Shown here: in pieces, positions 1-64,000 of the stretch
Layout: each line of letters starts with the position of its first letter
Numbering within the stretch: the first letter of the stretch is position 1
DNA from: a virus
IMG/VR virus record: IMGVR_UViG_3300010354_020206
Coordinates: 4,576 to 68,575 of that record
Strand: one strand, 5' to 3'
DNA: 64,000 nt
The notes under the pieces: model-generated
What the model was told of the DNA's origin: nothing
The model's database searches: none
Seen by the model: only the letters and a program-made list of their open reading frames with translations
Translations under genes and position numbers: made by a program

Positions 1-1970
1 GAAGCAAGCAATACGCCAGCAGCGTGAACGCCAAAGTTTTGAATTACACCAACAAGCTTTTTTGCAATTTTGATTTCTTCGGGCCACTTTGATGCATAAG
101 AAGCAAATTCTGGAGATTCCTCAAGAGCTTCGTCAATAGTAATTCCTGGGCGAGAAGGAATTGATTTTGAGATGTCCTGCGCGCGATAGTGTGTTTGATC
201 ACCATGCTTTGCCTGGAAAGCAGAACTTACTTTCAAAGAACCCATCACAGCTGCTTTTGCCTGATAAGTGCCCCATGTGCCGATTTGGGAACATTTGTCA
301 TTTCCAAATCGATTTCTCATCCAATCAATAACCTTTTCTCGCTTTTGTTTATCAACGTCAGTATCAACATCGGGGAGTTCAGCAATACGAGAAACGACTA
401 ATTCAGTTTCAGGTTTTTCATCAGTGATGCCTAGTGCCCAGGCAGTCCAAAGCTGACAATCATTATTTACACTTTTAATACCCTTGTTTGCCACATCAAT
501 GATGTAGTTAGACAAGCCCTGATTTTCAAGAACCCAAAGTTCTTTATAAATTTGGGGGGCATGCTCAGGATTTTGCTCAGCAACAAGCTCCATCTTTTTT
601 CTTAATTCATTGTTGGCAATGTGTAAATCTGTATTAGTGCCTTGTTCTCTCCAAGCATCGACAGGAAGATCAGAAATTTCTACTTTATACTGTTCACCAC
701 GGCCAGGATTCAAAAATCTTTCAAACATAAGATTCCAGCGCAAAGGGTCAACCGTACAAACTTGTAGACAATAGTTAACAAGTGAGCCAACTCCAGAACC
801 GCGTATTCCGTAAAGAATACTTTCTGTCTTCATGTAATTAGCCATTTCTCTTTCGATAAGGAAGTAGTCAACTACACCCATGTAGCAGATAGTGTCAATC
901 TCATAGCGCAATCTTTCTACATAATTTTTCTTAGCAGAATGACCAAGCTTAGCTAGGCCATCAAAAGCCAAATACGCAAGATAGGCTTCATTAGGCTTAT
1001 GATAAGGATAATACTTGGCCCTGAATCTATTAAAACGCTCATCATTTTCTGGGATAATGACTCTGGGCAAGAGATGTGGTACGCCAAGCTTCATGAAATC
1101 TTCAACAGATTCACTTAACAATACAGTATTGGTTAAAGCCTCTGGAATCTTAGTTCCAAAGATCTTTTCCATTTCTTCATATGTTTTGAGATGAAAATTC
1201 TTAGTAGAATAAGCTTGAAATTTACCACTGACATTATTGTCTTTGTCTTGATCTCTCATGCTTATGTGCAATTTATGAACTTTCCAATCTTCTTGTTCAA
1301 GATAATGAACATCATTGGCACAAACCATAGGAAGATCGAGTTTACGGGCGATTTCATGGAGGCCAGGAATCAAAATGGTTTTTTGCTCCTCAATACCATG
1401 ATAGTGCATTTCGATGTAGTACCTATCTTGGTATTGACCTTTGAACCATTCCGCAACTTTCAAAGCTTTGTCTTTTTCACCACGAAGCAAGAGCTGAGAA
1501 ACTTCACTACCCATACAGCCAGACAAAGCAATCACACCCTCGGAATGCCTTGACAATACATCTCGGTCAATAGTTGGTTCGTAGTAATAGCCTTCTTCAG
1601 CACCAATAGAAGCCATCTTAAGAAGATTTCTATAGCCTTTTTCATTCTGGGCCAATAAAGTTAAATGATTGTGCTTGGGCCTTCTTTTTTTGCCGTCAAT
1701 CACAACTGGGTTTTTATCGAATCTATCATGGTAAGTATAAAATTCACAACCCAAAATAGGCTTGATCTTATTCTCTTCGGTAGATTCTTTACGACAAGCA
1801 GAGACAAATTCTATAGCCCCTGATATTCTGCCATGATCTGTGATTGCTCCAGCTCTGAAACCCATTTCAGATAGCTTTTTAGCATATTGAGATGGAGATG
1901 GCAGAGCATCTTGAACTGAGAAATGAGTGTGTGCATGCAAATGCACGAAATCTTTATTTTTATTGCACAT
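1..1970 (-). CDS. dnaE: DNA polymerase III alpha subunit (C-family, PHP domain); runs off the left edge of the window
   Basis: Not in the ORF track because there is no stop in the window. Manual translation from ATG 1970 gives MCNKNKDFVHLHAHTHFSVQDAL (PHP motif), HLTLLAQNEKGYRNL, ANDVHY, GIRGSGVGSLV, FERFLNPGR, LPDVDTD (catalytic) and GVHAAGVLL. Confidence 0.95.
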   Translation of the reverse strand, partial: MCNKNKDFVHLHAHTHFSVQDALPSPSQYAKKLSEMGFRAGAITDHGRISGAIEFVSACRKESTEENKIKPILGCEFYTYHDRFDKNPVVIDGKKRRPKHNHLTLLAQNEKGYRNLLKMASIGAEEGYYYEPTIDRDVLSRHSEGVIALSGCMGSEVSQLLLRGEKDKALKVAEWFKGQYQDRYYIEMHYHGIEEQKTILIPGLHEIARKLDLPMVCANDVHYLEQEDWKVHKLHISMRDQDKDNNVSGKFQAYSTKNFHLKTYEEMEKIFGTKIPEALTNTVLLSESVEDFMKLGVPHLLPRVIIPENDERFNRFRAKYYPYHKPNEAYLAYLAFDGLAKLGHSAKKNYVERLRYEIDTICYMGVVDYFLIEREMANYMKTESILYGIRGSGVGSLVNYCLQVCTVDPLRWNLMFERFLNPGRGEQYKVEISDLPVDAWREQGTNTDLHIANNELRKKMELVAEQNPEHAPQIYKELWVLENQGLSNYIIDVANKGIKSVNNDCQLWTAWALGITDEKPETELVVSRIAELPDVDTDVDKQKREKVIDWMRNRFGNDKCSQIGTWGTYQAKAAVMGSLKVSSAFQAKHGDQTHYRAQDISKSIPSRPGITIDEALEESPEFASYASKWPEEIKIAKKLVGVIQNFGVHAAGVLLA

Positions 1971-2005
1971 AAGTTCCCCCGCGCCTCTTCAGCGTAATAC
2001 AAGGT

Positions 2006-2034
2006 TTGATATTAAAGTTATACTTATGTATAAT
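2006..2034 (+). promoter_or_regulatory. sigma70-type promoter for the small zinc-ribbon gene
   Basis: TTGATA (2006-2011), 17-bp spacer, TATAAT (2029-2034); followed by an AGGAGG RBS and ATG 2074. Confidence 0.7.
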
Positions 2035-2073
2035 CGTTTTAATTCTCGAATTAAATAAGGAGGAAAAAATAAA

Positions 2074-2214
2074 ATGGAAGCTTATTGCGTAAAGTGCAAA
2101 ACTAAAAGACCAATGAATAATCCTGAATCTGTGACCATGAAAAATGGTAAGCCTGCTACAACAGGCACATGTTTAGAATGTGGAACAAAAATGTTCAAAA
2201 TTGGTGGTAAGTGA
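2074..2214 (+). CDS. 46-aa basic zinc-ribbon protein (DUF5679-like)
   Basis: Below the ORF-track cutoff. MEAYCVKCKTKRPMNNPESVTMKNGKPATTGTCLECGTKMFKIGGK has two CxxC pairs, a strong RBS, a promoter and a terminator. Confidence 0.85.
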   Translation: MEAYCVKCKTKRPMNNPESVTMKNGKPATTGTCLECGTKMFKIGGK

Positions 2215-2249
2215 AATAAGGAGTGCTAAATGCACTCCTTATTTTTTTT
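2214..2249. terminator. intrinsic terminator between convergent genes
   Basis: AAATAAGGAGTGC-TAAAT-GCACTCCTTATTT perfect 13-bp stem followed by a T-run. Confidence 0.8.
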
Positions 2250-3224
2250 AGACCATTTCTTTTCATGCTGCCAAACCTCAACAGTATGACCTTGTGGTTT
2301 TTCATTTAATTCATCAATTTTTTCAGAATCAGGATTTACCATTTTCCATACATAAAAGTTTTCATTCGGCGATTTTACTTTTGATAAAATCAAGTCTTTA
2401 TCAACAACATTTTTAGCTCTTGTATAGAAAAACTTTTTACGCTTGAATGTATCTCTGTTGTCTGCATCAATTATTCTAAAAGACTTTGGTCTTTTAGAAA
2501 TCTTTCCCCTTGAGAAATCTTCACAAGAATAGCTATTACCCATCTGTTGTGCAACTATGTACTTGCCATCTTTTTGTAATACCCTTATTGCTTTAGCAGA
2601 TTCTTTGAACATTATCTTTGCTTTTTTATAATATTCATAAGCTTCATTAATGTTATCAAATTGCTTATCTAAAAAACAGTAATTTTTTTTCTTAGTAATG
2701 TTATCAGATGTGGTAATTCTTCTTTTTATAGTAGAGGAAGATACTCCCAAATTACTTTCAAGTGACTTAATCGTGATAGGTTTATTTTGACCATATCTAG
2801 CAATAACAAAACTACACAAGAAAGATTTTAATTCACTGGTATTATCATGTTTGAATAAATCTTCCATTTTGATAAGAAAAGGTTGTGTTTTTGAAATTTC
2901 AAATGACATAATTTCAATTACTTTATTTATGCCATAAAGATAAACAATTTTTGACCCCTTGCTTCCTGTAGGTTCTTGCCAAAATAAATTAATACCCTTT
3001 TTGAAAATTTCATAACTGTAATTACTATTACATTTAGTGATTTCTCTAACAATTTCTAAACAAGTGTGCAATGTAAATTTACCTGTGCCTTGTTTATGCT
3101 TGTCAATTGTTCTAAGAGCAAGCCAGATCGCACATACGTCCAATTTTTTAATTTTTGATGCTGTTGAAATCAATTCTGGATTTATTTCAACTTGCAATTT
3201 ACCAACAGGAATTGCCCTAGCCAT
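2226..3224 (-). CDS. basic hypothetical protein with probable helix-turn-helix
   Basis: 332 aa, Lys-rich; ITIKSLESNLGVSSSTIKRRI resembles an HTH; last gene of the replication operon. Confidence 0.55.
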   Translation of the reverse strand: MARAIPVGKLQVEINPELISTASKIKKLDVCAIWLALRTIDKHKQGTGKFTLHTCLEIVREITKCNSNYSYEIFKKGINLFWQEPTGSKGSKIVYLYGINKVIEIMSFEISKTQPFLIKMEDLFKHDNTSELKSFLCSFVIARYGQNKPITIKSLESNLGVSSSTIKRRITTSDNITKKKNYCFLDKQFDNINEAYEYYKKAKIMFKESAKAIRVLQKDGKYIVAQQMGNSYSCEDFSRGKISKRPKSFRIIDADNRDTFKRKKFFYTRAKNVVDKDLILSKVKSPNENFYVWKMVNPDSEKIDELNEKPQGHTVEVWQHEKKWSKKNKECI

Positions 3225-3504
3225 TATTCATGCTTTCTGCTAATTTTTTGAACTGAGCTTCGATTCCAGATTGCAAAATGTAAAGATCAATTTCAGAATC
3301 AGGCATACCAAAACTAGACAAAAGAGTTTTAATAAAATGTAATTTTGCAGCAAAAGTTCCAGTGAGTTTTACTTCAAAATCAATTGAGTCAACATTTGTT
3401 TTCAAGGCTTCTTCTGCGAGTTTCACTGCTTCTGCTACAGATCTTTCAGGATTCCATTCCAAGCCCTCTACAGGTATTAAAACTTTATTCGGATCTTCAA
3501 TCAT
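3217..3504 (-). CDS. hypothetical protein
   Basis: 95 aa ORF overlapping both neighbours by a few bases (operon packing). Confidence 0.7.
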   Translation of the reverse strand: MIEDPNKVLIPVEGLEWNPERSVAEAVKLAEEALKTNVDSIDFEVKLTGTFAAKLHFIKTLLSSFGMPDSEIDLYILQSGIEAQFKKLAESMNNG

Positions 3505-4177
3505 TTATTGCCCCCTTTAATCTTAATTTCATGTCATTACCTAAATTTTTCCATAATCTATTGAGATTTTTGTAATCTTCTTTCATTATAAATGAATCAG
3601 CTTTTTCATAAATCGTCTCAACCCATTGTATTTCTGAAGATTTGAATTCTGTTTTGTTCTCAAAGTTTTTAAGTCTTTCGGCTAAAGATCTTAAAAACTG
3701 GACTGGTGAAATTCCTCCTGGCAAATCATATTCGACTTGATAATTCAAATAATCATCAGCTACATTATTTATGTCTCTCAATGCTCGGTAGATTTCACCC
3801 TCTTCTAAATCAGGATTTATGCCAGTGATAAGCATAACTCTTTCAACTGCTTGTTTGAAGCCCAAGCCCTCCATTTTTCTGACAAAACTTATCAAATCAC
3901 CAGAAGCTCCACACCCAAAGCAATGAAATGAACCTTTATCTCTATTTACTCCAAAAGAAGGGCTAGAATCGTCATGGCCTGGTAAAGGACAATTAGTGTT
4001 GAACCATCCATTGGCTTCCTGAGGAAAGAACAAATCATATTCCTGCTCAAGAATTTGTATGATGTCTATCTGTTGAAGCATTTCTCTTATAGCTTTGATG
4101 CTTGAATCATTGAAACTAATTTTTCTATTATCACCCAATAGATCTTCTTTATAATCTTGCAATGATATTCTAGGCAT
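3497..4177 (-). CDS. DnaG-type CHC2 zinc-finger protein lacking the TOPRIM catalytic domain
   Basis: CPLPGHDDSSPSFGV...FHCFGCGASGDLISFV is the primase zinc-binding domain; the rest looks helical. Start placed at ATG 4177 (TAATG overlap with the dnaB stop). Confidence 0.85.
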   Translation of the reverse strand: MPRISLQDYKEDLLGDNRKISFNDSSIKAIREMLQQIDIIQILEQEYDLFFPQEANGWFNTNCPLPGHDDSSPSFGVNRDKGSFHCFGCGASGDLISFVRKMEGLGFKQAVERVMLITGINPDLEEGEIYRALRDINNVADDYLNYQVEYDLPGGISPVQFLRSLAERLKNFENKTEFKSSEIQWVETIYEKADSFIMKEDYKNLNRLWKNLGNDMKLRLKGAIND

Positions 4178-5724
4178 TACCAATCATCTCCCAAATCAAT
4201 GTCATTTATAGTTAAATCATCAACATTAAAACTAAATTCCTCATCATTAATAGACACATTTACATTGCCATTATTATCTTCAGACGTAGTTGTTCGGGTT
4301 TGCCTGTCTTCGTCTGACTTTTGCTTCTCAGAAGGCGATAAACCTTTCATTCTTCTCATGTCAGCTTGTTCTTCCATAGTCAATTCTTGGATTGCGTTAA
4401 ATTCGGGCGCAACTCTAACACAATAAGGGGGCACCCAAGCATCACGACCCTTTGCCATATGAACTACAGCAATGTTTGTATCCTTGTCAGGCTCTAAAAC
4501 AAACACATAATGGGACTGGTGCATAATGTGCTGACCACCTGATGCTGCTGACTGGTCATAAGTATGTGCCTTGCCTGAGTCCTTTGACTTACGACTATCC
4601 CTGATAGTGTCTCTATTAAGCTGCTGAGCGGTCAATACAGGAAGATTATGCCTTCTGGCGATCCTCACCAAGCCATCGAATGCCAACTCATGTAATTCCC
4701 AAGATTTAGCAGTTTTAGGAGCATTTCTTGTTCTCATTTCACCAATGTAGTCGGCAATAACAATGTCTGGCTTACCTTTAGTTAAAGTAAGCTCTCTGAT
4801 TCGCATGTCCACATACTCAGGTGTTGGATCAGTGTCGGTAAAGTCATACTCAAAATAAGGGCCACCATGCATGCCTTGAAGTTTCTCAGCAAGAGACTTA
4901 ACTTCATCTAAGTCCAAGCCAGACCTTTTCAATTCCTGAAATGGTACAGAAAAAGCCAAACTCATGTGGCGAAGTAAACAGTCCCAAAGAGAAAGCTCAA
5001 ATGAAAAATACAATACATTCTTGCCTTGTTTGTGTGCATTATAGGCCCAGTTCAGGAGCTGTAATGATTTACCACCACCAGAAGGTCCAAGAACAACTGT
5101 CACCTGACTTCCCCTAAATCCAGATGTTCTGCGGTCCATTTCATCATAACCTGATAAAATTCCAGGGGGCTTGGTTCTTTGCTTCTCATACTCTCTTAAA
5201 AAGAAGTCTGAAGATTCAGAAATATCAAGTGTCTTTTTCTCACCAGGCTCAGTAGATAGTTCTGTTTCAATGTCTTTAATGCAATCTAAAACATGATTGA
5301 CGCCATCTTGCAAGCCTTTTTCGATCATCAAGGAGTGGCCAGTAGTATGCATGTCTTGCCAAATTGAAACTGCCCTCCTTTGTTTCAATTGCATGAGTAA
5401 ATCATGTAATTCATTAGAATCATGATCTAGGTCTACAATCTCTGCCCACATGGTAAGGAACTTACCCTTATGAAGATCAGAAATGCCTTTAGAAATCATT
5501 CTATTTTCAAGTACAAGCTCAGTCATTAAGCTACCATCTGATTCATCAAAATAATTGAAAATAGTTTTGACTAAATTATAAGTATAGCTTGTCTTTGAGC
5601 CTTCTTCAGAAAAAGAAAAATGCTCAGGTGTAATGTTCAAAGCCTTTGCCCTGATAACAGCGGCTTGGTCAGTTATCATGTGTTTGATAACTTGCTTTTC
5701 TAATTCTTCTCTAGATAATTTCAT
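4177..5724 (-). CDS. dnaB: replicative DnaB-like (SF4) helicase
   Basis: Walker A GPSGGGKS, VLYFSFE, IADYIG, TAQQLNR; acidic C-terminal tail. Confidence 0.9.
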   Translation of the reverse strand: MKLSREELEKQVIKHMITDQAAVIRAKALNITPEHFSFSEEGSKTSYTYNLVKTIFNYFDESDGSLMTELVLENRMISKGISDLHKGKFLTMWAEIVDLDHDSNELHDLLMQLKQRRAVSIWQDMHTTGHSLMIEKGLQDGVNHVLDCIKDIETELSTEPGEKKTLDISESSDFFLREYEKQRTKPPGILSGYDEMDRRTSGFRGSQVTVVLGPSGGGKSLQLLNWAYNAHKQGKNVLYFSFELSLWDCLLRHMSLAFSVPFQELKRSGLDLDEVKSLAEKLQGMHGGPYFEYDFTDTDPTPEYVDMRIRELTLTKGKPDIVIADYIGEMRTRNAPKTAKSWELHELAFDGLVRIARRHNLPVLTAQQLNRDTIRDSRKSKDSGKAHTYDQSAASGGQHIMHQSHYVFVLEPDKDTNIAVVHMAKGRDAWVPPYCVRVAPEFNAIQELTMEEQADMRRMKGLSPSEKQKSDEDRQTRTTTSEDNNGNVNVSINDEEFSFNVDDLTINDIDLGDDW

Positions 5725-5734
5725 TTCTTTACTT

Positions 5735-6541
5735 TCAAGACGCGAATGGTTGTGGAGGCATTGGTGTTGGCAAAGTAATCTTAAAGCAAGAACTAGTCAT
5801 ACTTGACCAACCAGGACCAGCATCTATTTTGTCGTATCCATCATAAGCACTCAGAACAATTGGCTTGCCCGATTTTATTCGTGACCTTCCAATTCTATCT
5901 AATTGAATACCTAATGTAGGATTCCGAATTTCATAATGCGTGATGCCATCAATGATGATTAAATCTTTAGTCGCAAATTCTTCTGCATAATCAGATTGTT
6001 TATCTCTATTATCAAAGCCAGAAAGGTCAGCGTACAAATCTGCGTAGTCATAGTAGGCAACTGTAAGCTTCTTCCTTACAGCTTCTTGAGCAAGAACAGA
6101 ACAAATTAAGCTCTTACCACTCCACTGACCCCCTACTAATAATAAGCTAAGCAAATTGATAGTAGTACCCCTGTTGGGGATAATCTTTATTGGGCGACCT
6201 GCGCAAAGAGCTGGAAGAGCATTGATGTATTTATCCATTACAGACTTAATCTTAATCTTCTTAGCCAGTGCTGCTTGGGTAAGATTGTTGCCCCAAGGAT
6301 CTTGTTTTAAGTTCCAATTTTCAGATAATGTTTTACCAAAATATTTAGGAGGTACACCAGCTGTTACATACTTATCCCTCCACATTTGTTCTTTTAAACA
6401 ATGACATAAAACGGCTTTACCGTCAGTATTCAGCCATGATCCTTTCCCTCCACAAGAAGAACAAGAGCCGCTGGCAACTTGACCTTCGGCCCTCAATGAT
6501 TCTAAAAAGTCTGACTCATCTCTGGATAACTCAAAATTCAC
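5735..6541 (-). CDS. DnaC/DnaI-like helicase loader ATPase
   Basis: N-terminal CxxCxGxG...CxC zinc motif, AGVPPKY, degenerate Walker A GGQWSGKS, Walker B DLIIIDG; adjacent to dnaB. Confidence 0.75.
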   Translation of the reverse strand: MNFELSRDESDFLESLRAEGQVASGSCSSCGGKGSWLNTDGKAVLCHCLKEQMWRDKYVTAGVPPKYFGKTLSENWNLKQDPWGNNLTQAALAKKIKIKSVMDKYINALPALCAGRPIKIIPNRGTTINLLSLLLVGGQWSGKSLICSVLAQEAVRKKLTVAYYDYADLYADLSGFDNRDKQSDYAEEFATKDLIIIDGITHYEIRNPTLGIQLDRIGRSRIKSGKPIVLSAYDGYDKIDAGPGWSSMTSSCFKITLPTPMPPQPFAS

Positions 6542-8226
6542 AATTCTTCATCCTCTTCATTAGATACATTTTCCATCAAAGCTTTAACTGTATCAATTAT
6601 TTCTTGGTCTTTGATCTTGCGCTTCTTAATCTTAGAAGCGTGTCTAGCTCTTCTATTCGCCCATGACCTAAGCCCATCAATTTGCTCTTTCATAGTTACA
6701 GCAAGCGGGACTGTATCTTCAATGGCATTCATAATATCTTCGGTCGTAAATTCTCTTTTATTGTCATCAAAAGCTTCATACATAGCCGAAATTATTGCAG
6801 CTTCTATTTCAGCTCCAGTGAAACTTGCTGATTTATCAACTAAATTATCTATGTTGAATTTAAGAGGATCTCGTTTTCTTTTGCTCAAGTGAATTTTGAA
6901 GATTTCAAATCTTTCCTCTTCAGTTGGCAAATCCACAAAGAAGATCTCATCAAATCTACCTTTTCTCAAAATTTCAGGGGGCAATTGCGAAACATCATTT
7001 GCAGTTGCAACCACAAGAACAGGAGACTCTTTTTCTTGCATCCAAGTAAGAAATGATCCTAAGACCCTTGAAGCTGTGCCGCCATCAGTTTGGTTAGAAG
7101 ATGCAGAGCCAGACATACCCTTATCCAATTCATCCATCCATAAAATAGAGGGACTCACGGACTCAGCTAATTTGATTGCAGTTCTAATGTTTTCCTCTGA
7201 AGAGCCAACAATCCCACTGAAGATTTTACCCATATCGAGTCTGATAAGAGGAAGTTGCCAGAATGATGATACACATCTGGCCATCAAAGATTTACCAGCT
7301 CCCTGGACACCAACAAATAAAATACCTTTGGGGTTACCAGGCAAACCATATTCTTTAGCCTCTGTGGTAAAAGCGAATTTTCTTTGATGAAGCCAATGTT
7401 TAATGCCTTTCAAGCCACCAACTTCATTAAAATTCTCATTCACTTCGATCCAATCCAAAAGCCCGGTTTTTCTGATAATTTCTCTTTTAACTCCAGCAAT
7501 CTTAACTGGGTCAAGTGCATTGATGTTACTTACCATCATGTAAGTACAAAGAAGCTCGATTTCTTGAAGTGTCAAACCTTGAAAAGCTCTGATGATGTCT
7601 TGTAATTCAGGTTCTGAATAATCAATTCTAAACCCCTTTTTTATTAATTCATTGTTTTTAGAAGCAGAAGCAATTACATTCTTCACCTTTTCTTCAATGT
7701 GCTCATATTCTGGCAAAGGCCAATCTATAACAGCACAAGATTTGTTAAGGTCTTCAGGAAGCATCAATGATGTGCCGAGAAGAATTATTGCCTTATGTTG
7801 TGAAACAAATTCCTGTGAAATGTTTCTAAGCATTCTTACACTTCTTTTATCATCCAATGTGCTTTCATCATGAATTATTTTAAGATAATCTTTTAATACC
7901 AATAGATAGAACCCATTGGTTTCATCTTTGAGTTCTCTGAACCATTCAAGCACTTGCATGTGGCTCACAATTTTTGATTTTGGTAGAAGATGCTGGAAAT
8001 CAGGAGTTGTAGTTAATCCAGAGGCAAGGTCCCAATAAAAAACTCCCCATGCGTCGGTGCCTCTTTTAGCTATAAAGCGAATTGCATCGCAAATTCTAGA
8101 TTCTTCATGTGACGAAATAAAAATAAGGGGGCGATTTGATCTGATTTGCCAATCAAGTTCTCGCATTGATTTTTTATGTTCACTATCCATAACATTCTCC
8201 AAAAAATTGGGTGGATTAATTTCCAC
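6538..8226 (-). CDS. Ycf46-like AAA+ ATPase
   Basis: GILFVGVQGAGKS, ILWMDELDK, VATANDVSQLPPEILRKGRFDEIFFVDLP, FTGAEIE, and a degenerate N-terminal AAA domain (SHEESR). Confidence 0.88.
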   Translation of the reverse strand: MEINPPNFLENVMDSEHKKSMRELDWQIRSNRPLIFISSHEESRICDAIRFIAKRGTDAWGVFYWDLASGLTTTPDFQHLLPKSKIVSHMQVLEWFRELKDETNGFYLLVLKDYLKIIHDESTLDDKRSVRMLRNISQEFVSQHKAIILLGTSLMLPEDLNKSCAVIDWPLPEYEHIEEKVKNVIASASKNNELIKKGFRIDYSEPELQDIIRAFQGLTLQEIELLCTYMMVSNINALDPVKIAGVKREIIRKTGLLDWIEVNENFNEVGGLKGIKHWLHQRKFAFTTEAKEYGLPGNPKGILFVGVQGAGKSLMARCVSSFWQLPLIRLDMGKIFSGIVGSSEENIRTAIKLAESVSPSILWMDELDKGMSGSASSNQTDGGTASRVLGSFLTWMQEKESPVLVVATANDVSQLPPEILRKGRFDEIFFVDLPTEEERFEIFKIHLSKRKRDPLKFNIDNLVDKSASFTGAEIEAAIISAMYEAFDDNKREFTTEDIMNAIEDTVPLAVTMKEQIDGLRSWANRRARHASKIKKRKIKDQEIIDTVKALMENVSNEEDEEL

Positions 8227-9094
8227 CCAATAAAGTATAGTATTTAGCTAAAGGATTACCTTTGTAATCTTTATCTCGCCACCAAGTTTCTGTTTTAAAA
8301 AATGAAGTTAAGCTTTGGAAAGTTTCTCTCCATTCTAACCCGAGAAACTCTTCTGGATAAGGAGAATTTATGATAGATGAATTAAACATTCTTTCAAGAA
8401 TTTCTACATCAGAGCTCTTTTTATCACCAAATCTTACATTCAAACTAGCTATAACTTTAGACTGATCGTAGCCTTTAACCTTAACGAGATAGGTTACTGT
8501 AATTGGAATTCCAAATCTAGCAAATAGTTCTGTTGCTTTCACTTTGTCTTGCAAGGAGTTAATTTCTTCTAACAAGCTTGTATCTGCAGAATCTCTAACA
8601 ACATCGCCACTTTCAACTTGGGGTAAGATTTCATCTTGATAGAAGAAATTAATAGAATTGAATACACTAAGCAAAGTTATGTAGTTGTATTTTCTAATAA
8701 TTTGTTCACTATTGTCGAATGCCCAATCGAATAATTTCTTTGTAAATTCATTCCTTTCAAGCCCGTTAGAAGAGAAAAAATCACCGATCTGCTTAATTAT
8801 TGGTAAATCAGATGTAAATGTAATCTTATAATTTCCCCCAATAAAAGATTGATATTTTCGTGCAAAATAAGTTACAAAGTTTTTATTTGTCCAGTCAGAA
8901 ACATTTTCCGGCAATTCTGCTGGTGCTTTTTTTGTAATCATTTCATCAAGTGTAACTTGAGAATTTTGCCTTCTTTTTGGCTTGAAGGGATTGACTAGCT
9001 GGCCCTCTGGCGGAACTTCAATGGACATAATATTTGTGACTATCTTGTGAACTGCATCATTCCTATTTTTCATGTGTCTGACACTCGCTACCAT
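8216..9094 (-). CDS. hypothetical protein in the replication operon
   Basis: 292 aa ORF with short overlaps to both neighbours; no motif recognised. Confidence 0.7.
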   Translation of the reverse strand: MVASVRHMKNRNDAVHKIVTNIMSIEVPPEGQLVNPFKPKRRQNSQVTLDEMITKKAPAELPENVSDWTNKNFVTYFARKYQSFIGGNYKITFTSDLPIIKQIGDFFSSNGLERNEFTKKLFDWAFDNSEQIIRKYNYITLLSVFNSINFFYQDEILPQVESGDVVRDSADTSLLEEINSLQDKVKATELFARFGIPITVTYLVKVKGYDQSKVIASLNVRFGDKKSSDVEILERMFNSSIINSPYPEEFLGLEWRETFQSLTSFFKTETWWRDKDYKGNPLAKYYTLLGGN

Positions 9095-9792
9095 TCTTCG
9101 TTTTCTTTACCTTCCTGGTATGTAATTATACCTGCCTGAGCCACACCATCATCCTTAGTAATGTGAACAATATTATCGGCTTCTGGACCGAATTTATCAA
9201 ACATGTGAGTAACTAAAATTACTTGTCTGCCAGTAGAGTCAGTGACTTCTCTCAAAAATTGAACAACTTGGTCAATTTTATAATCATTTGACATTGATTT
9301 CCAAGCTTCGTCCAAAAGAATTGGCCCGTTGTATTTTAACCATTTTAATGCTGCTATACGAAGCGCGAAAGATACAACTTCAATTAGGCCTCCACCTCTC
9401 TCATTAAGCAAGCCAGTTTCCATCTCTTCGCCATTGTGTGGACTAACTATTTTAATTTCTATCCTAAAATTATTAACTCCATCTTTTCGCTGTTCTTCAA
9501 AAGTATCAAATTTCAAAGAATACTTGTCACCATAAATTTGCTGTAAAGCAGAAGTTGCTATAGCTTGAATCACATTGAGTTGCGATTGTCTCCTGTCTAC
9601 AATTTCACTTAACATGAACAAGCTTGCCTGACTGTTCAGCTTTTGTTCATCTTGTAAATTTACTAAAGCATCTTCTTCTTCTTTAATTTGCTTTTCAAGT
9701 TGCTCTTTCACACCTTTGAGTTTTATGAGAGATTCTTTTTGTTTTTTGATTTCTTCTGTGAATGATTCAAGCCTGTCGCTTAAAGCTGTCAT
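9088..9792 (-). CDS. SbcC/Rad50-like ABC ATPase, C-terminal half
   Basis: N-terminal coiled coil, signature-like RGGGLIEVVSFALR, Walker B ILLDEAW, H-loop LVTH; no Walker A. Confidence 0.85.
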   Translation of the reverse strand: MTALSDRLESFTEEIKKQKESLIKLKGVKEQLEKQIKEEEDALVNLQDEQKLNSQASLFMLSEIVDRRQSQLNVIQAIATSALQQIYGDKYSLKFDTFEEQRKDGVNNFRIEIKIVSPHNGEEMETGLLNERGGGLIEVVSFALRIAALKWLKYNGPILLDEAWKSMSNDYKIDQVVQFLREVTDSTGRQVILVTHMFDKFGPEADNIVHITKDDGVAQAGIITYQEGKENEEW

Positions 9793-10055
9793 TCTTCATG
9801 GCCCTCATTTATTTTATCTCGTTCTTCCTCAAGTTCGGTTAGTAGAGTTTCGATTTTAGATTCATTGGTTTTGATAAATTCAGGCAACTGTTTAACTGTG
9901 AGTTCAAGTTCTTCTTTGCACTCAGTTTCTAATTCAGACACTTGATTTTTCAATTCACCAAGTCTTTTTTCGTGAATCTTGATAGAAGTTTCTGCGCTAG
10001 AAATGTCTTTTTCCAGCTGCTTAATTCTTTCAGCAACGCTATTTACAGTATTCAT
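9789..10055 (-). CDS. small coiled-coil protein (possible third SbcC piece)
   Basis: 88 aa heptad-rich E/K/L sequence between SbcD and the SbcC C-half. Confidence 0.65.
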   Translation of the reverse strand: MNTVNSVAERIKQLEKDISSAETSIKIHEKRLGELKNQVSELETECKEELELTVKQLPEFIKTNESKIETLLTELEEERDKINEGHEE

Positions 10056-10059
10056 AATA

Positions 10060-11019
10060 TCAATTATCGGTCAAAGCTTTCAATGTTTGGATTGCATGAT
10101 CTGCAACTTTTTCTTCTATGCACTTCAATTTTGCAGATTTTTTTAGCGACTCATAAATATCTTCTTCTAAGTCAGTGAGGCTCATCATAGAAATTTGCTT
10201 GATGTATTTCTGAGCGTCATGCTTATTGTCTTTGATTGCTTGTGCTTCTTCAATTTTGAAGATTTCATCAGCTGGTTTACTGGATTGTAATTTGATGTAC
10301 TCTTTTTGATAAATTGCGCCAGTTAAATCATATTCTAAAAATAAAACTTGAGGTTGTTTAACAATGTTTGTATCGTTCAAGCTTTTTCTGCAAACAGAGC
10401 CTGGATTCATAAAATGAACTCCATCTGTTCTGACCTTTTCCATAGCATCATGAATGTGGCCACATACAACGATTTTAGTTTTTTGATTTAATGGAAGATC
10501 ATCAAATAATACATAGGAACCAAAATAGGGGGCTAAAGTGATAGAAATGTGAGCAGCAACTACAGGAAACTCTTTATCAAGTAAAAATCCTTCTACACAT
10601 TCTTCAACTTTAGTTGCTGTATGATGCATAAGGTAAATACCATAGTCGTTTATAGAATCATCAGTTTTTAAAGCTCCAGCTTCAATCAAAGTTCGAATTG
10701 ATGAAATAGAATAATACTGTTCGAGATTGTGCCTGACATCATGGTTGCCAATTAATGTGTACCAAGGAATCTTACTTTGTAACAAGATTTTCAAATAGCC
10801 ATTTCTTACAAATGGGCCAGGTTCAATTCGATGAAATACATCACCAAGATGAAGTACTAAATCACATTGTTTCTCATGTGCGATCTCAACAATTTCTTGC
10901 AATTCTTCTAAACAAGCTTCAGCATAATTGTCTTTTCTCTTTTCTGGAGTTGTATCGTCTCCATGAGTGTCCCCCACTACTAAAATTTTTATTTTATTTA
11001 AATTAGAGGTCTGCTGCAT
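10060..11019 (-). CDS. SbcD/Mre11-like metallophosphoesterase nuclease
   Basis: GDTH, HLGDVFH, GNHD, CGHIH and NPGS motifs. Start uncertain (ATG 11019 versus the track's 11031). Confidence 0.9.
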   Translation of the reverse strand: MQQTSNLNKIKILVVGDTHGDDTTPEKRKDNYAEACLEELQEIVEIAHEKQCDLVLHLGDVFHRIEPGPFVRNGYLKILLQSKIPWYTLIGNHDVRHNLEQYYSISSIRTLIEAGALKTDDSINDYGIYLMHHTATKVEECVEGFLLDKEFPVVAAHISITLAPYFGSYVLFDDLPLNQKTKIVVCGHIHDAMEKVRTDGVHFMNPGSVCRKSLNDTNIVKQPQVLFLEYDLTGAIYQKEYIKLQSSKPADEIFKIEEAQAIKDNKHDAQKYIKQISMMSLTDLEEDIYESLKKSAKLKCIEEKVADHAIQTLKALTDN

Positions 11020-12137
11020 GCTTCGCACCAATTGCCTTTCGCTTTGAGTTCTTCAATTAATCTTTTCAATTCTTTTTTATTATTGACAATTTTCTTTTTT
11101 TCAGTTTCAATTAAAACATTTAAAGAATTCTGCTCTTCTTCTATTTTGCTCAAATTATTAATAAAATTCGATGCTTTGTTGTTGCTTTTATTAATTTCGT
11201 TTATTGTTTCTATTTTATCTAAATTACTTTGAGATCTAAAAGTTTTCAATTTAGAAATTTCAACTTTAGTTTTGTTAAATTCGTCCGCATAGGATTTATA
11301 AGATTTAATAATTCTTTTCGCTGATGCTACATTTGAATAAATTTGTTCTAAATTTTTGAATTTAACATTTAAATTTGATAACTTTGAATTCAAATCAATT
11401 TTCTTTTTCAAACTTTTTGCTTCTTGAACAATTTTATTGTTATCAATGATAAATTGTCTTGCTTTGTTAGTTTTTTTGATTTCATTATTGATACTATCTA
11501 GCTTTTGCTCAATACTTTCAATTGATTCATAGTCTTTATCAACATAAGAATATTTTTCAAGCTCAACATTTAGCTTTTCTATCTTATCATTTTTATCTTT
11601 AATAACTCGATCAAAAGACCGGGCGTTTTTTGATAAAGTTTCAGCAGCGCTTTGAAGATTTTGAATTCCTGTTAACTCCGAAAGAGTTCTAGGCAAATCA
11701 GCGGGTGACAAATCTACTAGAAAAAGGTTAGCCATTTGATCAGCATAAGCTATTGGACGCTTCTTATCATCTAAAGGGGGCTCTCCTAATTGTTTTTTAA
11801 TTTCTTCTGGAACAGAAGTACCAACTTTTGGGAACGAATGATTATTGCCTTCTGAATCTTTGAGATTATAAGAATTAACATCATTGCCTTTTATTCTAGT
11901 TACTTCAACACCATCAGAAAATTTTAAAGTCACTCTACATTCTGTAGTACCATGCCTGATAAAACTGTCGCCTTTTAAATTATTATGAAATACAAAATTA
12001 ACAGCCCTCAAAATTGCAGACTTACCAGCATCGGATGACCCCACTATGAGATTTATCCCATTGGTTAAAGAAACAACAGAATCCTTATGATCCTGAAAAT
12101 TTTCAAGTCTGATTTCGGTAAGGTATCTAGTAGACAT
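10998..12137 (-). CDS. SbcC/Rad50-like ATPase, N-terminal half ending in a zinc hook
   Basis: LENFQDH, Walker A GSSDAGKSAILRA, Q-loop ADQ, long coiled coil, terminal CEAC. Confidence 0.88.
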   Translation of the reverse strand: MSTRYLTEIRLENFQDHKDSVVSLTNGINLIVGSSDAGKSAILRAVNFVFHNNLKGDSFIRHGTTECRVTLKFSDGVEVTRIKGNDVNSYNLKDSEGNNHSFPKVGTSVPEEIKKQLGEPPLDDKKRPIAYADQMANLFLVDLSPADLPRTLSELTGIQNLQSAAETLSKNARSFDRVIKDKNDKIEKLNVELEKYSYVDKDYESIESIEQKLDSINNEIKKTNKARQFIIDNNKIVQEAKSLKKKIDLNSKLSNLNVKFKNLEQIYSNVASAKRIIKSYKSYADEFNKTKVEISKLKTFRSQSNLDKIETINEINKSNNKASNFINNLSKIEEEQNSLNVLIETEKKKIVNNKKELKRLIEELKAKGNWCEACSRPLI

Positions 12138-12646
12138 TAAATCGGCTCCAAAAATGTTAAATTGTGCAATGATCTATTAAAGAACTTTGAGTATAAATCA
12201 TTTCTACAATCATAGCTATCTTCATTATCTGTTTTGTTGCTGAACAAATGTACTCCCTCAAGCGTTGCATCCTCTAAAATGTAAAATGGCGCCCCCTTTA
12301 TACATAGACAAGGTGAATCATTCTTATTAAAAAATGATTTGCAAACAGGACACTGAATAACTTTTGGTTCCATGTTCATACAAGCCCAAAAGTCGTTCAA
12401 ATTCAAAAAGGGCGCAGTGTTTTCAAAATATAAAAAAATCGAATTTTGATCCTTGTGATGTATAGCGGTTTGAAATCTTCCTACTGTCAGATGGTTATGT
12501 TTTAATGCCAAATGATTTTTGTAATCAATTCTAGACAAATCATTCGGCATGAATTTACCTGGGTGTACATGGTTGACAGTGAATGCATGAATAACTATCT
12601 GTCTTTTGGTATAAATAAGATTAGATAAAAGAGGGCGTTTAAACAT
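12137..12646 (-). CDS. hypothetical protein with CxxC...CxC
   Basis: 169 aa; stop overlaps the next ATG (TAATG); CPVC and CLC motifs. Confidence 0.65.
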   Translation of the reverse strand: MFKRPLLSNLIYTKRQIVIHAFTVNHVHPGKFMPNDLSRIDYKNHLALKHNHLTVGRFQTAIHHKDQNSIFLYFENTAPFLNLNDFWACMNMEPKVIQCPVCKSFFNKNDSPCLCIKGAPFYILEDATLEGVHLFSNKTDNEDSYDCRNDLYSKFFNRSLHNLTFLEPI

Positions 12647-12667
12647 ATTAACATTATAGGTATTTTT

Positions 12668-12850
12668 ATGAACATGATTAGAATTGACAGGGATATGTTA
12701 ATAGAAGATATTTTAGCTATTCGAGCCACAGTTGCGTTCGATAACTTAGAGGCAAAAGACAGGATTGATAAATTGATTTCATTAATTAGTAATTTACCAA
12801 TAGATGAAAAAAAATCTCAATTCCCAAGAACAAACATTAGAAGATTATGA
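12668..12850 (+). CDS. small hypothetical protein
   Basis: 60 aa; ATGA overlap with the next gene. Confidence 0.6.
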   Translation: MNMIRIDRDMLIEDILAIRATVAFDNLEAKDRIDKLISLISNLPIDEKKSQFPRTNIRRL

Positions 12851-13254
12851 ACATTTACAGAAAACTTAGCACATTATTGAAAGATGCATCTACCCTTGAG
12901 TTTGAAGACAAGGTTGTCCAAACTGTCAATAGAATTGCTCAAAATCAAGATGATGTAAGAGTAAATTCAGAAATTATGGGAATGATTTCAGCATTGCAGC
13001 AAGAAAACACATTATTGAAGCAACAATATACTAAGTTGTTTTTAGAAAATCAACAATTAAAGGGAACAATGCTTGATACTGCATCTGTTCCTAGTGGCGT
13101 ACAAGTAAGCGAAAGTCCGAACATGGCTGGAGGCTTAAATGTACAAGTCGATAGTACTAGCCAGCCAGTTTTGGTCAAGAATTTAAATAATCAAGAATCT
13201 GGCAAGGCTACCTTGAACGAATTCGGCTATACTCAAAACTCTAATACAAATTAA
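12847..13254 (+). CDS. hypothetical coiled-coil protein
   Basis: 135 aa; operon packing; N-terminal segment ends in RIAQ. Confidence 0.7.
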   Translation: MNIYRKLSTLLKDASTLEFEDKVVQTVNRIAQNQDDVRVNSEIMGMISALQQENTLLKQQYTKLFLENQQLKGTMLDTASVPSGVQVSESPNMAGGLNVQVDSTSQPVLVKNLNNQESGKATLNEFGYTQNSNTN

Positions 13255-13256
13255 AA

Positions 13257-13520
13257 ATGAAGAAACAAAGATTATTGGAAATTCAAAATAAAGCCAGCTC
13301 TGGCAACGCAGAATTGGCTGACTGTGTTGAAATTTTAAGTGAATTTTTTATTTCACAAAGTCAAAACAATAAAGACATAAAAAATGAATTAATTAGTTTG
13401 AACAACAAACTTGATTCTTTGAATAGAAAATTAGATCATTTAATTAAATTTACTTCAACAGATCCCATTGCTCAAATTCTGATTGAAAACATGGAAGAAG
13501 CTGAAGAAGACGAAGAATAA
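13257..13520 (+). CDS. hypothetical coiled-coil protein with acidic tail
   Basis: 87 aa; followed directly by a terminator. Confidence 0.7.
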   Translation: MKKQRLLEIQNKASSGNAELADCVEILSEFFISQSQNNKDIKNELISLNNKLDSLNRKLDHLIKFTSTDPIAQILIENMEEAEEDEE

Positions 13521-13547
13521 AAAACTCCCCTTTCGGGGAGTTTTTTA
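13518..13547. terminator. bidirectional intrinsic terminator
   Basis: AAAAAACTCCCC-TTTC-GGGGAGTTTTTT between convergent genes. Confidence 0.9.
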
Positions 13548-14228
13548 TTTTAAGCTGTCTCCAATTTCCATTGGAACTTTAAACTCTTGTTCACATTTGA
13601 AACATCCAAATTTATCGTGCATGATAAAATAAACATCGGATTCTGAACAATGTGGACATGAAATTTTTTCAATTTCGCCATTCACATTGAAAGTGATTGT
13701 TCCGAGTAAATTAGTATCTTCAATTTTAGGTAATTCCATTCCTTCGCTAAAATTTGAAGGAATAATCAATTTCTTTCTAAGACCCTCTACTGAAAGATCA
13801 GATGCATTTAAGTCTTCTAATAAATCAATTTCTTCTTCAAAATTTGATCTCAGTTCAGATTCAAAATCATCCACTTTAGCTTGTTCAAGTTTGCCAAATT
13901 TTCCTGTAATGTTAGAATTTTCAGGAACAAAATGATTCTTATTTATGATAACATTTTGAACTTGTGAAAAATACTTCACTAATACATTCGTAGTGACTGT
14001 ATCGATTGAGCCCTCTTTTTGTTCTGTTAAATCTGTGTTTAAGATAGCATTGGCTAATCTTCTTGCAGCATAAATGTTGTTATCTTCATCGGGCATGATG
14101 GCAACTGAATCTTCAAAGCTTTTTGCAATCTCTTTGATTCTATTTTGCTCATCCTCTTTAAAATTATCAAGTTCTTTATTGATAGTTTCCCAAAAGGAAA
14201 TTTTACCTTTGCTAAAATTATAATCCAT
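13545..14228 (-). CDS. acidic hypothetical protein with C-terminal zinc ribbon
   Basis: CPHC-x13-CFKC near the C-terminus; GAGGAG RBS upstream. Confidence 0.75.
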   Translation of the reverse strand: MDYNFSKGKISFWETINKELDNFKEDEQNRIKEIAKSFEDSVAIMPDEDNNIYAARRLANAILNTDLTEQKEGSIDTVTTNVLVKYFSQVQNVIINKNHFVPENSNITGKFGKLEQAKVDDFESELRSNFEEEIDLLEDLNASDLSVEGLRKKLIIPSNFSEGMELPKIEDTNLLGTITFNVNGEIEKISCPHCSESDVYFIMHDKFGCFKCEQEFKVPMEIGDSLK

Positions 14229-14262
14229 AATTTTCTCCTCTATGAATTATACTTTGTTTTTG

Positions 14263-15099
14263 TCAAAAATCTATCAATTTGAATTTCAAATTTATAGGAT
14301 AGCTGTATCCTCCAGTAGGTACATATTGCAAATCAACAGTTTCATTTGCCTCAACTACTTTATGGTAAAACTTTGTAACTTCTCTAGGATTGATTTCGCC
14401 GGTAGTTATAATTTTATTATTAACATTGAAGACACCAGTAATTTTGCCACCTCTTGGGTCTAGATAGCAAATCAAAACTTTTCTGGAATTTGTCTTATTC
14501 TTTATTTCAAAGTTATAATTGAAACCATAGTCACCTGGAATTATATCGCTTCTATTATCACCAAGTCTATAATAGTAAGGCTTATAGTTAAGTAAATTAA
14601 TTTTAAATGATTTATGAAAATTATCAGTGGTGACAATTTTTATTCCTTTGACAGCTTCGCCTGATCCCATTTCACAATGCCATTTATCTCCTTGTGAAAA
14701 TGTAGCATCAACTATTCCTGAAACTGTTGTTTTATTTGGCAAAGTGATAGTTAGTTTAGGATTCTCAATCGGTTTTCTCTTAGCTTTAAAAAAAGTAGAG
14801 TTTGCTTTCGCTCCAGCAAATCCTGGCTCTTTATCAATAGCTATTCCTGATTTAAAATCGTTAAATTTTCCTTCGAACTTTAAATTAAAAACCTGTTCAC
14901 GCCCCGTTGCATTTAGGTAATGGAAAAATATTCTTGTATTCGAAGCATTTTTTATTGTTTGTTTTCCTAATTCTCCAGATTGTGTAACTTTTTCTGGAAA
15001 GTTTAAAAACACAAGACGCTTAGCGGTGATATTATTTGCAGACAAACTAGACACAGCTAAGATTCCAAAAAGCAACAGAGCCATTAAGAAATTCTTCAT
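14263..15099 (-). CDS. exported beta-rich protein with signal peptide
   Basis: MKNFLMALLLFGILAVSSLSA is a typical Sec signal; AGGAG RBS. Confidence 0.75.
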   Translation of the reverse strand: MKNFLMALLLFGILAVSSLSANNITAKRLVFLNFPEKVTQSGELGKQTIKNASNTRIFFHYLNATGREQVFNLKFEGKFNDFKSGIAIDKEPGFAGAKANSTFFKAKRKPIENPKLTITLPNKTTVSGIVDATFSQGDKWHCEMGSGEAVKGIKIVTTDNFHKSFKINLLNYKPYYYRLGDNRSDIIPGDYGFNYNFEIKNKTNSRKVLICYLDPRGGKITGVFNVNNKIITTGEINPREVTKFYHKVVEANETVDLQYVPTGGYSYPINLKFKLIDF

Positions 15100-15197
15100 G
15101 GTGCCGCTCCTTGTGCAATTAATTGCATTAATTAAAATATTATGGAAAAAACTAAATTTGCCTCTATAAAAGAGATAATGTAAAGAGGGAAATTAAA

Positions 15198-15740
15198 ATG
15201 TCAAGAAATGTTCGTTATGATGTTTACATCAAGGTTTTAAAAGATTACTTTAGTTCAAATTCTTCATTGGAAGAATTTGGCATTATAGATTCAGAAGCAT
15301 CATCGAAAGCTTTAAGCCTGCTTAAAAGCATGCATGATGTCTATGTTGCCAAGGATTCAGATTATTCAGAAAATGACTTGCCAATGGGAAATCTAAGGGA
15401 GTCAGCTGAACTTGGAATTAGTCCTTGGAAGGGTGTTCTTTTGAGAATCGGAGATAAAAAGCGTAGAATCGGTTCTTTTATTAATAAAGAAAGTTATCAA
15501 GTTAAAGATGAAGCTGTTGAAGATACGTTAGTAGACATGGCAAACTATTCTTTATTGGGGGCAGCTTTATTTGATGAAATCTATCCTTCCTCTTTCAACG
15601 AAAGTACATGGATTGAAATGGCAAAATTTTGTATTTTGATTAAGTTGTCCTATGAGCACGATAAAAAACTTTGGATTGAAACTTTGTGGCCAAATGTACT
15701 AGATAAATACAATCAATTAGCTCGCATAGCATCAAGTTAA
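15198..15740 (+). CDS. DUF1599 / nucleotide-modification-associated (MazG-like) domain protein
   Basis: KDSDYS...GVLLRIGDKKRRI...EAVEDTLVDMANYSLL pattern. Confidence 0.7.
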   Translation: MSRNVRYDVYIKVLKDYFSSNSSLEEFGIIDSEASSKALSLLKSMHDVYVAKDSDYSENDLPMGNLRESAELGISPWKGVLLRIGDKKRRIGSFINKESYQVKDEAVEDTLVDMANYSLLGAALFDEIYPSSFNESTWIEMAKFCILIKLSYEHDKKLWIETLWPNVLDKYNQLARIASS

Positions 15741-15788
15741 TAGGAAAACACGGGGCAAAACTGTAAAACTGTTTTTAGGAGTTTTGTA

Positions 15789-18668
15789 ATGTCTCGTGTT
15801 TTCAATTTATCTAAATTCAATAATTTAAGAGAAGCAATTAACATAGAATATCCAAGGTCACCAAAAAGTCTTGAACAAATTGAAGACCTTGAGGAGAGAC
15901 AAAGGCTGTCTCCTTTACCTGTTATTCCTTTTCAAGAATTAGTAGAAACAACTTTAGGGAGAAAAGTTGAGCAAATTGATAGACAAACAATTGAAGAATT
16001 AAAAAATTATTATTTGTCTATTTTCAATACTCCCGAATCCATTGGTCCAGCTTTCGAATCTGTCAAGTCTTTATCTGTTGACATTGAGCCGACCAAAAAA
16101 ATAGAGCAACTTAGAGCAGCTTTAAAAAATCTGATGAGCGATAAATCATCAGCAGATGTTATTCAAATGGTCAAAGACGCATTTGGTGACAAGCCTGCAG
16201 AATTACAAAAATTCAAAGAAGCTGTTTTTTCTAAGTTTAATTTACAGTATGATGAAAATCTTATAGCAATTTTCAAACAAAGAGTAAATGCCAATACAAT
16301 ACCTAACATAGCCGCTTTATTTAAAAGAAATTTAGAACAGCAAGAAGATAATACTGCTATCATACTTACAGCTTCTCAAGTCAAACAAGATTATGTTTTT
16401 GCTGCAGCTGACATGCTAGCTCCATTTATAGATAAATGTAAATCTATTGGCTTAATTGAGGCTCAAATAAACTGGATTTTGTCTCATGGAAGAGATGCAG
16501 ACATTTCAAAAATGCCTTTTGCAGATGAAGAAAAAGTAGATTTTGGAACTATCAAAGAATTGATGTATGAATTTAATACTATCAATACAAGAATAGGTCA
16601 AATCTTAAGCGAAAATCCAACAGCTTTATTTTCAGAAAATGAAGCCAACATGAGAAAAGCTGGTCTATCTGACGAAGAAATTGAAATAATGAAACAAATA
16701 GCTTCACATCCAGATGTTGGAGGAGCTATCATTAGAGAAGATTACTTAGATAAATTAAATTTGAGTAAACTTGAAATACCAATTGACTCTAATGATTTAT
16801 TTGATTCTCAATATGATCCAAAATTACCAGCTTCTAGAGAAGAGCAAATTAGACTGAATCCAAATAACCTTAATCTAATAAAAGGATTGCTTGAAAAAGG
16901 CGGTTATGTTGTTGGTGGTAAAGCTGCAAAACGACTACCCAATTATCTTGCTAAAAGAAAAACAGATTATGATCTATCGCAAGAACAGTGGGAGCAAGTC
17001 CAAATGTTAATTGGACAAGGCAAAAGCTTGAATTTTGATACACAGGAATTTCCATCGGGCAGCTATGTAGATAGGGCATTGTGGTATGCTGCAAATAATC
17101 TTTGTGGTAATCAAGAAATTTTTCAAAGATTTATTGAATCATCGGGTGCTATTTTCGAGAATGATCAAGACGGACAAGAGTTAGTTGATGAAGATGGCGA
17201 TGCTATCGAATTGACAGGCGATACTAAATCTCAAATGAAAATTTTGTTTGGAGATGCTCCGCTTACAGATGATAAATACGGAGATTTTAATTTAGAGCAC
17301 GATTCCATAGATCAAAAACGCGCCATTGATACTTTGAGAAATTCATTTGCTTTGGAGGCTGTTCCCTCTTCAATGGGGATACCTGCCTTGGACGATTGTA
17401 ACATAAATGCAGAGGGTTTCCAAGTTGATTTTATTGTTATTTGCTCAGCTTTGCGAAATTGGATTGAAAACAATGGACAATTCCATCCACAAATTGATGA
17501 GCAAGTAAATTTTGTTGGCGAATACTATGGTTTCAATTTTGATTTTAAGAAGTCATTGAAGCTTTTTGATGATGAAGGAAAAATTGCAGATGTGGTTATT
17601 GATACTACTACTGGCAAGCCTAAAAAAATTAAAAGAATTCAGTCAAGTGAAGGCTTGACAATGCCTGATGGTTCTTTGGCAAAAGTAAAACTAAGAAGAA
17701 ATCCAGGTGATTCTAACAAAGACAAAATTGAAGTTGATGCTAATTTTGGAACCCCACTTGACGCTGGTAGTGAATATAAAATTCGTGAAGAATGGAAAAA
17801 AATGACAGAAGATTTCGCTGCAACTGTCTTGGGTAACGCTTCTATTCACATTCCACCTGATTTTAATGACACTGATGTTATTCAGGAATTAAACAGATGT
17901 AACATTATTTATAGATACAAGGGAACAATAGTTGACAAATCGCCTTTTATGTTTATAAACAATCATGTATCTCAATGTCAAGATGAGAATTGTTCTAGTA
18001 AAAAAACTATGCCAACTGGCGATTTACATTATTTTAGAAACTACAGCGCCAAAGAAGGCATAGTTCTAGCAAAAATAGTTGAATTTAAAATGACGCATGG
18101 ACTAGTTCCCAAACTCAGAGAAGAAAAAAATAAAACTGCTCAAGCCAAAATGCAGTTCATGAGAAAAATAGCTGCTGAAGTTAATGCTCCTGTTGCGCAA
18201 CTCTGGGCAACAATGCCTTATAAAGAATTTCTAGACAGATTTCATGCGGAACATGATTTATCTGTTAAGGGATTTGGAAGACATGAAATTTATCAATACT
18301 ATTCAGAAAAAGTAGTTCTTGAAAAACAATTAATAGATTTGATTAAATCTCCTCAACATGACTATAGAGCAGAAATAGAACTCAGAACACAAATTATTGA
18401 ACTTAAAAATAAGCATTTAAAACATTTTCAAGAAATGTATGACATGCAAACAAACATTGATGCATCGGAAAATTCCACATACACACAAACTTTACAAAAG
18501 TTAGAAGAAATAAGAGATTTGGTGTCAAGTGGGAAAGACAACATGACAAATCAACAATTGGAAGTATTGCTAGATTCTTTATTTGTATCTTATGTTCCAC
18601 AAGTAGTTGCACAAAGAAGACAAGCCATCAATTTTAAAGAATTATTCAGAATAGCAATAAAATCTTGA
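15789..18668 (+). CDS. large hypothetical protein (959 aa)
   Basis: Long ORF with AGGAG RBS, mostly helical; no family recognised. Confidence 0.8.
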   Translation: MSRVFNLSKFNNLREAINIEYPRSPKSLEQIEDLEERQRLSPLPVIPFQELVETTLGRKVEQIDRQTIEELKNYYLSIFNTPESIGPAFESVKSLSVDIEPTKKIEQLRAALKNLMSDKSSADVIQMVKDAFGDKPAELQKFKEAVFSKFNLQYDENLIAIFKQRVNANTIPNIAALFKRNLEQQEDNTAIILTASQVKQDYVFAAADMLAPFIDKCKSIGLIEAQINWILSHGRDADISKMPFADEEKVDFGTIKELMYEFNTINTRIGQILSENPTALFSENEANMRKAGLSDEEIEIMKQIASHPDVGGAIIREDYLDKLNLSKLEIPIDSNDLFDSQYDPKLPASREEQIRLNPNNLNLIKGLLEKGGYVVGGKAAKRLPNYLAKRKTDYDLSQEQWEQVQMLIGQGKSLNFDTQEFPSGSYVDRALWYAANNLCGNQEIFQRFIESSGAIFENDQDGQELVDEDGDAIELTGDTKSQMKILFGDAPLTDDKYGDFNLEHDSIDQKRAIDTLRNSFALEAVPSSMGIPALDDCNINAEGFQVDFIVICSALRNWIENNGQFHPQIDEQVNFVGEYYGFNFDFKKSLKLFDDEGKIADVVIDTTTGKPKKIKRIQSSEGLTMPDGSLAKVKLRRNPGDSNKDKIEVDANFGTPLDAGSEYKIREEWKKMTEDFAATVLGNASIHIPPDFNDTDVIQELNRCNIIYRYKGTIVDKSPFMFINNHVSQCQDENCSSKKTMPTGDLHYFRNYSAKEGIVLAKIVEFKMTHGLVPKLREEKNKTAQAKMQFMRKIAAEVNAPVAQLWATMPYKEFLDRFHAEHDLSVKGFGRHEIYQYYSEKVVLEKQLIDLIKSPQHDYRAEIELRTQIIELKNKHLKHFQEMYDMQTNIDASENSTYTQTLQKLEEIRDLVSSGKDNMTNQQLEVLLDSLFVSYVPQVVAQRRQAINFKELFRIAIKS

Positions 18669-18678
18669 GGAAATAAAA

Positions 18679-19512
18679 ATGCCAGTTTTACCATCGATTT
18701 ATTTGGGTAGTTTACAAAAAATTATTTTTGACTCAAAATCTTACATTTTAGAAAAATTCAACCAGACACAAAGAAACTCATTATCAGACAAACAAATGAT
18801 TCAAGGCTCTTTGGGCGTAAGGGTGATGGATGTTGGCGAAATTTTTTGGACAACTCAAATAGATTCGACAGCATTAGTTTATGAAAATGGAGTTAACAAT
18901 GATGTCTTTAGTCTAATTACATTATTATGGGACAACATAAGAAGTGCTAACAATCCTTCAATAACTCCATACCAGCCTCTTTTAGAAAAAGCAACGATCA
19001 ATATAAGTAAAGATGGGGTTAAATGTAGTGCCAATCTTAAAAGTGATGGGCCCAGTTATTTTTCAGTAATAACTGGGGGTGCTAATGAACCTATCGCAAG
19101 AACTGCCAAATGGTTTGATTGTTCTTTATTAATTACAAATGGGCCAGTTGGATTTGGCGGCATATCTGAAGTTGTCGCATTAGAAAGTGCTGAAATTGAA
19201 CTTGAAGCTAAAATAAGCCAAAGATACTTTGTTGGACAAGGCCAAACCCCATTTTTTTCAATTGATTATTTTAAAGTTTCAGGCAAAATGACAGTAATTG
19301 CTTCGCCAGGCCAAATGTTCAATTTATCTAACTACATCCCTTTTCAAAATAGAGGTTTTTTGGTGCCAACTGGACCAAGTAGTTTGACTTTATTTATTGG
19401 AACTGTACCACTTTATATTGGTCTGGCAGCTATGAAATCAGAATTTTCAAGATCAGTGACAGCTGGCGATGTAAATAAGATTAGTATTTCATTTACTTCA
19501 TATACATCATAA
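18679..19512 (+). CDS. hypothetical beta-rich protein, possibly tail-tube-like
   Basis: 277 aa with alternating beta-strand patterns (AEIELEAKI, FKVSGKMTV, ISISFTSY). The structural role is a guess. Confidence 0.45.
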   Translation: MPVLPSIYLGSLQKIIFDSKSYILEKFNQTQRNSLSDKQMIQGSLGVRVMDVGEIFWTTQIDSTALVYENGVNNDVFSLITLLWDNIRSANNPSITPYQPLLEKATINISKDGVKCSANLKSDGPSYFSVITGGANEPIARTAKWFDCSLLITNGPVGFGGISEVVALESAEIELEAKISQRYFVGQGQTPFFSIDYFKVSGKMTVIASPGQMFNLSNYIPFQNRGFLVPTGPSSLTLFIGTVPLYIGLAAMKSEFSRSVTAGDVNKISISFTSYTS

Positions 19513-19564
19513 TTGTTTTATAATAACAGTAAATACCTATTATTTTTGGTATGCATAAATAATT

Positions 19565-20149
19565 ATGACTGTTAAAAGAACTAATAAAGAAAAAAGTATT
19601 GCTATCACTGAAAAGTCGCTTTATCATGTAATTCATCCAGAAGAATTACTAGAAAATGGAGAATTGATTTTAAAATTTTCCATTCCTGGTCAGCCTGCCA
19701 CTAAAAAAACGTCTCAAAGAATTTTCAGAAGACGAATTCTACCATCAAAAGCATATTGTGCTTATGAAATCTATTGCGAACCATTTTGTAAATCAGTGTG
19801 GGTAGAAACTGGTAAATCCCCAATGGATTTTGGTGTAAGCATAAACATGAAAGTCTATTTGAAAAATTGGATAGTAGGAGATTGCACAGGCTATCAGCAA
19901 TCAATTGCCGACATTATGCAAAAATTCGGCATTCTAGCTAATGATAGTTGGATACATTGGGATTGGGAAGGTGATCATTGGTTTGGCGGTGTTGATAAAG
20001 AAAATCCAAGAATAGAAATAGTCATTAAAAGATTTAGGCATCCAAAAGAAAATTACAGGGAAAATCAAGAAACTGCCAACAGAGAAAAAGAGGAAAGGAA
20101 GCGAGCTAAAGCAAATAAATTGCTTGCTAATACTGATAATGGAAAATGA
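19565..20149 (+). CDS. rusA: RusA-like Holliday junction resolvase
   Basis: FSIPGQPATKK N-terminus, GD...IADIMQKFGILAND acidic motif, VDKENPRIEIVI C-terminal strand. Confidence 0.7.
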   Translation: MTVKRTNKEKSIAITEKSLYHVIHPEELLENGELILKFSIPGQPATKKTSQRIFRRRILPSKAYCAYEIYCEPFCKSVWVETGKSPMDFGVSINMKVYLKNWIVGDCTGYQQSIADIMQKFGILANDSWIHWDWEGDHWFGGVDKENPRIEIVIKRFRHPKENYRENQETANREKEERKRAKANKLLANTDNGK

Positions 20150-20633
20150 ACTACCAGAAGTGTCAGGGATTAATGTGATAAATGTGTCACAAGACTTATC
20201 ACCTGAAGAAATTAAAGAATTTATGGATAATTGGATTGATGAACATCCGCACATTACATCTGATCCCGGTCAAATTGTAATTTTTTCACCTTATGAAATG
20301 ATTTATGAACTAACTGAAAAAGATGGAATTAATTACTTGAACTTAACTGGATATATGAGTAGAACTAAATGGGCTACATTATCGGATGCTGATGATTTGA
20401 GATCTTTTGCTTTTCAGTTGGAAAAAAATCATGCAAACTTAAAAGTAAACGTTATACTGGCTTTGAGTGTAAAAGAATTTAGTGAAACAGATGAATCTTA
20501 TAACTTCGTCGATTCTTACTTTGCTCATAATCGAGAAGTTCATGAAATGATTACACAGATGCATTTAGATGAAATGAAACAAAATGAAGAACTTAATGAA
20601 GATTTGGACTCAGAATTATTTGGAGAAAAGTAA
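20139..20633 (+). CDS. acidic hypothetical protein
   Basis: Start moved to ATG 20139; TAATG coupling to the next gene. Confidence 0.7.
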   Translation: MENELPEVSGINVINVSQDLSPEEIKEFMDNWIDEHPHITSDPGQIVIFSPYEMIYELTEKDGINYLNLTGYMSRTKWATLSDADDLRSFAFQLEKNHANLKVNVILALSVKEFSETDESYNFVDSYFAHNREVHEMITQMHLDEMKQNEELNEDLDSELFGEK

Positions 20634-21346
20634 TGTCTAGTGCATACTATTTGCATAAAATTAAACATGAATTATGCTTTGTAAATGATATTACAAATTT
20701 AAAAGATCAAATTTATTCAATTGACATGCCTGTCATAGTGCCCATGAACAAATTGAATGCGACTGACGGTAGAACGCTTTTACAAAGAATTATCTTTCAG
20801 CATTTCAATTCAAACGCTTCAAAACAAATAGGATTTCTCAGAGGCTTAATAACATTACAATCTGAACCTGATCACTTTCAAACACACTTAATGCTTAATT
20901 GTACCACTGATCAACTGAGTGAACCCTCCGAGAGTGAATGGATTTCAGCTATAGAAAACGGGCTAGATACAGGTAATCAAATGTTACCGTTAGCCACAAT
21001 GAGTTCAGACATAAAATTAAACGCATGGGGAATTAAAGATTATGTCTATGAATGTAACATAGAATTTTGGCCCGATAATGAAAACCAAAAAACATTTGTT
21101 TGCGAATGTTTAATCAAATATTTGAAACCAGAAGGAATTGACAACATAAATGTTATCGATTTTGAATCAGGTTTTAACTTTTTGATATTTAGTAAAAAAA
21201 CAAATAGTTACGTTCCATTTTTGATCACTTCAGAAGATAAACCATACTTCTTTTTAACTGACGCTGAAATTATTAGTCATGAAACTCTTGTTTATGAAGA
21301 TAAAATTGGACATGAACTTTTTGTTAAATGTAGAGTAACAAAATAA
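20633..21346 (+). CDS. hypothetical protein
   Basis: 237 aa ORF ending at a terminator. Confidence 0.7.
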   Translation: MSSAYYLHKIKHELCFVNDITNLKDQIYSIDMPVIVPMNKLNATDGRTLLQRIIFQHFNSNASKQIGFLRGLITLQSEPDHFQTHLMLNCTTDQLSEPSESEWISAIENGLDTGNQMLPLATMSSDIKLNAWGIKDYVYECNIEFWPDNENQKTFVCECLIKYLKPEGIDNINVIDFESGFNFLIFSKKTNSYVPFLITSEDKPYFFLTDAEIISHETLVYEDKIGHELFVKCRVTK

Positions 21347-21374
21347 AGCCCCCAATTTAATGGGGGCTTTATTT
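21341..21374. terminator. bidirectional intrinsic terminator
   Basis: AAATAAAGCCCCCA-ATTTAA-TGGGGGCTTTATTT between convergent genes. Confidence 0.9.
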
Positions 21375-21392
21375 AAGCTAAGTTTACTAAAC

Positions 21393-21791
21393 TTAAACTT
21401 CTTCTGCTGGAATATAATCGTTATCAGGAGCTTGAGGAGCTGGAACCTGAAGCTCAGAAATAAAGTGTGGTTCTGACTCTTCAATGTTAACAGCGGTTAC
21501 GCCATCAAATCCGTACTGAGCGATGATTTCCTTGAATCTATCCTGGAAGGTAGTATTAGCATTCTGCAGCTCTTCTTCTACCTTGTTCAACTGCTCCTGT
21601 GCCTGAGCCTTCTGGGCTTGATAATTTCTTGTGATCTCTTCATACTGAGAATCGATCTGCTTAAGAAAATTATAGGCTTGATAGCCTTGTGACTGCAAAA
21701 AGGTCTGCTGAGCCTGCATGTTGCGCAATTCTGCATACTCTTCAGGGCTAACTGCAGGACGATTATCTGTGGTACCAACTTGTTCTTCCAT
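21393..21791 (-). CDS. Gln/Glu-rich coiled-coil protein
   Basis: ATG 21791 with AAGGA upstream; heptad-rich sequence. Confidence 0.75.
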   Translation of the reverse strand: MEEQVGTTDNRPAVSPEEYAELRNMQAQQTFLQSQGYQAYNFLKQIDSQYEEITRNYQAQKAQAQEQLNKVEEELQNANTTFQDRFKEIIAQYGFDGVTAVNIEESEPHFISELQVPAPQAPDNDYIPAEEV

Positions 21792-21874
21792 TAATTTTTT
21801 CCTTTTCAAAAGAATGATATAAAAGTAATTACTTGTGTTTTACAACACTATTTTTATACATAAATATTATGTAA

Positions 21875-22252
21875 CTATTTTGAGTTTAAAGGTACTAATT
21901 CAGGCAAAATTTCTGATAATTTATTTTGAATTTTATTTGCCAAACCAAATTTAGTAGACTTATTCAATTTAGCGTCTTCATCAGTAATAGTTAGTAATAC
22001 TTCATCATTGATTAAAATTACAGCTTGCCCTTTGATTTTTGAAACAACTATGTCTGATGCCTCTAAAGAAGGAACTAATACATATCTTAGTCTATCATAA
22101 ATGATTTCAGCTCTTTTTGCGCAATTATTCCCTCTTACTGAAAACAAGTGCACACCGCCTAGATTGATAGGCTCTACAACTCTAACTCGCTTGACATCTG
22201 AATGATTAGTTGAGAATAAACTAAACGCCAAAATCAATAAAAACTTATTCAT
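21875..22252 (-). CDS. small exported protein
   Basis: Signal-like N-terminus MNKFLLILAFSLFS; GAGG RBS. Confidence 0.7.
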   Translation of the reverse strand: MNKFLLILAFSLFSTNHSDVKRVRVVEPINLGGVHLFSVRGNNCAKRAEIIYDRLRYVLVPSLEASDIVVSKIKGQAVILINDEVLLTITDEDAKLNKSTKFGLANKIQNKLSEILPELVPLNSK

Positions 22253-22263
22253 AATAATAACCT

Positions 22264-22476
22264 CTAATTGCGTAGATCTTCAAAATTATCTAACGCATAA
22301 GAAAATAAAAATAACGATGAAATCATTACAAAACAAATAATTGTTATAGTGAAAATTATACAGGTTATTATCAGATTGGGAATAAGTTGCATTAATGCAT
22401 AAAAAATTATCAATAGAGGCAGAAAAACATTTATAAGAAGCAACGCTGAAGCTATGATTGCCAAAATTACTTTCAT
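22264..22476 (-). CDS. small two-TM membrane protein
   Basis: 70 aa, almost entirely hydrophobic; GAGGT RBS. Confidence 0.6.
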   Translation of the reverse strand: MKVILAIIASALLLINVFLPLLIIFYALMQLIPNLIITCIIFTITIICFVMISSLFLFSYALDNFEDLRN

Positions 22477-22494
22477 GTAAATACCTCAATTTAA

Positions 22495-22528
22495 ATTTAG
22501 CCCCCTAATATAAAATAGGGGGCTAAAT
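22495..22528. terminator. hairpin, probable terminator
   Basis: ATTTAGCCCCCTA-ATATAAAA-TAGGGGGCTAAAT 13-bp stem. Confidence 0.75.
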
Positions 22529-22656
22529 CTTGCTTCGTTGCAAAGAGTATTTGGGCCACAGCTTTGGGGCCTAATAGAGTAAGCTGCTCAACCTTCGCTC
22601 GTGAACCCAACGAAAGCAAGCCTAATAATGTTTGTCTAAAAGCGTAAACATTATTA
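22529..22656. ncRNA. candidate structured non-coding RNA (family not recognised)
   Basis: 12-bp closing stem 22529-22540/22608-22620 encloses two hairpins with complementary loops; a further 11-bp hairpin lies at 22623-22656; GC-rich relative to the flanks and lacking an ORF. Confidence 0.5.
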
Positions 22657-22721
22657 CATTATGCAATGCTTTTTTTGACAAATGTACTTATCTATTATGT
22701 AATTTTGAGGTAAATTCCTGT

Positions 22722-25166
22722 TTATCCTGAGCACATGATACAGTCTGGATCAGTTAATGAACAGACTTTTGATGCAAAATCTTCCTCATTAAATTGCTTG
22801 ATTTGTTCTACCTCTTTAGTTTTTTCTACTTCAGGAATTGTAGTAGAAGACAAATCGATGCCTAGTCCCTTCAATGCTTGCGCTTTTGGCTTAGTTCTTA
22901 GATAATACATGCCGGTCTTCAATCCAAGCTTCCAACCATACATATGAGCAGAAGACAATCTTGAAGCTGTTGGCTCAGACATAAACATGTTCAATGATTG
23001 AGATTGATCAATAAAATAACCTCTGTCTCTTGCCATCTCAAGTATTGATTTACCCTTCATCTCCCAAACAGTTTTGTAGATTTCTTTGATTTCTTGTGGC
23101 ACTTCTTCAATTTCTTGAACTGAACCATCACCAATAATCAATTTACGTCGTATGTTATCATTCCACACACCCAGATTTACCAAATCCTCAACAAGATGCT
23201 TGTTAATGATAGCGTATTCACCGCTAAGGGTATTCCTCTTGTATAGATTTGCAGTAAAGGGCTCAAAGCATTCATTATTGCCCAAAATCTGAGCTGTTGA
23301 TGCTGTTGGCATTGGAGCAACTAATAAAGAGTTCCTAAGCCCATAATTTTTGATTTCCTCTTTCAGAGACTCAAAATCCCACATACCTGACAAATCAGAT
23401 TCAGTTAAACCCCAAAGATTATACTGGAGCAAGCCTTGTGAAGCCGGAGACCCTTGGAATGAACTATAAGGCCCATGAATTTTTGCCAAATCTTTAGATG
23501 CCGTGAGCGCAGCAAAATAAATAGTCTCAAAGATGTCTTTATTAAGCTTTCTGGCTTCTTCAGATTCAAAAGGCAAGCCCATGAGAGCAAATGTATCTGC
23601 TAATCCCTGCACACCTAATCCAATTGGTCTATGCTTCATGTTTGAGTTTTTTGTTTCAGGTGTTGGATAATAATTAATATCAATTACCTGATTCAAATTA
23701 ACTGTTGCTTGATAAGTAACTTCGTAAAGTTTCTGAAAATCATACTTGCGTAGTTTTTTATCCTTACTGCGAACATTTCCAGTTGGCACAATTACAAACT
23801 TTGGCAAAGCTACAGATGCGAGATTACAAACTGCAATCTCATTCTTGTCCGTAAATTCTAGTATTTCTGTACAGAGATTTGAAGACTTGATAGTTCCAAG
23901 ATTCTTTTGATTGCTCTTGTAGTTACAAGCATCCTTGTATAGCATGTAAGGAGTGCCTGTTTCAACTTGAGAATCTAGAATCTTTTCCCAAAGTTCTCTG
24001 GCCTTAACAGTCTTAGTTGCCTTACCCTCAGATTCATACTTTTCATAGAGTTCTGTGAAAGCTTTGTGCTCTGGAGTATCATAAGCATCAATTAAGCCTG
24101 GTACTTGATCTGGTGAAAATAAAGACCAGTTGCCATTCTCTTCAACGCGCTTCATGAACAAATCTGGAATCCACAAAGCAAGAAACAAATCTCTGGCGCG
24201 AAGTTCTTCTTTTCCTTGATTCTTTCTCAAGTCAAGAAAGTCGAATACATCACCATGCCATGGCTCAAGATAAACTGCTATAGAACCCTTGCGCTTACCG
24301 CCACCCTGATCAACGTATCTTGCTGTTTCATTAAACACGCGAAGCATTGGGATAATTCCGTTGGAATGGCCATTGGTGCCCTTAATGTAACTACCTTTAG
24401 CACGAATTTTATGAATGTTGATGCCGATGCCACCGGCGCTTTGAGAAATCAAAGCACAATCAGAAAGAGTTTTATAAATGCCAGGAATAGAATCATCATC
24501 GATGTCCAAAAGAAAACAAGATGATAATTGGGGGCGATTTGTAGAAGCATTAAACAATGTTGGCGTGGCATGGGTAAACAAACCCTGAGACAGCATGTCA
24601 TAGGTCTTCTGCACCATTTCAAGATTTTCGCGCCAAATACCAACAGCGACTCGCATGTAGAGATGCTGTGGTGTTTCAGCTGGCTTGCCGTCAATCTTAA
24701 GAAGATAAGACTTTTTCAAAGTCATGAACCCAAAATAATCAAAATTGAAATCGCGATCATGAACAATCATAGCATCGAGTTCGGGGGCAAACTTCTGAAT
24801 AATGTCATAAACTTCATCAGAAATCATGCCAGCCTTTTCGCCTGTCTTTGGATTGACATAGTCATAGAGTCTCTTTGCTATAATTGAAAAATCTTTTTCA
24901 ACATCCTTATAAAGGGATGTGATGCCAATTCTTGCAGCTAGCTTACCAAAATCAGGATGAATAGTAACCATTGAGGCAGCTGTTTCAGCACTAAGCTGAT
25001 CAAGCTCTGTACTGCTTACTCCGTCATACAAGCCTGAAACAACCTTAGTGCTAACAACATCTGGGTCTACCAACTCATGTAAACCATAAGTTAACTTTTT
25101 AATTCTAGAAGAAATTTTCTCTAGCTTGAGTGCTTCTCTAGAACCATTACGCTTTACAATATCCAT
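22722..25166 (-). CDS. nrdA: ribonucleotide reductase class Ia large subunit
   Basis: ATP cone (VKRNGSRE), ATPTLFN, QLSSCFL, SSNLCTEI, CNLAS, APMPTAST, KTGMYYLR, C-terminal CxxC. Confidence 0.98.
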   Translation of the reverse strand: MDIVKRNGSREALKLEKISSRIKKLTYGLHELVDPDVVSTKVVSGLYDGVSSTELDQLSAETAASMVTIHPDFGKLAARIGITSLYKDVEKDFSIIAKRLYDYVNPKTGEKAGMISDEVYDIIQKFAPELDAMIVHDRDFNFDYFGFMTLKKSYLLKIDGKPAETPQHLYMRVAVGIWRENLEMVQKTYDMLSQGLFTHATPTLFNASTNRPQLSSCFLLDIDDDSIPGIYKTLSDCALISQSAGGIGINIHKIRAKGSYIKGTNGHSNGIIPMLRVFNETARYVDQGGGKRKGSIAVYLEPWHGDVFDFLDLRKNQGKEELRARDLFLALWIPDLFMKRVEENGNWSLFSPDQVPGLIDAYDTPEHKAFTELYEKYESEGKATKTVKARELWEKILDSQVETGTPYMLYKDACNYKSNQKNLGTIKSSNLCTEILEFTDKNEIAVCNLASVALPKFVIVPTGNVRSKDKKLRKYDFQKLYEVTYQATVNLNQVIDINYYPTPETKNSNMKHRPIGLGVQGLADTFALMGLPFESEEARKLNKDIFETIYFAALTASKDLAKIHGPYSSFQGSPASQGLLQYNLWGLTESDLSGMWDFESLKEEIKNYGLRNSLLVAPMPTASTAQILGNNECFEPFTANLYKRNTLSGEYAIINKHLVEDLVNLGVWNDNIRRKLIIGDGSVQEIEEVPQEIKEIYKTVWEMKGKSILEMARDRGYFIDQSQSLNMFMSEPTASRLSSAHMYGWKLGLKTGMYYLRTKPKAQALKGLGIDLSSTTIPEVEKTKEVEQIKQFNEEDFASKVCSLTDPDCIMCSG

Positions 25167-25168
25167 CC

Positions 25169-26128
25169 TTAAAAGTCCTCATCAAATGAAATAGTCTTAT
25201 TATCTGTTTCGCCTACGCCACTCTTAACGTAGTCAGCTACACGCTTCTCAAAGAAGTTTGTCTTATTAGGCAAAGCGATGTTTTGCATAAAATCAAAAGG
25301 ATTCTCAGAGTTGTATACCTTACCAACACCAAGTTCAACTAATAAACGATCTGATACATACTCAAGATATTGCTTCATAAGATCAGAATTCATACCAATC
25401 AAGCTAACTGGAAGAGCTTCTGTGATAAATTCCTTCTCGATTACAAGAGCCGAATCAATAATCTCGATAATGCGCTCACGAGAAAGCTTATTCTCGATGT
25501 GGTGATTGTATAGATGGACTGCAAAATCAGTATGCAATCCTTCATCACGAGAAATCAACTCATTGGAGAAAGACAAGCCAGGCATCTTGCCCTGCTTCTT
25601 AAGCCAGAAAATAGAACAGAATGATCCAGAAAAGAAAATACCTTCTACTGCAGCAAACGCAATCAGACGCTCTGTGAATGATTCAGAGCCAATCCACTTG
25701 AGAGCCCATTCTGCCTTCTTCTGAACAGCAGGGACTGTGTCGATTGCGTTGAAAAGATAATTCTGCTCTTCTTTATCCTTGATGTAAGTATCTATAAGAA
25801 GAGAGTATGTCTCAGAATGGATGTTTTCCATCATAATTTGGAAACCATAGAAAAATTTAGCTTCAGTGTACTGAACTTCTGAAACAAAATTTTCTGCAAG
25901 GTTCTCGTTAACGATGCCATCAGAAGCTGCAAAGAAAGCTAAAACATGCTTGATAAAATGCTGTTCATTAGGTTTTAATTGCTCCCAGTCAGCAAGATCT
26001 TGTGCTAAATCAATCTCTTCAGCGGTCCAGAAAACCTGCTCAGCTTTCTTGTAAAACTCCCAAATGTCATGATGTTGCAAGGGGAACAATACAAACCTAT
26101 TTTTATTTTCTTGTAAAATCTTTTCCAT
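25169..26128 (-). CDS. nrdB: ribonucleotide reductase class Ia small subunit
   Basis: [57 protein letters not shown]. Confidence 0.98.
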
Positions 26129-26303
26129 TCTTATCTATCCTTACTCTCTTTATTTAAAACTTTTGATTATCTTATAATACAATCAAGTTGACGCAATAAC
26201 ATAACTATTTTTGTTTGAAACAAATTTGTCAAGGGTTTTGCATTGGTCCACTTTACAGTTAATTATGGTGCTATAATTTCTACATTGCCACAATTTAGGC
26301 AAC

Positions 26304-26340
26304 AAAAAAAGCCAGCATCTGAATTGGCTCAGATGTGACT
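26304..26340 (-). terminator. intrinsic terminator upstream of nrdB
   Basis: Minus strand AGTCACATCTGA-GCCAAT-TCAGATGCTGGCT followed by a T-run. Confidence 0.7.
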
Positions 26341-26390
26341 AAGTAAACATCACTGAAGATGCTAATTCGGAACAATTTTTAAACCAGACA

Positions 26391-26406
26391 ACAATACATA
26401 TTGTAC
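26391..26406. promoter_or_regulatory. possible NrdR box
   Basis: ACAATACATATTGTAC resembles acaCwAtATaTwGtgt and lies upstream of nrdBA; only one copy seen. Confidence 0.35.
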
Positions 26407-26444
26407 TTGATTTTAAGTATAAACCCTGCTGATCTATCTGTTAA

Positions 26445-27335
26445 TTATTTCAAAATTTTGGGTCTTAAGGCTAAGTCTGCATAAAAAATTTTTTGCTTTC
26501 CCCAATCTGTTGATTCTGCTAAAATTTCGCCAGCCTGTCCAACAATTTGAGTGTGCCCCTGAAAATATAAAGCAGGAAATAACCATCCGCAACAATAAGG
26601 TCTAACGATGCTAATTTGATTCTCAATGCTTCGTGGAATTTGAGGTTGCTCTTTTTCTTTATCAAAAGGATAATCAGGATAGGGCCTCCATCCACCAGAA
26701 GGAGCAACTAAAAATTGAGCACCATTGTCTGTCATTTCTTTAATAAAAAGGGGGTCATCGAGATCATAACAAATAACTACTCCGATGTCTACTAATTCAG
26801 TTTTGATAGGAGTATTTTGGTTACCTGATTTTACACCCCATGCTTTTTCTATTGGCACTAATTTTCTTTTTGCATAAGTTCCAGCTAATTTACCAGTTGA
26901 TTCATAAACATAACACAAATTGAAAATTCCAGTAAGCTTTCTTTCATAGACACTACCTGATACAATTATCACCTTGTTTTCGGCGGCAAGTTTTTTAAAT
27001 GTTCGTTTAATTATGTCTGAAATTCTTTTTTGAGAAAGCCACTCTCCCATTTTATTTAATTTTATTTTTGATAAAATGAGATCTGCTAATTTTTCAAACC
27101 AATTTTTTGCCCCCAAAGATTTAATTTGTGGATCAATGTTCTGCCTAATGCATTCAATTCTATAACTTTCTTTAGCCCAAGCTAAACAAAACCCCAAATC
27201 TTCTGGGAAACATACAACCTGAGCGCCGTTGCACACAGATTCTTTGACTAGTCCATCAAGCAAATTATAAAAATCAATCTCTTTAGTGCATTGAACTAAA
27301 TTTAATTGTATGGCGGCAATTTTTAAATTATTCAT
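26445..27335 (-). CDS. carbon-nitrogen hydrolase (nitrilase superfamily)
   Basis: KIAAIQL, VCFPE, YAKRKL, ICYDL: the Glu-Lys-Cys triad is intact. Confidence 0.9.
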   Translation of the reverse strand: MNNLKIAAIQLNLVQCTKEIDFYNLLDGLVKESVCNGAQVVCFPEDLGFCLAWAKESYRIECIRQNIDPQIKSLGAKNWFEKLADLILSKIKLNKMGEWLSQKRISDIIKRTFKKLAAENKVIIVSGSVYERKLTGIFNLCYVYESTGKLAGTYAKRKLVPIEKAWGVKSGNQNTPIKTELVDIGVVICYDLDDPLFIKEMTDNGAQFLVAPSGGWRPYPDYPFDKEKEQPQIPRSIENQISIVRPYCCGWLFPALYFQGHTQIVGQAGEILAESTDWGKQKIFYADLALRPKILK

Positions 27336-27336
27336 G

Positions 27337-29688
27337 TTAAAATAAACTTATTACTGGATTTCTTCTTGGCACAGGCTGGTTTCCATAACTTTGTACTGCA
27401 CCAATGTCTAGCTTCTGAGTTGAATTAGTGCCCTCAAATGAGGTTGGAAGAGCATGGCCAATCAATTGCTCACCACTTCCAGTGGAAGAATTTAATGTAA
27501 AGTCTACATAGTCAAGGCCAATGTGAACAAATGGAGAAGTTGACAATGTAATTGCGCCCACCTGTGATACAACTGCAGGGTTTGACTCAACCTGATTGCC
27601 ACCGTTATTATAATACGCATTATTGTAAATTCTGTTCAATCCGAATGCGAATGTTGTATCCATGTCAATTAAGATACCATGATCTGCACCATTTGTAAAT
27701 AAAGAATTACTTACTACAATGTTGCCTGATTTTCTGAAATTAACTCCAGATTTTGAACAATCATTAATTGTTAAAAAACTTAATTTTGTATCAGTACATT
27801 CATCAGCTATAATCCCATTGCCATTATTAGTTAAGCCTCCAAAAATTTTGTGAAAAATTGAATACTCTACCCTTAAAGACATTGAATTTGCGTAAATTCC
27901 ACAACCTGCAATGTTATCAAAATAACAATTATTTACATTTAAATGATTTGCTGAGCCTACATAAATTCCAGCGGACATAGCTGAGTTAGTTAAAATATCA
28001 CTTACCCTAGTTGATTCGATCCAAATAGCTTGGCTGCTGCCAGTTCCAAAATAAAAAGATGTATGAGCAGAATTATGAAACCAACAATTTAAAATAAGAA
28101 GACTTTTGTTTGTAGATGTTAATAATTTTTCAGCAAAATCATTTCCATCTACTTCAATGTTTATAATTTGTATTTTATCTCCATTGATGTCTATTGCTCC
28201 ACTGCCAGTTGTATAGTCATAAAGAGCAGGACTTACACCAGTGTCAACAATCAAAACAGGCCTATTTGCTCTATCGAAACGAGTAGCTTGATACCCTGAC
28301 AGAGACATGTTTGATAAAACAATAGGTTCATAAAGAGTATAATTTGCAGCTTTCAAGTGTGCAATAGAATTATATGAAAACTCAGTAGAATGCTCATTAA
28401 CACTTAGTAAATTATTAGTTGCACCACCCAAATAACCATATCCACCAGTTGATCCAATTGCTGCTATAAAATAATCGGAGCAAACAAGAGCTTGATTAGA
28501 ATTTACATTTAGAATTTCCAATCTCAAAGAACCTTTATTTTTTAAAAAAGGCGAATAATCTCCATTTCCCCAAATACTAGCAGTATTCCAACTCACGCCG
28601 ATTGCTACTGCTAAACCAGTATCTACATTTGCCCAAGCCAAAGTAGAAGTATTGTATTGGTACAAGTGCATCAAATTTAAATTTTGAAAACCAGTTGACG
28701 TTTTACGACCAAGTCGAACATAATTTGATGCATCAGGAGTTGAATCAAAATTGATTACTATCCAATACCTACCTGGGGACAAATTAGAATTAACAGAAAC
28801 ATCCACCCATTGAGCAGATGAACCCAAAGTATTAGCATTTATTCCCCCACTAGCCAAAATTGTACTCGAGGGGGCACCTGAGTTATTTGTTCTAAGTTCT
28901 AGAAATAAATCTCCTGATGGTGAGCCTACGGCCCATAGCACTGCAGAAATTTGTTTGATAACTTTTGTCTCTGTGATATCAAACCAAGCCGCAAACAAAT
29001 AATTATTTGTTTTGCCAATTTCTACATAATTTGAAACATCAACCAAGGAAGCGGCTTTTGATCTGAAACCTATGTTGTTATTTTCTAAATAAATAAAGTT
29101 TCCGACGTCATTGGCAACAAAATTTCTGTCAGTGCTGATAAGCTGAAAAACATTACCTTTGTCCGGCAAAGCTGAAACTAAAATGCTGGTAAATGATGTT
29201 GAAAATGAATTTAATGATAAATTAGTTCCTATGGAAGAAGCTACTTCACCGCCCCCATAATTTTGCAGTTGTGCATAAGTAGATGAACCAGCTAATTCTC
29301 TAATAAATACTTGATAGTGATCAAATGGATAACCAGGATCTGCAGGTGAGTTTATACTAACTGTTTTTCCATTTGGAATGAAATCTGCATATTCAACTAA
29401 CTCAGATTTTGCTTTGATTTCACCATTGCCGCCAAGCGCTACATAACGGATACCTATGTAATAGGTTCCTCCTGGGAAAGAACCGCCATTCAGCAAACTC
29501 CAAGAAGGTATTCCAGGTTTAAATAAATCAGCATTATCTAATTCTAAATCATCATACGTTATTAACTGATAATTTGAACCATAAGAATAATTTAAGCCTG
29601 CATTCTGGTTAGAACTATTAAAGCCAGCTCCTGATTTTTCTGTACCTGTACTTTTAATTTCCCAGTCTATGTTATGATTAATTGCCAT
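27337..29688 (-). CDS. tail spike/fibre protein with C-terminal right-handed beta-helix
   Basis: Parallel beta-helix repeats (NCWFHN, NNCYFDNI, GIYA, NSLFTN, NNAYYNN) and a DIGAVQ terminus. Confidence 0.7.
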   Translation of the reverse strand: MAINHNIDWEIKSTGTEKSGAGFNSSNQNAGLNYSYGSNYQLITYDDLELDNADLFKPGIPSWSLLNGGSFPGGTYYIGIRYVALGGNGEIKAKSELVEYADFIPNGKTVSINSPADPGYPFDHYQVFIRELAGSSTYAQLQNYGGGEVASSIGTNLSLNSFSTSFTSILVSALPDKGNVFQLISTDRNFVANDVGNFIYLENNNIGFRSKAASLVDVSNYVEIGKTNNYLFAAWFDITETKVIKQISAVLWAVGSPSGDLFLELRTNNSGAPSSTILASGGINANTLGSSAQWVDVSVNSNLSPGRYWIVINFDSTPDASNYVRLGRKTSTGFQNLNLMHLYQYNTSTLAWANVDTGLAVAIGVSWNTASIWGNGDYSPFLKNKGSLRLEILNVNSNQALVCSDYFIAAIGSTGGYGYLGGATNNLLSVNEHSTEFSYNSIAHLKAANYTLYEPIVLSNMSLSGYQATRFDRANRPVLIVDTGVSPALYDYTTGSGAIDINGDKIQIINIEVDGNDFAEKLLTSTNKSLLILNCWFHNSAHTSFYFGTGSSQAIWIESTRVSDILTNSAMSAGIYVGSANHLNVNNCYFDNIAGCGIYANSMSLRVEYSIFHKIFGGLTNNGNGIIADECTDTKLSFLTINDCSKSGVNFRKSGNIVVSNSLFTNGADHGILIDMDTTFAFGLNRIYNNAYYNNGGNQVESNPAVVSQVGAITLSTSPFVHIGLDYVDFTLNSSTGSGEQLIGHALPTSFEGTNSTQKLDIGAVQSYGNQPVPRRNPVISLF

Positions 29689-29776
29689 TTGTGTTTTTTC
29701 TAGATTGATTTACTATTTAATTCAAGCTTAAATGGTTTGAATTCCTTCATTTGTATAAAGCATTAAGGAGTATAAC

Positions 29777-30922
29777 ATGGGTTTATTATTTTTAGATTCA
29801 TTTGATGATAGATATTTTGCAGCAGGTTCTTCCTATGCATCTTACCACGCAAAATGGGATGATATTTCAGAAGATGCGGCAGGTGGTTATTTATTAGAAC
29901 AAGTTACGGGTAGAACTGGTAAAGCTTGTAAATTAGGGGGCAATTCTTATCTTAATAAAACTGGACTCAATATCGTATTTCAAGCTTTGACTTGGGGTGT
30001 AGCATTAAAAGTAACATCTGCTCCCGTATCGGAAACATCAATTGTAACAGTCAAAATAACATCAGGGCTAGATACATATTACATAACATACAAGCTTTTG
30101 GCAAGCTTATATGTTAAAGTTTATGATACAACTGGATTGGAATTGGCAACATCATCATCGGCATTAAGCTTAAATACTTTTTATTACATTGAATCTTCGG
30201 TTGACATTAGTGGCTCGACTATTACCTTATATAAGGATGGTTCCAATTGGTTTTCTGTGCCAAATGTAGCTCCTGCTGCTTTGGTCGAAGCAACTATTGA
30301 TGCAATTAAATTCAGTGGTGGAATTACTATTGATGATCTTTATTTAACCAATAACAACTCTTCAAGATTAGGCTCAATTAAAATAGACGCAGTGGTGCCA
30401 AATGCAAATACTTCACTTACAAGAGCAAATCCATGGACCGCAAATTATACAAATGTAGATGAATGTTATCAAGCTAACCACGATGGAACGACAACTTATG
30501 ATGTTAGCAATACAGCTTCTCCAAGTAGTGTTTCATATAATTTCACTGATGCTTCATCAATGAACTTGTATGGAATACAATCATGTTGTTGGGTTTCTTC
30601 CTATAAAATTACTGGATCTCCCGGCAACATTACTTTTAGTGCAATCACAAATGTTTCAGGCACAGATTACGAATACGCAACAACAAAGATTTTGGCCCCT
30701 AGTAGTCCTGCTGTGTGGTCATTATTGAGGGGAGTTTGGGAAAACAACCCAGCAACTTCCACATCTTGGACAACTTCAACTTACAATAGTGCGGAATTTG
30801 GAGTAAAATCATCAGGACATGTATCAGGACAAAGTTCTGGCTATTTGACTGCAATTACATTAGAAATGGGTTACATAGCTACAGCACCTGAAGCAGGCTC
30901 CAGAGTATTCATTATCTCTTAA
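29777..30922 (+). CDS. beta-sandwich/lectin-like virion protein
   Basis: MGLLFLDSFD, LSLNTFYYIE, IDDLYL, WENNPATSTSWT...AEFGVK patterns typical of phage tail-associated proteins; AGGAG RBS. Confidence 0.6.
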   Translation: MGLLFLDSFDDRYFAAGSSYASYHAKWDDISEDAAGGYLLEQVTGRTGKACKLGGNSYLNKTGLNIVFQALTWGVALKVTSAPVSETSIVTVKITSGLDTYYITYKLLASLYVKVYDTTGLELATSSSALSLNTFYYIESSVDISGSTITLYKDGSNWFSVPNVAPAALVEATIDAIKFSGGITIDDLYLTNNNSSRLGSIKIDAVVPNANTSLTRANPWTANYTNVDECYQANHDGTTTYDVSNTASPSSVSYNFTDASSMNLYGIQSCCWVSSYKITGSPGNITFSAITNVSGTDYEYATTKILAPSSPAVWSLLRGVWENNPATSTSWTTSTYNSAEFGVKSSGHVSGQSSGYLTAITLEMGYIATAPEAGSRVFIIS

Positions 30923-33900
30923 TCATAGAATACAGTAATGTGAACTTCTGTGACACTTGTTTGAGTACTCATTTCTAACCATATGAAACTGTTCGCAGCA
31001 GCATTAGCATTTGCAAATGTTGTTGTTACATTGCCGGTGGTAGTACTCGTTGTAGATTGCGTAGCACTAAATACTGCAGTTCCCGAAGTTCTATCTGTTC
31101 CGTAATAAAGCTGCCAAGAAGATGTGGCTGAAGTTCCTCTAATCACTGAAACAACTTTAGTGAATTTGATTGCAGTATCTGTGTAAAACATAGTAATTCT
31201 ATCCGAGCTTGTAGGACTTAAGATAGTAACAGATTTGCTATTTGGTTGGACAGTTACAGAATAATCACTTGTTATAGAATCTGGAGCCTTTAACGTTACA
31301 CTATTCGAGCCGTTTGCAGCCAATTCAAAGAATTTAATTCCATAAGTATTTCCAGCACTAGCACCATAGGGCTGCAAATTCATAGATGTAGTGCCCACAG
31401 TTAGCAAAGCTGTGGCAAATGTGGAATAAACTTCAAATAAATTTACAGACTGTGATGTAGTTCCTACAACTCTGAGTGGAGTTACAGTTGCCCCCTGAGC
31501 AGAAATTGTTAAATGCTGGCCTGATGCAGAATAGTCCATTGCAGTTGCTGTAGTTATTGCACCAGTGGTTGAACTAGTATTACTAATTAAAATTTTACTA
31601 GTTGTAAATGAAGTTGCTCCTGTACCTCCATTAGATACAGACAAAGTGCCAACACTAACAGTGCCAGAAGATGCTGATAGTGCACCTGATGCCGATCCTA
31701 ATACTAAGCTTCCTGGAATTGATACAACGCCAGAAGAATCTATTTTAAATCTATCTGTGAAAGATGCTGTACCAGTATCAACAGAAGACTTCCAAACTAA
31801 AGTCGCTAAAGGAGAAGCTCCACTCGTTACCTGAACTTCTTGTCTAAATCTTGCAGTGTTGTCAGCAGCAGCTGGTGTGGTATTCCAAACATGTCCAATA
31901 AATTCAAGAGCTGGTGAATGTTGAGCGGTTACCAAATTAGTAGCTGAAGAATTATTGGCTATCTGTAGGCCTAAGTAAGAATTTGTAGCTATATTATTTT
32001 TTGTTATTGCTAAATTGGAGGTTGTAGTATTAGATGATTGTAAGGTTAATCTTTGATCAGCGCCAACCCATGTAAAATTATTATCTGTACCAATGTTACC
32101 GGTATTATTGCCATACATAATTCTATTAGCACCGATGGATGAAACACCAGTGCCACCATTGGCAACTGATAATGTTCCGACACTAACAGTACCTGATGAA
32201 GCTGACAATGCTCCGCTTGCAGAACCAACTACCAATGACGAGGCAGTAATTGTTGCTGCACTAAAATTACCAGAACTGTCTCTTGAAACAATTGTGCTAA
32301 CAGTGTTAGCACTAGTAGCGTTACTGGTGACAGTGAACGTCGTATTTACTGATGTATTAGCTGAAAAACTTGCAGATCCCGATAATCCAACTCCTGAGAC
32401 TGCCAGAGTCAATGAAGCATCTTTGATGTCGCCTGCAACCGCTATAGTATCAGTTGATGTTGGCAATGTTAGAGTATTGCTGGAAGGAGTAGATGATGCT
32501 TTGATTAAAGTTGTACCACTAGTTGTGCCACTGAAAATCAATCCTCCTGTTCCAATTGTTTTATTTGCAAGTGTTTGAGTATTGCTTAAAGTTGCCACTA
32601 CAGTAGTGTCTACAGAGAAACTTGTACCTGTTAAAGTAATACCAGTGCCATTGGTGTAAGTAGTATTGGTATCAGTGGCTGAAAGAGTTCCTGCTGAGAA
32701 TGTTAAATTTGATCCAATAGTAACACTGCTGAAGCCACCAGAACCATTTCCATATAAAATTGATGTGCCACTAGTGACAGGAGCATATAAAGATGACAAA
32801 GAAGGAATGTCATTGGCGACAAGAGCCCTGAAAGATGGCGCAGTTGCTGAACCTGTAGTTGGGCCCGCAAATACATAATTAGCAGTTGCTGTAGTAGTTC
32901 CAATTCCACCACTAGAAATAGCAAGGGCATTTGTTAAACTTAAAGTTGTAATGTTGGTAGTTGATAGGTAAGAGGTTGAACCAACTCCTAAGCCACCTGT
33001 AACAACTAAAGCGCCAGAGGTTGTTCCAGATGAAGTCTGAGAAGAGTTTATAGTTACTATACCAGAACTAGAAATTCCAAACTGGCTAGAATCAGAACTA
33101 TCTACTATTGATAATAGGGGTTGTGATTGTGATACAGCCCCCTTTAATTTTAATGGGGTAACAGTAGCGCCACTCGCAGTGATTGTTAAATTGTTTGAAG
33201 ATGTTGAATAAACTACTGCGGAAGCCGACAACAAAGAACCAGTTGTGGTTGAACCGCTAATTATCATAGTACTGGTATTAGAAAATTCGGATGTACCTGT
33301 GCCGCCGTTTTCTACAAGTAACTGATTAGTAACTGCTGCTGATTTTGATAAATCTATAGCTCCAAAAGCTGGCGCTCCTCCTGCTCCTGGTATTCTCAGA
33401 ATTTGATCAGCAGTGCCTGATGTTGTAATGAAGGCACTTGTACCATTCCCTAAAATAACTGAATTTGTAGTAAATGTAGTTGCACCAGTTCCACCATTTG
33501 CCACCGTTAAAGCTGTGGATAAACTAACTGTTCCATTAATAGTTATGTTACTTGTTCCAGAAGTTGTGCCAACGACAATTGTTACAGAGCCTGTACCAAA
33601 TGCTCCAATGTTAATGAATTTAGTAGCTGAACCAGAATGAGAGAACAAATTTAACGTTGAAGTGCCACTTGCACTATTATTTGCAGCCGTGGTCCCAATG
33701 TTAAAAATCGAAGTGGCATTAGTTCTGTGTAATAAATCAATTTGTTGGGCCGAAGTGCCAAAAGTAATAGTGCCTGTACTAGTATCTAAAAATGCAACAT
33801 TCGCAACACTTGATCTTATTCTTCCAGAATTCAAATTTATTATAGTACCGGATCCAGCCGCTCCAGATGCTAATGTAATTGTTGTTGCGTTGGAAGCTGT

Positions 33901-36900
33901 AAAAGCAGTGCCGCTGAAAGCGAATGAAGGATTTTGTATCGTTGCGGTTCCAGAAGATGTAGTTCCTAAAGTAACAGTTGTAGCTGACGAAGCAACTAAA
34001 CTAGTTCCTGTAACATACACATCTTCTAAATAAGAATCTGAGCTTACTCCTATGCCCCCTGTAACTACTAAAGCTCCTGTAGAAGTGCTTGATGCAGCAG
34101 TTGAATTGGATAAAGTTAAAATACCTGTAGATGAGATAGTAACTAGAGAAGCATCAGAAGAATTTGTTATCTTCATCAATGGATCTGACTGTGAAGCTAT
34201 TCCTTTCAGAACTAAAGGGGTAGCTGTTGTTGAACCAGCAGTAATTAATAAATGGGGGCCTGTAGATGAATAAGTTAAGTAAGTAGCATCATCTACTACA
34301 GTTGAACCATTAGAATCTTTATAATAAGCTAATTTATATTGATCGCCTGCACTGACGGTTCCAGAACCAGAACCAGATGCGTCGTTGGCCCATGATAAAG
34401 TGACAACTCCAGAAGTTGGAGCAGATGCAGATAAAACTTGCCCGCTTGTTGGGGCCGATGATGGTAAAACATAAGTATAAGATGTTGTTATTGAATCTGG
34501 GGCTTTCAATCCAATATATTCAGAACCTGACAATTCTCCAAATCTTAATTCAAATGTGTTCCCGGCGCTTACACCATGTGGTGAGAATAAAAGATTTGAT
34601 GTTGAATGAATTATGTTAGCAGATGTTTCTATAACGCCAGTAGTAGACAAAGAATTACTGATCAAAAGTCTGCTGGTTACAAAAGATGAAACACCAGTGC
34701 CACCATTTGTAACAGAAAGAACACTAGTACCCACTGTAGCAGATGAAGCTAAATTGATACTTCCAAAGCCAATACTTGTGCCACTTCTTCTTAAAATTTG
34801 ATGATCTGTAGCAGCAATTATTTCGCCAAAATTTCCAGCACTATCTGTATTTCTGCCAACAACTGACAGACCAGACGCGTTTGAATTAACGATTTTAGCA
34901 AACGTTATTGCATTGCTAGAAATTGTAGCCGCGAATGAACTAGTTCCTGAGCCTGTGACATCACCTGTCAAAGTAATTGTTTGATCGCCTGAGTTAGTTC
35001 CTGAAATTATTGAAGTTGTAGAAACAGTTAAGTTTCCTGACAAAGAAATAGTTCTATTTTCATTATTAACACTTAAATTAAGTGTCCTGTCCTCTGTAAG
35101 ATTTTCCGAATCAGTAATTTTTAAATAATGAGATGATAATGTGTCATCCCTTAAATGTATGTCACCAAAATAAGCATTTTGCGTAGAAGATGTAGAATTT
35201 GATAAAGCATCAGTGATTCCATAGCCAGATAACGTAGTAGGTTTAGAAGTTATGTTTGAAAAAGCAGGCGAAATAGTAGAAGCAACACCAATTGAAGTAA
35301 TTCTGCCCTTGGAATCAACAGTAAACGGGGTAATAGAAGTTGTGCTGTTATTGTATGTTCCAGCAGTTACACCAGATGCTGCTAATGTAGCAGCAAAAGA
35401 AGAGGTTCCTGAGCCTGTAACATCACCTGTCAAAGTAATTGTTTGGTCACCAGTGTTAGTACCAGATAACGTTGTATCACCACTCAAAATTATTGTTCGA
35501 TTAAAGTCTCCTGTGTTTATACTAAGAGTTCTAGTTGTTGATAAATCTGCTATATTTAAAATCTGCAAATAATTGCTTGGATTAGTAGTTGTATCGTATA
35601 AATTAACATTCCCAAAATATCCAGATTGAGTTGAAGAAGTGGAATTTGACAAAGCGTCAGTAATTCCATACCCGGATAGTGTAGTAGGTTTAGAAGTAAT
35701 ACTTGAAAAAGAAGGAGTCAATGTTACAGTGCTTCCTGTAGAAGTTATTCTACCTTTTGAATCCACTGTAAATGGAGTAATCGAAGTTGTACTATTATTA
35801 TACGTTCCAGCAGTTACTCCCGAAGTTGATAAAGTTGCGGCAAAAGAAGTCGTTCCCGAACCTGTAACATCACCTGTTAAAGTAATTGTTTGGTCACCAG
35901 TGTTAGTACCTGAAATTTCAGAATTAGCTGCAATTGTTAAAGTTCTATCTCCATCATTTGTTTTTATGTTCAAAGTTCTAGAAGTAGAAAGATTATCAAA
36001 ATTTACTATTTGAAGATAACGTCGTGTAGCATTAGTATCACTTTCTAAAAGATAAATGCTGTTAAAATAACCATCTTGAGTAGAATTTATGGCACTTGAT
36101 AAAGCCCCCAAATTTGTTAAAGCCTCAGCAGCTGTAGATGCATTAGTGCCTCCACTTGCTATTGGAAGTTTACCAGAAATTGCTGCAGCTTGATCTAAAC
36201 TAACAGTCCCCCATGTGGGAGTTCCGCCTGAGCCTGACACAAATACTTTGTATTGACTTGAAGTAGCAGTTAATGTTACTGCAGACGTACCTGTGCCAAC
36301 TAGCACAGCATTGGATGTTAGAGATGAAGTGCCTGTGCCCCCTTTACCTACAGTGAGCGCATCGCCTGAAATGTCTGTAAATGTTAAAGCCCTAAATGTT
36401 GGTGCAGCAGCAGCGCCTGTAGTTGGCCCAGCTAATACTGTGTTGGCGTTTTGATTTGCTAATGTGACTGTTAGAGTGCCTGATGTTGTTACTGGATTAT
36501 TGCTGACAGTAAAAATATTAGGCATACTTAAATCTACACTAGTAACAGTTCCATTGCCAGTTCCAGCCCCAATGGCAGTTCTAAAAGCAGCGCCAGTAAG
36601 CAAGTTAACAGATGTTGTGCTTATCTGTATGTATCTAATTGCAGTTGTAGACAATGTAAATAAAGCATCACCAAGAGCTGAAACTCCCAAATCTGTTCTA
36701 AAATCAGAGGCAGATCGTGCCGTTACAGTATTGTCAGAATTAATTCGAATGAATGTTGTTGCGCCTGGGTTGCTAAGAGTAAAAATGTTAGAGCCTACGG
36801 TATTTGCACCTAAATCAGCTCTAAAATTACTAGCGCTTTGTGCTGTGACAGTATTGTCTGCATTGATTCTTATAAAACTAGTAGATCCTGGATTACTAAG

Positions 36901-39672
36901 AGTAAAAAGAGCAGAACCAACAGTTGTTGCTCCGAGATCAGATCTAAATTCAGATGCTGATCTAGCAGAAACTGTATTCGCCGAATTTATAGTTATAAAA
37001 CTGGTAGAATTAGGATCTGTCAATTTAAATAAATTTGCGCCTACTGTTGTAGCTCCAAGATTTGTCAATGCAGCTGCGGCAGTGCTTGCATTTGTACCGC
37101 CATTGGCAATGGCTACTATTCCAGTGACATTAGTAGCATTGCCAGACAAATTCGCAGTAATAGTACCAGCATTGAAATTACCAGATGCATCTCTGGAAAC
37201 GATCGTGCTAACTGTATTTGAACTTGTGGCATTACTAACCACAGTAAAAGTTGCATTACTCGACGCATTTGCAGAAAAACTTGCAGAACCAGTAAGGCCT
37301 ACTCCAGAAACAGCCAGAGTCAGAGAAGCATTATTAATGTCTGATGTAATTGCAATAGTACCACTAGACGTTGGCAATGTAAGCGTATTACCAGAAGGAG
37401 TTGAAGAAGCGACTATTAAACTAGTACCACTAGTGGTACCTGCAAAAATTAATCCACCAGTTCCAATAGTTTTATTAGCTAATGTTTGAGAATCTGAAAG
37501 AGTAGCTACTGTAGAAGTATTAATTGAAAATGTAGTTCCAACCAAATCAATTCCAGTGCCATTAGTATAAGTTGTATTTGTGTCAGTGGCTGAAATTGTA
37601 AAAGTTGGATAAGTTCCTGTTATTGTAACATTTGTCGATGCATTCAAAGTAACTGTCTGGTCGGGCGACGAATTGCTTAATGTGCCACCTGAAAATGACA
37701 ATCCAGATCCTACATTTACACTGCTAAATCCGCCAGTGCCATTGCCATAAAGTATTGAAGTTCCAGAAGTCAATGGAGCGTAGTTCAAAGGCGGAATGTC
37801 ATTGGCAACTAAAGACCTGAAAGTTGGTGTAGTTGCAGTGCCTGTTGCTGGACCAGCAAAAATTGTATTAGCATTTTGTGAGGCGAGGAGTGCGGTTAGC
37901 GTACCTGAAGTTGTAACTGAAGAAGTAGTCAAAGTAAAAATGTTAGGCAAACTTAAACTTACATTTGTAACAGTACCATTGCCAGTACCAGCTCCAATAG
38001 CTGTTCTGAAAGCAGAACTATTTAGTGTAGAAACTGAATTATCGGCATTTATTCTTATGAAAGTTATGGCACTCGGGTTTGTTAGAGTAAACAAATTTGC
38101 ACCAACTGTAGTAGCCCCTAATGCTACCCTAGCTGCAGCTTGAGTTGTTGCTCCTGTGCCTCCATTGGCTATCAAAACAGTTCCAGTGACATTAGTAGCA
38201 TTGCCAGAAACATTACCAGTAAGATTTGCAGTTATGGTATTAGCACTAAAATTACCAGATGAGTCTCTAAAAACAATTGTACTTGATGAATTCAAACTAG
38301 TGGCATTGCTGTCTACAGTAAAAGTAACATTACTAGTTGTATTTGCAGAGAAACTAGCTGTACCAGATAATCCATTACCAGAAACTGAAAGTGTTAGCGT
38401 TCCATCTTTAATGTCATCTGTGATAGCTAAAGTTCCAGTGCTAGTTGGAAAAGTTAAAATGTTACTAGATGGCGCCGATGACGCAATAATTTTTGTAGTA
38501 CCGCTTGTTGTGCCATCAAATATTAAACCAGTGGTACCAATTGTTTTATTAATTAAATTTTGAGATCCTGTTAATGTAACAACCGATGTATTGATCGAAA
38601 ATGTGGTCCCAACTAAGTTTAAACCTGTCCCATTAGTATAAGTAGTATTAGTGTCTGTGCCTGAGATTGTAAACTCAGGATAAGTTCCTGTAATAGAAAT
38701 ACTTCCACTAGCATTTAAAACAACAGTTAAATCTGGAGCGGAATTGGAAAGATTTCCTGCTGAAAAGCTTAAACTTGTTCCAATTGTTACGTTGCTGAAA
38801 CCGCCACTGCCGTCTGCATAAAGAATTGAACTGCCAACAGTTTTAGGCGCATATAATGACAATAATGATGGTATGTCATCTTCAACCAAGGCTCTAAAAG
38901 CAGGTGTAGTTGCAGAACCAGTAGTCGGCCCTGCAAAAACATAATTTGCATTTTGGGAAACCAAAGTGGCAGTTAAAGTTCCAGAAGTAGAAATTGAAGA
39001 TGTAGTAAGAGAAAAAATGTTAGGTAAACTCAACCCGACTGTAGTTACTGTACCATTGCCTGTACCAGCTCCTATAGCCGCCCTAAAATCTGAATCATTT
39101 AAAAGCTCAGCAGTATTATCTGCTTTTATTTTAATAAATCTTATTGCACTTTCGGGAGTTATGCTGAATAAGGACGCGCCAGTTGTTGAAGCTCCAAGAT
39201 TTATAATTGCAGTGGTTGCTGTTGATGCTCCAGTTCCACCATTGGCAATTGCAACAGTTCCAGTGACATTAGTAGCATTACCAGAAACATTACCAGTTAG
39301 GTTGGCAGTTATGGTATTAGCGCTGAAATTACCAGACGAGTCTCTAAAAACAACTGTACTAGATGAATTCAAACTAGTGGCATTGCTAGCAACCGTAAAA
39401 GTAACATTACTAGTTGTATTTGCAGAGAAACTAGCTGAACCAGACAATCCATTGCCAGAAACATTTAATGTCAATGTTCCATCTTTTATGTCTGTTAAGA
39501 TTGCTAGTGTTCCAGATGTAGGTAGTGTTAAACCTGTACTTCCTGTAGAAGTAAATGTTACACTGTGCCCTCCTGAAAAACTCAACTCCGAACCAGAAGA
39601 ACCAATATTTAATAGGGTTTTACTATTATTATCTAAGCCATTTTTTGCTACGAAACGAGATGTTGTTGCCAT
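30919..39672 (-). CDS. giant Ser/Thr/Gly-rich tail/head fibre protein (2917 aa)
   Basis: Repeated VANGGTG, GDVTGSGT, VFAGPTTG and RDSSGNFSA fibre motifs; nested internal repeats. Confidence 0.85.
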   Translation of the reverse strand: MATTSRFVAKNGLDNNSKTLLNIGSSGSELSFSGGHSVTFTSTGSTGLTLPTSGTLAILTDIKDGTLTLNVSGNGLSGSASFSANTTSNVTFTVASNATSLNSSSTVVFRDSSGNFSANTITANLTGNVSGNATNVTGTVAIANGGTGASTATTAIINLGASTTGASLFSITPESAIRFIKIKADNTAELLNDSDFRAAIGAGTGNGTVTTVGLSLPNIFSLTTSSISTSGTLTATLVSQNANYVFAGPTTGSATTPAFRALVEDDIPSLLSLYAPKTVGSSILYADGSGGFSNVTIGTSLSFSAGNLSNSAPDLTVVLNASGSISITGTYPEFTISGTDTNTTYTNGTGLNLVGTTFSINTSVVTLTGSQNLINKTIGTTGLIFDGTTSGTTKIIASSAPSSNILTFPTSTGTLAITDDIKDGTLTLSVSGNGLSGTASFSANTTSNVTFTVDSNATSLNSSSTIVFRDSSGNFSANTITANLTGNVSGNATNVTGTVLIANGGTGATTQAAARVALGATTVGANLFTLTNPSAITFIRINADNSVSTLNSSAFRTAIGAGTGNGTVTNVSLSLPNIFTLTTSSVTTSGTLTALLASQNANTIFAGPATGTATTPTFRSLVANDIPPLNYAPLTSGTSILYGNGTGGFSSVNVGSGLSFSGGTLSNSSPDQTVTLNASTNVTITGTYPTFTISATDTNTTYTNGTGIDLVGTTFSINTSTVATLSDSQTLANKTIGTGGLIFAGTTSGTSLIVASSTPSGNTLTLPTSSGTIAITSDINNASLTLAVSGVGLTGSASFSANASSNATFTVVSNATSSNTVSTIVSRDASGNFNAGTITANLSGNATNVTGIVAIANGGTNASTAAAALTNLGATTVGANLFKLTDPNSTSFITINSANTVSARSASEFRSDLGATTVGSALFTLSNPGSTSFIRINADNTVTAQSASNFRADLGANTVGSNIFTLSNPGATTFIRINSDNTVTARSASDFRTDLGVSALGDALFTLSTTAIRYIQISTTSVNLLTGAAFRTAIGAGTGNGTVTSVDLSMPNIFTVSNNPVTTSGTLTVTLANQNANTVLAGPTTGAAAAPTFRALTFTDISGDALTVGKGGTGTSSLTSNAVLVGTGTSAVTLTATSSQYKVFVSGSGGTPTWGTVSLDQAAAISGKLPIASGGTNASTAAEALTNLGALSSAINSTQDGYFNSIYLLESDTNATRRYLQIVNFDNLSTSRTLNIKTNDGDRTLTIAANSEISGTNTGDQTITLTGDVTGSGTTSFAATLSTSGVTAGTYNNSTTSITPFTVDSKGRITSTGSTVTLTPSFSSITSKPTTLSGYGITDALSNSTSSTQSGYFGNVNLYDTTTNPSNYLQILNIADLSTTRTLSINTGDFNRTIILSGDTTLSGTNTGDQTITLTGDVTGSGTSSFAATLAASGVTAGTYNNSTTSITPFTVDSKGRITSIGVASTISPAFSNITSKPTTLSGYGITDALSNSTSSTQNAYFGDIHLRDDTLSSHYLKITDSENLTEDRTLNLSVNNENRTISLSGNLTVSTTSIISGTNSGDQTITLTGDVTGSGTSSFAATISSNAITFAKIVNSNASGLSVVGRNTDSAGNFGEIIAATDHQILRRSGTSIGFGSINLASSATVGTSVLSVTNGGTGVSSFVTSRLLISNSLSTTGVIETSANIIHSTSNLLFSPHGVSAGNTFELRFGELSGSEYIGLKAPDSITTSYTYVLPSSAPTSGQVLSASAPTSGVVTLSWANDASGSGSGTVSAGDQYKLAYYKDSNGSTVVDDATYLTYSSTGPHLLITAGSTTATPLVLKGIASQSDPLMKITNSSDASLVTISSTGILTLSNSTAASSTSTGALVVTGGIGVSSDSYLEDVYVTGTSLVASSATTVTLGTTSSGTATIQNPSFAFSGTAFTASNATTITLASGAAGSGTIINLNSGRIRSSVANVAFLDTSTGTITFGTSAQQIDLLHRTNATSIFNIGTTAANNSASGTSTLNLFSHSGSATKFINIGAFGTGSVTIVVGTTSGTSNITINGTVSLSTALTVANGGTGATTFTTNSVILGNGTSAFITTSGTADQILRIPGAGGAPAFGAIDLSKSAAVTNQLLVENGGTGTSEFSNTSTMIISGSTTTGSLLSASAVVYSTSSNNLTITASGATVTPLKLKGAVSQSQPLLSIVDSSDSSQFGISSSGIVTINSSQTSSGTTSGALVVTGGLGVGSTSYLSTTNITTLSLTNALAISSGGIGTTTATANYVFAGPTTGSATAPSFRALVANDIPSLSSLYAPVTSGTSILYGNGSGGFSSVTIGSNLTFSAGTLSATDTNTTYTNGTGITLTGTSFSVDTTVVATLSNTQTLANKTIGTGGLIFSGTTSGTTLIKASSTPSSNTLTLPTSTDTIAVAGDIKDASLTLAVSGVGLSGSASFSANTSVNTTFTVTSNATSANTVSTIVSRDSSGNFSAATITASSLVVGSASGALSASSGTVSVGTLSVANGGTGVSSIGANRIMYGNNTGNIGTDNNFTWVGADQRLTLQSSNTTTSNLAITKNNIATNSYLGLQIANNSSATNLVTAQHSPALEFIGHVWNTTPAAADNTARFRQEVQVTSGASPLATLVWKSSVDTGTASFTDRFKIDSSGVVSIPGSLVLGSASGALSASSGTVSVGTLSVSNGGTGATSFTTSKILISNTSSTTGAITTATAMDYSASGQHLTISAQGATVTPLRVVGTTSQSVNLFEVYSTFATALLTVGTTSMNLQPYGASAGNTYGIKFFELAANGSNSVTLKAPDSITSDYSVTVQPNSKSVTILSPTSSDRITMFYTDTAIKFTKVVSVIRGTSATSSWQLYYGTDRTSGTAVFSATQSTTSTTTGNVTTTFANANAAANSFIWLEMSTQTSVTEVHITVFYD
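34940..35920 (-). repeat. three ~150-aa modules in the 2917-aa fibre
   Basis: SGTN(T/S)GDQTITLTGDVTGSGTxSFAAT recurs near 35.87, 35.42 and 34.96 kb. Confidence 0.8.
36570..37060 (-). repeat. four tandem ~41-aa repeats
   Basis: LGATTVGxxLFxLxxPxxTxFIxINxxNTVxAxSASxFRxD x3 plus a degenerate fourth copy. Confidence 0.85.
37060..39490 (-). repeat. tandem ~359-aa modules, also present in the 2306-aa gene
   Basis: Module starts (DIKDGTLTL/DINNASLTL) near 39478, 38401 and 37327, period ~1075 bp; related copies near 32.4, 42.3 and 43.45 kb. Confidence 0.85.
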
Positions 39673-39706
39673 TATAGATTCACTATCCTCTATAAATTAT
39701 TTATTT

Positions 39707-42700
39707 TTATGTTCTGATTGCTGTTGCAGCAGCTTTATAAACAGTAATTGCATTAGCTGGAGTAACTTTTAATCTCAAATTTCCACTTGAAATATCAGCG
39801 TCAAAGGTGGACAAAGATCCGCTTGTCATAATTCGTCCATACTCCGAAATAATTACTGATGTTCCATCATGTACTAATACTATTTCTACTACATGATAAC
39901 TTCCACCTGAAGTAACTTGCATAAAGTATTTAACACTTCTATAAGTAGAGGCGCTTATTGAGTGTAAAATTTGATCAGCTGTTGTAGCACTAGTAGTCAA
40001 ATTGCAGGACAAAAGATCAAAAATGCTATCAATAACAGGTGAATTTAAAGTTTTATTTTGAAGTGTTTGAGTTGAACTCAAAGTAGCTACAACAGAAGTA
40101 TCTACGCTAATAGTGCCTGCCGCAGAGCCATTATAGGATGTTGAGCTAATTGTCAAGCCGCCACCAGAGGAGGTAGATAAACTATTCAAATTATTGCCCA
40201 AACTAACACCACTAATAGTTGAGGCAGCCAACTTTGTTATTGCAATTGCCGCTGATGTATTTATGTCTGCATTAACAATTGTATTATTGGCAATCATGTT
40301 ACTTGTAATAGTGCCATTGTCACCAGTGGTAACAATCGTGCCATTGTTGTTAGACAAAGTTATAGTATTATTGCCAGCTGTTGAATTTGCAATAATTTTA
40401 GTAGTGCCTGTTGAACCATTGAATGTTATTCCGGCAGACCCAATAATTCCAGTATTAATTGTTGGGGACGTTAAAGTTTTATTTGTAAGTGTTTGCGAAT
40501 CTGAAGTACCTACTATGTCTCCCGATGGCGCTGTTACAAGTGAAGCTGTACCAGTGGTAAATTTTAAAATACCAGAAGATGCACTGAAATTTACACCTGT
40601 TCCACCATGGTTCACGGGTAAAGGATTACCATTGTTTAAACTAATCACAGTTCCATTGATAGTAATAGGATCTGAATCAGTGTATGTTGTACTGCCTGAA
40701 AATTGAGAAAATACAATACTAGATGTGCCAACGTCAATTGCACCAGAACTTGACATAACCCAGCCAGTAGCTGAATTAGTATCTCCAGAAGTCACAAATA
40801 CAAACAAACCGGATGTTACTTCACTGTCTTCATCAGCATCTGTAGTTCTAGTTAACACCCAGTTTGTGGTCGCACTTCCTATGTGAGAGGTTGATGCAAT
40901 GTAATAGATGCCATTTTGTAATTGTGTCGATTGATCTTTGACTAAAACTCTGTCCAGATAAGCTAAACTTACATTGTCAATCGATAATGCAGATTGAGAA
41001 CCATTATTTGTTAAAGTTGCACCTACACCATTGGTGCCATTGCTATAGGTACCAGATAAATTTGCAGTGGATGCAACTCTCACCGAATCTTTTACGATCA
41101 AGCCCTGAGATACACTATCAACATATCCTTTAGTTGCTGCATCTTGGTCGTTATCTGGATTAGCAAGATTAATAATCTTCTTACTACTTACATCAACAAA
41201 AGCAGATGAACCGGGTACTAGAGTTATGTTACTCGAAGTTCCAGTTGCAGTAAATGTCAAAGCGCCAGTGCCTGTTATAGAGCCGTCTACAGTCCCGGTG
41301 CCACCATTTGCGATAGGCAAAGTACCAGTAACATCATTTGTTAATCTGACAGTTAAAGTATTGCTAGTTCCTGTAATTGTTTTATTTGTTAAAATTTGAG
41401 TATCATTTAATGTGGCTACAACGGTTGTATCAATAGCAAAAGAAGTTCCAGTAAGAATAATTCCAGTGCCATCGGTGTAAGTTGTGTTATCAGTAGAGAT
41501 TGTAAAATTTGGGTATGTACCTGTTATTGTTACGTTTGCATTTCCTGTACTTAGCGACACTGTTTGATCAGGAGCAGAATTACTTATCTCTCCAGCAGAA
41601 AAACTTAAGCCAGTTCCAATTGTAGCATTGCTAAAACCACCACTTCCATTGCCATAAAGAATAGAAGTACCTGTTGTTTGTGGCGCATAATTTAAAGCCG
41701 GGATGTCAGAAGATACAAGAGCTCTGAAAGTAGGAGTTGTAGAAGCGCCCGTTGTGGGGCCAGCGAATACATAATTAGCAGTTTGAGAAGCAAGAGTAAT
41801 TGCAAAAGTGCCCGATGTTGAAATTGATGAAGTGCTGACATTTAAAATGTTAGGTACTGTTAAACCCACACTGGTGACTGTACCATTGCCAGTTCCTGCA
41901 CCAATAGCAGTTCTAAAATTTGTGTCATCTAATAATTCAACCGTGTTATCGGCTTTAATTTTGATAAATCTTATTGCACCTGGAGATGACACAGTAAATA
42001 GAGAGGCTCCTGTAGTAGTTGCCCCCAAATTTATAATTGCAGTGGTTGCTGTTGATGCTCCAGTTCCACCATTAGCAATCGCAACAATTCCTGTTACATT
42101 AGAAGCATTACCACTGACATCTCCAGTAAGATTTGCAGTAATTGTATTAGCACTGAAATTACCAGATGAATCTCTAAAAACGATTGTACTTGTTGAATTA
42201 GAGCTTGTAGCATTACTATCAACCGTAAAGGTAACATTGCTTGAAGTATTAGCTGAAAAACTTGCAGAACCAGAAAGCCCATTGCCTGAAACGGCAAGAG
42301 TTAATGTTCCATTTTTAATATCCCCTGAAACGGCAATCGTATCTGTGGCAGTTGGCAATGTCAAGGTGTTACTAGAAGGGGTCGCTGATGCAATGAGCAA
42401 AGTTGTACCACTAGACGTTCCACTAAATCTCAACCCAGAACTACCAATTGTTGAAGTATTAATAGTTGAAGTATTAATAGTTGAAGTATTAATAGTTGGC
42501 GAGTTTATTGTTGGAGATGTAAGTGTTTTATTCGTTAAAGTTTGGTTGCCTGTTAAAGTTACAACAGTATTATTTATGGAAAATGATGTACCTGTTAAGG
42601 TGAGGCCTGTACCATTTGTGTATGTAGTGTTTACAGTTGTAATACTAAAGCTAGGATAAGTTCCACTTATAGTTACATTTGCATTTCCCGCTGTCAAACT

Positions 42701-45700
42701 TACAACTTGATCTGGCGAAGTATTGCTTAAGGTGCCTGTAGTCGAAAAGCCAAGACCTGTGCCAATTGTTACACTGCTAAAGCCCCCACTTCCATTGCCG
42801 CTCAAAATGCTAGTTCCACTTGTTACAGGGGCATACAAGCTAGATAATGAGGGAATGTCAGCAGCTACTAAAGATCTAAAAACAGGTGTGGTTGCTGATC
42901 CAGTGGTAGGCCCTGCGAATACCGTATTGGCATCTTGAGATGCAAGAGTAAGAGTAAATGTCCCTGAACTTGTTATTGACGAAGTGCTTGAATTTAAAAT
43001 ACTAGGAACACTCAAGCCAACATTTGTTACAGTACCGTTGCCAGTACCAGCGCCAATAGCAGTTCTGAAATTTGTTGCATCCAATAAATCTGCAGTATTA
43101 TCGGATTTGACCCTTATAAAGGTCGTAGAACCAGGTGGTGTAATTTTGAATAATGAGGCACCGGTGGTAGTAGCCCCCAAATTTATTATTGCCTGATTTG
43201 TATCACTTGTACCAGTGCCGCCATTTGCAACAGCAACTATTCCTGTGACATTTGTTGCATTACCATCTAGCGATGCTGTTATGGTACCGGCGCTGAAATT
43301 TCCTGAAGAATCTCTAAAAACAATTGTACTTGTTGAATTTGAACTTGTAGCATTGCTATTTACTGTGAAAGTAATATTGCTAGATGTGTTGGCAGAAAAG
43401 CTTGCTGATCCTGATAGTCCATCACCTGAAACTGCTAAAGTTAAAGTACCATCTTCGATGTCTGAAGTAATTGCAAGAGTTCCAGTTGAAGTTGGAAATG
43501 TCAAAGTGTTCCCGGATGGAGATGCCGAAGCTATTAAAGCAGATGTTCCGCTTGTTGTGCCAGTAATAATTAGGCCAGAAGAACCTATTGTAGTAGTATT
43601 TAATGTTGCAGAATTTATAACCGGGCTTGTAAGTGTCTTATTGGTCAAAATCTGATTGTCTGATAGTGTGACAACCACGGTATTATCAATTGCAAAAGTA
43701 GTACCAGATAAATTAATTCCTGTTCCATTTGTGTAAGTGGTGTTCTGTGTTGAAATTGTGAAATTTGGATAAGTTCCTGTTATTGTAACATTTGCATTGC
43801 CAGTACTTAAACTTACAGTTTGATCTGGAGCAGAATTACTTAATGTGCCAGTAGAAAAACTTAAACCTGTACCAATTGTTACACTTGAAAATCCACCGCT
43901 GCCGTTGCCCGAAAGTATGCTTGTACCAGTGGTCAAAGGTGCGTAGCTTAGTGAAGGAATGTCTGAAGCGACCAAAGCTCTAAAAGCAGGTGTAGTTGCC
44001 GACCCGGTCGTCGGGCCTGCAAATACATAATTTGCAGAAGTAGTTTCGAGAGTTATTGCAAAAGTACCAGATGTTGAAATCGATGATGTACTCAACACAA
44101 AAATTGATGGTACAGACATACCAACACTTGTGACTGTACCTCCACTAGTTCCACCTGTAGAAGCTGAAATAGTAATTGTGCCATTGCCATTTGTAATAGT
44201 CACATTAGTGCCAGCTGTTAAGGTGGATTTTGATAGTGAGCCCGTAGAGCTGTTGCCAATTAAAAGTTGTCCATCTGTGTATGATGTATTGCCAGTTCCG
44301 CCATATGATGGTGCCAATGGCACATTATTTAAGGACAAAGTACCATTTATGGAAACATCACCTTCCAAAGAAATAGTTCCAGCACCATCAATTCTCATTC
44401 TCTCAGTTGAAAAATCTTCTGCTTCTGAGTCGGTGTAAAATACAATGTCGCCATAAAGATAGCCAGACCCCAAAGTAGGGCTCACTTTTTCTTCAACCTT
44501 TATCCCAGCAAATCTGCTTAGAGAATCATCTTTCATGATTCCAAACAATACACTGCTAGTGGTTCCGCCAACCGTAAATACTGTTGGGTCACCGCCAAAG
44601 TAACCACTCAATCCTGTAATGAACTCTTGTGATTTGGCCCCATTATTAAATGTTTTGAGACCCCCTATTGTTTGTGCAGTTGTGCTTATAACTCCTCTGG
44701 CGGTAGTTGATGCATCTGGCAGTGCAAAAGTATGTGTTGAAGTTGAGGATGTTATAGTGAAATCTGTACCTGAAGTTGAGGTTGCAAATGTTTGACTTGT
44801 AGTTGTCAAGCCATTCAATGAATTTAATCTATCATTGGAAATTGTAATGCTTCCGTCACCATTAGTAATAGAGATTCCATTTGAACCTGTTAGAGTTGAC
44901 TTAGTAAATGTGCCTGAAGTATTACCAATTAACAACTGACCACTTGTGGCAGTAGTAACACCTGTTCCTCCATTACTTACAGATAAAGCAGTACCTAAAT
45001 TTAAAGCTCCTCCTATACCTACACCGCCTGGTACCACCAATGCTCCAGTAGTAGTACTTGTTGAGGCAGAGGCTGAAGTTAAACTTATAGTTGATGCTGA
45101 AACAGCTCCAGTGTAATCAATTGAGAACTTGCTTGAATTATTCAATTGAAAATCAATAAAATTACCAGTGAATACTGGTGTAGATGGAACATTAACTGCT
45201 ATAACTGTTCCATTAGCACTGCCATTTGCAAATGTACTTGTTCCAACTAATAAAGAAATTGCAGATGTATCCCATGTAGATGGAACAGCAGTAATAGAAA
45301 GTTTTTTACCAACATTGTTCCAAAGAAGATTACTTACACCCGAAACTGTTGTTCCGGTTGAAGCATAATAAGTTAATTCACCAGCATTGCCAGAATTAAC
45401 AGTTCCCGCTCCTCCACCACCTGCCAACCCAGTGTAAGAAACAGTGATAGTTCCTCCAACTTCAACACCGCCAGATAAAATGGGAGCTGAAACAATGCTA
45501 ATACTTGTTCCAGCAACTAGTTGTTTGTAAATTAATTTATCTGCATCTTGGCCAACAGTTAATACTGTATTAGCAGCTCCAATAGTTGATCTTCCAGTTC
45601 CGCCCATAGAGATTGGAACTACTCCAGAAGGTTGCTCATATAATGAAACGGCAGAACCTTCGAGCTGAACTGTCCAATTTTCAGCGCCAGTGCCTATTTC

Positions 45701-46627
45701 ATCAATTACTAAACGCAATCTTTGACCACTTGAAACACTTACATTAAATGATGGATCTGTTCTGTTGATAAAAACTTCAGTATCGCCCGCTGGCACTGTC
45801 AATTCTGCAATAAAAACAGCAGCTGGGTCGGTAGGATCAGGGAAAGCTGTATTTGCATTTACTCTTTGAACTCGAATAGTGCTATCGCCTGATGAGGCAG
45901 TATTTTCTATCTGTAAAGTAATTCTTGTTACCAAAAAAATCAAAACACTAACACCATCAGATGGTTCATATGGTACTGTAGCAATTTCTTGATCTGCCCC
46001 CAAAGTAACAGGTGTTGAGCCATTCAAAAATCTTATTATTAATGTTCTGTCAGGCAATGGGACATTTGCATTTTGCCATTTGCTCAACCCAGCATTATAT
46101 TTTAAAAATTGATTATTTGAAGGTGAAGATAATTGAACATCTTGCAGATCATTGAGTCCAGATGATCCACTTACCAAGCCAGATGATGCTTTGAGAACAC
46201 CGTTGAGCGAACCGATGTTAAGAGTGTTTGTAGTTGTTGTTCCTACATTTAAAGCATTACTCCAAGTGATTGATGTGCCTGTAGATTGAAGCACTGCACC
46301 AGATGTAGTTGAAATACCCTGTCTGGTCCAAGTGGTACCATTAAAATAAATTAAATCGCCTGCAGTTTGTCCGGCAATGTAAAGTGAATTAATGTTGAAT
46401 GATTGATCACCATTGAAAATTACATTGTCATTGAATGTAACAATATTATTGAAAACATGTTGTCCTGTCCAAGTTGGTGCGAAACCCTGATCTAGCTGTA
46501 ATGCACCTGCGCTAGTAATTGGGGCGTTATTTGGTAAATTAGTCTTGATACCAAAAATACCAGAAATACTAATTCCAAATTCGCCTAATTGTGTTTTTCT
46601 TGGCGGAACAATGTAAAATGTAGGCAT
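39707..46627 (-). CDS. giant Ser/Thr/Gly-rich fibre protein (2306 aa)
   Basis: Same modules as the neighbouring gene, plus DAATKGYVD, KDSVRVAST, DRVLVKDQ...NGIY and a C-terminal YRSVKYFMQV...EYG domain typical of large-phage fibres. Confidence 0.85.
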   Translation of the reverse strand: MPTFYIVPPRKTQLGEFGISISGIFGIKTNLPNNAPITSAGALQLDQGFAPTWTGQHVFNNIVTFNDNVIFNGDQSFNINSLYIAGQTAGDLIYFNGTTWTRQGISTTSGAVLQSTGTSITWSNALNVGTTTTNTLNIGSLNGVLKASSGLVSGSSGLNDLQDVQLSSPSNNQFLKYNAGLSKWQNANVPLPDRTLIIRFLNGSTPVTLGADQEIATVPYEPSDGVSVLIFLVTRITLQIENTASSGDSTIRVQRVNANTAFPDPTDPAAVFIAELTVPAGDTEVFINRTDPSFNVSVSSGQRLRLVIDEIGTGAENWTVQLEGSAVSLYEQPSGVVPISMGGTGRSTIGAANTVLTVGQDADKLIYKQLVAGTSISIVSAPILSGGVEVGGTITVSYTGLAGGGGAGTVNSGNAGELTYYASTGTTVSGVSNLLWNNVGKKLSITAVPSTWDTSAISLLVGTSTFANGSANGTVIAVNVPSTPVFTGNFIDFQLNNSSKFSIDYTGAVSASTISLTSASASTSTTTGALVVPGGVGIGGALNLGTALSVSNGGTGVTTATSGQLLIGNTSGTFTKSTLTGSNGISITNGDGSITISNDRLNSLNGLTTTSQTFATSTSGTDFTITSSTSTHTFALPDASTTARGVISTTAQTIGGLKTFNNGAKSQEFITGLSGYFGGDPTVFTVGGTTSSVLFGIMKDDSLSRFAGIKVEEKVSPTLGSGYLYGDIVFYTDSEAEDFSTERMRIDGAGTISLEGDVSINGTLSLNNVPLAPSYGGTGNTSYTDGQLLIGNSSTGSLSKSTLTAGTNVTITNGNGTITISASTGGTSGGTVTSVGMSVPSIFVLSTSSISTSGTFAITLETTSANYVFAGPTTGSATTPAFRALVASDIPSLSYAPLTTGTSILSGNGSGGFSSVTIGTGLSFSTGTLSNSAPDQTVSLSTGNANVTITGTYPNFTISTQNTTYTNGTGINLSGTTFAIDNTVVVTLSDNQILTNKTLTSPVINSATLNTTTIGSSGLIITGTTSGTSALIASASPSGNTLTFPTSTGTLAITSDIEDGTLTLAVSGDGLSGSASFSANTSSNITFTVNSNATSSNSTSTIVFRDSSGNFSAGTITASLDGNATNVTGIVAVANGGTGTSDTNQAIINLGATTTGASLFKITPPGSTTFIRVKSDNTADLLDATNFRTAIGAGTGNGTVTNVGLSVPSILNSSTSSITSSGTFTLTLASQDANTVFAGPTTGSATTPVFRSLVAADIPSLSSLYAPVTSGTSILSGNGSGGFSSVTIGTGLGFSTTGTLSNTSPDQVVSLTAGNANVTISGTYPSFSITTVNTTYTNGTGLTLTGTSFSINNTVVTLTGNQTLTNKTLTSPTINSPTINTSTINTSTINTSTIGSSGLRFSGTSSGTTLLIASATPSSNTLTLPTATDTIAVSGDIKNGTLTLAVSGNGLSGSASFSANTSSNVTFTVDSNATSSNSTSTIVFRDSSGNFSANTITANLTGDVSGNASNVTGIVAIANGGTGASTATTAIINLGATTTGASLFTVSSPGAIRFIKIKADNTVELLDDTNFRTAIGAGTGNGTVTSVGLTVPNILNVSTSSISTSGTFAITLASQTANYVFAGPTTGASTTPTFRALVSSDIPALNYAPQTTGTSILYGNGSGGFSNATIGTGLSFSAGEISNSAPDQTVSLSTGNANVTITGTYPNFTISTDNTTYTDGTGIILTGTSFAIDTTVVATLNDTQILTNKTITGTSNTLTVRLTNDVTGTLPIANGGTGTVDGSITGTGALTFTATGTSSNITLVPGSSAFVDVSSKKIINLANPDNDQDAATKGYVDSVSQGLIVKDSVRVASTANLSGTYSNGTNGVGATLTNNGSQSALSIDNVSLAYLDRVLVKDQSTQLQNGIYYIASTSHIGSATTNWVLTRTTDADEDSEVTSGLFVFVTSGDTNSATGWVMSSSGAIDVGTSSIVFSQFSGSTTYTDSDPITINGTVISLNNGNPLPVNHGGTGVNFSASSGILKFTTGTASLVTAPSGDIVGTSDSQTLTNKTLTSPTINTGIIGSAGITFNGSTGTTKIIANSTAGNNTITLSNNNGTIVTTGDNGTITSNMIANNTIVNADINTSAAIAITKLAASTISGVSLGNNLNSLSTSSGGGLTISSTSYNGSAAGTISVDTSVVATLSSTQTLQNKTLNSPVIDSIFDLLSCNLTTSATTADQILHSISASTYRSVKYFMQVTSGGSYHVVEIVLVHDGTSVIISEYGRIMTSGSLSTFDADISSGNLRLKVTPANAITVYKAAATAIRT
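42450..42494. repeat. perfect in-frame 15-bp tandem repeat x3
   Basis: (GTTGAAGTATTAATA)x3, encoding (INTST)x3 in the fibre. Confidence 0.95.
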
Positions 46628-46761
46628 AATGTTATTTTTTTCTTTAATTGTTTGAGTTAATTCTAATCATTAATTTTACAATTAGAATTTGCTTAAACCT
46701 GCGATTTTGAGATAGAAAGAGTGGCTTGAAATACTAAAGTTACTCAAAAAGGAGTAGGATT

Positions 46762-47427
46762 ATGCCAATCGAATTTGAAGATGCCCTAAAATTTGTTCTT
46801 AAGTGGGAAGGCGGGTTTACGAATCATCCTAAAGACCCAGGTGGTGCAACAAATAAAGGCATAACACAAAGAGTTTATGATTCATACAAAAAATCTAAAA
46901 AACACCCCGCGATGAGTGTGAAACATATTTTGGATTATGAAGTAAAAGAAATTTATGGAACCCGTTACTGGGACTTGGTTAGAGCAAAATGGCTTAAAGC
47001 CCCCCTTGGATTAGTTATGTTTGATACAGCTGTAAATTTTGGACCAGCAGGAGCAATCAGAAGATTGCAAAAAGCTTTGAAACTTAACATCACAGGCACT
47101 TGGACACAAGAAATTAGTGATGTTATTCATGAATGCGATGCTGGTAAAATTGCTTTAGAAATTTGCAAATTAAGAAAAATTTGGAGAAATTACCGAGTAA
47201 AACAAAATCCATCACAAAAAGTTTTCTTAAAAGGTTGGCTCAATAGAGATAATGATTTAATGAATGAAGTTAATAAATTATTGGGGGCTGGGATTTTTGA
47301 ATTAAACGAAGAAGTGTATACCGAATCAAATTCAGAAATAGAATATGATGAAAAAGAATTAATCGAAATTGCTGAAGAGGATTGGGATGAACACAGAAAA
47401 CTTGATAGCATTGAAACTATTGATTAG
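46762..47427 (+). CDS. GH108 lysozyme (endolysin) with peptidoglycan-binding domain
   Basis: EGGFTNHPKDPGGATNKGIT, FDTAVNFG, FLKGWLNR; acidic tail. Confidence 0.92.
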   Translation: MPIEFEDALKFVLKWEGGFTNHPKDPGGATNKGITQRVYDSYKKSKKHPAMSVKHILDYEVKEIYGTRYWDLVRAKWLKAPLGLVMFDTAVNFGPAGAIRRLQKALKLNITGTWTQEISDVIHECDAGKIALEICKLRKIWRNYRVKQNPSQKVFLKGWLNRDNDLMNEVNKLLGAGIFELNEEVYTESNSEIEYDEKELIEIAEEDWDEHRKLDSIETID

Positions 47428-47965
47428 ATTATCAGAACAAGTTGGCAATTATAAGTTGGCTGATTCTATTGCTAGAAAAACAATAAAATTAGCTCAAGCC
47501 CAACAATTTTTGCCTGGCACCGAACTTCAACCGGGTCAAATGTATGAAGTTCCAACAAATGACAATTCTGTCTTTGATAAAGTTGCTCAATCAGGAATTC
47601 CTGACTACGCAACTGTCGGAGGAGAGAAAGTTCTCGTCACTCATGGATCATCTGATGGCATGTGGCTAGTACCAGATTCTGTGGTTGCAAATTTCTTTAA
47701 TAATAATCCTGATTTTAAAGAAAATGGGCAAATTGGTGAAGGCGATAAATCGGCAGGAATCAACGCAAATTTTGAATCAGGCAAAAATAGATTATGGTTA
47801 AACGCACAGGGCATGCAGAAATATGCTGGAGCAAAATGGGTTGGCTGCTATGATTACATTTCAGGTAAAAACTTTGGGGCTTATGGAGGCTCCAAAGGAG
47901 CAATTGAAGTTGTAACTCAAACTGGCCCTGAAGGCCAAAAAACTTTCGTACAAACAGAATCTTAA
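47387..47965 (+). CDS. hypothetical protein with N-terminal helical tag
   Basis: Start moved to ATG 47387; N-terminus aligns to the 62-64 kb paralog leader. Confidence 0.7.
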   Translation: MNTENLIALKLLIRLSEQVGNYKLADSIARKTIKLAQAQQFLPGTELQPGQMYEVPTNDNSVFDKVAQSGIPDYATVGGEKVLVTHGSSDGMWLVPDSVVANFFNNNPDFKENGQIGEGDKSAGINANFESGKNRLWLNAQGMQKYAGAKWVGCYDYISGKNFGAYGGSKGAIEVVTQTGPEGQKTFVQTES

Positions 47966-48017
47966 TCAACAAAAAACAAAAATGGTTTGATTATTTCAAA
48001 TTTAGGAGGAAATAATC

Positions 48018-48476
48018 TTGAAGAACCATTTATTCAAATTAACTTTATTCGTTGTTTTAGTTTTAGGTATTTATTTATCACCTTTCAAAATTATAGTTGT
48101 AAGTGGCAATTCGATGTACCCAACATTGAAAAATAAACAAATTTTGATTGGAATGGAAGCTAACAAATTTGATAAAGAAGATGTCGTAGTTGCATATTTT
48201 GAAGATAATTACATTATCAAAAGAGTTAAATTTTTAGAAGGCGATGAATATTATTACTGGCTTAATAATAATTCAATTTTGCCAATTTTAGTTAACAAAG
48301 ATTTTTATGATCACTTTAATAAGCACAATAAAGTGGAAATGGTATATAAATCAAAAATAGAAAAAAATAGAGTTTATCTTTTGGGTGATAATTCAAATAA
48401 TTCTGATGATTCTAGAAGATTTGGAAGTTTAGACATTTCATCTATCAAGTATAAAATAATTTTTCCGAGGTTATAA
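48018..48476 (+). CDS. lepB: signal peptidase I (peptidase S26)
   Basis: N-terminal TM, VSGNSMYPTL (catalytic Ser), IIKRV (catalytic Lys), LGDNSNNSDDSRRFG; AGGAGG RBS before the TTG start. Confidence 0.92.
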   Translation: MKNHLFKLTLFVVLVLGIYLSPFKIIVVSGNSMYPTLKNKQILIGMEANKFDKEDVVVAYFEDNYIIKRVKFLEGDEYYYWLNNNSILPILVNKDFYDHFNKHNKVEMVYKSKIEKNRVYLLGDNSNNSDDSRRFGSLDISSIKYKIIFPRL

Positions 48477-48477
48477 A

Positions 48478-49722
48478 ATGGATAATTCTGGTTGTGGTGA
48501 TTCCGCTAGCATTCTGAATGCAATAAATGGCAATAGCAACATAGCTACATTAGATGCTTTTGGAAGGAATAGAGTTTCTGAACCTTTTACAATATTTGAT
48601 AGTTTTCATAGGTATAGAGAAAATGAAAAATTTAGCTATTCAACTAATGGATCTGGATCAAAAACCTACAGTGCCAATGAAAGTGTAGTTAACCTGAATG
48701 TCACAAATGCTTCAGGAGATTATGTTTATCAAGAATCTAAAAGAGTTATGCCTTATCAACCTGGTAAATCTTTTCTGGTTATGAGAACTTTTGCAATGGC
48801 TACTCCTAAAGCAAATTTACGACAAAGAATTGGTTTTTTTAGCACTCAAAACGGGGTCTTTCTTGAACAAGATGGTACAACACTTTATTTAGTTTTAAGA
48901 AGCTATGTAGGTGGTTCTGTAGATGATTCGAGGAAAGTTGCACAGTCAAGCTGGAATGGCAACAAATTTGATGGCTCAGCATTTTTCCCAAGACAATTAG
49001 ACGTTACCAAAGCAAACATTTTTTGGATGGATGTTGAGTGGCTAGGTGTAGGAGATGTTAGATGTGGCTTTATAGTTGACGGGGTGCCAGTAATTGCTCA
49101 TACTTTTCATAATGATAACTTAAATTTAACAACTTACATGACCACAGCAACTCTGCCATTAAGAGAAGAAATCGAAAATACTGCAGGAACAAGCGGATCT
49201 TCAACCATGAAAGTTATTTGTTCTACAGTAATTTCTGAAGGTGGATATCAAGGTGCAAGCGAGGTTCGTACTGTTTCAAGTACAATAATAGCATCTGATT
49301 ATAAAATGTTATCAACTGCTGGAACTTTATACCCTATGGTATCAATAAGACTCAAAAGCTCAAGACTCGATTCTGTAGTTTTACCTGTGCAAATTGATTT
49401 TTTAGGACACACTGCAGATAATTTTCAATGGAGACTTTTATTAAATCCAACTTTAAATTCAACAGGTGGGTTTACAGATTTTAGTTCATATAGTTCTGTT
49501 CAATATGATACTAGTGCTACTAGCATGTCAGACATTGGAACGGTCATTCAGGGTGGAATAGTTTATCAAAAAACAACAGCAGAACTTGGCGGAGTTCAAA
49601 ATTTCAATTTGCAACTTGGAAGGACAATTCAAGGCACTAGTGATATTATTACTTTAGCAGCCTCAGGTTCTAACACAAATGCCAAATGTATTGCTGGAAT
49701 TGGATGGATGGAATTAGTTTAA
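48478..49722 (+). CDS. beta-rich virion structural protein of large aquatic phages
   Basis: DAFGRNRVSEPFTIFDS, YQPGKS, EWLGVGDVRCGF, CSTVISEGG motifs recalled from phage structural proteins. Confidence 0.6.
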   Translation: MDNSGCGDSASILNAINGNSNIATLDAFGRNRVSEPFTIFDSFHRYRENEKFSYSTNGSGSKTYSANESVVNLNVTNASGDYVYQESKRVMPYQPGKSFLVMRTFAMATPKANLRQRIGFFSTQNGVFLEQDGTTLYLVLRSYVGGSVDDSRKVAQSSWNGNKFDGSAFFPRQLDVTKANIFWMDVEWLGVGDVRCGFIVDGVPVIAHTFHNDNLNLTTYMTTATLPLREEIENTAGTSGSSTMKVICSTVISEGGYQGASEVRTVSSTIIASDYKMLSTAGTLYPMVSIRLKSSRLDSVVLPVQIDFLGHTADNFQWRLLLNPTLNSTGGFTDFSSYSSVQYDTSATSMSDIGTVIQGGIVYQKTTAELGGVQNFNLQLGRTIQGTSDIITLAASGSNTNAKCIAGIGWMELV

Positions 49723-50744
49723 TATTTAGTTTTCATCCAATTAAAGGTTGCTAACATACCCTCAAATAGTGGCTGGGAAACTTCCCAGCCAATTTTTTCT
49801 TTAAATAACTTATTATCAGAATTTCTACCTTTGACACCAGTAGGGCATTTAAAACCATATTTGTCATAAAATTCTTGACCCCAAATAAATTTTAAATCTA
49901 TTTTTTTGCCTGAAATTTTACAGGCCATTCTTGCCAAGTCTCCAATTGTAATCATTTCTTCAGATCCAATGTTCACCGGGCCGCTAAAATCAGAATCCAT
50001 TAATCTAAAAATTGCTTCTACACATTCGTCAACATATAAAAAAGATCTTGTCTGAAAACCATCCCCCCAAACTTCGAATGTGCCACCATCTGGAGTTTCA
50101 ATAGCTTTTCTAATCATAGCAGCGGGGGCTTTCTCTTTGCCCCCTTTATATGTACCATAAGGTCCAAAAATGTTATGGAATCTTCCAATTTTAACATTCA
50201 AATTATAATTTCTATTAAAAGCTAAATATAATCTTTCAGAAAATAATTTTTCCCAACCATATTCTGAATCGGGATTTGCTGGATATGCACTTGACTCTTC
50301 ACAATTTGGATTATTAGGATCTAATTGATTGTGCTCTGGATACATACACGCAGATGAAGAATAAAAAATCTTTTTAACACTTTTTCTCACTGCCTCATGT
50401 GCAACATTTAAATTAATGAGGGCTGAATTATGCATCACATTTGCATCATTGTTACCAGTAAAAATATAACCTGCGCCGCCCATGTCTGCAGCCAATTGGT
50501 ACACTTCATCAAAGCTATTTTCTTTATCTGATTCTGAATGCTGTCCTGGTGCAAACATAATTGTGCTTACTAGACCTGGATCTCTCAAATCATCTACAAT
50601 AAATTCATCACAAATTTCATCATGATCAAAGTATTCATGGGTCTTGATGTCAACAATTCTAACAAAGTGGCCCTCATTTTTCAATCTTTTAGCCAAATGC
50701 CCACCAATAAAACCGCCGCCGCCCAAAATTAATACTTTTTTCAT
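49719..50744 (-). CDS. NAD-dependent epimerase, GDP-mannose 3,5-epimerase-like
   Basis: GGGGFIG, QLAADMGGAGYI, YSSSACMYP, YGWEKLFSE, GKEKAPAA, GRNSDN; start moved to ATG 50744. Confidence 0.88.
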   Translation of the reverse strand: MKKVLILGGGGFIGGHLAKRLKNEGHFVRIVDIKTHEYFDHDEICDEFIVDDLRDPGLVSTIMFAPGQHSESDKENSFDEVYQLAADMGGAGYIFTGNNDANVMHNSALINLNVAHEAVRKSVKKIFYSSSACMYPEHNQLDPNNPNCEESSAYPANPDSEYGWEKLFSERLYLAFNRNYNLNVKIGRFHNIFGPYGTYKGGKEKAPAAMIRKAIETPDGGTFEVWGDGFQTRSFLYVDECVEAIFRLMDSDFSGPVNIGSEEMITIGDLARMACKISGKKIDLKFIWGQEFYDKYGFKCPTGVKGRNSDNKLFKEKIGWEVSQPLFEGMLATFNWMKTKY

Positions 50745-50754
50745 AATTTGTAAC

Positions 50755-51594
50755 TCACTTAAAATCAATATAGTTTAATAACTCTTTCATTCTTTGTTTA
50801 TAAGTATGCTCTTTGGAAAACTCTATTGAATTTATCCTTAAATTTTCATAATCGAAAACATTTAATGATTCTAAAATTTCAAATAAATGTTTCTCATCAT
50901 TATAAATTAAACAATTTTTATTATGTTCAAATCCTAAATAATCGTATTGATGATTGTGATTAGTTATTAATACAGTTCCACATCCCATTGTCTCAAAAGA
51001 TCTGTAATTTACATCGATTCCTATGTTTTTATTGAAATGGTACTTGTAGGAACAAATACAATTTATCATTTCTTCACCAATTTTCCAGATATCTTTTTTC
51101 AAATAAAACTTTTTGTGTAATTCATCTATTATTTCTTTTCTATTATTATAGTTACCACAAAAACCCAATGTAAATCTTTTATTATTATGAGCTGGATAAA
51201 TTAAGTCATCATCATAGCCATGTGGTAACCAAACATGGTAACTCTCTTTCACGAAATCTATAGTAGCATGAACTAGATAATTATAACCTTTGTCTAAAAA
51301 ATGTTTCTCAAATACTTTTGTCCCAAGACAATGAGCGTCTCCCGCTGATAAAAGTTTAATAGGTCTATAGATAGATTTTAAATCAGGAAGCCACCAAGTG
51401 TTATAATTTTCATATGTGTAAATTAGATCATAGTTATTAAAATCTATAATGTCATTAAAATTATTATGCCCAAATCCCCAAACATCAGCAACATAACCCA
51501 AAGATTGAAAAGCTCTTTGAAATGAAAAACATTCTCGAAAATGTTTATTTTTCTCATGCTCGCCAGCACTTTGAATTATTAAAATTTTTTTCAT
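50755..51594 (-). CDS. glycosyltransferase (CgeB/YkvP-like GT-B C-terminal domain)
   Basis: LGFCGN...R, NYRSFETMGCGTVLIT, HTYKQR. Confidence 0.8.
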   Translation of the reverse strand: MKKILIIQSAGEHEKNKHFRECFSFQRAFQSLGYVADVWGFGHNNFNDIIDFNNYDLIYTYENYNTWWLPDLKSIYRPIKLLSAGDAHCLGTKVFEKHFLDKGYNYLVHATIDFVKESYHVWLPHGYDDDLIYPAHNNKRFTLGFCGNYNNRKEIIDELHKKFYLKKDIWKIGEEMINCICSYKYHFNKNIGIDVNYRSFETMGCGTVLITNHNHQYDYLGFEHNKNCLIYNDEKHLFEILESLNVFDYENLRINSIEFSKEHTYKQRMKELLNYIDFK

Positions 51595-51595
51595 T

Positions 51596-53065
51596 TTATT
51601 CTAGCCAAAACTCATTCGGAGTTTCATCAAGTTTATGCAAAAATTGATAAACATTATTAGATTTTTTTCTAAATAAACAAATCCACAAGCCAACATTACC
51701 ACTGTTCAAAATTACTTTACTTGAATCAGAAATTATTGACATCACTGCTAAAAAAAGTTGAGCACTGTAAACTCTTTGACCCTTTTTTATAGTATATTGC
51801 ACTGAATTTGTACTTTTATTTATTTTTGTAGTTTCTTCAATTACTATGCAATCATTAAATTTATTAGTTACTAAATCAATAAATTCTTTTTCATCTGTTT
51901 GAATTAAAATTTTATGATCAGAAAATTCATTTTTTATTTTTTCAATTTTATTCATCAAAATTTCGTAACTTGGCAAATTAGTCTCTAAAAATTTATCATT
52001 GCCTCTGAAGCAAACGGCTATTATCTTAGATGTTTCGATTTTATATTTTTTAATCAAATGTTTTTTAATGCTTAATACTTCTTCTGATAGATCAAAATAA
52101 ATATCCGTTATTTTATTTACATAATCATAATTAATTTTGTGGTAATTTATAAATTGATCTTCATTACAAACTTTTGGATAATTAGAAAAATCAGAAAAGT
52201 TTTGAAAATCAAAATCATAAATTTTATTATTTTTAAAAAATTTATCAGTTATGTCATTTTGATTGAAAACGTCTACTGTGCCACCCCACCATTGTTGTAT
52301 TTCATCAATTCCATCGTCTTTATAAAGTTCCCATTGTTCAGAAGAATCCACATTTGGTAAAATGTTATTTTTATGATGAAATTCGAGTATGCCTCGCAAT
52401 TTAACAGTACAACAGCTGAAAAAACCAGAATTCCATGTAGTTTTTAGTACTGGGCGGTCGTTAAATAATTTAAAGAACTCTTCAACAGAAATTAAATTTA
52501 AAAGATTTTTTCTATTTAAATCAAAATAATGCCAGTCATTCAAAGCTAAATCATAATTTTTGGGAGCGTTCCAATCAAGTTGTTTTTTATTTTTTACAAT
52601 GATACCAACACCCCAATCTGTATCCACAGTAAAAAATGAATGTTTTGTATTTATTTTTCTAAATTTAAGAATTGACTTATATACATCTCCATTCCATTGA
52701 ACAGTTTCACGAGGAATCAAAGTCATTTCGAGATTTGTAGGATTGCAGTCATGCAAAATTACCATGCCATTATCTTTGGTTTGTCTAAGAGAATTTTCTA
52801 TATCTACATCAACCTGTTCACTCAAATGTAACCCATCAATAAAAATTATATCATAAAATTTATCTTTATTTTGTTCAAAAAAATCATTTGAAGTTAATTT
52901 ATAGTTTACGCCAATTGCTAATCCATTTTCAACACCAGGATCTACACCATCTTTATTTTGGCAGTTTATTCGATTGATGCACTCACCATCAAAAATTCCA
53001 ATTTCTAAGTAATTTGTAAAATTATAAATTTTAATTAAATGATTAATAATGTCAAATCTAAACAT
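51596..53065 (-). CDS. fusion of SAM methyltransferase (Methyltransf_24-like) and NodZ/fucosyltransferase-like domain
   Basis: N-part YLEIG, DIIFIDGLH, ILHDCNP; C-part SGFFSC, AVCFRGNDK, LIQTDE, SGNVGLW. Confidence 0.8.
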   Translation of the reverse strand: MFRFDIINHLIKIYNFTNYLEIGIFDGECINRINCQNKDGVDPGVENGLAIGVNYKLTSNDFFEQNKDKFYDIIFIDGLHLSEQVDVDIENSLRQTKDNGMVILHDCNPTNLEMTLIPRETVQWNGDVYKSILKFRKINTKHSFFTVDTDWGVGIIVKNKKQLDWNAPKNYDLALNDWHYFDLNRKNLLNLISVEEFFKLFNDRPVLKTTWNSGFFSCCTVKLRGILEFHHKNNILPNVDSSEQWELYKDDGIDEIQQWWGGTVDVFNQNDITDKFFKNNKIYDFDFQNFSDFSNYPKVCNEDQFINYHKINYDYVNKITDIYFDLSEEVLSIKKHLIKKYKIETSKIIAVCFRGNDKFLETNLPSYEILMNKIEKIKNEFSDHKILIQTDEKEFIDLVTNKFNDCIVIEETTKINKSTNSVQYTIKKGQRVYSAQLFLAVMSIISDSSKVILNSGNVGLWICLFRKKSNNVYQFLHKLDETPNEFWLE

Positions 53066-54262
53066 TTACATTTCCCATGGATTGATTATGATTTTATTTT
53101 CTACATTTAAATCAATTTTTACTGGATGTGTTATAACGATAACTTCACATTCATCTATTAAAGATTGTAAATCTTTATAATTTGATAAAATCAAATTGTC
53201 AAAATAAGAAACTTCAAAATTTTCTTTTAATAATCTTTCATAAAGAATGTTGCCTGGAGACTCAACAGTTACATAAGTATTAGGCTTGAATGATAGTCCA
53301 AAGATGCCAATCCTTTTGTCTTTGAAATTTTTCACTTTACTATATAATAAATCATTTTGATGATCGTTTATTTTTTGTGTAGCTTTAATATGACAAGCGT
53401 CTAAACCTAAATTATCAGCTAACTTAATAAAAGCCCAAGTATCTCTTGGGAAACAAGTACCACCAAATGCTAGGCCGCTTCTAAAATAGTAAGGAGAGAT
53501 TCTTTTGTCAAAACCTAAAGCTTTAGTAATGTTATTTGGATTAGCATTTAACTTTTCTGAAATGTTTCCGATAAAGTTTGCAAAACTTATCTTCATTGTT
53601 ATGAATGCATTCAAGCTGACTTTAGAAATTTCAGCCTCAATTAATGACATTCTTACTATAGGAGGGCAATTCTTGAAAATTTTAGAATAAATTTCAACCG
53701 CAACATCACCATATTTACTATTGCTTTCTCCCAAAATAACAACATCTGGATTCTCAAAATCTTTAATTACCGAACCGAGAGCTACTAAATCAGGAATATA
53801 GACTAAACCAAAATTTTCATTCAATTTTTTATTTGTACATTCTTCAATTTTTGATATGAATTTATCCAAACTTGTTGGCATTACTGTTGAACTTATGATA
53901 AATAAGAAATCGTTCTTCTTTGTATTATTCAAAGCAAAGCAAATGTCATCAAGCGCATCGTAAATGTACTTATTTGAAAATTCTCCATTTTCATCAGATG
54001 GAGTATTAACCAAAATTATGGCTACATCTGTAGATTCTACCACTTCTTCAAAACTGAAAGAATATTCTATGTTGTCTCTACCTGCAATTAAATATTCTTT
54101 CAAATTTGATTCATAAAATGGTAATTCATTATTCTTTAAAAGTTTTATTTTATTTTGATCAACATCAATTCCAATTATTTTTTGCCCATTATACGCAAAA
54201 GTACTCAATAAAGGCAAGCCCAATTTGCCAAGGCCAATGATAGAAATTTTTTCTTTAGTCAT
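53066..54262 (-). CDS. UDP-glucose/GDP-mannose dehydrogenase family protein
   Basis: IIGLGKLG, VNTPS, SSTVMP, FGGTCFPRD (catalytic Cys), GLSFKPNT; start moved to ATG 54262. Confidence 0.92.
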   Translation of the reverse strand: MTKEKISIIGLGKLGLPLLSTFAYNGQKIIGIDVDQNKIKLLKNNELPFYESNLKEYLIAGRDNIEYSFSFEEVVESTDVAIILVNTPSDENGEFSNKYIYDALDDICFALNNTKKNDFLFIISSTVMPTSLDKFISKIEECTNKKLNENFGLVYIPDLVALGSVIKDFENPDVVILGESNSKYGDVAVEIYSKIFKNCPPIVRMSLIEAEISKVSLNAFITMKISFANFIGNISEKLNANPNNITKALGFDKRISPYYFRSGLAFGGTCFPRDTWAFIKLADNLGLDACHIKATQKINDHQNDLLYSKVKNFKDKRIGIFGLSFKPNTYVTVESPGNILYERLLKENFEVSYFDNLILSNYKDLQSLIDECEVIVITHPVKIDLNVENKIIINPWEM

Positions 54263-55592
54263 TTTTACACTCTGATAAAACACAACGTATTTTTCCAGTT
54301 GTTTTATCTCTTTCAATGTCATCAACAAAAATTATTTCAGTAGGTAAAATACCAACTCTCTTTTCAACTTCAAATTTTAATTTATTAAACATTTGTATAC
54401 TTCTATCTTCTGATACTGCCTTGAATGTAATTGATTTATCTTTATGTTGTAAAATTTGAAACATCTTTATTTCCTTAATGTTTGCCATAGCTGTGTAAAA
54501 ATTAACCGAAGGTATTTTAGCTCCATTTTTTGCAAAAATCATGTCATCAGCTCTGCCAAAAATTTCTTTAACGGTGAATGGCCTGGAATTATTCTTAACG
54601 ACATCAAAATTCAAATCAGCTTGATCATTTGTTTTATATCTTAAAAAAGGCATGACGTAATTCAAAAAAGGAGTACCTATTATAAAACCTTCTTCATCAA
54701 ATTCTGTATATGAATAAGTTAAATCTTCATGATAGTAATTACTCAAATTTGATTGATACATAAAAGATGCTTTTTCAATCAAACCATAATGCATTTTGAT
54801 TTCGAAACCAAAATAATTTTTTACCTTATCGTTCCAAGAAGGCAAACATTTTTCAGAAGCACAGTGTATCGACGTTATATTATTTAATTTCAAATTAAAT
54901 TTTTCTAACAAACAAGTAAGCCAAAAAGCTGTAGAAGGATAAGTTACAATTACTCTGGCTGGTAATGAATTTATAATTTCAACATATTGTTGAATAAACT
55001 TTTCATTTAGATGAAAAGGAGACATGTAAATTCTTTTAAGCTCATAATCTTTTACGAAAAGTTCGCTTTCATCACGGGGCGAGTGTCTCCTTATCCAAAC
55101 AGACCATTCATCATACAAATTTGCACCGTGAGATCTGAAACTGTGAAGGATGTAAGCAGCTTCCTTTTTATAAATTGAATCATCGCCATAAAATCTTAAT
55201 TTTTCACCTGTAGATCCAGATGTTTTAAACAAAGTTCTAGGCCCATTATAATTTGTTGCTATTAAAGAATCAAAATTATCATTTATAGTTTTCTTGTTCA
55301 TTAATGGCAATTTGTTCATACAGTCAAATGATTGGATGTTAACATCAAATTCATAATCTGCAAATAATTTAGAATAGTATGGCACATAATTTTTGCAATG
55401 CAATAAAATTCTTTTAGTTTCTTCAAATTGGTAATCTTTTGCTCTATCATAAGACCAATTATCAACTTGGCCAAGAAAATCTAACGTTTCACCAAATAAT
55501 CTGCCATACCTATTACGGAATGGGACGATGTTGTAATAAAGCTTTTTTATAGTTGTCGGCTGCTTTTTAATTATTCTACTAATTATTCCCAT
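54255..55592 (-). CDS. CapK/phenylacetate-CoA-ligase-like adenylating enzyme
   Basis: VPYY, TSGSTG, YGLIE, MPFLRYKTND, GRADD, TGKIR. Confidence 0.88.
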   Translation of the reverse strand: MGIISRIIKKQPTTIKKLYYNIVPFRNRYGRLFGETLDFLGQVDNWSYDRAKDYQFEETKRILLHCKNYVPYYSKLFADYEFDVNIQSFDCMNKLPLMNKKTINDNFDSLIATNYNGPRTLFKTSGSTGEKLRFYGDDSIYKKEAAYILHSFRSHGANLYDEWSVWIRRHSPRDESELFVKDYELKRIYMSPFHLNEKFIQQYVEIINSLPARVIVTYPSTAFWLTCLLEKFNLKLNNITSIHCASEKCLPSWNDKVKNYFGFEIKMHYGLIEKASFMYQSNLSNYYHEDLTYSYTEFDEEGFIIGTPFLNYVMPFLRYKTNDQADLNFDVVKNNSRPFTVKEIFGRADDMIFAKNGAKIPSVNFYTAMANIKEIKMFQILQHKDKSITFKAVSEDRSIQMFNKLKFEVEKRVGILPTEIIFVDDIERDKTTGKIRCVLSECKND

Positions 55593-55899
55593 TGAAAAAA
55601 TCTTCCGAATTTATTGCTTTGTCATCAACAAAATAATCTGCATTGAATTTGACACCTGTTCTTAGTTCATGAAATTTTAAACCAAAATCAATCAATTGAT
55701 TATAAGTTTGTTCATACCAATTCTTTTTAGAAACACAACCTCTAGCAGTTTCTATTATTATATAATTACCTTTTTCAAATAATTGATTTATTTTATTAAT
55801 TCTTTCTTCGAAAGGTTTGGCATTCAAATAATCCCAATTGCCGTCTTGGTCTTTAATTGTATCGCAAATTGTATTATCTAAATCAAAAACAAATCTCAT
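55579..55899 (-). CDS. small HAD-family (capsule-biosynthesis-type) phosphatase
   Basis: FDLDNTIC, ETARG, YFVDDKAIN. Confidence 0.88.
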   Translation of the reverse strand: MRFVFDLDNTICDTIKDQDGNWDYLNAKPFEERINKINQLFEKGNYIIIETARGCVSKKNWYEQTYNQLIDFGLKFHELRTGVKFNADYFVDDKAINSEDFFNGNN

Positions 55900-56669
55900 T
55901 GTAAATCTCTATCCTCATTAGGAATTGCACCACATGACATCAGATGGCCATGTCTTGAAATCATTATTTGCATGTTCTTTAAAAAAGAATTATAATGAAT
56001 GTTTTGATTAACTCTAGTGCTTACAGCCCATTCCCGCTCAGAATCAAAATCAATCCAATAAAGACCACTTACTTTTCCAAATTCATTGAAAGCCTTATAT
56101 GATAAATCATGATCATCAAAATTATCAGGTGCCAATTCTTCGTCAAAGTAATTTAGCTTTACTACATCTGAAAAATCATACATTAAAGGACCTCTGATTG
56201 CAACTTCTCTAACACCAAATTGATTTCTAGAATAGCCTGTCCTTCTATCTGCGCCCATTGGAAATACCAATTCGTTTTCAAAAATAAAATTATTATGAGC
56301 AGTTTGTGCAGAAACTGCAAACACATCTTTGAATTCAAGAAATGGCTTCAACATTCTTTTGTCAAATTCTTTTTCTTTTATTACCATGTCATCCTGAATT
56401 ATTATTACATAATCATTTTCTACTCTTTTGAACCCAGCATTATTTGCTTTGGTTTCAAACACATTGTCAGTAAAAACATAATCTATCTTAATTTTTAAAT
56501 TTTTGAATTTATTTTTGATTATTGATTCACTATTATCAATACATCCATCTAAGACCACGACTATCTGTTTAACATTATCTGAAATGGAATTTACAATTCC
56601 TTCACAAACCATGTCTATGTATTTTTCTTGATTATGCACATTCAATAAACAACTAACACGATTATTCAT
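55896..56669 (-). CDS. glycosyltransferase family 2
   Basis: VHNQEKYI, VVVLDGCID, IIIQDDM, FDDHDLS. Confidence 0.85.
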   Translation of the reverse strand: MNNRVSCLLNVHNQEKYIDMVCEGIVNSISDNVKQIVVVLDGCIDNSESIIKNKFKNLKIKIDYVFTDNVFETKANNAGFKRVENDYVIIIQDDMVIKEKEFDKRMLKPFLEFKDVFAVSAQTAHNNFIFENELVFPMGADRRTGYSRNQFGVREVAIRGPLMYDFSDVVKLNYFDEELAPDNFDDHDLSYKAFNEFGKVSGLYWIDFDSEREWAVSTRVNQNIHYNSFLKNMQIMISRHGHLMSCGAIPNEDRDLQ

Positions 56670-57382
56670 TTTTTTAACCTTTGAAATACTCTGTTATGAC
56701 CCACACAAATGACTTCGACAAAATCGGCATCAAATTCTATAGTATCTTTGATAGCATTGCACACATCCAAATGACCCTTAAAATTATCAGGAGGTAAATC
56801 TTTAAAGCAAGCCGAATCATCAAACACAATTATAGCGCCAGATTTGCAAACTCTCTTCATTAATTCAATGTCAGAAATTACAACTTCATAATCATGGCTG
56901 CCATCAATGTACATTAAATCAAAGTATTTAAGCTTTTCAATTTTATTCATAACTTCTTTGTCATTAGAACTTCCAATAATTAAATTTTTATCAGCATCAA
57001 ATTCTAAATCAAAATAATTGAAAATACCACCTATTATTTGCTTGTAATCTGCTTGTTCATAATTTGAGAATTTATCACCTAGCCCAATCAATGGGGTTAC
57101 TCCATAAAATTCAACTTTTTTATCCATAGAATTAGATAAAAGCTTGACTAAACTTAAAACTTGACCTTTATAAACTCCGATTTCTATAAATTTAAAAGAA
57201 GGGGGCATTAAATTTATAATTTCACGCCACATAGCATGAAATGGCCTTTCTCCAAAGCCCAAATTATTGCTTTCTACATAAAATCTATGAGATTTTAATA
57301 AATCATCTTCTTCAAACTTATTGCAAAAGTGATCATAAATTTGAGTCAAATTATAATTAGAGAATTCTATAAAAGGTTCCAT
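56666..57382 (-). CDS. SAM methyltransferase (Methyltransf_24-like)
   Basis: FIEIGVYKG, DLMYIDGSHDY, IVFDD. Confidence 0.88.
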   Translation of the reverse strand: MEPFIEFSNYNLTQIYDHFCNKFEEDDLLKSHRFYVESNNLGFGERPFHAMWREIINLMPPSFKFIEIGVYKGQVLSLVKLLSNSMDKKVEFYGVTPLIGLGDKFSNYEQADYKQIIGGIFNYFDLEFDADKNLIIGSSNDKEVMNKIEKLKYFDLMYIDGSHDYEVVISDIELMKRVCKSGAIIVFDDSACFKDLPPDNFKGHLDVCNAIKDTIEFDADFVEVICVGHNRVFQRLKK

Positions 57383-58218
57383 GAATTAGGTATGTCTTCT
57401 GTCCAATGATGTGATTTCCAAATGTAAGGCACAAAGATGTTTTCTTGTTCATCCTTTAAGTAAGCAGACCAAGCAGAAAGTGTAGATGGCGCAATTATTA
57501 ATATTTTACATTTACTCAGAATAATTAAGTCAATAAACATAGGTTCATTTTCTATAAATTTTATTGGCTTGTCTATTTCTAAATCTTTAATGAATTCTTT
57601 TGCCCTTTCTGTATTGTCAGAAATTACATAAACTTCATCATAATCATTACTTTTATTTTTTAAAATTGATAAGTAAAAGTCTTTGGGCACTTCTACAGCT
57701 GGAGTATTATCAGTTTCTATGCCCAGCCTGAGGTGTAAACCTAAAATGTTTTTTTGATTTAAATCTGAATAAAATTCATTCACATAATCATATATTTTTG
57801 AATTGAAACTATTTTTTACACTATTGATAAAGTCTTTGATAAAAAAATAATGAAAAAAATATCCCATTACCACAGTATCAAACTCAGGGTCTATTTGTAG
57901 AACATTGTGTTCAAAAACCAATTTTTTATTTTCTATAATTTTATTTAAACTAGATTCTGATAAATTCCAATTCAAATTAGGGAAAATTTCATCAATAGAC
58001 TGAGGCAGCCCCTCTTTTTTTAATAACTTGTGACCACCAAATTGATCTAAATCAGAATCTTTATGAATTAACATTCTAAATTTTTTGAAATCATTTTCCT
58101 GGGGCTTTACAACATGAAATTGCAAATCGCATTCGTATAAATCTTGCAACCTGAAAGCATTTGCCAATTGATATAATCTATTGCCAAAGCCCCCTATAAA
58201 AATTGGATTAATAGCCAT
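57367..58218 (-). CDS. alpha-1,2-fucosyltransferase-like (GT11)
   Basis: GGFGNRLYQLA, GYF, LHLRLG, VISD, STLSAWSAYL. Confidence 0.85.
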   Translation of the reverse strand: MAINPIFIGGFGNRLYQLANAFRLQDLYECDLQFHVVKPQENDFKKFRMLIHKDSDLDQFGGHKLLKKEGLPQSIDEIFPNLNWNLSESSLNKIIENKKLVFEHNVLQIDPEFDTVVMGYFFHYFFIKDFINSVKNSFNSKIYDYVNEFYSDLNQKNILGLHLRLGIETDNTPAVEVPKDFYLSILKNKSNDYDEVYVISDNTERAKEFIKDLEIDKPIKFIENEPMFIDLIILSKCKILIIAPSTLSAWSAYLKDEQENIFVPYIWKSHHWTEDIPNSWNLL

Positions 58219-58944
58219 TTAATATGTGTAATCCTTTTTTCTATGATGTAAGAACATCTGGGGGTAAAGCCTGTCTAAACAAGAATTACCCCATTCTGAA
58301 GGGTCTACCAAAGGCTCTATCCCTTTATTTATTGCTAATAAAGAAAGAACGCTTTGATCATGCCTGTGATCATAGTAACCTGGATAATTATCTCCAAATT
58401 TATTAGGAGTATCTGTTAAAATGAATTCATCTCTGCACAGCTCCAAATACTGCCTTGCAAATTCCAATGAAAAATCATTCTTCTTATAAATTTGATAAGA
58501 TGCATTTAAATGCTTACCATAAACATACTTGTCTTCATCGCAATTCATTAATACAAAAGAGTCTCTTTTGCATGAAATGTAATTTTGAGCACAAACCCCA
58601 TTTTCCATGCCATCTCTATTATCAAAAAGAATAATTCCTTTTTCATCAAAATAATCATAGAGTAAATTTGGATCATTTAAAAAGATGTTACCAGCATCTA
58701 CATAAAATATAATGTCACCATCTTTTACACAACTTAATACATCATAAATGAAATAAGGCTTCCACAACCAATAACCGGCGCCTCTTTTTTGATCTAAAAT
58801 CTTACTATTGGCTTGATAAAATTCTTCTTCTATGTCTTCCTTTGAAAAGCTGAAACAATGATCAAAATAAGAATTAGCACTCTTGATTAAAGATTGCTTT
58901 GCCAATTCGTAATCTGCAGAGCCAAAAACAATCAAATACTTCAT
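58219..58944 (-). CDS. putative GT-A-fold glycosyltransferase
   Basis: RGAGYWLWKPY, FYVDAG, HRHDQSVLSLL motifs; lies within the glycan cluster. Confidence 0.65.
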   Translation of the reverse strand: MKYLIVFGSADYELAKQSLIKSANSYFDHCFSFSKEDIEEEFYQANSKILDQKRGAGYWLWKPYFIYDVLSCVKDGDIIFYVDAGNIFLNDPNLLYDYFDEKGIILFDNRDGMENGVCAQNYISCKRDSFVLMNCDEDKYVYGKHLNASYQIYKKNDFSLEFARQYLELCRDEFILTDTPNKFGDNYPGYYDHRHDQSVLSLLAINKGIEPLVDPSEWGNSCLDRLYPQMFLHHRKKDYTY

Positions 58945-58946
58945 TT

Positions 58947-59492
58947 CTAATCCTTGAATGATTCCAATTTGCTTTTAGCCTTCACATCATTGGGAAATCT
59001 TTTTGTGCATTCAAGCAAAGTTTTAATTGCATCATTCACTCTATTTGTTTTTTCATAACACAGAGCTAATAAATGAAATGTAATATTATCACAGTTTTCT
59101 TTTTTGATAGCTTCTTCAAAATAAGGAATTGCAGAATTAAAGTCTTTAGATTTATAAATAAAAAATCTTCCCAGTTCGTCAACCATGTATGATGATTCAG
59201 GATTATTCTTGACCCCTAATTTTAAATAATTGAGGGCCTTGGCTTTGAATTCTTCACTTCTAGCCTTATTATCCACCGCCATAGACCAATAGTAATAACC
59301 TAAATCAGAGTAAGCTTCTAAATCTTTAGGATTGTACTTTACCTTTTGTTGCACATGGTACAGCATTTCTGGATAATTACCTTCGTGAAAATAATAATCA
59401 GCTTTCAAATGATGAAATTTCCAAGCCTTATCCAAATCTTTTGTTTGAAAATTTAATAAAAGAACACTTGTTAAAAGTAATGTGAGATTCAT
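58947..59492 (-). CDS. exported TPR-repeat protein
   Basis: Hydrophobic N-terminus; TPR patterns AYSDLGYYY, AIPYFEEAI, LALCYEK...FPND. Confidence 0.8.
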   Translation of the reverse strand: MNLTLLLTSVLLLNFQTKDLDKAWKFHHLKADYYFHEGNYPEMLYHVQQKVKYNPKDLEAYSDLGYYYWSMAVDNKARSEEFKAKALNYLKLGVKNNPESSYMVDELGRFFIYKSKDFNSAIPYFEEAIKKENCDNITFHLLALCYEKTNRVNDAIKTLLECTKRFPNDVKAKSKLESFKD

Positions 59493-59542
59493 ATAGCACC
59501 AGTAATGTATAATTTTATATAAATTATAAAGTACATTTCAAA

Positions 59543-60277
59543 ATGAAAAAGTTAATTTATTTTACTATTGGCAAAAACTTATTATTTGTTAATTTATTTA
59601 AAATGTGCATCGAAACTTTAAATAAAACAGGGTACGATGGCGACATACTCATCATCACTGATTGCAAAGAAAAAATCGAAAGACAAATCAAATTTATCAA
59701 TAATATTTACTTTTTAGAATCTGAAAAGTGCACTTTATTGCAATCAAGCGCTAATAAATTCAAAATTTACAAATTTGATAAAATACATGAGTACAATAAA
59801 ATCATTTATTGTGACGTAGATTGCCTATGGTGCAAAAATCCAGATTATTTATTTGAAGTAATCAAAGATGATAAAATTTATGTTTCAAATGAAAGACACT
59901 TGTTATCGGAAAAATATTACAATTGTAATTTAAATGAAAATGAAGTTGAGTTTATAAAAACTAATCAAATCAGAGGTTTCAGTGCTGGATTTTTTGGATT
60001 TACAAATAATTGTATTGAAACTTTTGAAAAGCTCGATAGTTTAATTCAACAGCATCCAGAAAATGCAACCTGGTTAGAGCAACCAGTTTTTGCAACTTAT
60101 CTTTTCAAAAACAATTTATTTTCATTAGATTTTAATAATCTAGTTTCTCACATTGGCAGAACAATCACCCAAAATAATCAAATTTTTGATGGTGTAGTGT
60201 TGCATTTCGGCGGAGATGTCGGAAATTATTTTGAAAAGTATTCTTTCATGTTTCAATGTAAACTCAAAAGGCTATAG
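59543..60277 (+). CDS. GT8-like / nucleotide-diphospho-sugar transferase
   Basis: KIIYCDVD (DxD), FSAGFF, LEQP, LHFGG. Confidence 0.75.
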   Translation: MKKLIYFTIGKNLLFVNLFKMCIETLNKTGYDGDILIITDCKEKIERQIKFINNIYFLESEKCTLLQSSANKFKIYKFDKIHEYNKIIYCDVDCLWCKNPDYLFEVIKDDKIYVSNERHLLSEKYYNCNLNENEVEFIKTNQIRGFSAGFFGFTNNCIETFEKLDSLIQQHPENATWLEQPVFATYLFKNNLFSLDFNNLVSHIGRTITQNNQIFDGVVLHFGGDVGNYFEKYSFMFQCKLKRL

Positions 60278-60279
60278 TT

Positions 60280-60819
60280 ATGCAGTATTTTCAAACACGA
60301 GATGATTTGATTTCATCTTTCCCTAAAAATTCTATTATTGCTGAAATAGGTGTATTCAAAGGGCAATTTTCTAAGATTATCAAAACTTTTCTTAATCCCA
60401 AAGAATTGCATTTGGTTGATATTTTTACTGGAACAATGTGTTCAGGTGATAAAGACGGCAATAACATTGTTTGGATCAATTTGGACCATGAATTCAATGT
60501 CTTAACTAATTATTTTAAAGGTCAAGAAGAAGTTAAATTGCACAAGGGAAAAAGTGAAAACATTATTGCAAATTTCCCCGATGATTATTTTGATGTAATT
60601 TACATTGATGGTGATCATTCTTACGAAGGCGTGAGTATTGATTTGAATTTGGCAAGAAAAAAAGTAAAACCTGGTGGTATCATTTCCGGCCATGATTATG
60701 CATTTAATTTTTTACCTGTTATGCGGGCTGTTAATGATTTTATAGCTCAAAATAATCTAAAAATTGATTTTATAACTTTGGATGGTTGCCCCTCTTTTGG
60801 AATAATTAATAATAAATGA
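60280..60819 (+). CDS. SAM methyltransferase (Methyltransf_24-like)
   Basis: AEIGVFKG, DVIYIDGDHSYE, VKPGGIISGHDY. Confidence 0.9.
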   Translation: MQYFQTRDDLISSFPKNSIIAEIGVFKGQFSKIIKTFLNPKELHLVDIFTGTMCSGDKDGNNIVWINLDHEFNVLTNYFKGQEEVKLHKGKSENIIANFPDDYFDVIYIDGDHSYEGVSIDLNLARKKVKPGGIISGHDYAFNFLPVMRAVNDFIAQNNLKIDFITLDGCPSFGIINNK

Positions 60820-60929
60820 TGAAATTCAATAATTTTGGGCGCACGGGCGTTTTTGTTTTACAAACCGCCCAAAATCATTGAATAACCATCTTACAGGTTC
60901 TAATAAATAAAAATTTTAATCATAGTCTT

Positions 60930-62264
60930 ATGGAAGAAGAAAAATTAGAATTAACGCCTGAACAAATAGAACAGATTCATGCTGATAATAAAAATACTCC
61001 ACCAGAATTGCAACAATTCAGAAGTGATTATGCCAAAACTTTCACTGAAATGCAGCCACAAAGTGCACAACACTTGAATGAATTTAGAGAACAAATACAA
61101 GAAACTACAGATTCTCATTTCAAAAATCTGAGAACATTACCACGAACTGTAAAATCTCCAGATTTTCCAACTTTTGAAGAATGGGTTAAAAATGTAGACA
61201 CTGAAACCTTAAAGCAACAAATCAAAACCAACGCTGAAGAAATAACCAAAAAAAATCCAGAAAAAGTTTACTCAGAAGATGATTTAAAACAAATTCTTGA
61301 TAATAAACTTCAATACTTCTATCATCAAGCAGCACTGTTACATAAATATAACACAGAATTCGGAATAAACTTAGATTATCGCAATCCAGAAGAAAACTTC
61401 AATAAATTTATGTCCGATTACTCAAGCTCTTTAGTAGAGCATTTGGGTGATAAAATTCCAGATACAGCGAACAGAGGTACTATTACATTTGTAATAGGTT
61501 ATTCTGGTGCTGGAAAATCATCGGCGATAGGTGAAGTACAAAAAATACCAAATACTCCGTTTGAAATAAATCAAAACGGTTCTCTGGTCATGGATTCAGA
61601 TAACATACAACCATTTATCCCAGGTTATGCAGGCGGCGCAGGGTCTCAAAATACAAGCGCTTATGCACTATCTATCCATCGTCAATTATTGCAAAAAGCT
61701 ATGGAAGATAACAAAGACGTAGTTATACCAATAGTTGGTGGACAATTAGCTAACATGACTAGTGAAATCGCAAAAGCATTGCTAGCAGGTTATAATAATG
61801 TTGTTATCAAACTTGTCAACACACCAGCTCACGTTAGTTATCAAAATGTAGTTAGTAGAGCAATGCAAGAAGGGGCAAGAATTATTCCCCCAACAGTTGG
61901 CGCATCATCAAATCCATCAGCTGTCTTTGAAACTCTTAGTGGAATTAATTCACAAACTGGAGAAAAAATAACTGATGAAAATCTGGATGATGTAAAAAGA
62001 AAAATTTTAGATGCAATAATTAAAGATTTAGGGGGCAAGAAAAAAGCAGATCCTCAAGAACTGCAAAACAGAATGCAACCTTACAACAACATTGAAGATA
62101 AAGTGCAATTTGAATTAATTCAAACAAGCCGACCAAACTTAGCAAAACTCTTATTACAAACCATAAGATTTGCACAAAAATTCGAAGTTGCCCAAAAGTA
62201 TACAATTTCTGATAAACTTACCAGAATTGCAATGACGATAATTAACAAAAAAACAGGATTTTAA
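60930..62264 (+). CDS. zeta-toxin-like P-loop kinase with helical N-terminal extension
   Basis: VIGYSGAGKSS, MDSDNIQPFIPGY, RAMQEGARIIP (lid-like). Confidence 0.7.
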   Translation: MEEEKLELTPEQIEQIHADNKNTPPELQQFRSDYAKTFTEMQPQSAQHLNEFREQIQETTDSHFKNLRTLPRTVKSPDFPTFEEWVKNVDTETLKQQIKTNAEEITKKNPEKVYSEDDLKQILDNKLQYFYHQAALLHKYNTEFGINLDYRNPEENFNKFMSDYSSSLVEHLGDKIPDTANRGTITFVIGYSGAGKSSAIGEVQKIPNTPFEINQNGSLVMDSDNIQPFIPGYAGGAGSQNTSAYALSIHRQLLQKAMEDNKDVVIPIVGGQLANMTSEIAKALLAGYNNVVIKLVNTPAHVSYQNVVSRAMQEGARIIPPTVGASSNPSAVFETLSGINSQTGEKITDENLDDVKRKILDAIIKDLGGKKKADPQELQNRMQPYNNIEDKVQFELIQTSRPNLAKLLLQTIRFAQKFEVAQKYTISDKLTRIAMTIINKKTGF

Positions 62265-62346
62265 ATAATTTTTTATAATCAAGAAAATAGTGTTGTGTGC
62301 TAGGCACACACTTAAAAATTGTGCGTAGCACATGGAGAAAATAATA

Positions 62347-62913
62347 ATGAAAACAGTATTAGCTGAATTACATGAACTTATTAATGACCTTGAAGATCAA
62401 GGCCTTACCGCAGAAGCATCAACACTCCAAGAAGTGTTTGTAAGAGTTGCTGAAGAAGCCGACATGGATGCAATGGAAGAGCCAGCAGAAGATGATGATC
62501 TCGCAAATGATGTTGCAGGCCTTCTTAAGAGCCACTCCGCGTCTGAAGTATTGGCTGAAATTGCAAAGCAAATGGGTGGTGGCGAAGAGCCAGCATCAGA
62601 ACCAGATGAAACATCTTCTTTCGCATTTGGCGATGAGCCAGATTCTGGGGCAGATCCAGAAAAGCAAGCAATCGTAAGTAAGTATACTATGATGTATATC
62701 ACTCAAAAAATGAGTGCAAACGATGCCTTGGCAGCAGCACAAGCAGAATGGTCAAAACAAGACACTGATCCAATTGTGTTTCAAGAAATTACAAGTGGTA
62801 ATGCTAAGGCTCCTGGACATGATTATGCTGCTGGAATGGCAAAATCTATCCATGAAGAGCAAAGAAGACACAAGGAAAAATATCCTAATTCCTATAGAAG
62901 CATGTACGACTAG
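62347..62913 (+). CDS. tagged paralog family member 1 (acidic)
   Basis: ATG 62347 after a GGAG RBS; leader MKTVLAELHELINDLEDQGL...RVAEE. Confidence 0.8.
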   Translation: MKTVLAELHELINDLEDQGLTAEASTLQEVFVRVAEEADMDAMEEPAEDDDLANDVAGLLKSHSASEVLAEIAKQMGGGEEPASEPDETSSFAFGDEPDSGADPEKQAIVSKYTMMYITQKMSANDALAAAQAEWSKQDTDPIVFQEITSGNAKAPGHDYAAGMAKSIHEEQRRHKEKYPNSYRSMYD

Positions 62914-62932
62914 TCGAAAATTTAATTCAATT

Positions 62933-62963
62933 TAAATCCCCTTACAGAGGGGATTTATTTTTT
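62933..62963 (+). terminator. intrinsic terminator
   Basis: TAAATCCCCT-TACAG-AGGGGATTTA followed by a T-run. Confidence 0.85.
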
Positions 62964-63022
62964 ATAGGTGACAAAACATTTATTTTATAAATATTAAAAT
63001 ATAAACCAATTTGAGGATTCAA

Positions 63023-63799
63023 ATGAAAAAAGTATTAGCAGAATTACATGAATTAATCAATGAGCTCGAGGACAATGGCTTAATTGCAGAAGCTTCCTCC
63101 CTTCAAGAAGTGTTTGTAAGAGTAGCACAAGAAGCTGACGTAAAAGATGATCTTGCAAATGATGTAGAAAATGTTCTTAAAAGTCACAGCGCCGCTGAAG
63201 TTTTGGCAGAAATTGCTAAACAAATGGCATCAGAATCAGAGCCTGAATCTGACACTCAAACCATGTCTTTTGCTTATGAAGGTCCAGAATTTACCGAATC
63301 AGAAAGAACATTAGGAACTGAAAAAAATCCTCTCTACGAGGGCGTTGAGGGCCCACATCGTATGCATGGGGGTTTTCGTATATCGCCGTTGCGACGGCAG
63401 CCACTGGAACGCCAACCTGAACCTGCCCCTTACAAAGAGCCAAAACATGTAATTATGAATGAATTCATTGGTCAAGCCATTAAGGGAGACATGAGACCAG
63501 ATGATGCATATTTTATGATGATTGAAAGACTTCAGTCCAATGGATATAAAATTATTCCTTCTAAACCAGAATTTGATACATATGTAATAAATAAATCAGA
63601 AATAAATCCAAACTTAACTGTACGACAAGACATAGTACCACCCCGTAGTGGAATTGTTAATAGAGGGCAATATCAAACATATGTAAAAGATAAACGTGAT
63701 GTTGACCCAAATTATGACCCAATTAAAGAATTTGATGAGCAAATTAAAGATATGAATAAGAGGTACGAAGGTTATTGGTCCACTGGTAGCCGCTTTTAA
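63023..63799 (+). CDS. tagged paralog family member 2
   Basis: ATG 63023 after a GAGGA RBS; N-terminal region closely similar to the 62347 gene, C-terminus unrelated. Confidence 0.8.
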   Translation: MKKVLAELHELINELEDNGLIAEASSLQEVFVRVAQEADVKDDLANDVENVLKSHSAAEVLAEIAKQMASESEPESDTQTMSFAYEGPEFTESERTLGTEKNPLYEGVEGPHRMHGGFRISPLRRQPLERQPEPAPYKEPKHVIMNEFIGQAIKGDMRPDDAYFMMIERLQSNGYKIIPSKPEFDTYVINKSEINPNLTVRQDIVPPRSGIVNRGQYQTYVKDKRDVDPNYDPIKEFDEQIKDMNKRYEGYWSTGSRF

Positions 63800-63841
63800 A
63801 TTTTAAATCCTTTTATACTAATAAAGATAAGGCAAAGCTAA

Positions 63842-64000
63842 ATGAGAGAAGTATTAGCCCAAATACATAACATTGCAACACAATTAGAAAATAAAAAAGC
63901 ATTCGCACAAGCAGAACAGCTTAATGAAATCTTTATCAAAATAGCAGCAGAAGTAGAAGCTGCTAAAAAGAAAAAGAAAACAAAGAAGAATGTACCAACA
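63842..64000 (+). CDS. tagged protein 3; runs off the right edge of the window
   Basis: Not in the ORF track. MREVLAQIHNIATQLENKKAFAQAEQLNEIFIKIAAEVEAAKKKKKTKKNVPT, open to the window end. Confidence 0.8.
   Translation, partial: MREVLAQIHNIATQLENKKAFAQAEQLNEIFIKIAAEVEAAKKKKKTKKNVPT

What the first reader, a model, noticed from the sequence alone, without database searches (positions are those of the whole stretch)
22529..22656. Candidate novel ncRNA with complementary (kissing) loops downstream of nrdA
Seen: CTTGCTTCGTTG (22529-40) pairs with CAACGAAAGCAAG (22608-20; 12 bp, one bulge). Inside, hairpin 22548-22576 presents CAGCTT (22559-64) and the adjacent hairpin 22577-22589 presents AAGCTG (22581-86), an exact 6-bp complement. 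It is bounded by a 13-bp terminator-like hairpin (22495-22528) and an 11-bp hairpin (22623-22656). Promoter-like elements favour minus-strand transcription, while G-U pairs slightly favour the plus strand. I do not recognise it as tRNA, SRP, 6S, hammerhead or a SAM/lysine riboswitch. Inference: an intra- or intermolecular loop-loop RNA (conceptually like phi29 pRNA), or an unknown riboswitch or ribozyme.
Basis: partly seen in the sequence, partly recalled or inferred. Interest (0 to 1): 0.7.

Follow-up and report, generated by a model that had tools for sequence, protein, structure and literature searches.

The report
Conserved structured leader downstream of phage nrdA
The spacer after the ribonucleotide reductase gene of an uncultured freshwater jumbo phage holds a real, evolutionarily conserved set of hairpins, most likely an RNA leader with a leaky terminator in front of three small genes, but the proposed kissing loops are not conserved.

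Summary
The 245-nt spacer (22477-22721) lies between nrdA and a small membrane-protein gene, both on the minus strand, in a fragment of an uncultured jumbo phage.

The element is real. In three lineages that share the region at 82-85% nt identity, the core (22494-22622) is 88-90% identical. nrdA third codon positions are only 61-65% identical (p about 1e-10). All 18 variable columns fall in loops or linkers, or keep pairing on the minus strand.

It matches no Rfam family, tRNA or tmRNA. It is absent from 80 nrdA-related phage loci and 4 large related phage records; 21 of those loci were read after the nrdA stop, and all 21 show a hairpin followed by a T run.

The second hairpin sits in an indel-rich variable linker. 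The 6-bp loop complement decays to 5 and then 4 bp without compensation. P1-like stems occur at chance frequency. Covariation is one pair, which is not significant.

Best reading (about 0.5): a minus-strand leader/3'UTR with a sigma70-like promoter, conserved hairpins, and a terminator-style hairpin that must be read through to express orf70-orf125-orf138. No expression data exist.

Modest interest: an orphan, narrowly distributed candidate RNA motif.

The parts
22722..25166 (-). nrdA (class I ribonucleotide reductase large subunit). Its stop codon is the upstream border of the spacer. nrdB lies just upstream at 25169-26128.
   Evidence: Pfam Ribonuc_red_lgC E 1.8e-209, Ribonuc_red_lgN and ATP-cone; nrdB Ribonuc_red_sm E 5.7e-113.
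22650..22681 (-). Sigma70-like promoter on the minus strand: -35 TTGTCA (22681-22676) and an extended -10 TGT-AATAAT (22658-22650). The spacer is 20 nt in the window and 17 nt in the relatives. The inferred start is near 22645-22641.
   Evidence: Both hexamers and the TG are invariant in 5 of 5 aligned sequences. The scan tool calls TTGTCA-17-AATAAT with TG (10 of 12) in L097 and L095. It does not call it in the window, where three extra A lengthen the spacer. The start site is inferred, not measured.
22623..22656 (.). Its minus-strand 5' arm is the -10 element itself.
   Evidence: I3. L095/L096 carry two changes that give A.C mismatches on the minus strand and G.U pairs on the plus strand. 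The loop varies (22638).
22586..22621 (-). Hairpin B, which exists only on the minus strand: 13 pairs (9 Watson-Crick, 4 G.U) and one bulge. The loop is at 22600-22608. It is mutually exclusive with P1.
   Evidence: It is in the MFE of the window spacer and of 3 of 3 lineages' leaders, and in the RNAalifold consensus. Both arms are invariant. The only changes (TT to AA; 22605/22606 in a public contig) fall in the loop.
22608..22620 (.).
   Evidence: It is invariant in all relatives.
22529..22540 (.). P1, the other strand. On the minus strand it also forms a small 4-bp hairpin (22540-22543 with 22530-22533).
   Evidence: One A-to-G change in L097/L098 gives U.G on minus and C.A on plus.
22573..22581 (.). 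Variable linker.
   Evidence: Substitutions plus 1-nt and 2-nt indels in the relatives. Variants at 22575, 22577, 22579 and a deletion at 22581 appear in public contigs. Indels that are not multiples of three rule out a conserved ORF across it.
22552..22573 (.).
   Evidence: It is in the consensus folds of both strands. The stem core is invariant. One basal pair changes U-A to A-U (compensatory), and one apical A-U becomes G.U on minus.
22495..22528 (-). Hairpin T: a 13-bp terminator-style hairpin with a GC core AGCCCCC/GGGGGCU. It ends 7 nt before the Shine-Dalgarno GAGG (22487-22484) of orf70.
   Evidence: I1. The stem is invariant except one basal A-U to G.U change on minus, which is A.C on plus. 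The loop varies. It has the same style as the window's other gene-end hairpins at 2214-2244, 13516-13549, 21341-21374 and 62933-62957. Its T run is weak, and the scan tool calls no terminator.
22264..22476 (-). orf70, a small two-helix hydrophobic protein and the first gene after the element.
   Evidence: The ORF, ATG and SD are kept in 3 of 3 lineages (67-75 aa). tblastn identity is 70-77%. No Pfam or PHROG family matches.
21875..22252 (-). orf125, a signal-peptide protein and the second gene of the unit.
   Evidence: 15 homologues at 62-96% identity. No Pfam or PHROG family matches.
21393..21809 (-). orf138 (the likely true ATG is at 21791), the third gene. It is followed by the bidirectional terminator at 21341-21374.
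   Evidence: 88-90% aa identity in L095-L099. ATG position. Terminator hairpin.

Best explanation
The spacer is a conserved, lineage-specific, structured RNA region read on the minus strand. It is both the 3' untranslated end of the nrdB-nrdA transcript and the 5' leader of a three-gene unit: orf70 (a small membrane protein), orf125 (a secreted protein) and orf138.

It carries a sigma70-like promoter with an extended -10. Next come three conserved hairpins: B, P3 and a small 4-bp one. Last comes T, a 13-bp hairpin in the style of this phage's terminators, which ends 7 nt before the ribosome-binding site of orf70.

There is no room for a promoter between T and orf70. Polymerases must therefore read through T to express the three genes. 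T thus acts as a leaky or regulated terminator (an attenuator). It sets how much transcription from nrdBA and from the internal promoter continues downstream. Termination at T would release a roughly 150-nt structured RNA as a by-product.

Shown: sequence conservation far above neutral, the location of variation, the anatomy, and the absence from known families.

Inferred: the transcribed strand, promoter activity, termination at T, and any regulation by the upstream hairpins.
For: Conservation:
- L095-L098 are collinear with the window from nrdA to orf138 at 82-85% nt identity.
- The core 22494-22622 is 116/130, 113/129 and 116/129 identical in the three pairwise comparisons.
- nrdA third codon positions are 0.61-0.65 identical (binomial p 3e-10 to 1e-12).
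- The T-to-ATG spacer is 0.29-0.53 identical, and the spacer after orf138 is 0.54-0.72.

Pattern of change:
- Of 18 variable columns, 14 lie in loops or linkers of the minus-strand hairpin model.
- The other 4 columns keep pairing: one compensatory pair (2 columns) and two A-U to G.U changes.
- That is 4 variable of 66 paired columns against 14 of 64 unpaired (Fisher p 0.011).
- The same changes give C.A or A.C mismatches in P1 and T on the plus strand.
- Hairpin B has 4 G.U pairs and can form only on the minus strand. It explains the invariance of 22586-22599, which is mostly unpaired in the plus-strand model.

Anatomy:
- All flanking genes are on the minus strand.
- TTGTCA-17-AATAAT with TG is called in L097 and L095.
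- The SD and ATG of orf70 are kept.
- T resembles the window's other gene-end hairpins.
- Of the 80 related loci that lack the element, I read the stretch after the nrdA stop in 21. All 21 show a hairpin followed by a T run right after the stop, which puts the operon's end here.

Not coding: 1- and 2-nt indels lie in the linker.
Against: - There is no expression evidence of any kind.
- Covariation is one pair in 48, and 116 of 500 shuffles do as well. Only three lineages are available.
- The consensus fold energies of the two strands are equal (-50.5 minus, -51.3 plus).
- The I3 hairpin's two changes favour the plus strand.
- In the window itself the promoter spacer is 20 nt, and the scan tool does not call the promoter.
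- T lacks a clean U run, and no terminator is called by the tool in the window or in the relatives.
- The P1-bounded core alone is not unusually stable on the minus strand (z -0.55).
- Another spacer of the same unit (21810-21874) is even more conserved (91-94%). High conservation of spacers in this module is therefore not specific to this element.
- One public contig joins 22347 to 22493. This removes the start of orf70 but keeps T. If that contig is real, the element can exist without an intact orf70.
Confidence: 0.5

Rival explanations
1. An independent trans-acting small RNA gene on the minus strand. It would be about 150 nt, running from the internal promoter to hairpin T, like 3'UTR-derived sRNAs with their own promoter. 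Its invariant unpaired stretch (22541-22551, AAUACUCUUUG) would be the seed that pairs with a host or phage mRNA.
For: - The order promoter, then structured body, then terminator-style hairpin fits an sRNA gene.
- An 11-nt segment that is unpaired in every model is invariant.
- A public contig keeps T and the element while deleting the start of orf70.
Against: - T has a poor U run.
- orf70 has no promoter of its own, so T cannot be efficient.
- No complementary target was found in the 64-kb window (only the self match, at up to 3 mismatches in 18). The host is unknown, so host targets could not be tested.
Confidence: 0.2
2. DNA-level signals only. The spacer would be a promoter with an operator-like inverted repeat (I3 over the -10) plus one or more terminator hairpins. 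It would be conserved because proteins and polymerase recognise the DNA or the nascent hairpins. The folded RNA as a whole would have no function.
For: - I3 overlaps the -10, and its changes do not respect minus-strand RNA pairing.
- The strand signals are mixed, and consensus energies are equal on both strands.
- Another spacer in the unit is equally conserved.
- T-style hairpins mark gene ends elsewhere in the window.
Against: - About 95 nt between I3 and T (22529-22622) are nearly invariant apart from the loops and the linker. Neither a promoter nor a single terminator explains that.
- Hairpin B needs G.U pairs, an RNA feature.
- Variation avoids stems.
Confidence: 0.17
3. A P1-closed RNA whose two hairpin loops kiss, within one molecule or between molecules (phi29 pRNA-like). 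Alternatively, a new riboswitch or ribozyme built on that fold.
For: - P1 (12 bp) is kept in all lineages, and its one change is a wobble on minus.
- The 4-bp core CAGC/GCUG of the loop complement is invariant.
- P1 ends directly at the foot of T, as in many riboswitch expression platforms.
- P1 and hairpin B are mutually exclusive, so a two-state switch is possible.
Against: - The second hairpin is not conserved.
- The complement erodes from 6 to 5 to 4 bp without compensation.
- P1-like stems occur at chance frequency.
- The core is not unusually stable.
- No Rfam riboswitch or ribozyme appears even at E up to 10.
- Neither alternative pairing touches T, so the switch has no evident read-out.
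- The element is not next to packaging genes.
Confidence: 0.08
4. A plus-strand antisense RNA, for example the antitoxin of a type I toxin-antitoxin-like pair. It would cover the ribosome-binding site of the small hydrophobic orf70 and carry hairpin T.
For: - orf70 is small and hydrophobic.
- A promoter-like site lies on the plus strand at 22430-22458 in the window, and another at the equivalent place in L097.
- I3 changes and one P3 G.U pair favour the plus strand.
Against: - The plus-strand promoter-like sites differ in sequence between lineages, and none is called in L095 at that place.
- They are no more frequent than in shuffles.
- orf70 has two helices and 67-75 residues, and it sits in an operon with two more genes. 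By my recollection this is unlike typical type I toxins.
- P1 and T each take a disruptive change on plus.
Confidence: 0.05

Closest known systems
Transcription-attenuation leaders and riboswitch-type leaders (general class; recalled knowledge)
   Same: The order is promoter, conserved structured RNA, terminator-style hairpin, then the ribosome-binding site of the first gene. There are two mutually exclusive pairings of one invariant segment.
   Different: It matches no known aptamer. The alternative pairings do not involve the terminator hairpin. No leader peptide, ligand or binding protein is identified. It is known from only three lineages.
3'UTR-derived small RNAs with an internal promoter that share the mRNA's terminator (e.g. 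DapZ, MicL; recalled, not tested here)
   Same: It lies directly after a conserved operon (nrdBA). It has a promoter-like site just after the stop codon, and its first terminator-style hairpin would serve both transcripts.
   Different: The hairpin is immediately followed by further genes that depend on read-through. No target and no expression data exist.
Processive antitermination RNAs (HK022 put, Bacillus EAR; recalled)
   Same: It is a cis-acting structured RNA placed between a promoter and a terminator in a phage or operon context.
   Different: There is no sequence or structure match: no EAR-like hit appeared in the Rfam scan, and put was not compared directly. Nothing shows that polymerase is modified.
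phi29 pRNA
   Same: It has two loops with complementary sequences in one small phage RNA.
   Different: The complement is not maintained in relatives. One of the two hairpins is not conserved. The element sits after nrdA rather than at a genome end beside packaging genes.
Phage morons (independent promoter-gene-terminator cassettes; recalled concept)
   Same: The element and the three genes are present only in this lineage. By tblastn, blastn and the covariance model, none of the 80 nrdA-related loci holds the element or the three genes within 3 kb of nrdA. The downstream stretch was read in 21 of them, and each shows a terminator-like hairpin followed by different genes.
   Different: The unit has a 150-nt conserved structured leader. 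The insertion borders could not be defined, because synteny ends at nrdA on this side in all relatives.

Membership tests
Any Rfam 15 family (riboswitches, ribozymes, sRNAs, 6S, SRP, guanidine-II/IV kissing-loop riboswitches, EAR and others) | A covariance-model score at or above the family's gathering threshold | tested here: not met
   There are 0 matches at gathering in the whole window. In 22200-23000 at E up to 10, there are 10 matches with E 0.9-9.6, all far below threshold (best 21.4 bits against 80).
tRNA / tmRNA | A cloverleaf or tmRNA fold recognised by ARAGORN | tested here: not met
   0 genes in the window.
Intrinsic (Rho-independent) terminator, for hairpin T | A GC-rich stem | tested here: met
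   A 13-bp perfect stem with 6 G-C pairs, invariant in the relatives.
Intrinsic (Rho-independent) terminator, for hairpin T | A run of U directly after the stem | tested here: inconclusive
   The tails are UUAAAUU (window), UUUAUUU (L097) and UGACUUU (L095).
Sigma70-type promoter | -35 and -10 hexamers with a 16-18 nt spacer | tested here: inconclusive
   Met in L097 and L095 (TTGTCA-17-AATAAT with TG, 10 of 12). The window has the same hexamers and TG but a 20-nt spacer, and is not called. Activity was not tested.
phi29 pRNA-like loop-loop RNA | Loop-loop complementarity maintained, through covariation, among relatives | tested here: not met
   6 bp in the window, 5 in L097/L098 and 4 in L095/L096, with no compensating change.
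phi29 pRNA-like loop-loop RNA | Both hairpins conserved | tested here: not met
   The second hairpin lies in the indel-rich linker.
Riboswitch (generic) | An aptamer supported by covariation across diverse homologues | tested here: inconclusive
   There are only three lineages. One compensatory pair was found in 48, and 116 of 500 shuffles do as well. No homologue was found outside the lineage.
Riboswitch (generic) | Ligand-dependent structural change | not testable with these tools
   This needs in-line probing or a similar assay.
Type I toxin-antitoxin locus | A small hydrophobic toxin with a conserved antisense RNA promoter | tested here: inconclusive
   orf70 is hydrophobic and 67-75 aa long. 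Plus-strand promoter-like sites are not conserved in sequence and are no more frequent than in shuffles.

The most novel reading that the evidence does not exclude
The invariant segment CUUGCUUUCGUUG can pair either locally (hairpin B) or with the distal strand at the foot of hairpin T (P1). The element could therefore be a new two-state regulatory RNA: a riboswitch, or a protein- or RNA-responsive antiterminator. It would gate read-through from the nucleotide-metabolism operon into a membrane/secreted-protein cassette, and it would be confined to a lineage of uncultured freshwater jumbo phages.
Probability: 0.12. Interest if true: 0.6.

Novelty: new member of a known kind. Interest (0 to 1): 0.3.

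Why it matters
Structured regulatory RNAs of uncultured jumbo phages are almost unexplored. A GC-rich, conserved spacer in an AT-rich genome is the classic signature of such an RNA.

If the leader really controls read-through from nrdBA into a lineage-specific cassette, it would show how these phages bolt accessory genes onto a core operon and tune them.

As it stands, it is an orphan candidate motif known from three lineages of one phage group. It has no expression data and no statistical support for its fold. Its value is as a well-delimited target for a reporter or transcriptome experiment, not as a discovery.

Tried and rejected
Known families. The Rfam, tRNA and tmRNA scans gave nothing.

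Coding. The 40-aa TTG ORF at 22497-22619 is rejected, because the relatives carry 1- and 2-nt indels inside it.

Repeat or mobile element.
- The element occurs once in the 68.5-kb record.
- The 16-nt direct repeat flanking the spacer (D1) is not conserved in the relatives. A MITE-like insertion was therefore dropped.
- The same holds for the 8-bp anti-SD pairing 22705-12 with 22482-89 (I11).

Homologue hunts that found nothing:
- blastn against the phage collection.
- blastn and a covariance model against 80 nrdA-related loci.
- The whole records of five large related phages by blastn, and four of them plus the own record by the model.
- Exact-pattern scans of viral contigs. The 4 hits are unrelated coding DNA.
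- Exact-pattern scans of metagenome contigs and genome contigs.
- orf125 and its alignment in viral contigs.

Trans target. Only the self match was found in the window.

Function of the downstream genes. Pfam, PHROGs and the protein atlas gave no family.

Literature. One full-text search ('jumbo phage', 'noncoding RNA', 'intergenic', 'ribonucleotide reductase'; 214 papers held 3 of the 4 terms, 12 listed) showed nothing relevant in the listing. I read no paper. This does not show that the element is unpublished. DapZ, MicL, put, EAR, pRNA, morons and type I toxin features are recalled, not checked.

Expression. No RNA holder was listed among the sequencing runs. X19 is labelled RNA-Seq, but the tool marks it as probably DNA, and its contigs say nothing on expression.

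Parts without cover are not interpreted. The loose ends in X11 at 22529 and 22562, and the joint 22347 to 22493, rest on single contigs and are leads only.

Earlier notes of this scan showed nothing overlapping this spacer.

Full report
**Context**

The window is part of a 68,575-base IMG/VR virus record. CheckV rates it 19% complete, which implies a jumbo phage of roughly 360 kb.

The finding lies in a 245-nt spacer (22477-22721) between two minus-strand genes:
- Upstream is nrdA (22722-25166; Pfam Ribonuc_red_lgC E 1.8e-209), preceded by nrdB.
- Downstream is a 70-codon hydrophobic ORF (22264-22476), followed by orf125 and orf138. A bidirectional terminator hairpin at 21341-21374 closes the unit.

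The closest NrdA among cultured phages is that of Tenacibaculum phage pT24, at 55% identity. No cultured phage matches at the DNA level.

**The observation**

How far they exceed chance differs by feature.
- The spacer as a whole folds far better than shuffles on both strands (z -7.2 and -6.2).
- It is a GC island: 46-47% against 23-33% in the flanks.
- Most of the fold signal comes from the 13-bp and 11-bp perfect hairpins.
- The P1-bounded 92-nt core has z -2.07 on plus and -0.55 on minus.
- P1-like stems occur 9 times in the window, against 6-14 in block shuffles.
- In the plus-strand MFE the second 'loop' is mostly inside a 5-bp stem.

**Known families**

There is no Rfam match at gathering in the whole window. 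Nothing scores better than E 0.9 in the 800 bases around the element. No tRNA or tmRNA was found.

**Relatives without the element**

I fetched 80 IMG/VR loci encoding NrdA at 58-88% identity.
- None holds the element by blastn or by a covariance model built later (0 of 80).
- None holds orf70, orf125 or orf138 within 3 kb.
- I read the stretch after the nrdA stop in 21 of the 80. All 21 show a hairpin followed by a T run directly after the stop, and then different genes.
- Five large related records (120-358 kb) have no match by blastn.
- Four of them have no match by the model (best E 2.5).

**Relatives with the element**

orf125 has 15 homologues at 62-96% identity. An alignment of them retrieved eight metagenome loci.
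- Four of these (L095-L098, forming two lineages) are collinear with the window from nrdA to orf138 at 82-85% nt identity. Their NrdA is 95-96% identical at the protein level.
- L099 covers only orf125 and orf138.
- L100-L102 are GC-rich bacterial loci with distant homologues.

Public contigs of four runs add small variants.

**Conservation**

| Region | Pairwise identity |
|---|---|
| Core 22494-22622 | 88-90% |
| nrdA third codon positions | 61-65% |
| 17 nt between T and the ATG (22477-22493) | 29-53% |
| Spacer after orf138 | 54-72% |

The core exceeds the nrdA third-position rate with p 3e-10 to 1e-12. The element is therefore under purifying selection.

It is not coding, because the relatives differ by 1-nt and 2-nt indels in the linker.

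A caveat applies. The spacer between orf125 and orf138 is 91-94% identical. Conserved spacers are thus a feature of this module, not of this element alone.

**Where the changes fall**

There are 18 variable columns in the 130-column core alignment.
- They lie in the loop of a minus-strand hairpin B (22600-22608), the linker 22573-22581, the loop of P3, the loop of a small 4-bp hairpin (equivalently, a wobble position of P1), and the loop of T.
- Four more lie in paired columns. One P3 basal pair changes U-A to A-U (two columns). Two are A-U to G.U changes on the minus strand.
- This gives 4 variable of 66 paired columns against 14 of 64 unpaired (Fisher p 0.011).
- On the plus strand, the P1 and T changes become C.A and A.C mismatches.
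- Against this, two changes in the 11-bp hairpin I3 give A.C mismatches on minus and G.U pairs on plus.
- Formal covariation is nil: one compensatory pair in 48, with 116 of 500 shuffles doing as well.
- Consensus energies are equal on the two strands.

- The second hairpin (22577-22589) sits in the variable linker and is lost in both related lineages. The variants seen in public contigs also disrupt it.
- The 6-bp complement shrinks to 5 and then 4 bp without compensation. Only CAGC/GCUG stays.
- P1 is retained but is not unusual by chance.
- On the minus strand P1 competes with hairpin B, which uses the same invariant 5' segment. RNAfold prefers B in 3 of 3 lineages, and so does RNAalifold.

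**Anatomy on the minus strand**

- Just after the nrdA stop lies TTGTCA, and 17 nt later TGT-AATAAT, in L097 and L095. The tool calls this a promoter with TG (10 of 12).
- The window has the same motifs with three extra A in the spacer, and the tool does not call it there.
- The -10 is the 5' arm of I3. A transcript from this promoter would therefore not contain I3 as a hairpin. This would reconcile the I3 changes with a minus-strand RNA, but it is an inference.
- Then follow B, the linker, P3, an invariant unpaired AAUACUCUUUG, the small hairpin, and T.
- T ends 7 nt before the conserved Shine-Dalgarno sequence of orf70.
- orf70 is kept as a two-helix protein of 67-75 residues in all three lineages.
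- No promoter can fit between T and orf70, so the three genes depend on read-through of T.
- T has the style of the window's other gene-end hairpins, but its U run is weak and the tool calls no terminator.

**Reading**

I judge that the spacer is most likely a minus-strand leader and 3'UTR whose terminal hairpin acts as a leaky or regulated terminator (0.5).

| Rival | Probability |
|---|---|
| Stand-alone small RNA | 0.2 |
| DNA-level signals only | 0.17 |
| Plus-strand antisense RNA against orf70 | 0.05 |

None of these can be separated without RNA data. No RNA-holding run was listed (see the tried-and-rejected section).

**Novelty and score**

The element belongs to no described family. It is confined, in everything I could search, to three lineages of one uncultured phage group. 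It is a new orphan example of a known kind of feature: a structured leader or 3'UTR element with a terminator-style hairpin.

Interest is 0.3. The conservation is solid. The fold, the strand and the function are not established, and the striking feature that drew attention, the kissing loops, does not hold up.

Noticed in passing
window 21810-21874 (minus strand): The spacer between orf125 and the likely true ATG of orf138 (21791) is 91-94% identical among the three lineages. It holds a 5-bp hairpin GUGUU-GUAA-AACAC. In L095 this hairpin shows a compensatory U-A to C-G change and a GAAA loop. It may be a second conserved regulatory signal.
   Followed up: partly
L007-L026 and L040, first 40 nt after the nrdA stop: The 21 loci I read all carry a hairpin followed by a T run right after the nrdA stop, although the genes that follow differ. 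In most of the 21 it is a near-identical AGAGGGGAGAAATCCCCTCT-type hairpin. The end of nrdA looks like a hot spot for gene-cassette exchange.
   Followed up: no
window 22348-22492: One contig of run X11 joins 22347 to 22493. This deletes the ribosome-binding site and the first 43 codons of orf70 but keeps hairpin T. It rests on a single contig.
   Followed up: no
window 22529 and 22562: X11 contigs match the element only from 22529 onward, or only up to 22562, and then continue into unrelated sequence (loose ends). These may be recombinant or related elements with other flanks.
   Followed up: no
window 22669-22675: The A run in the promoter spacer is 7 A in the window and 4 A in L095-L098. 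This changes the -35/-10 spacing from 17 to 20 nt.
   Followed up: partly
window 21875-22252; L100-L102: orf125 is a signal-peptide protein with no Pfam or PHROG family. It has 15 close homologues, and it has distant (30-37%) homologues in GC-rich bacterial contigs. Its nearest protein-atlas clusters are unnamed bacterial proteins.
   Followed up: partly
window 22482-22489 and 22705-22712: An 8-bp complement lies between a site just after the nrdA stop and the Shine-Dalgarno region of orf70 (I11; used in the MFE). It is not conserved in the relatives, so it is probably chance.
   Followed up: yes
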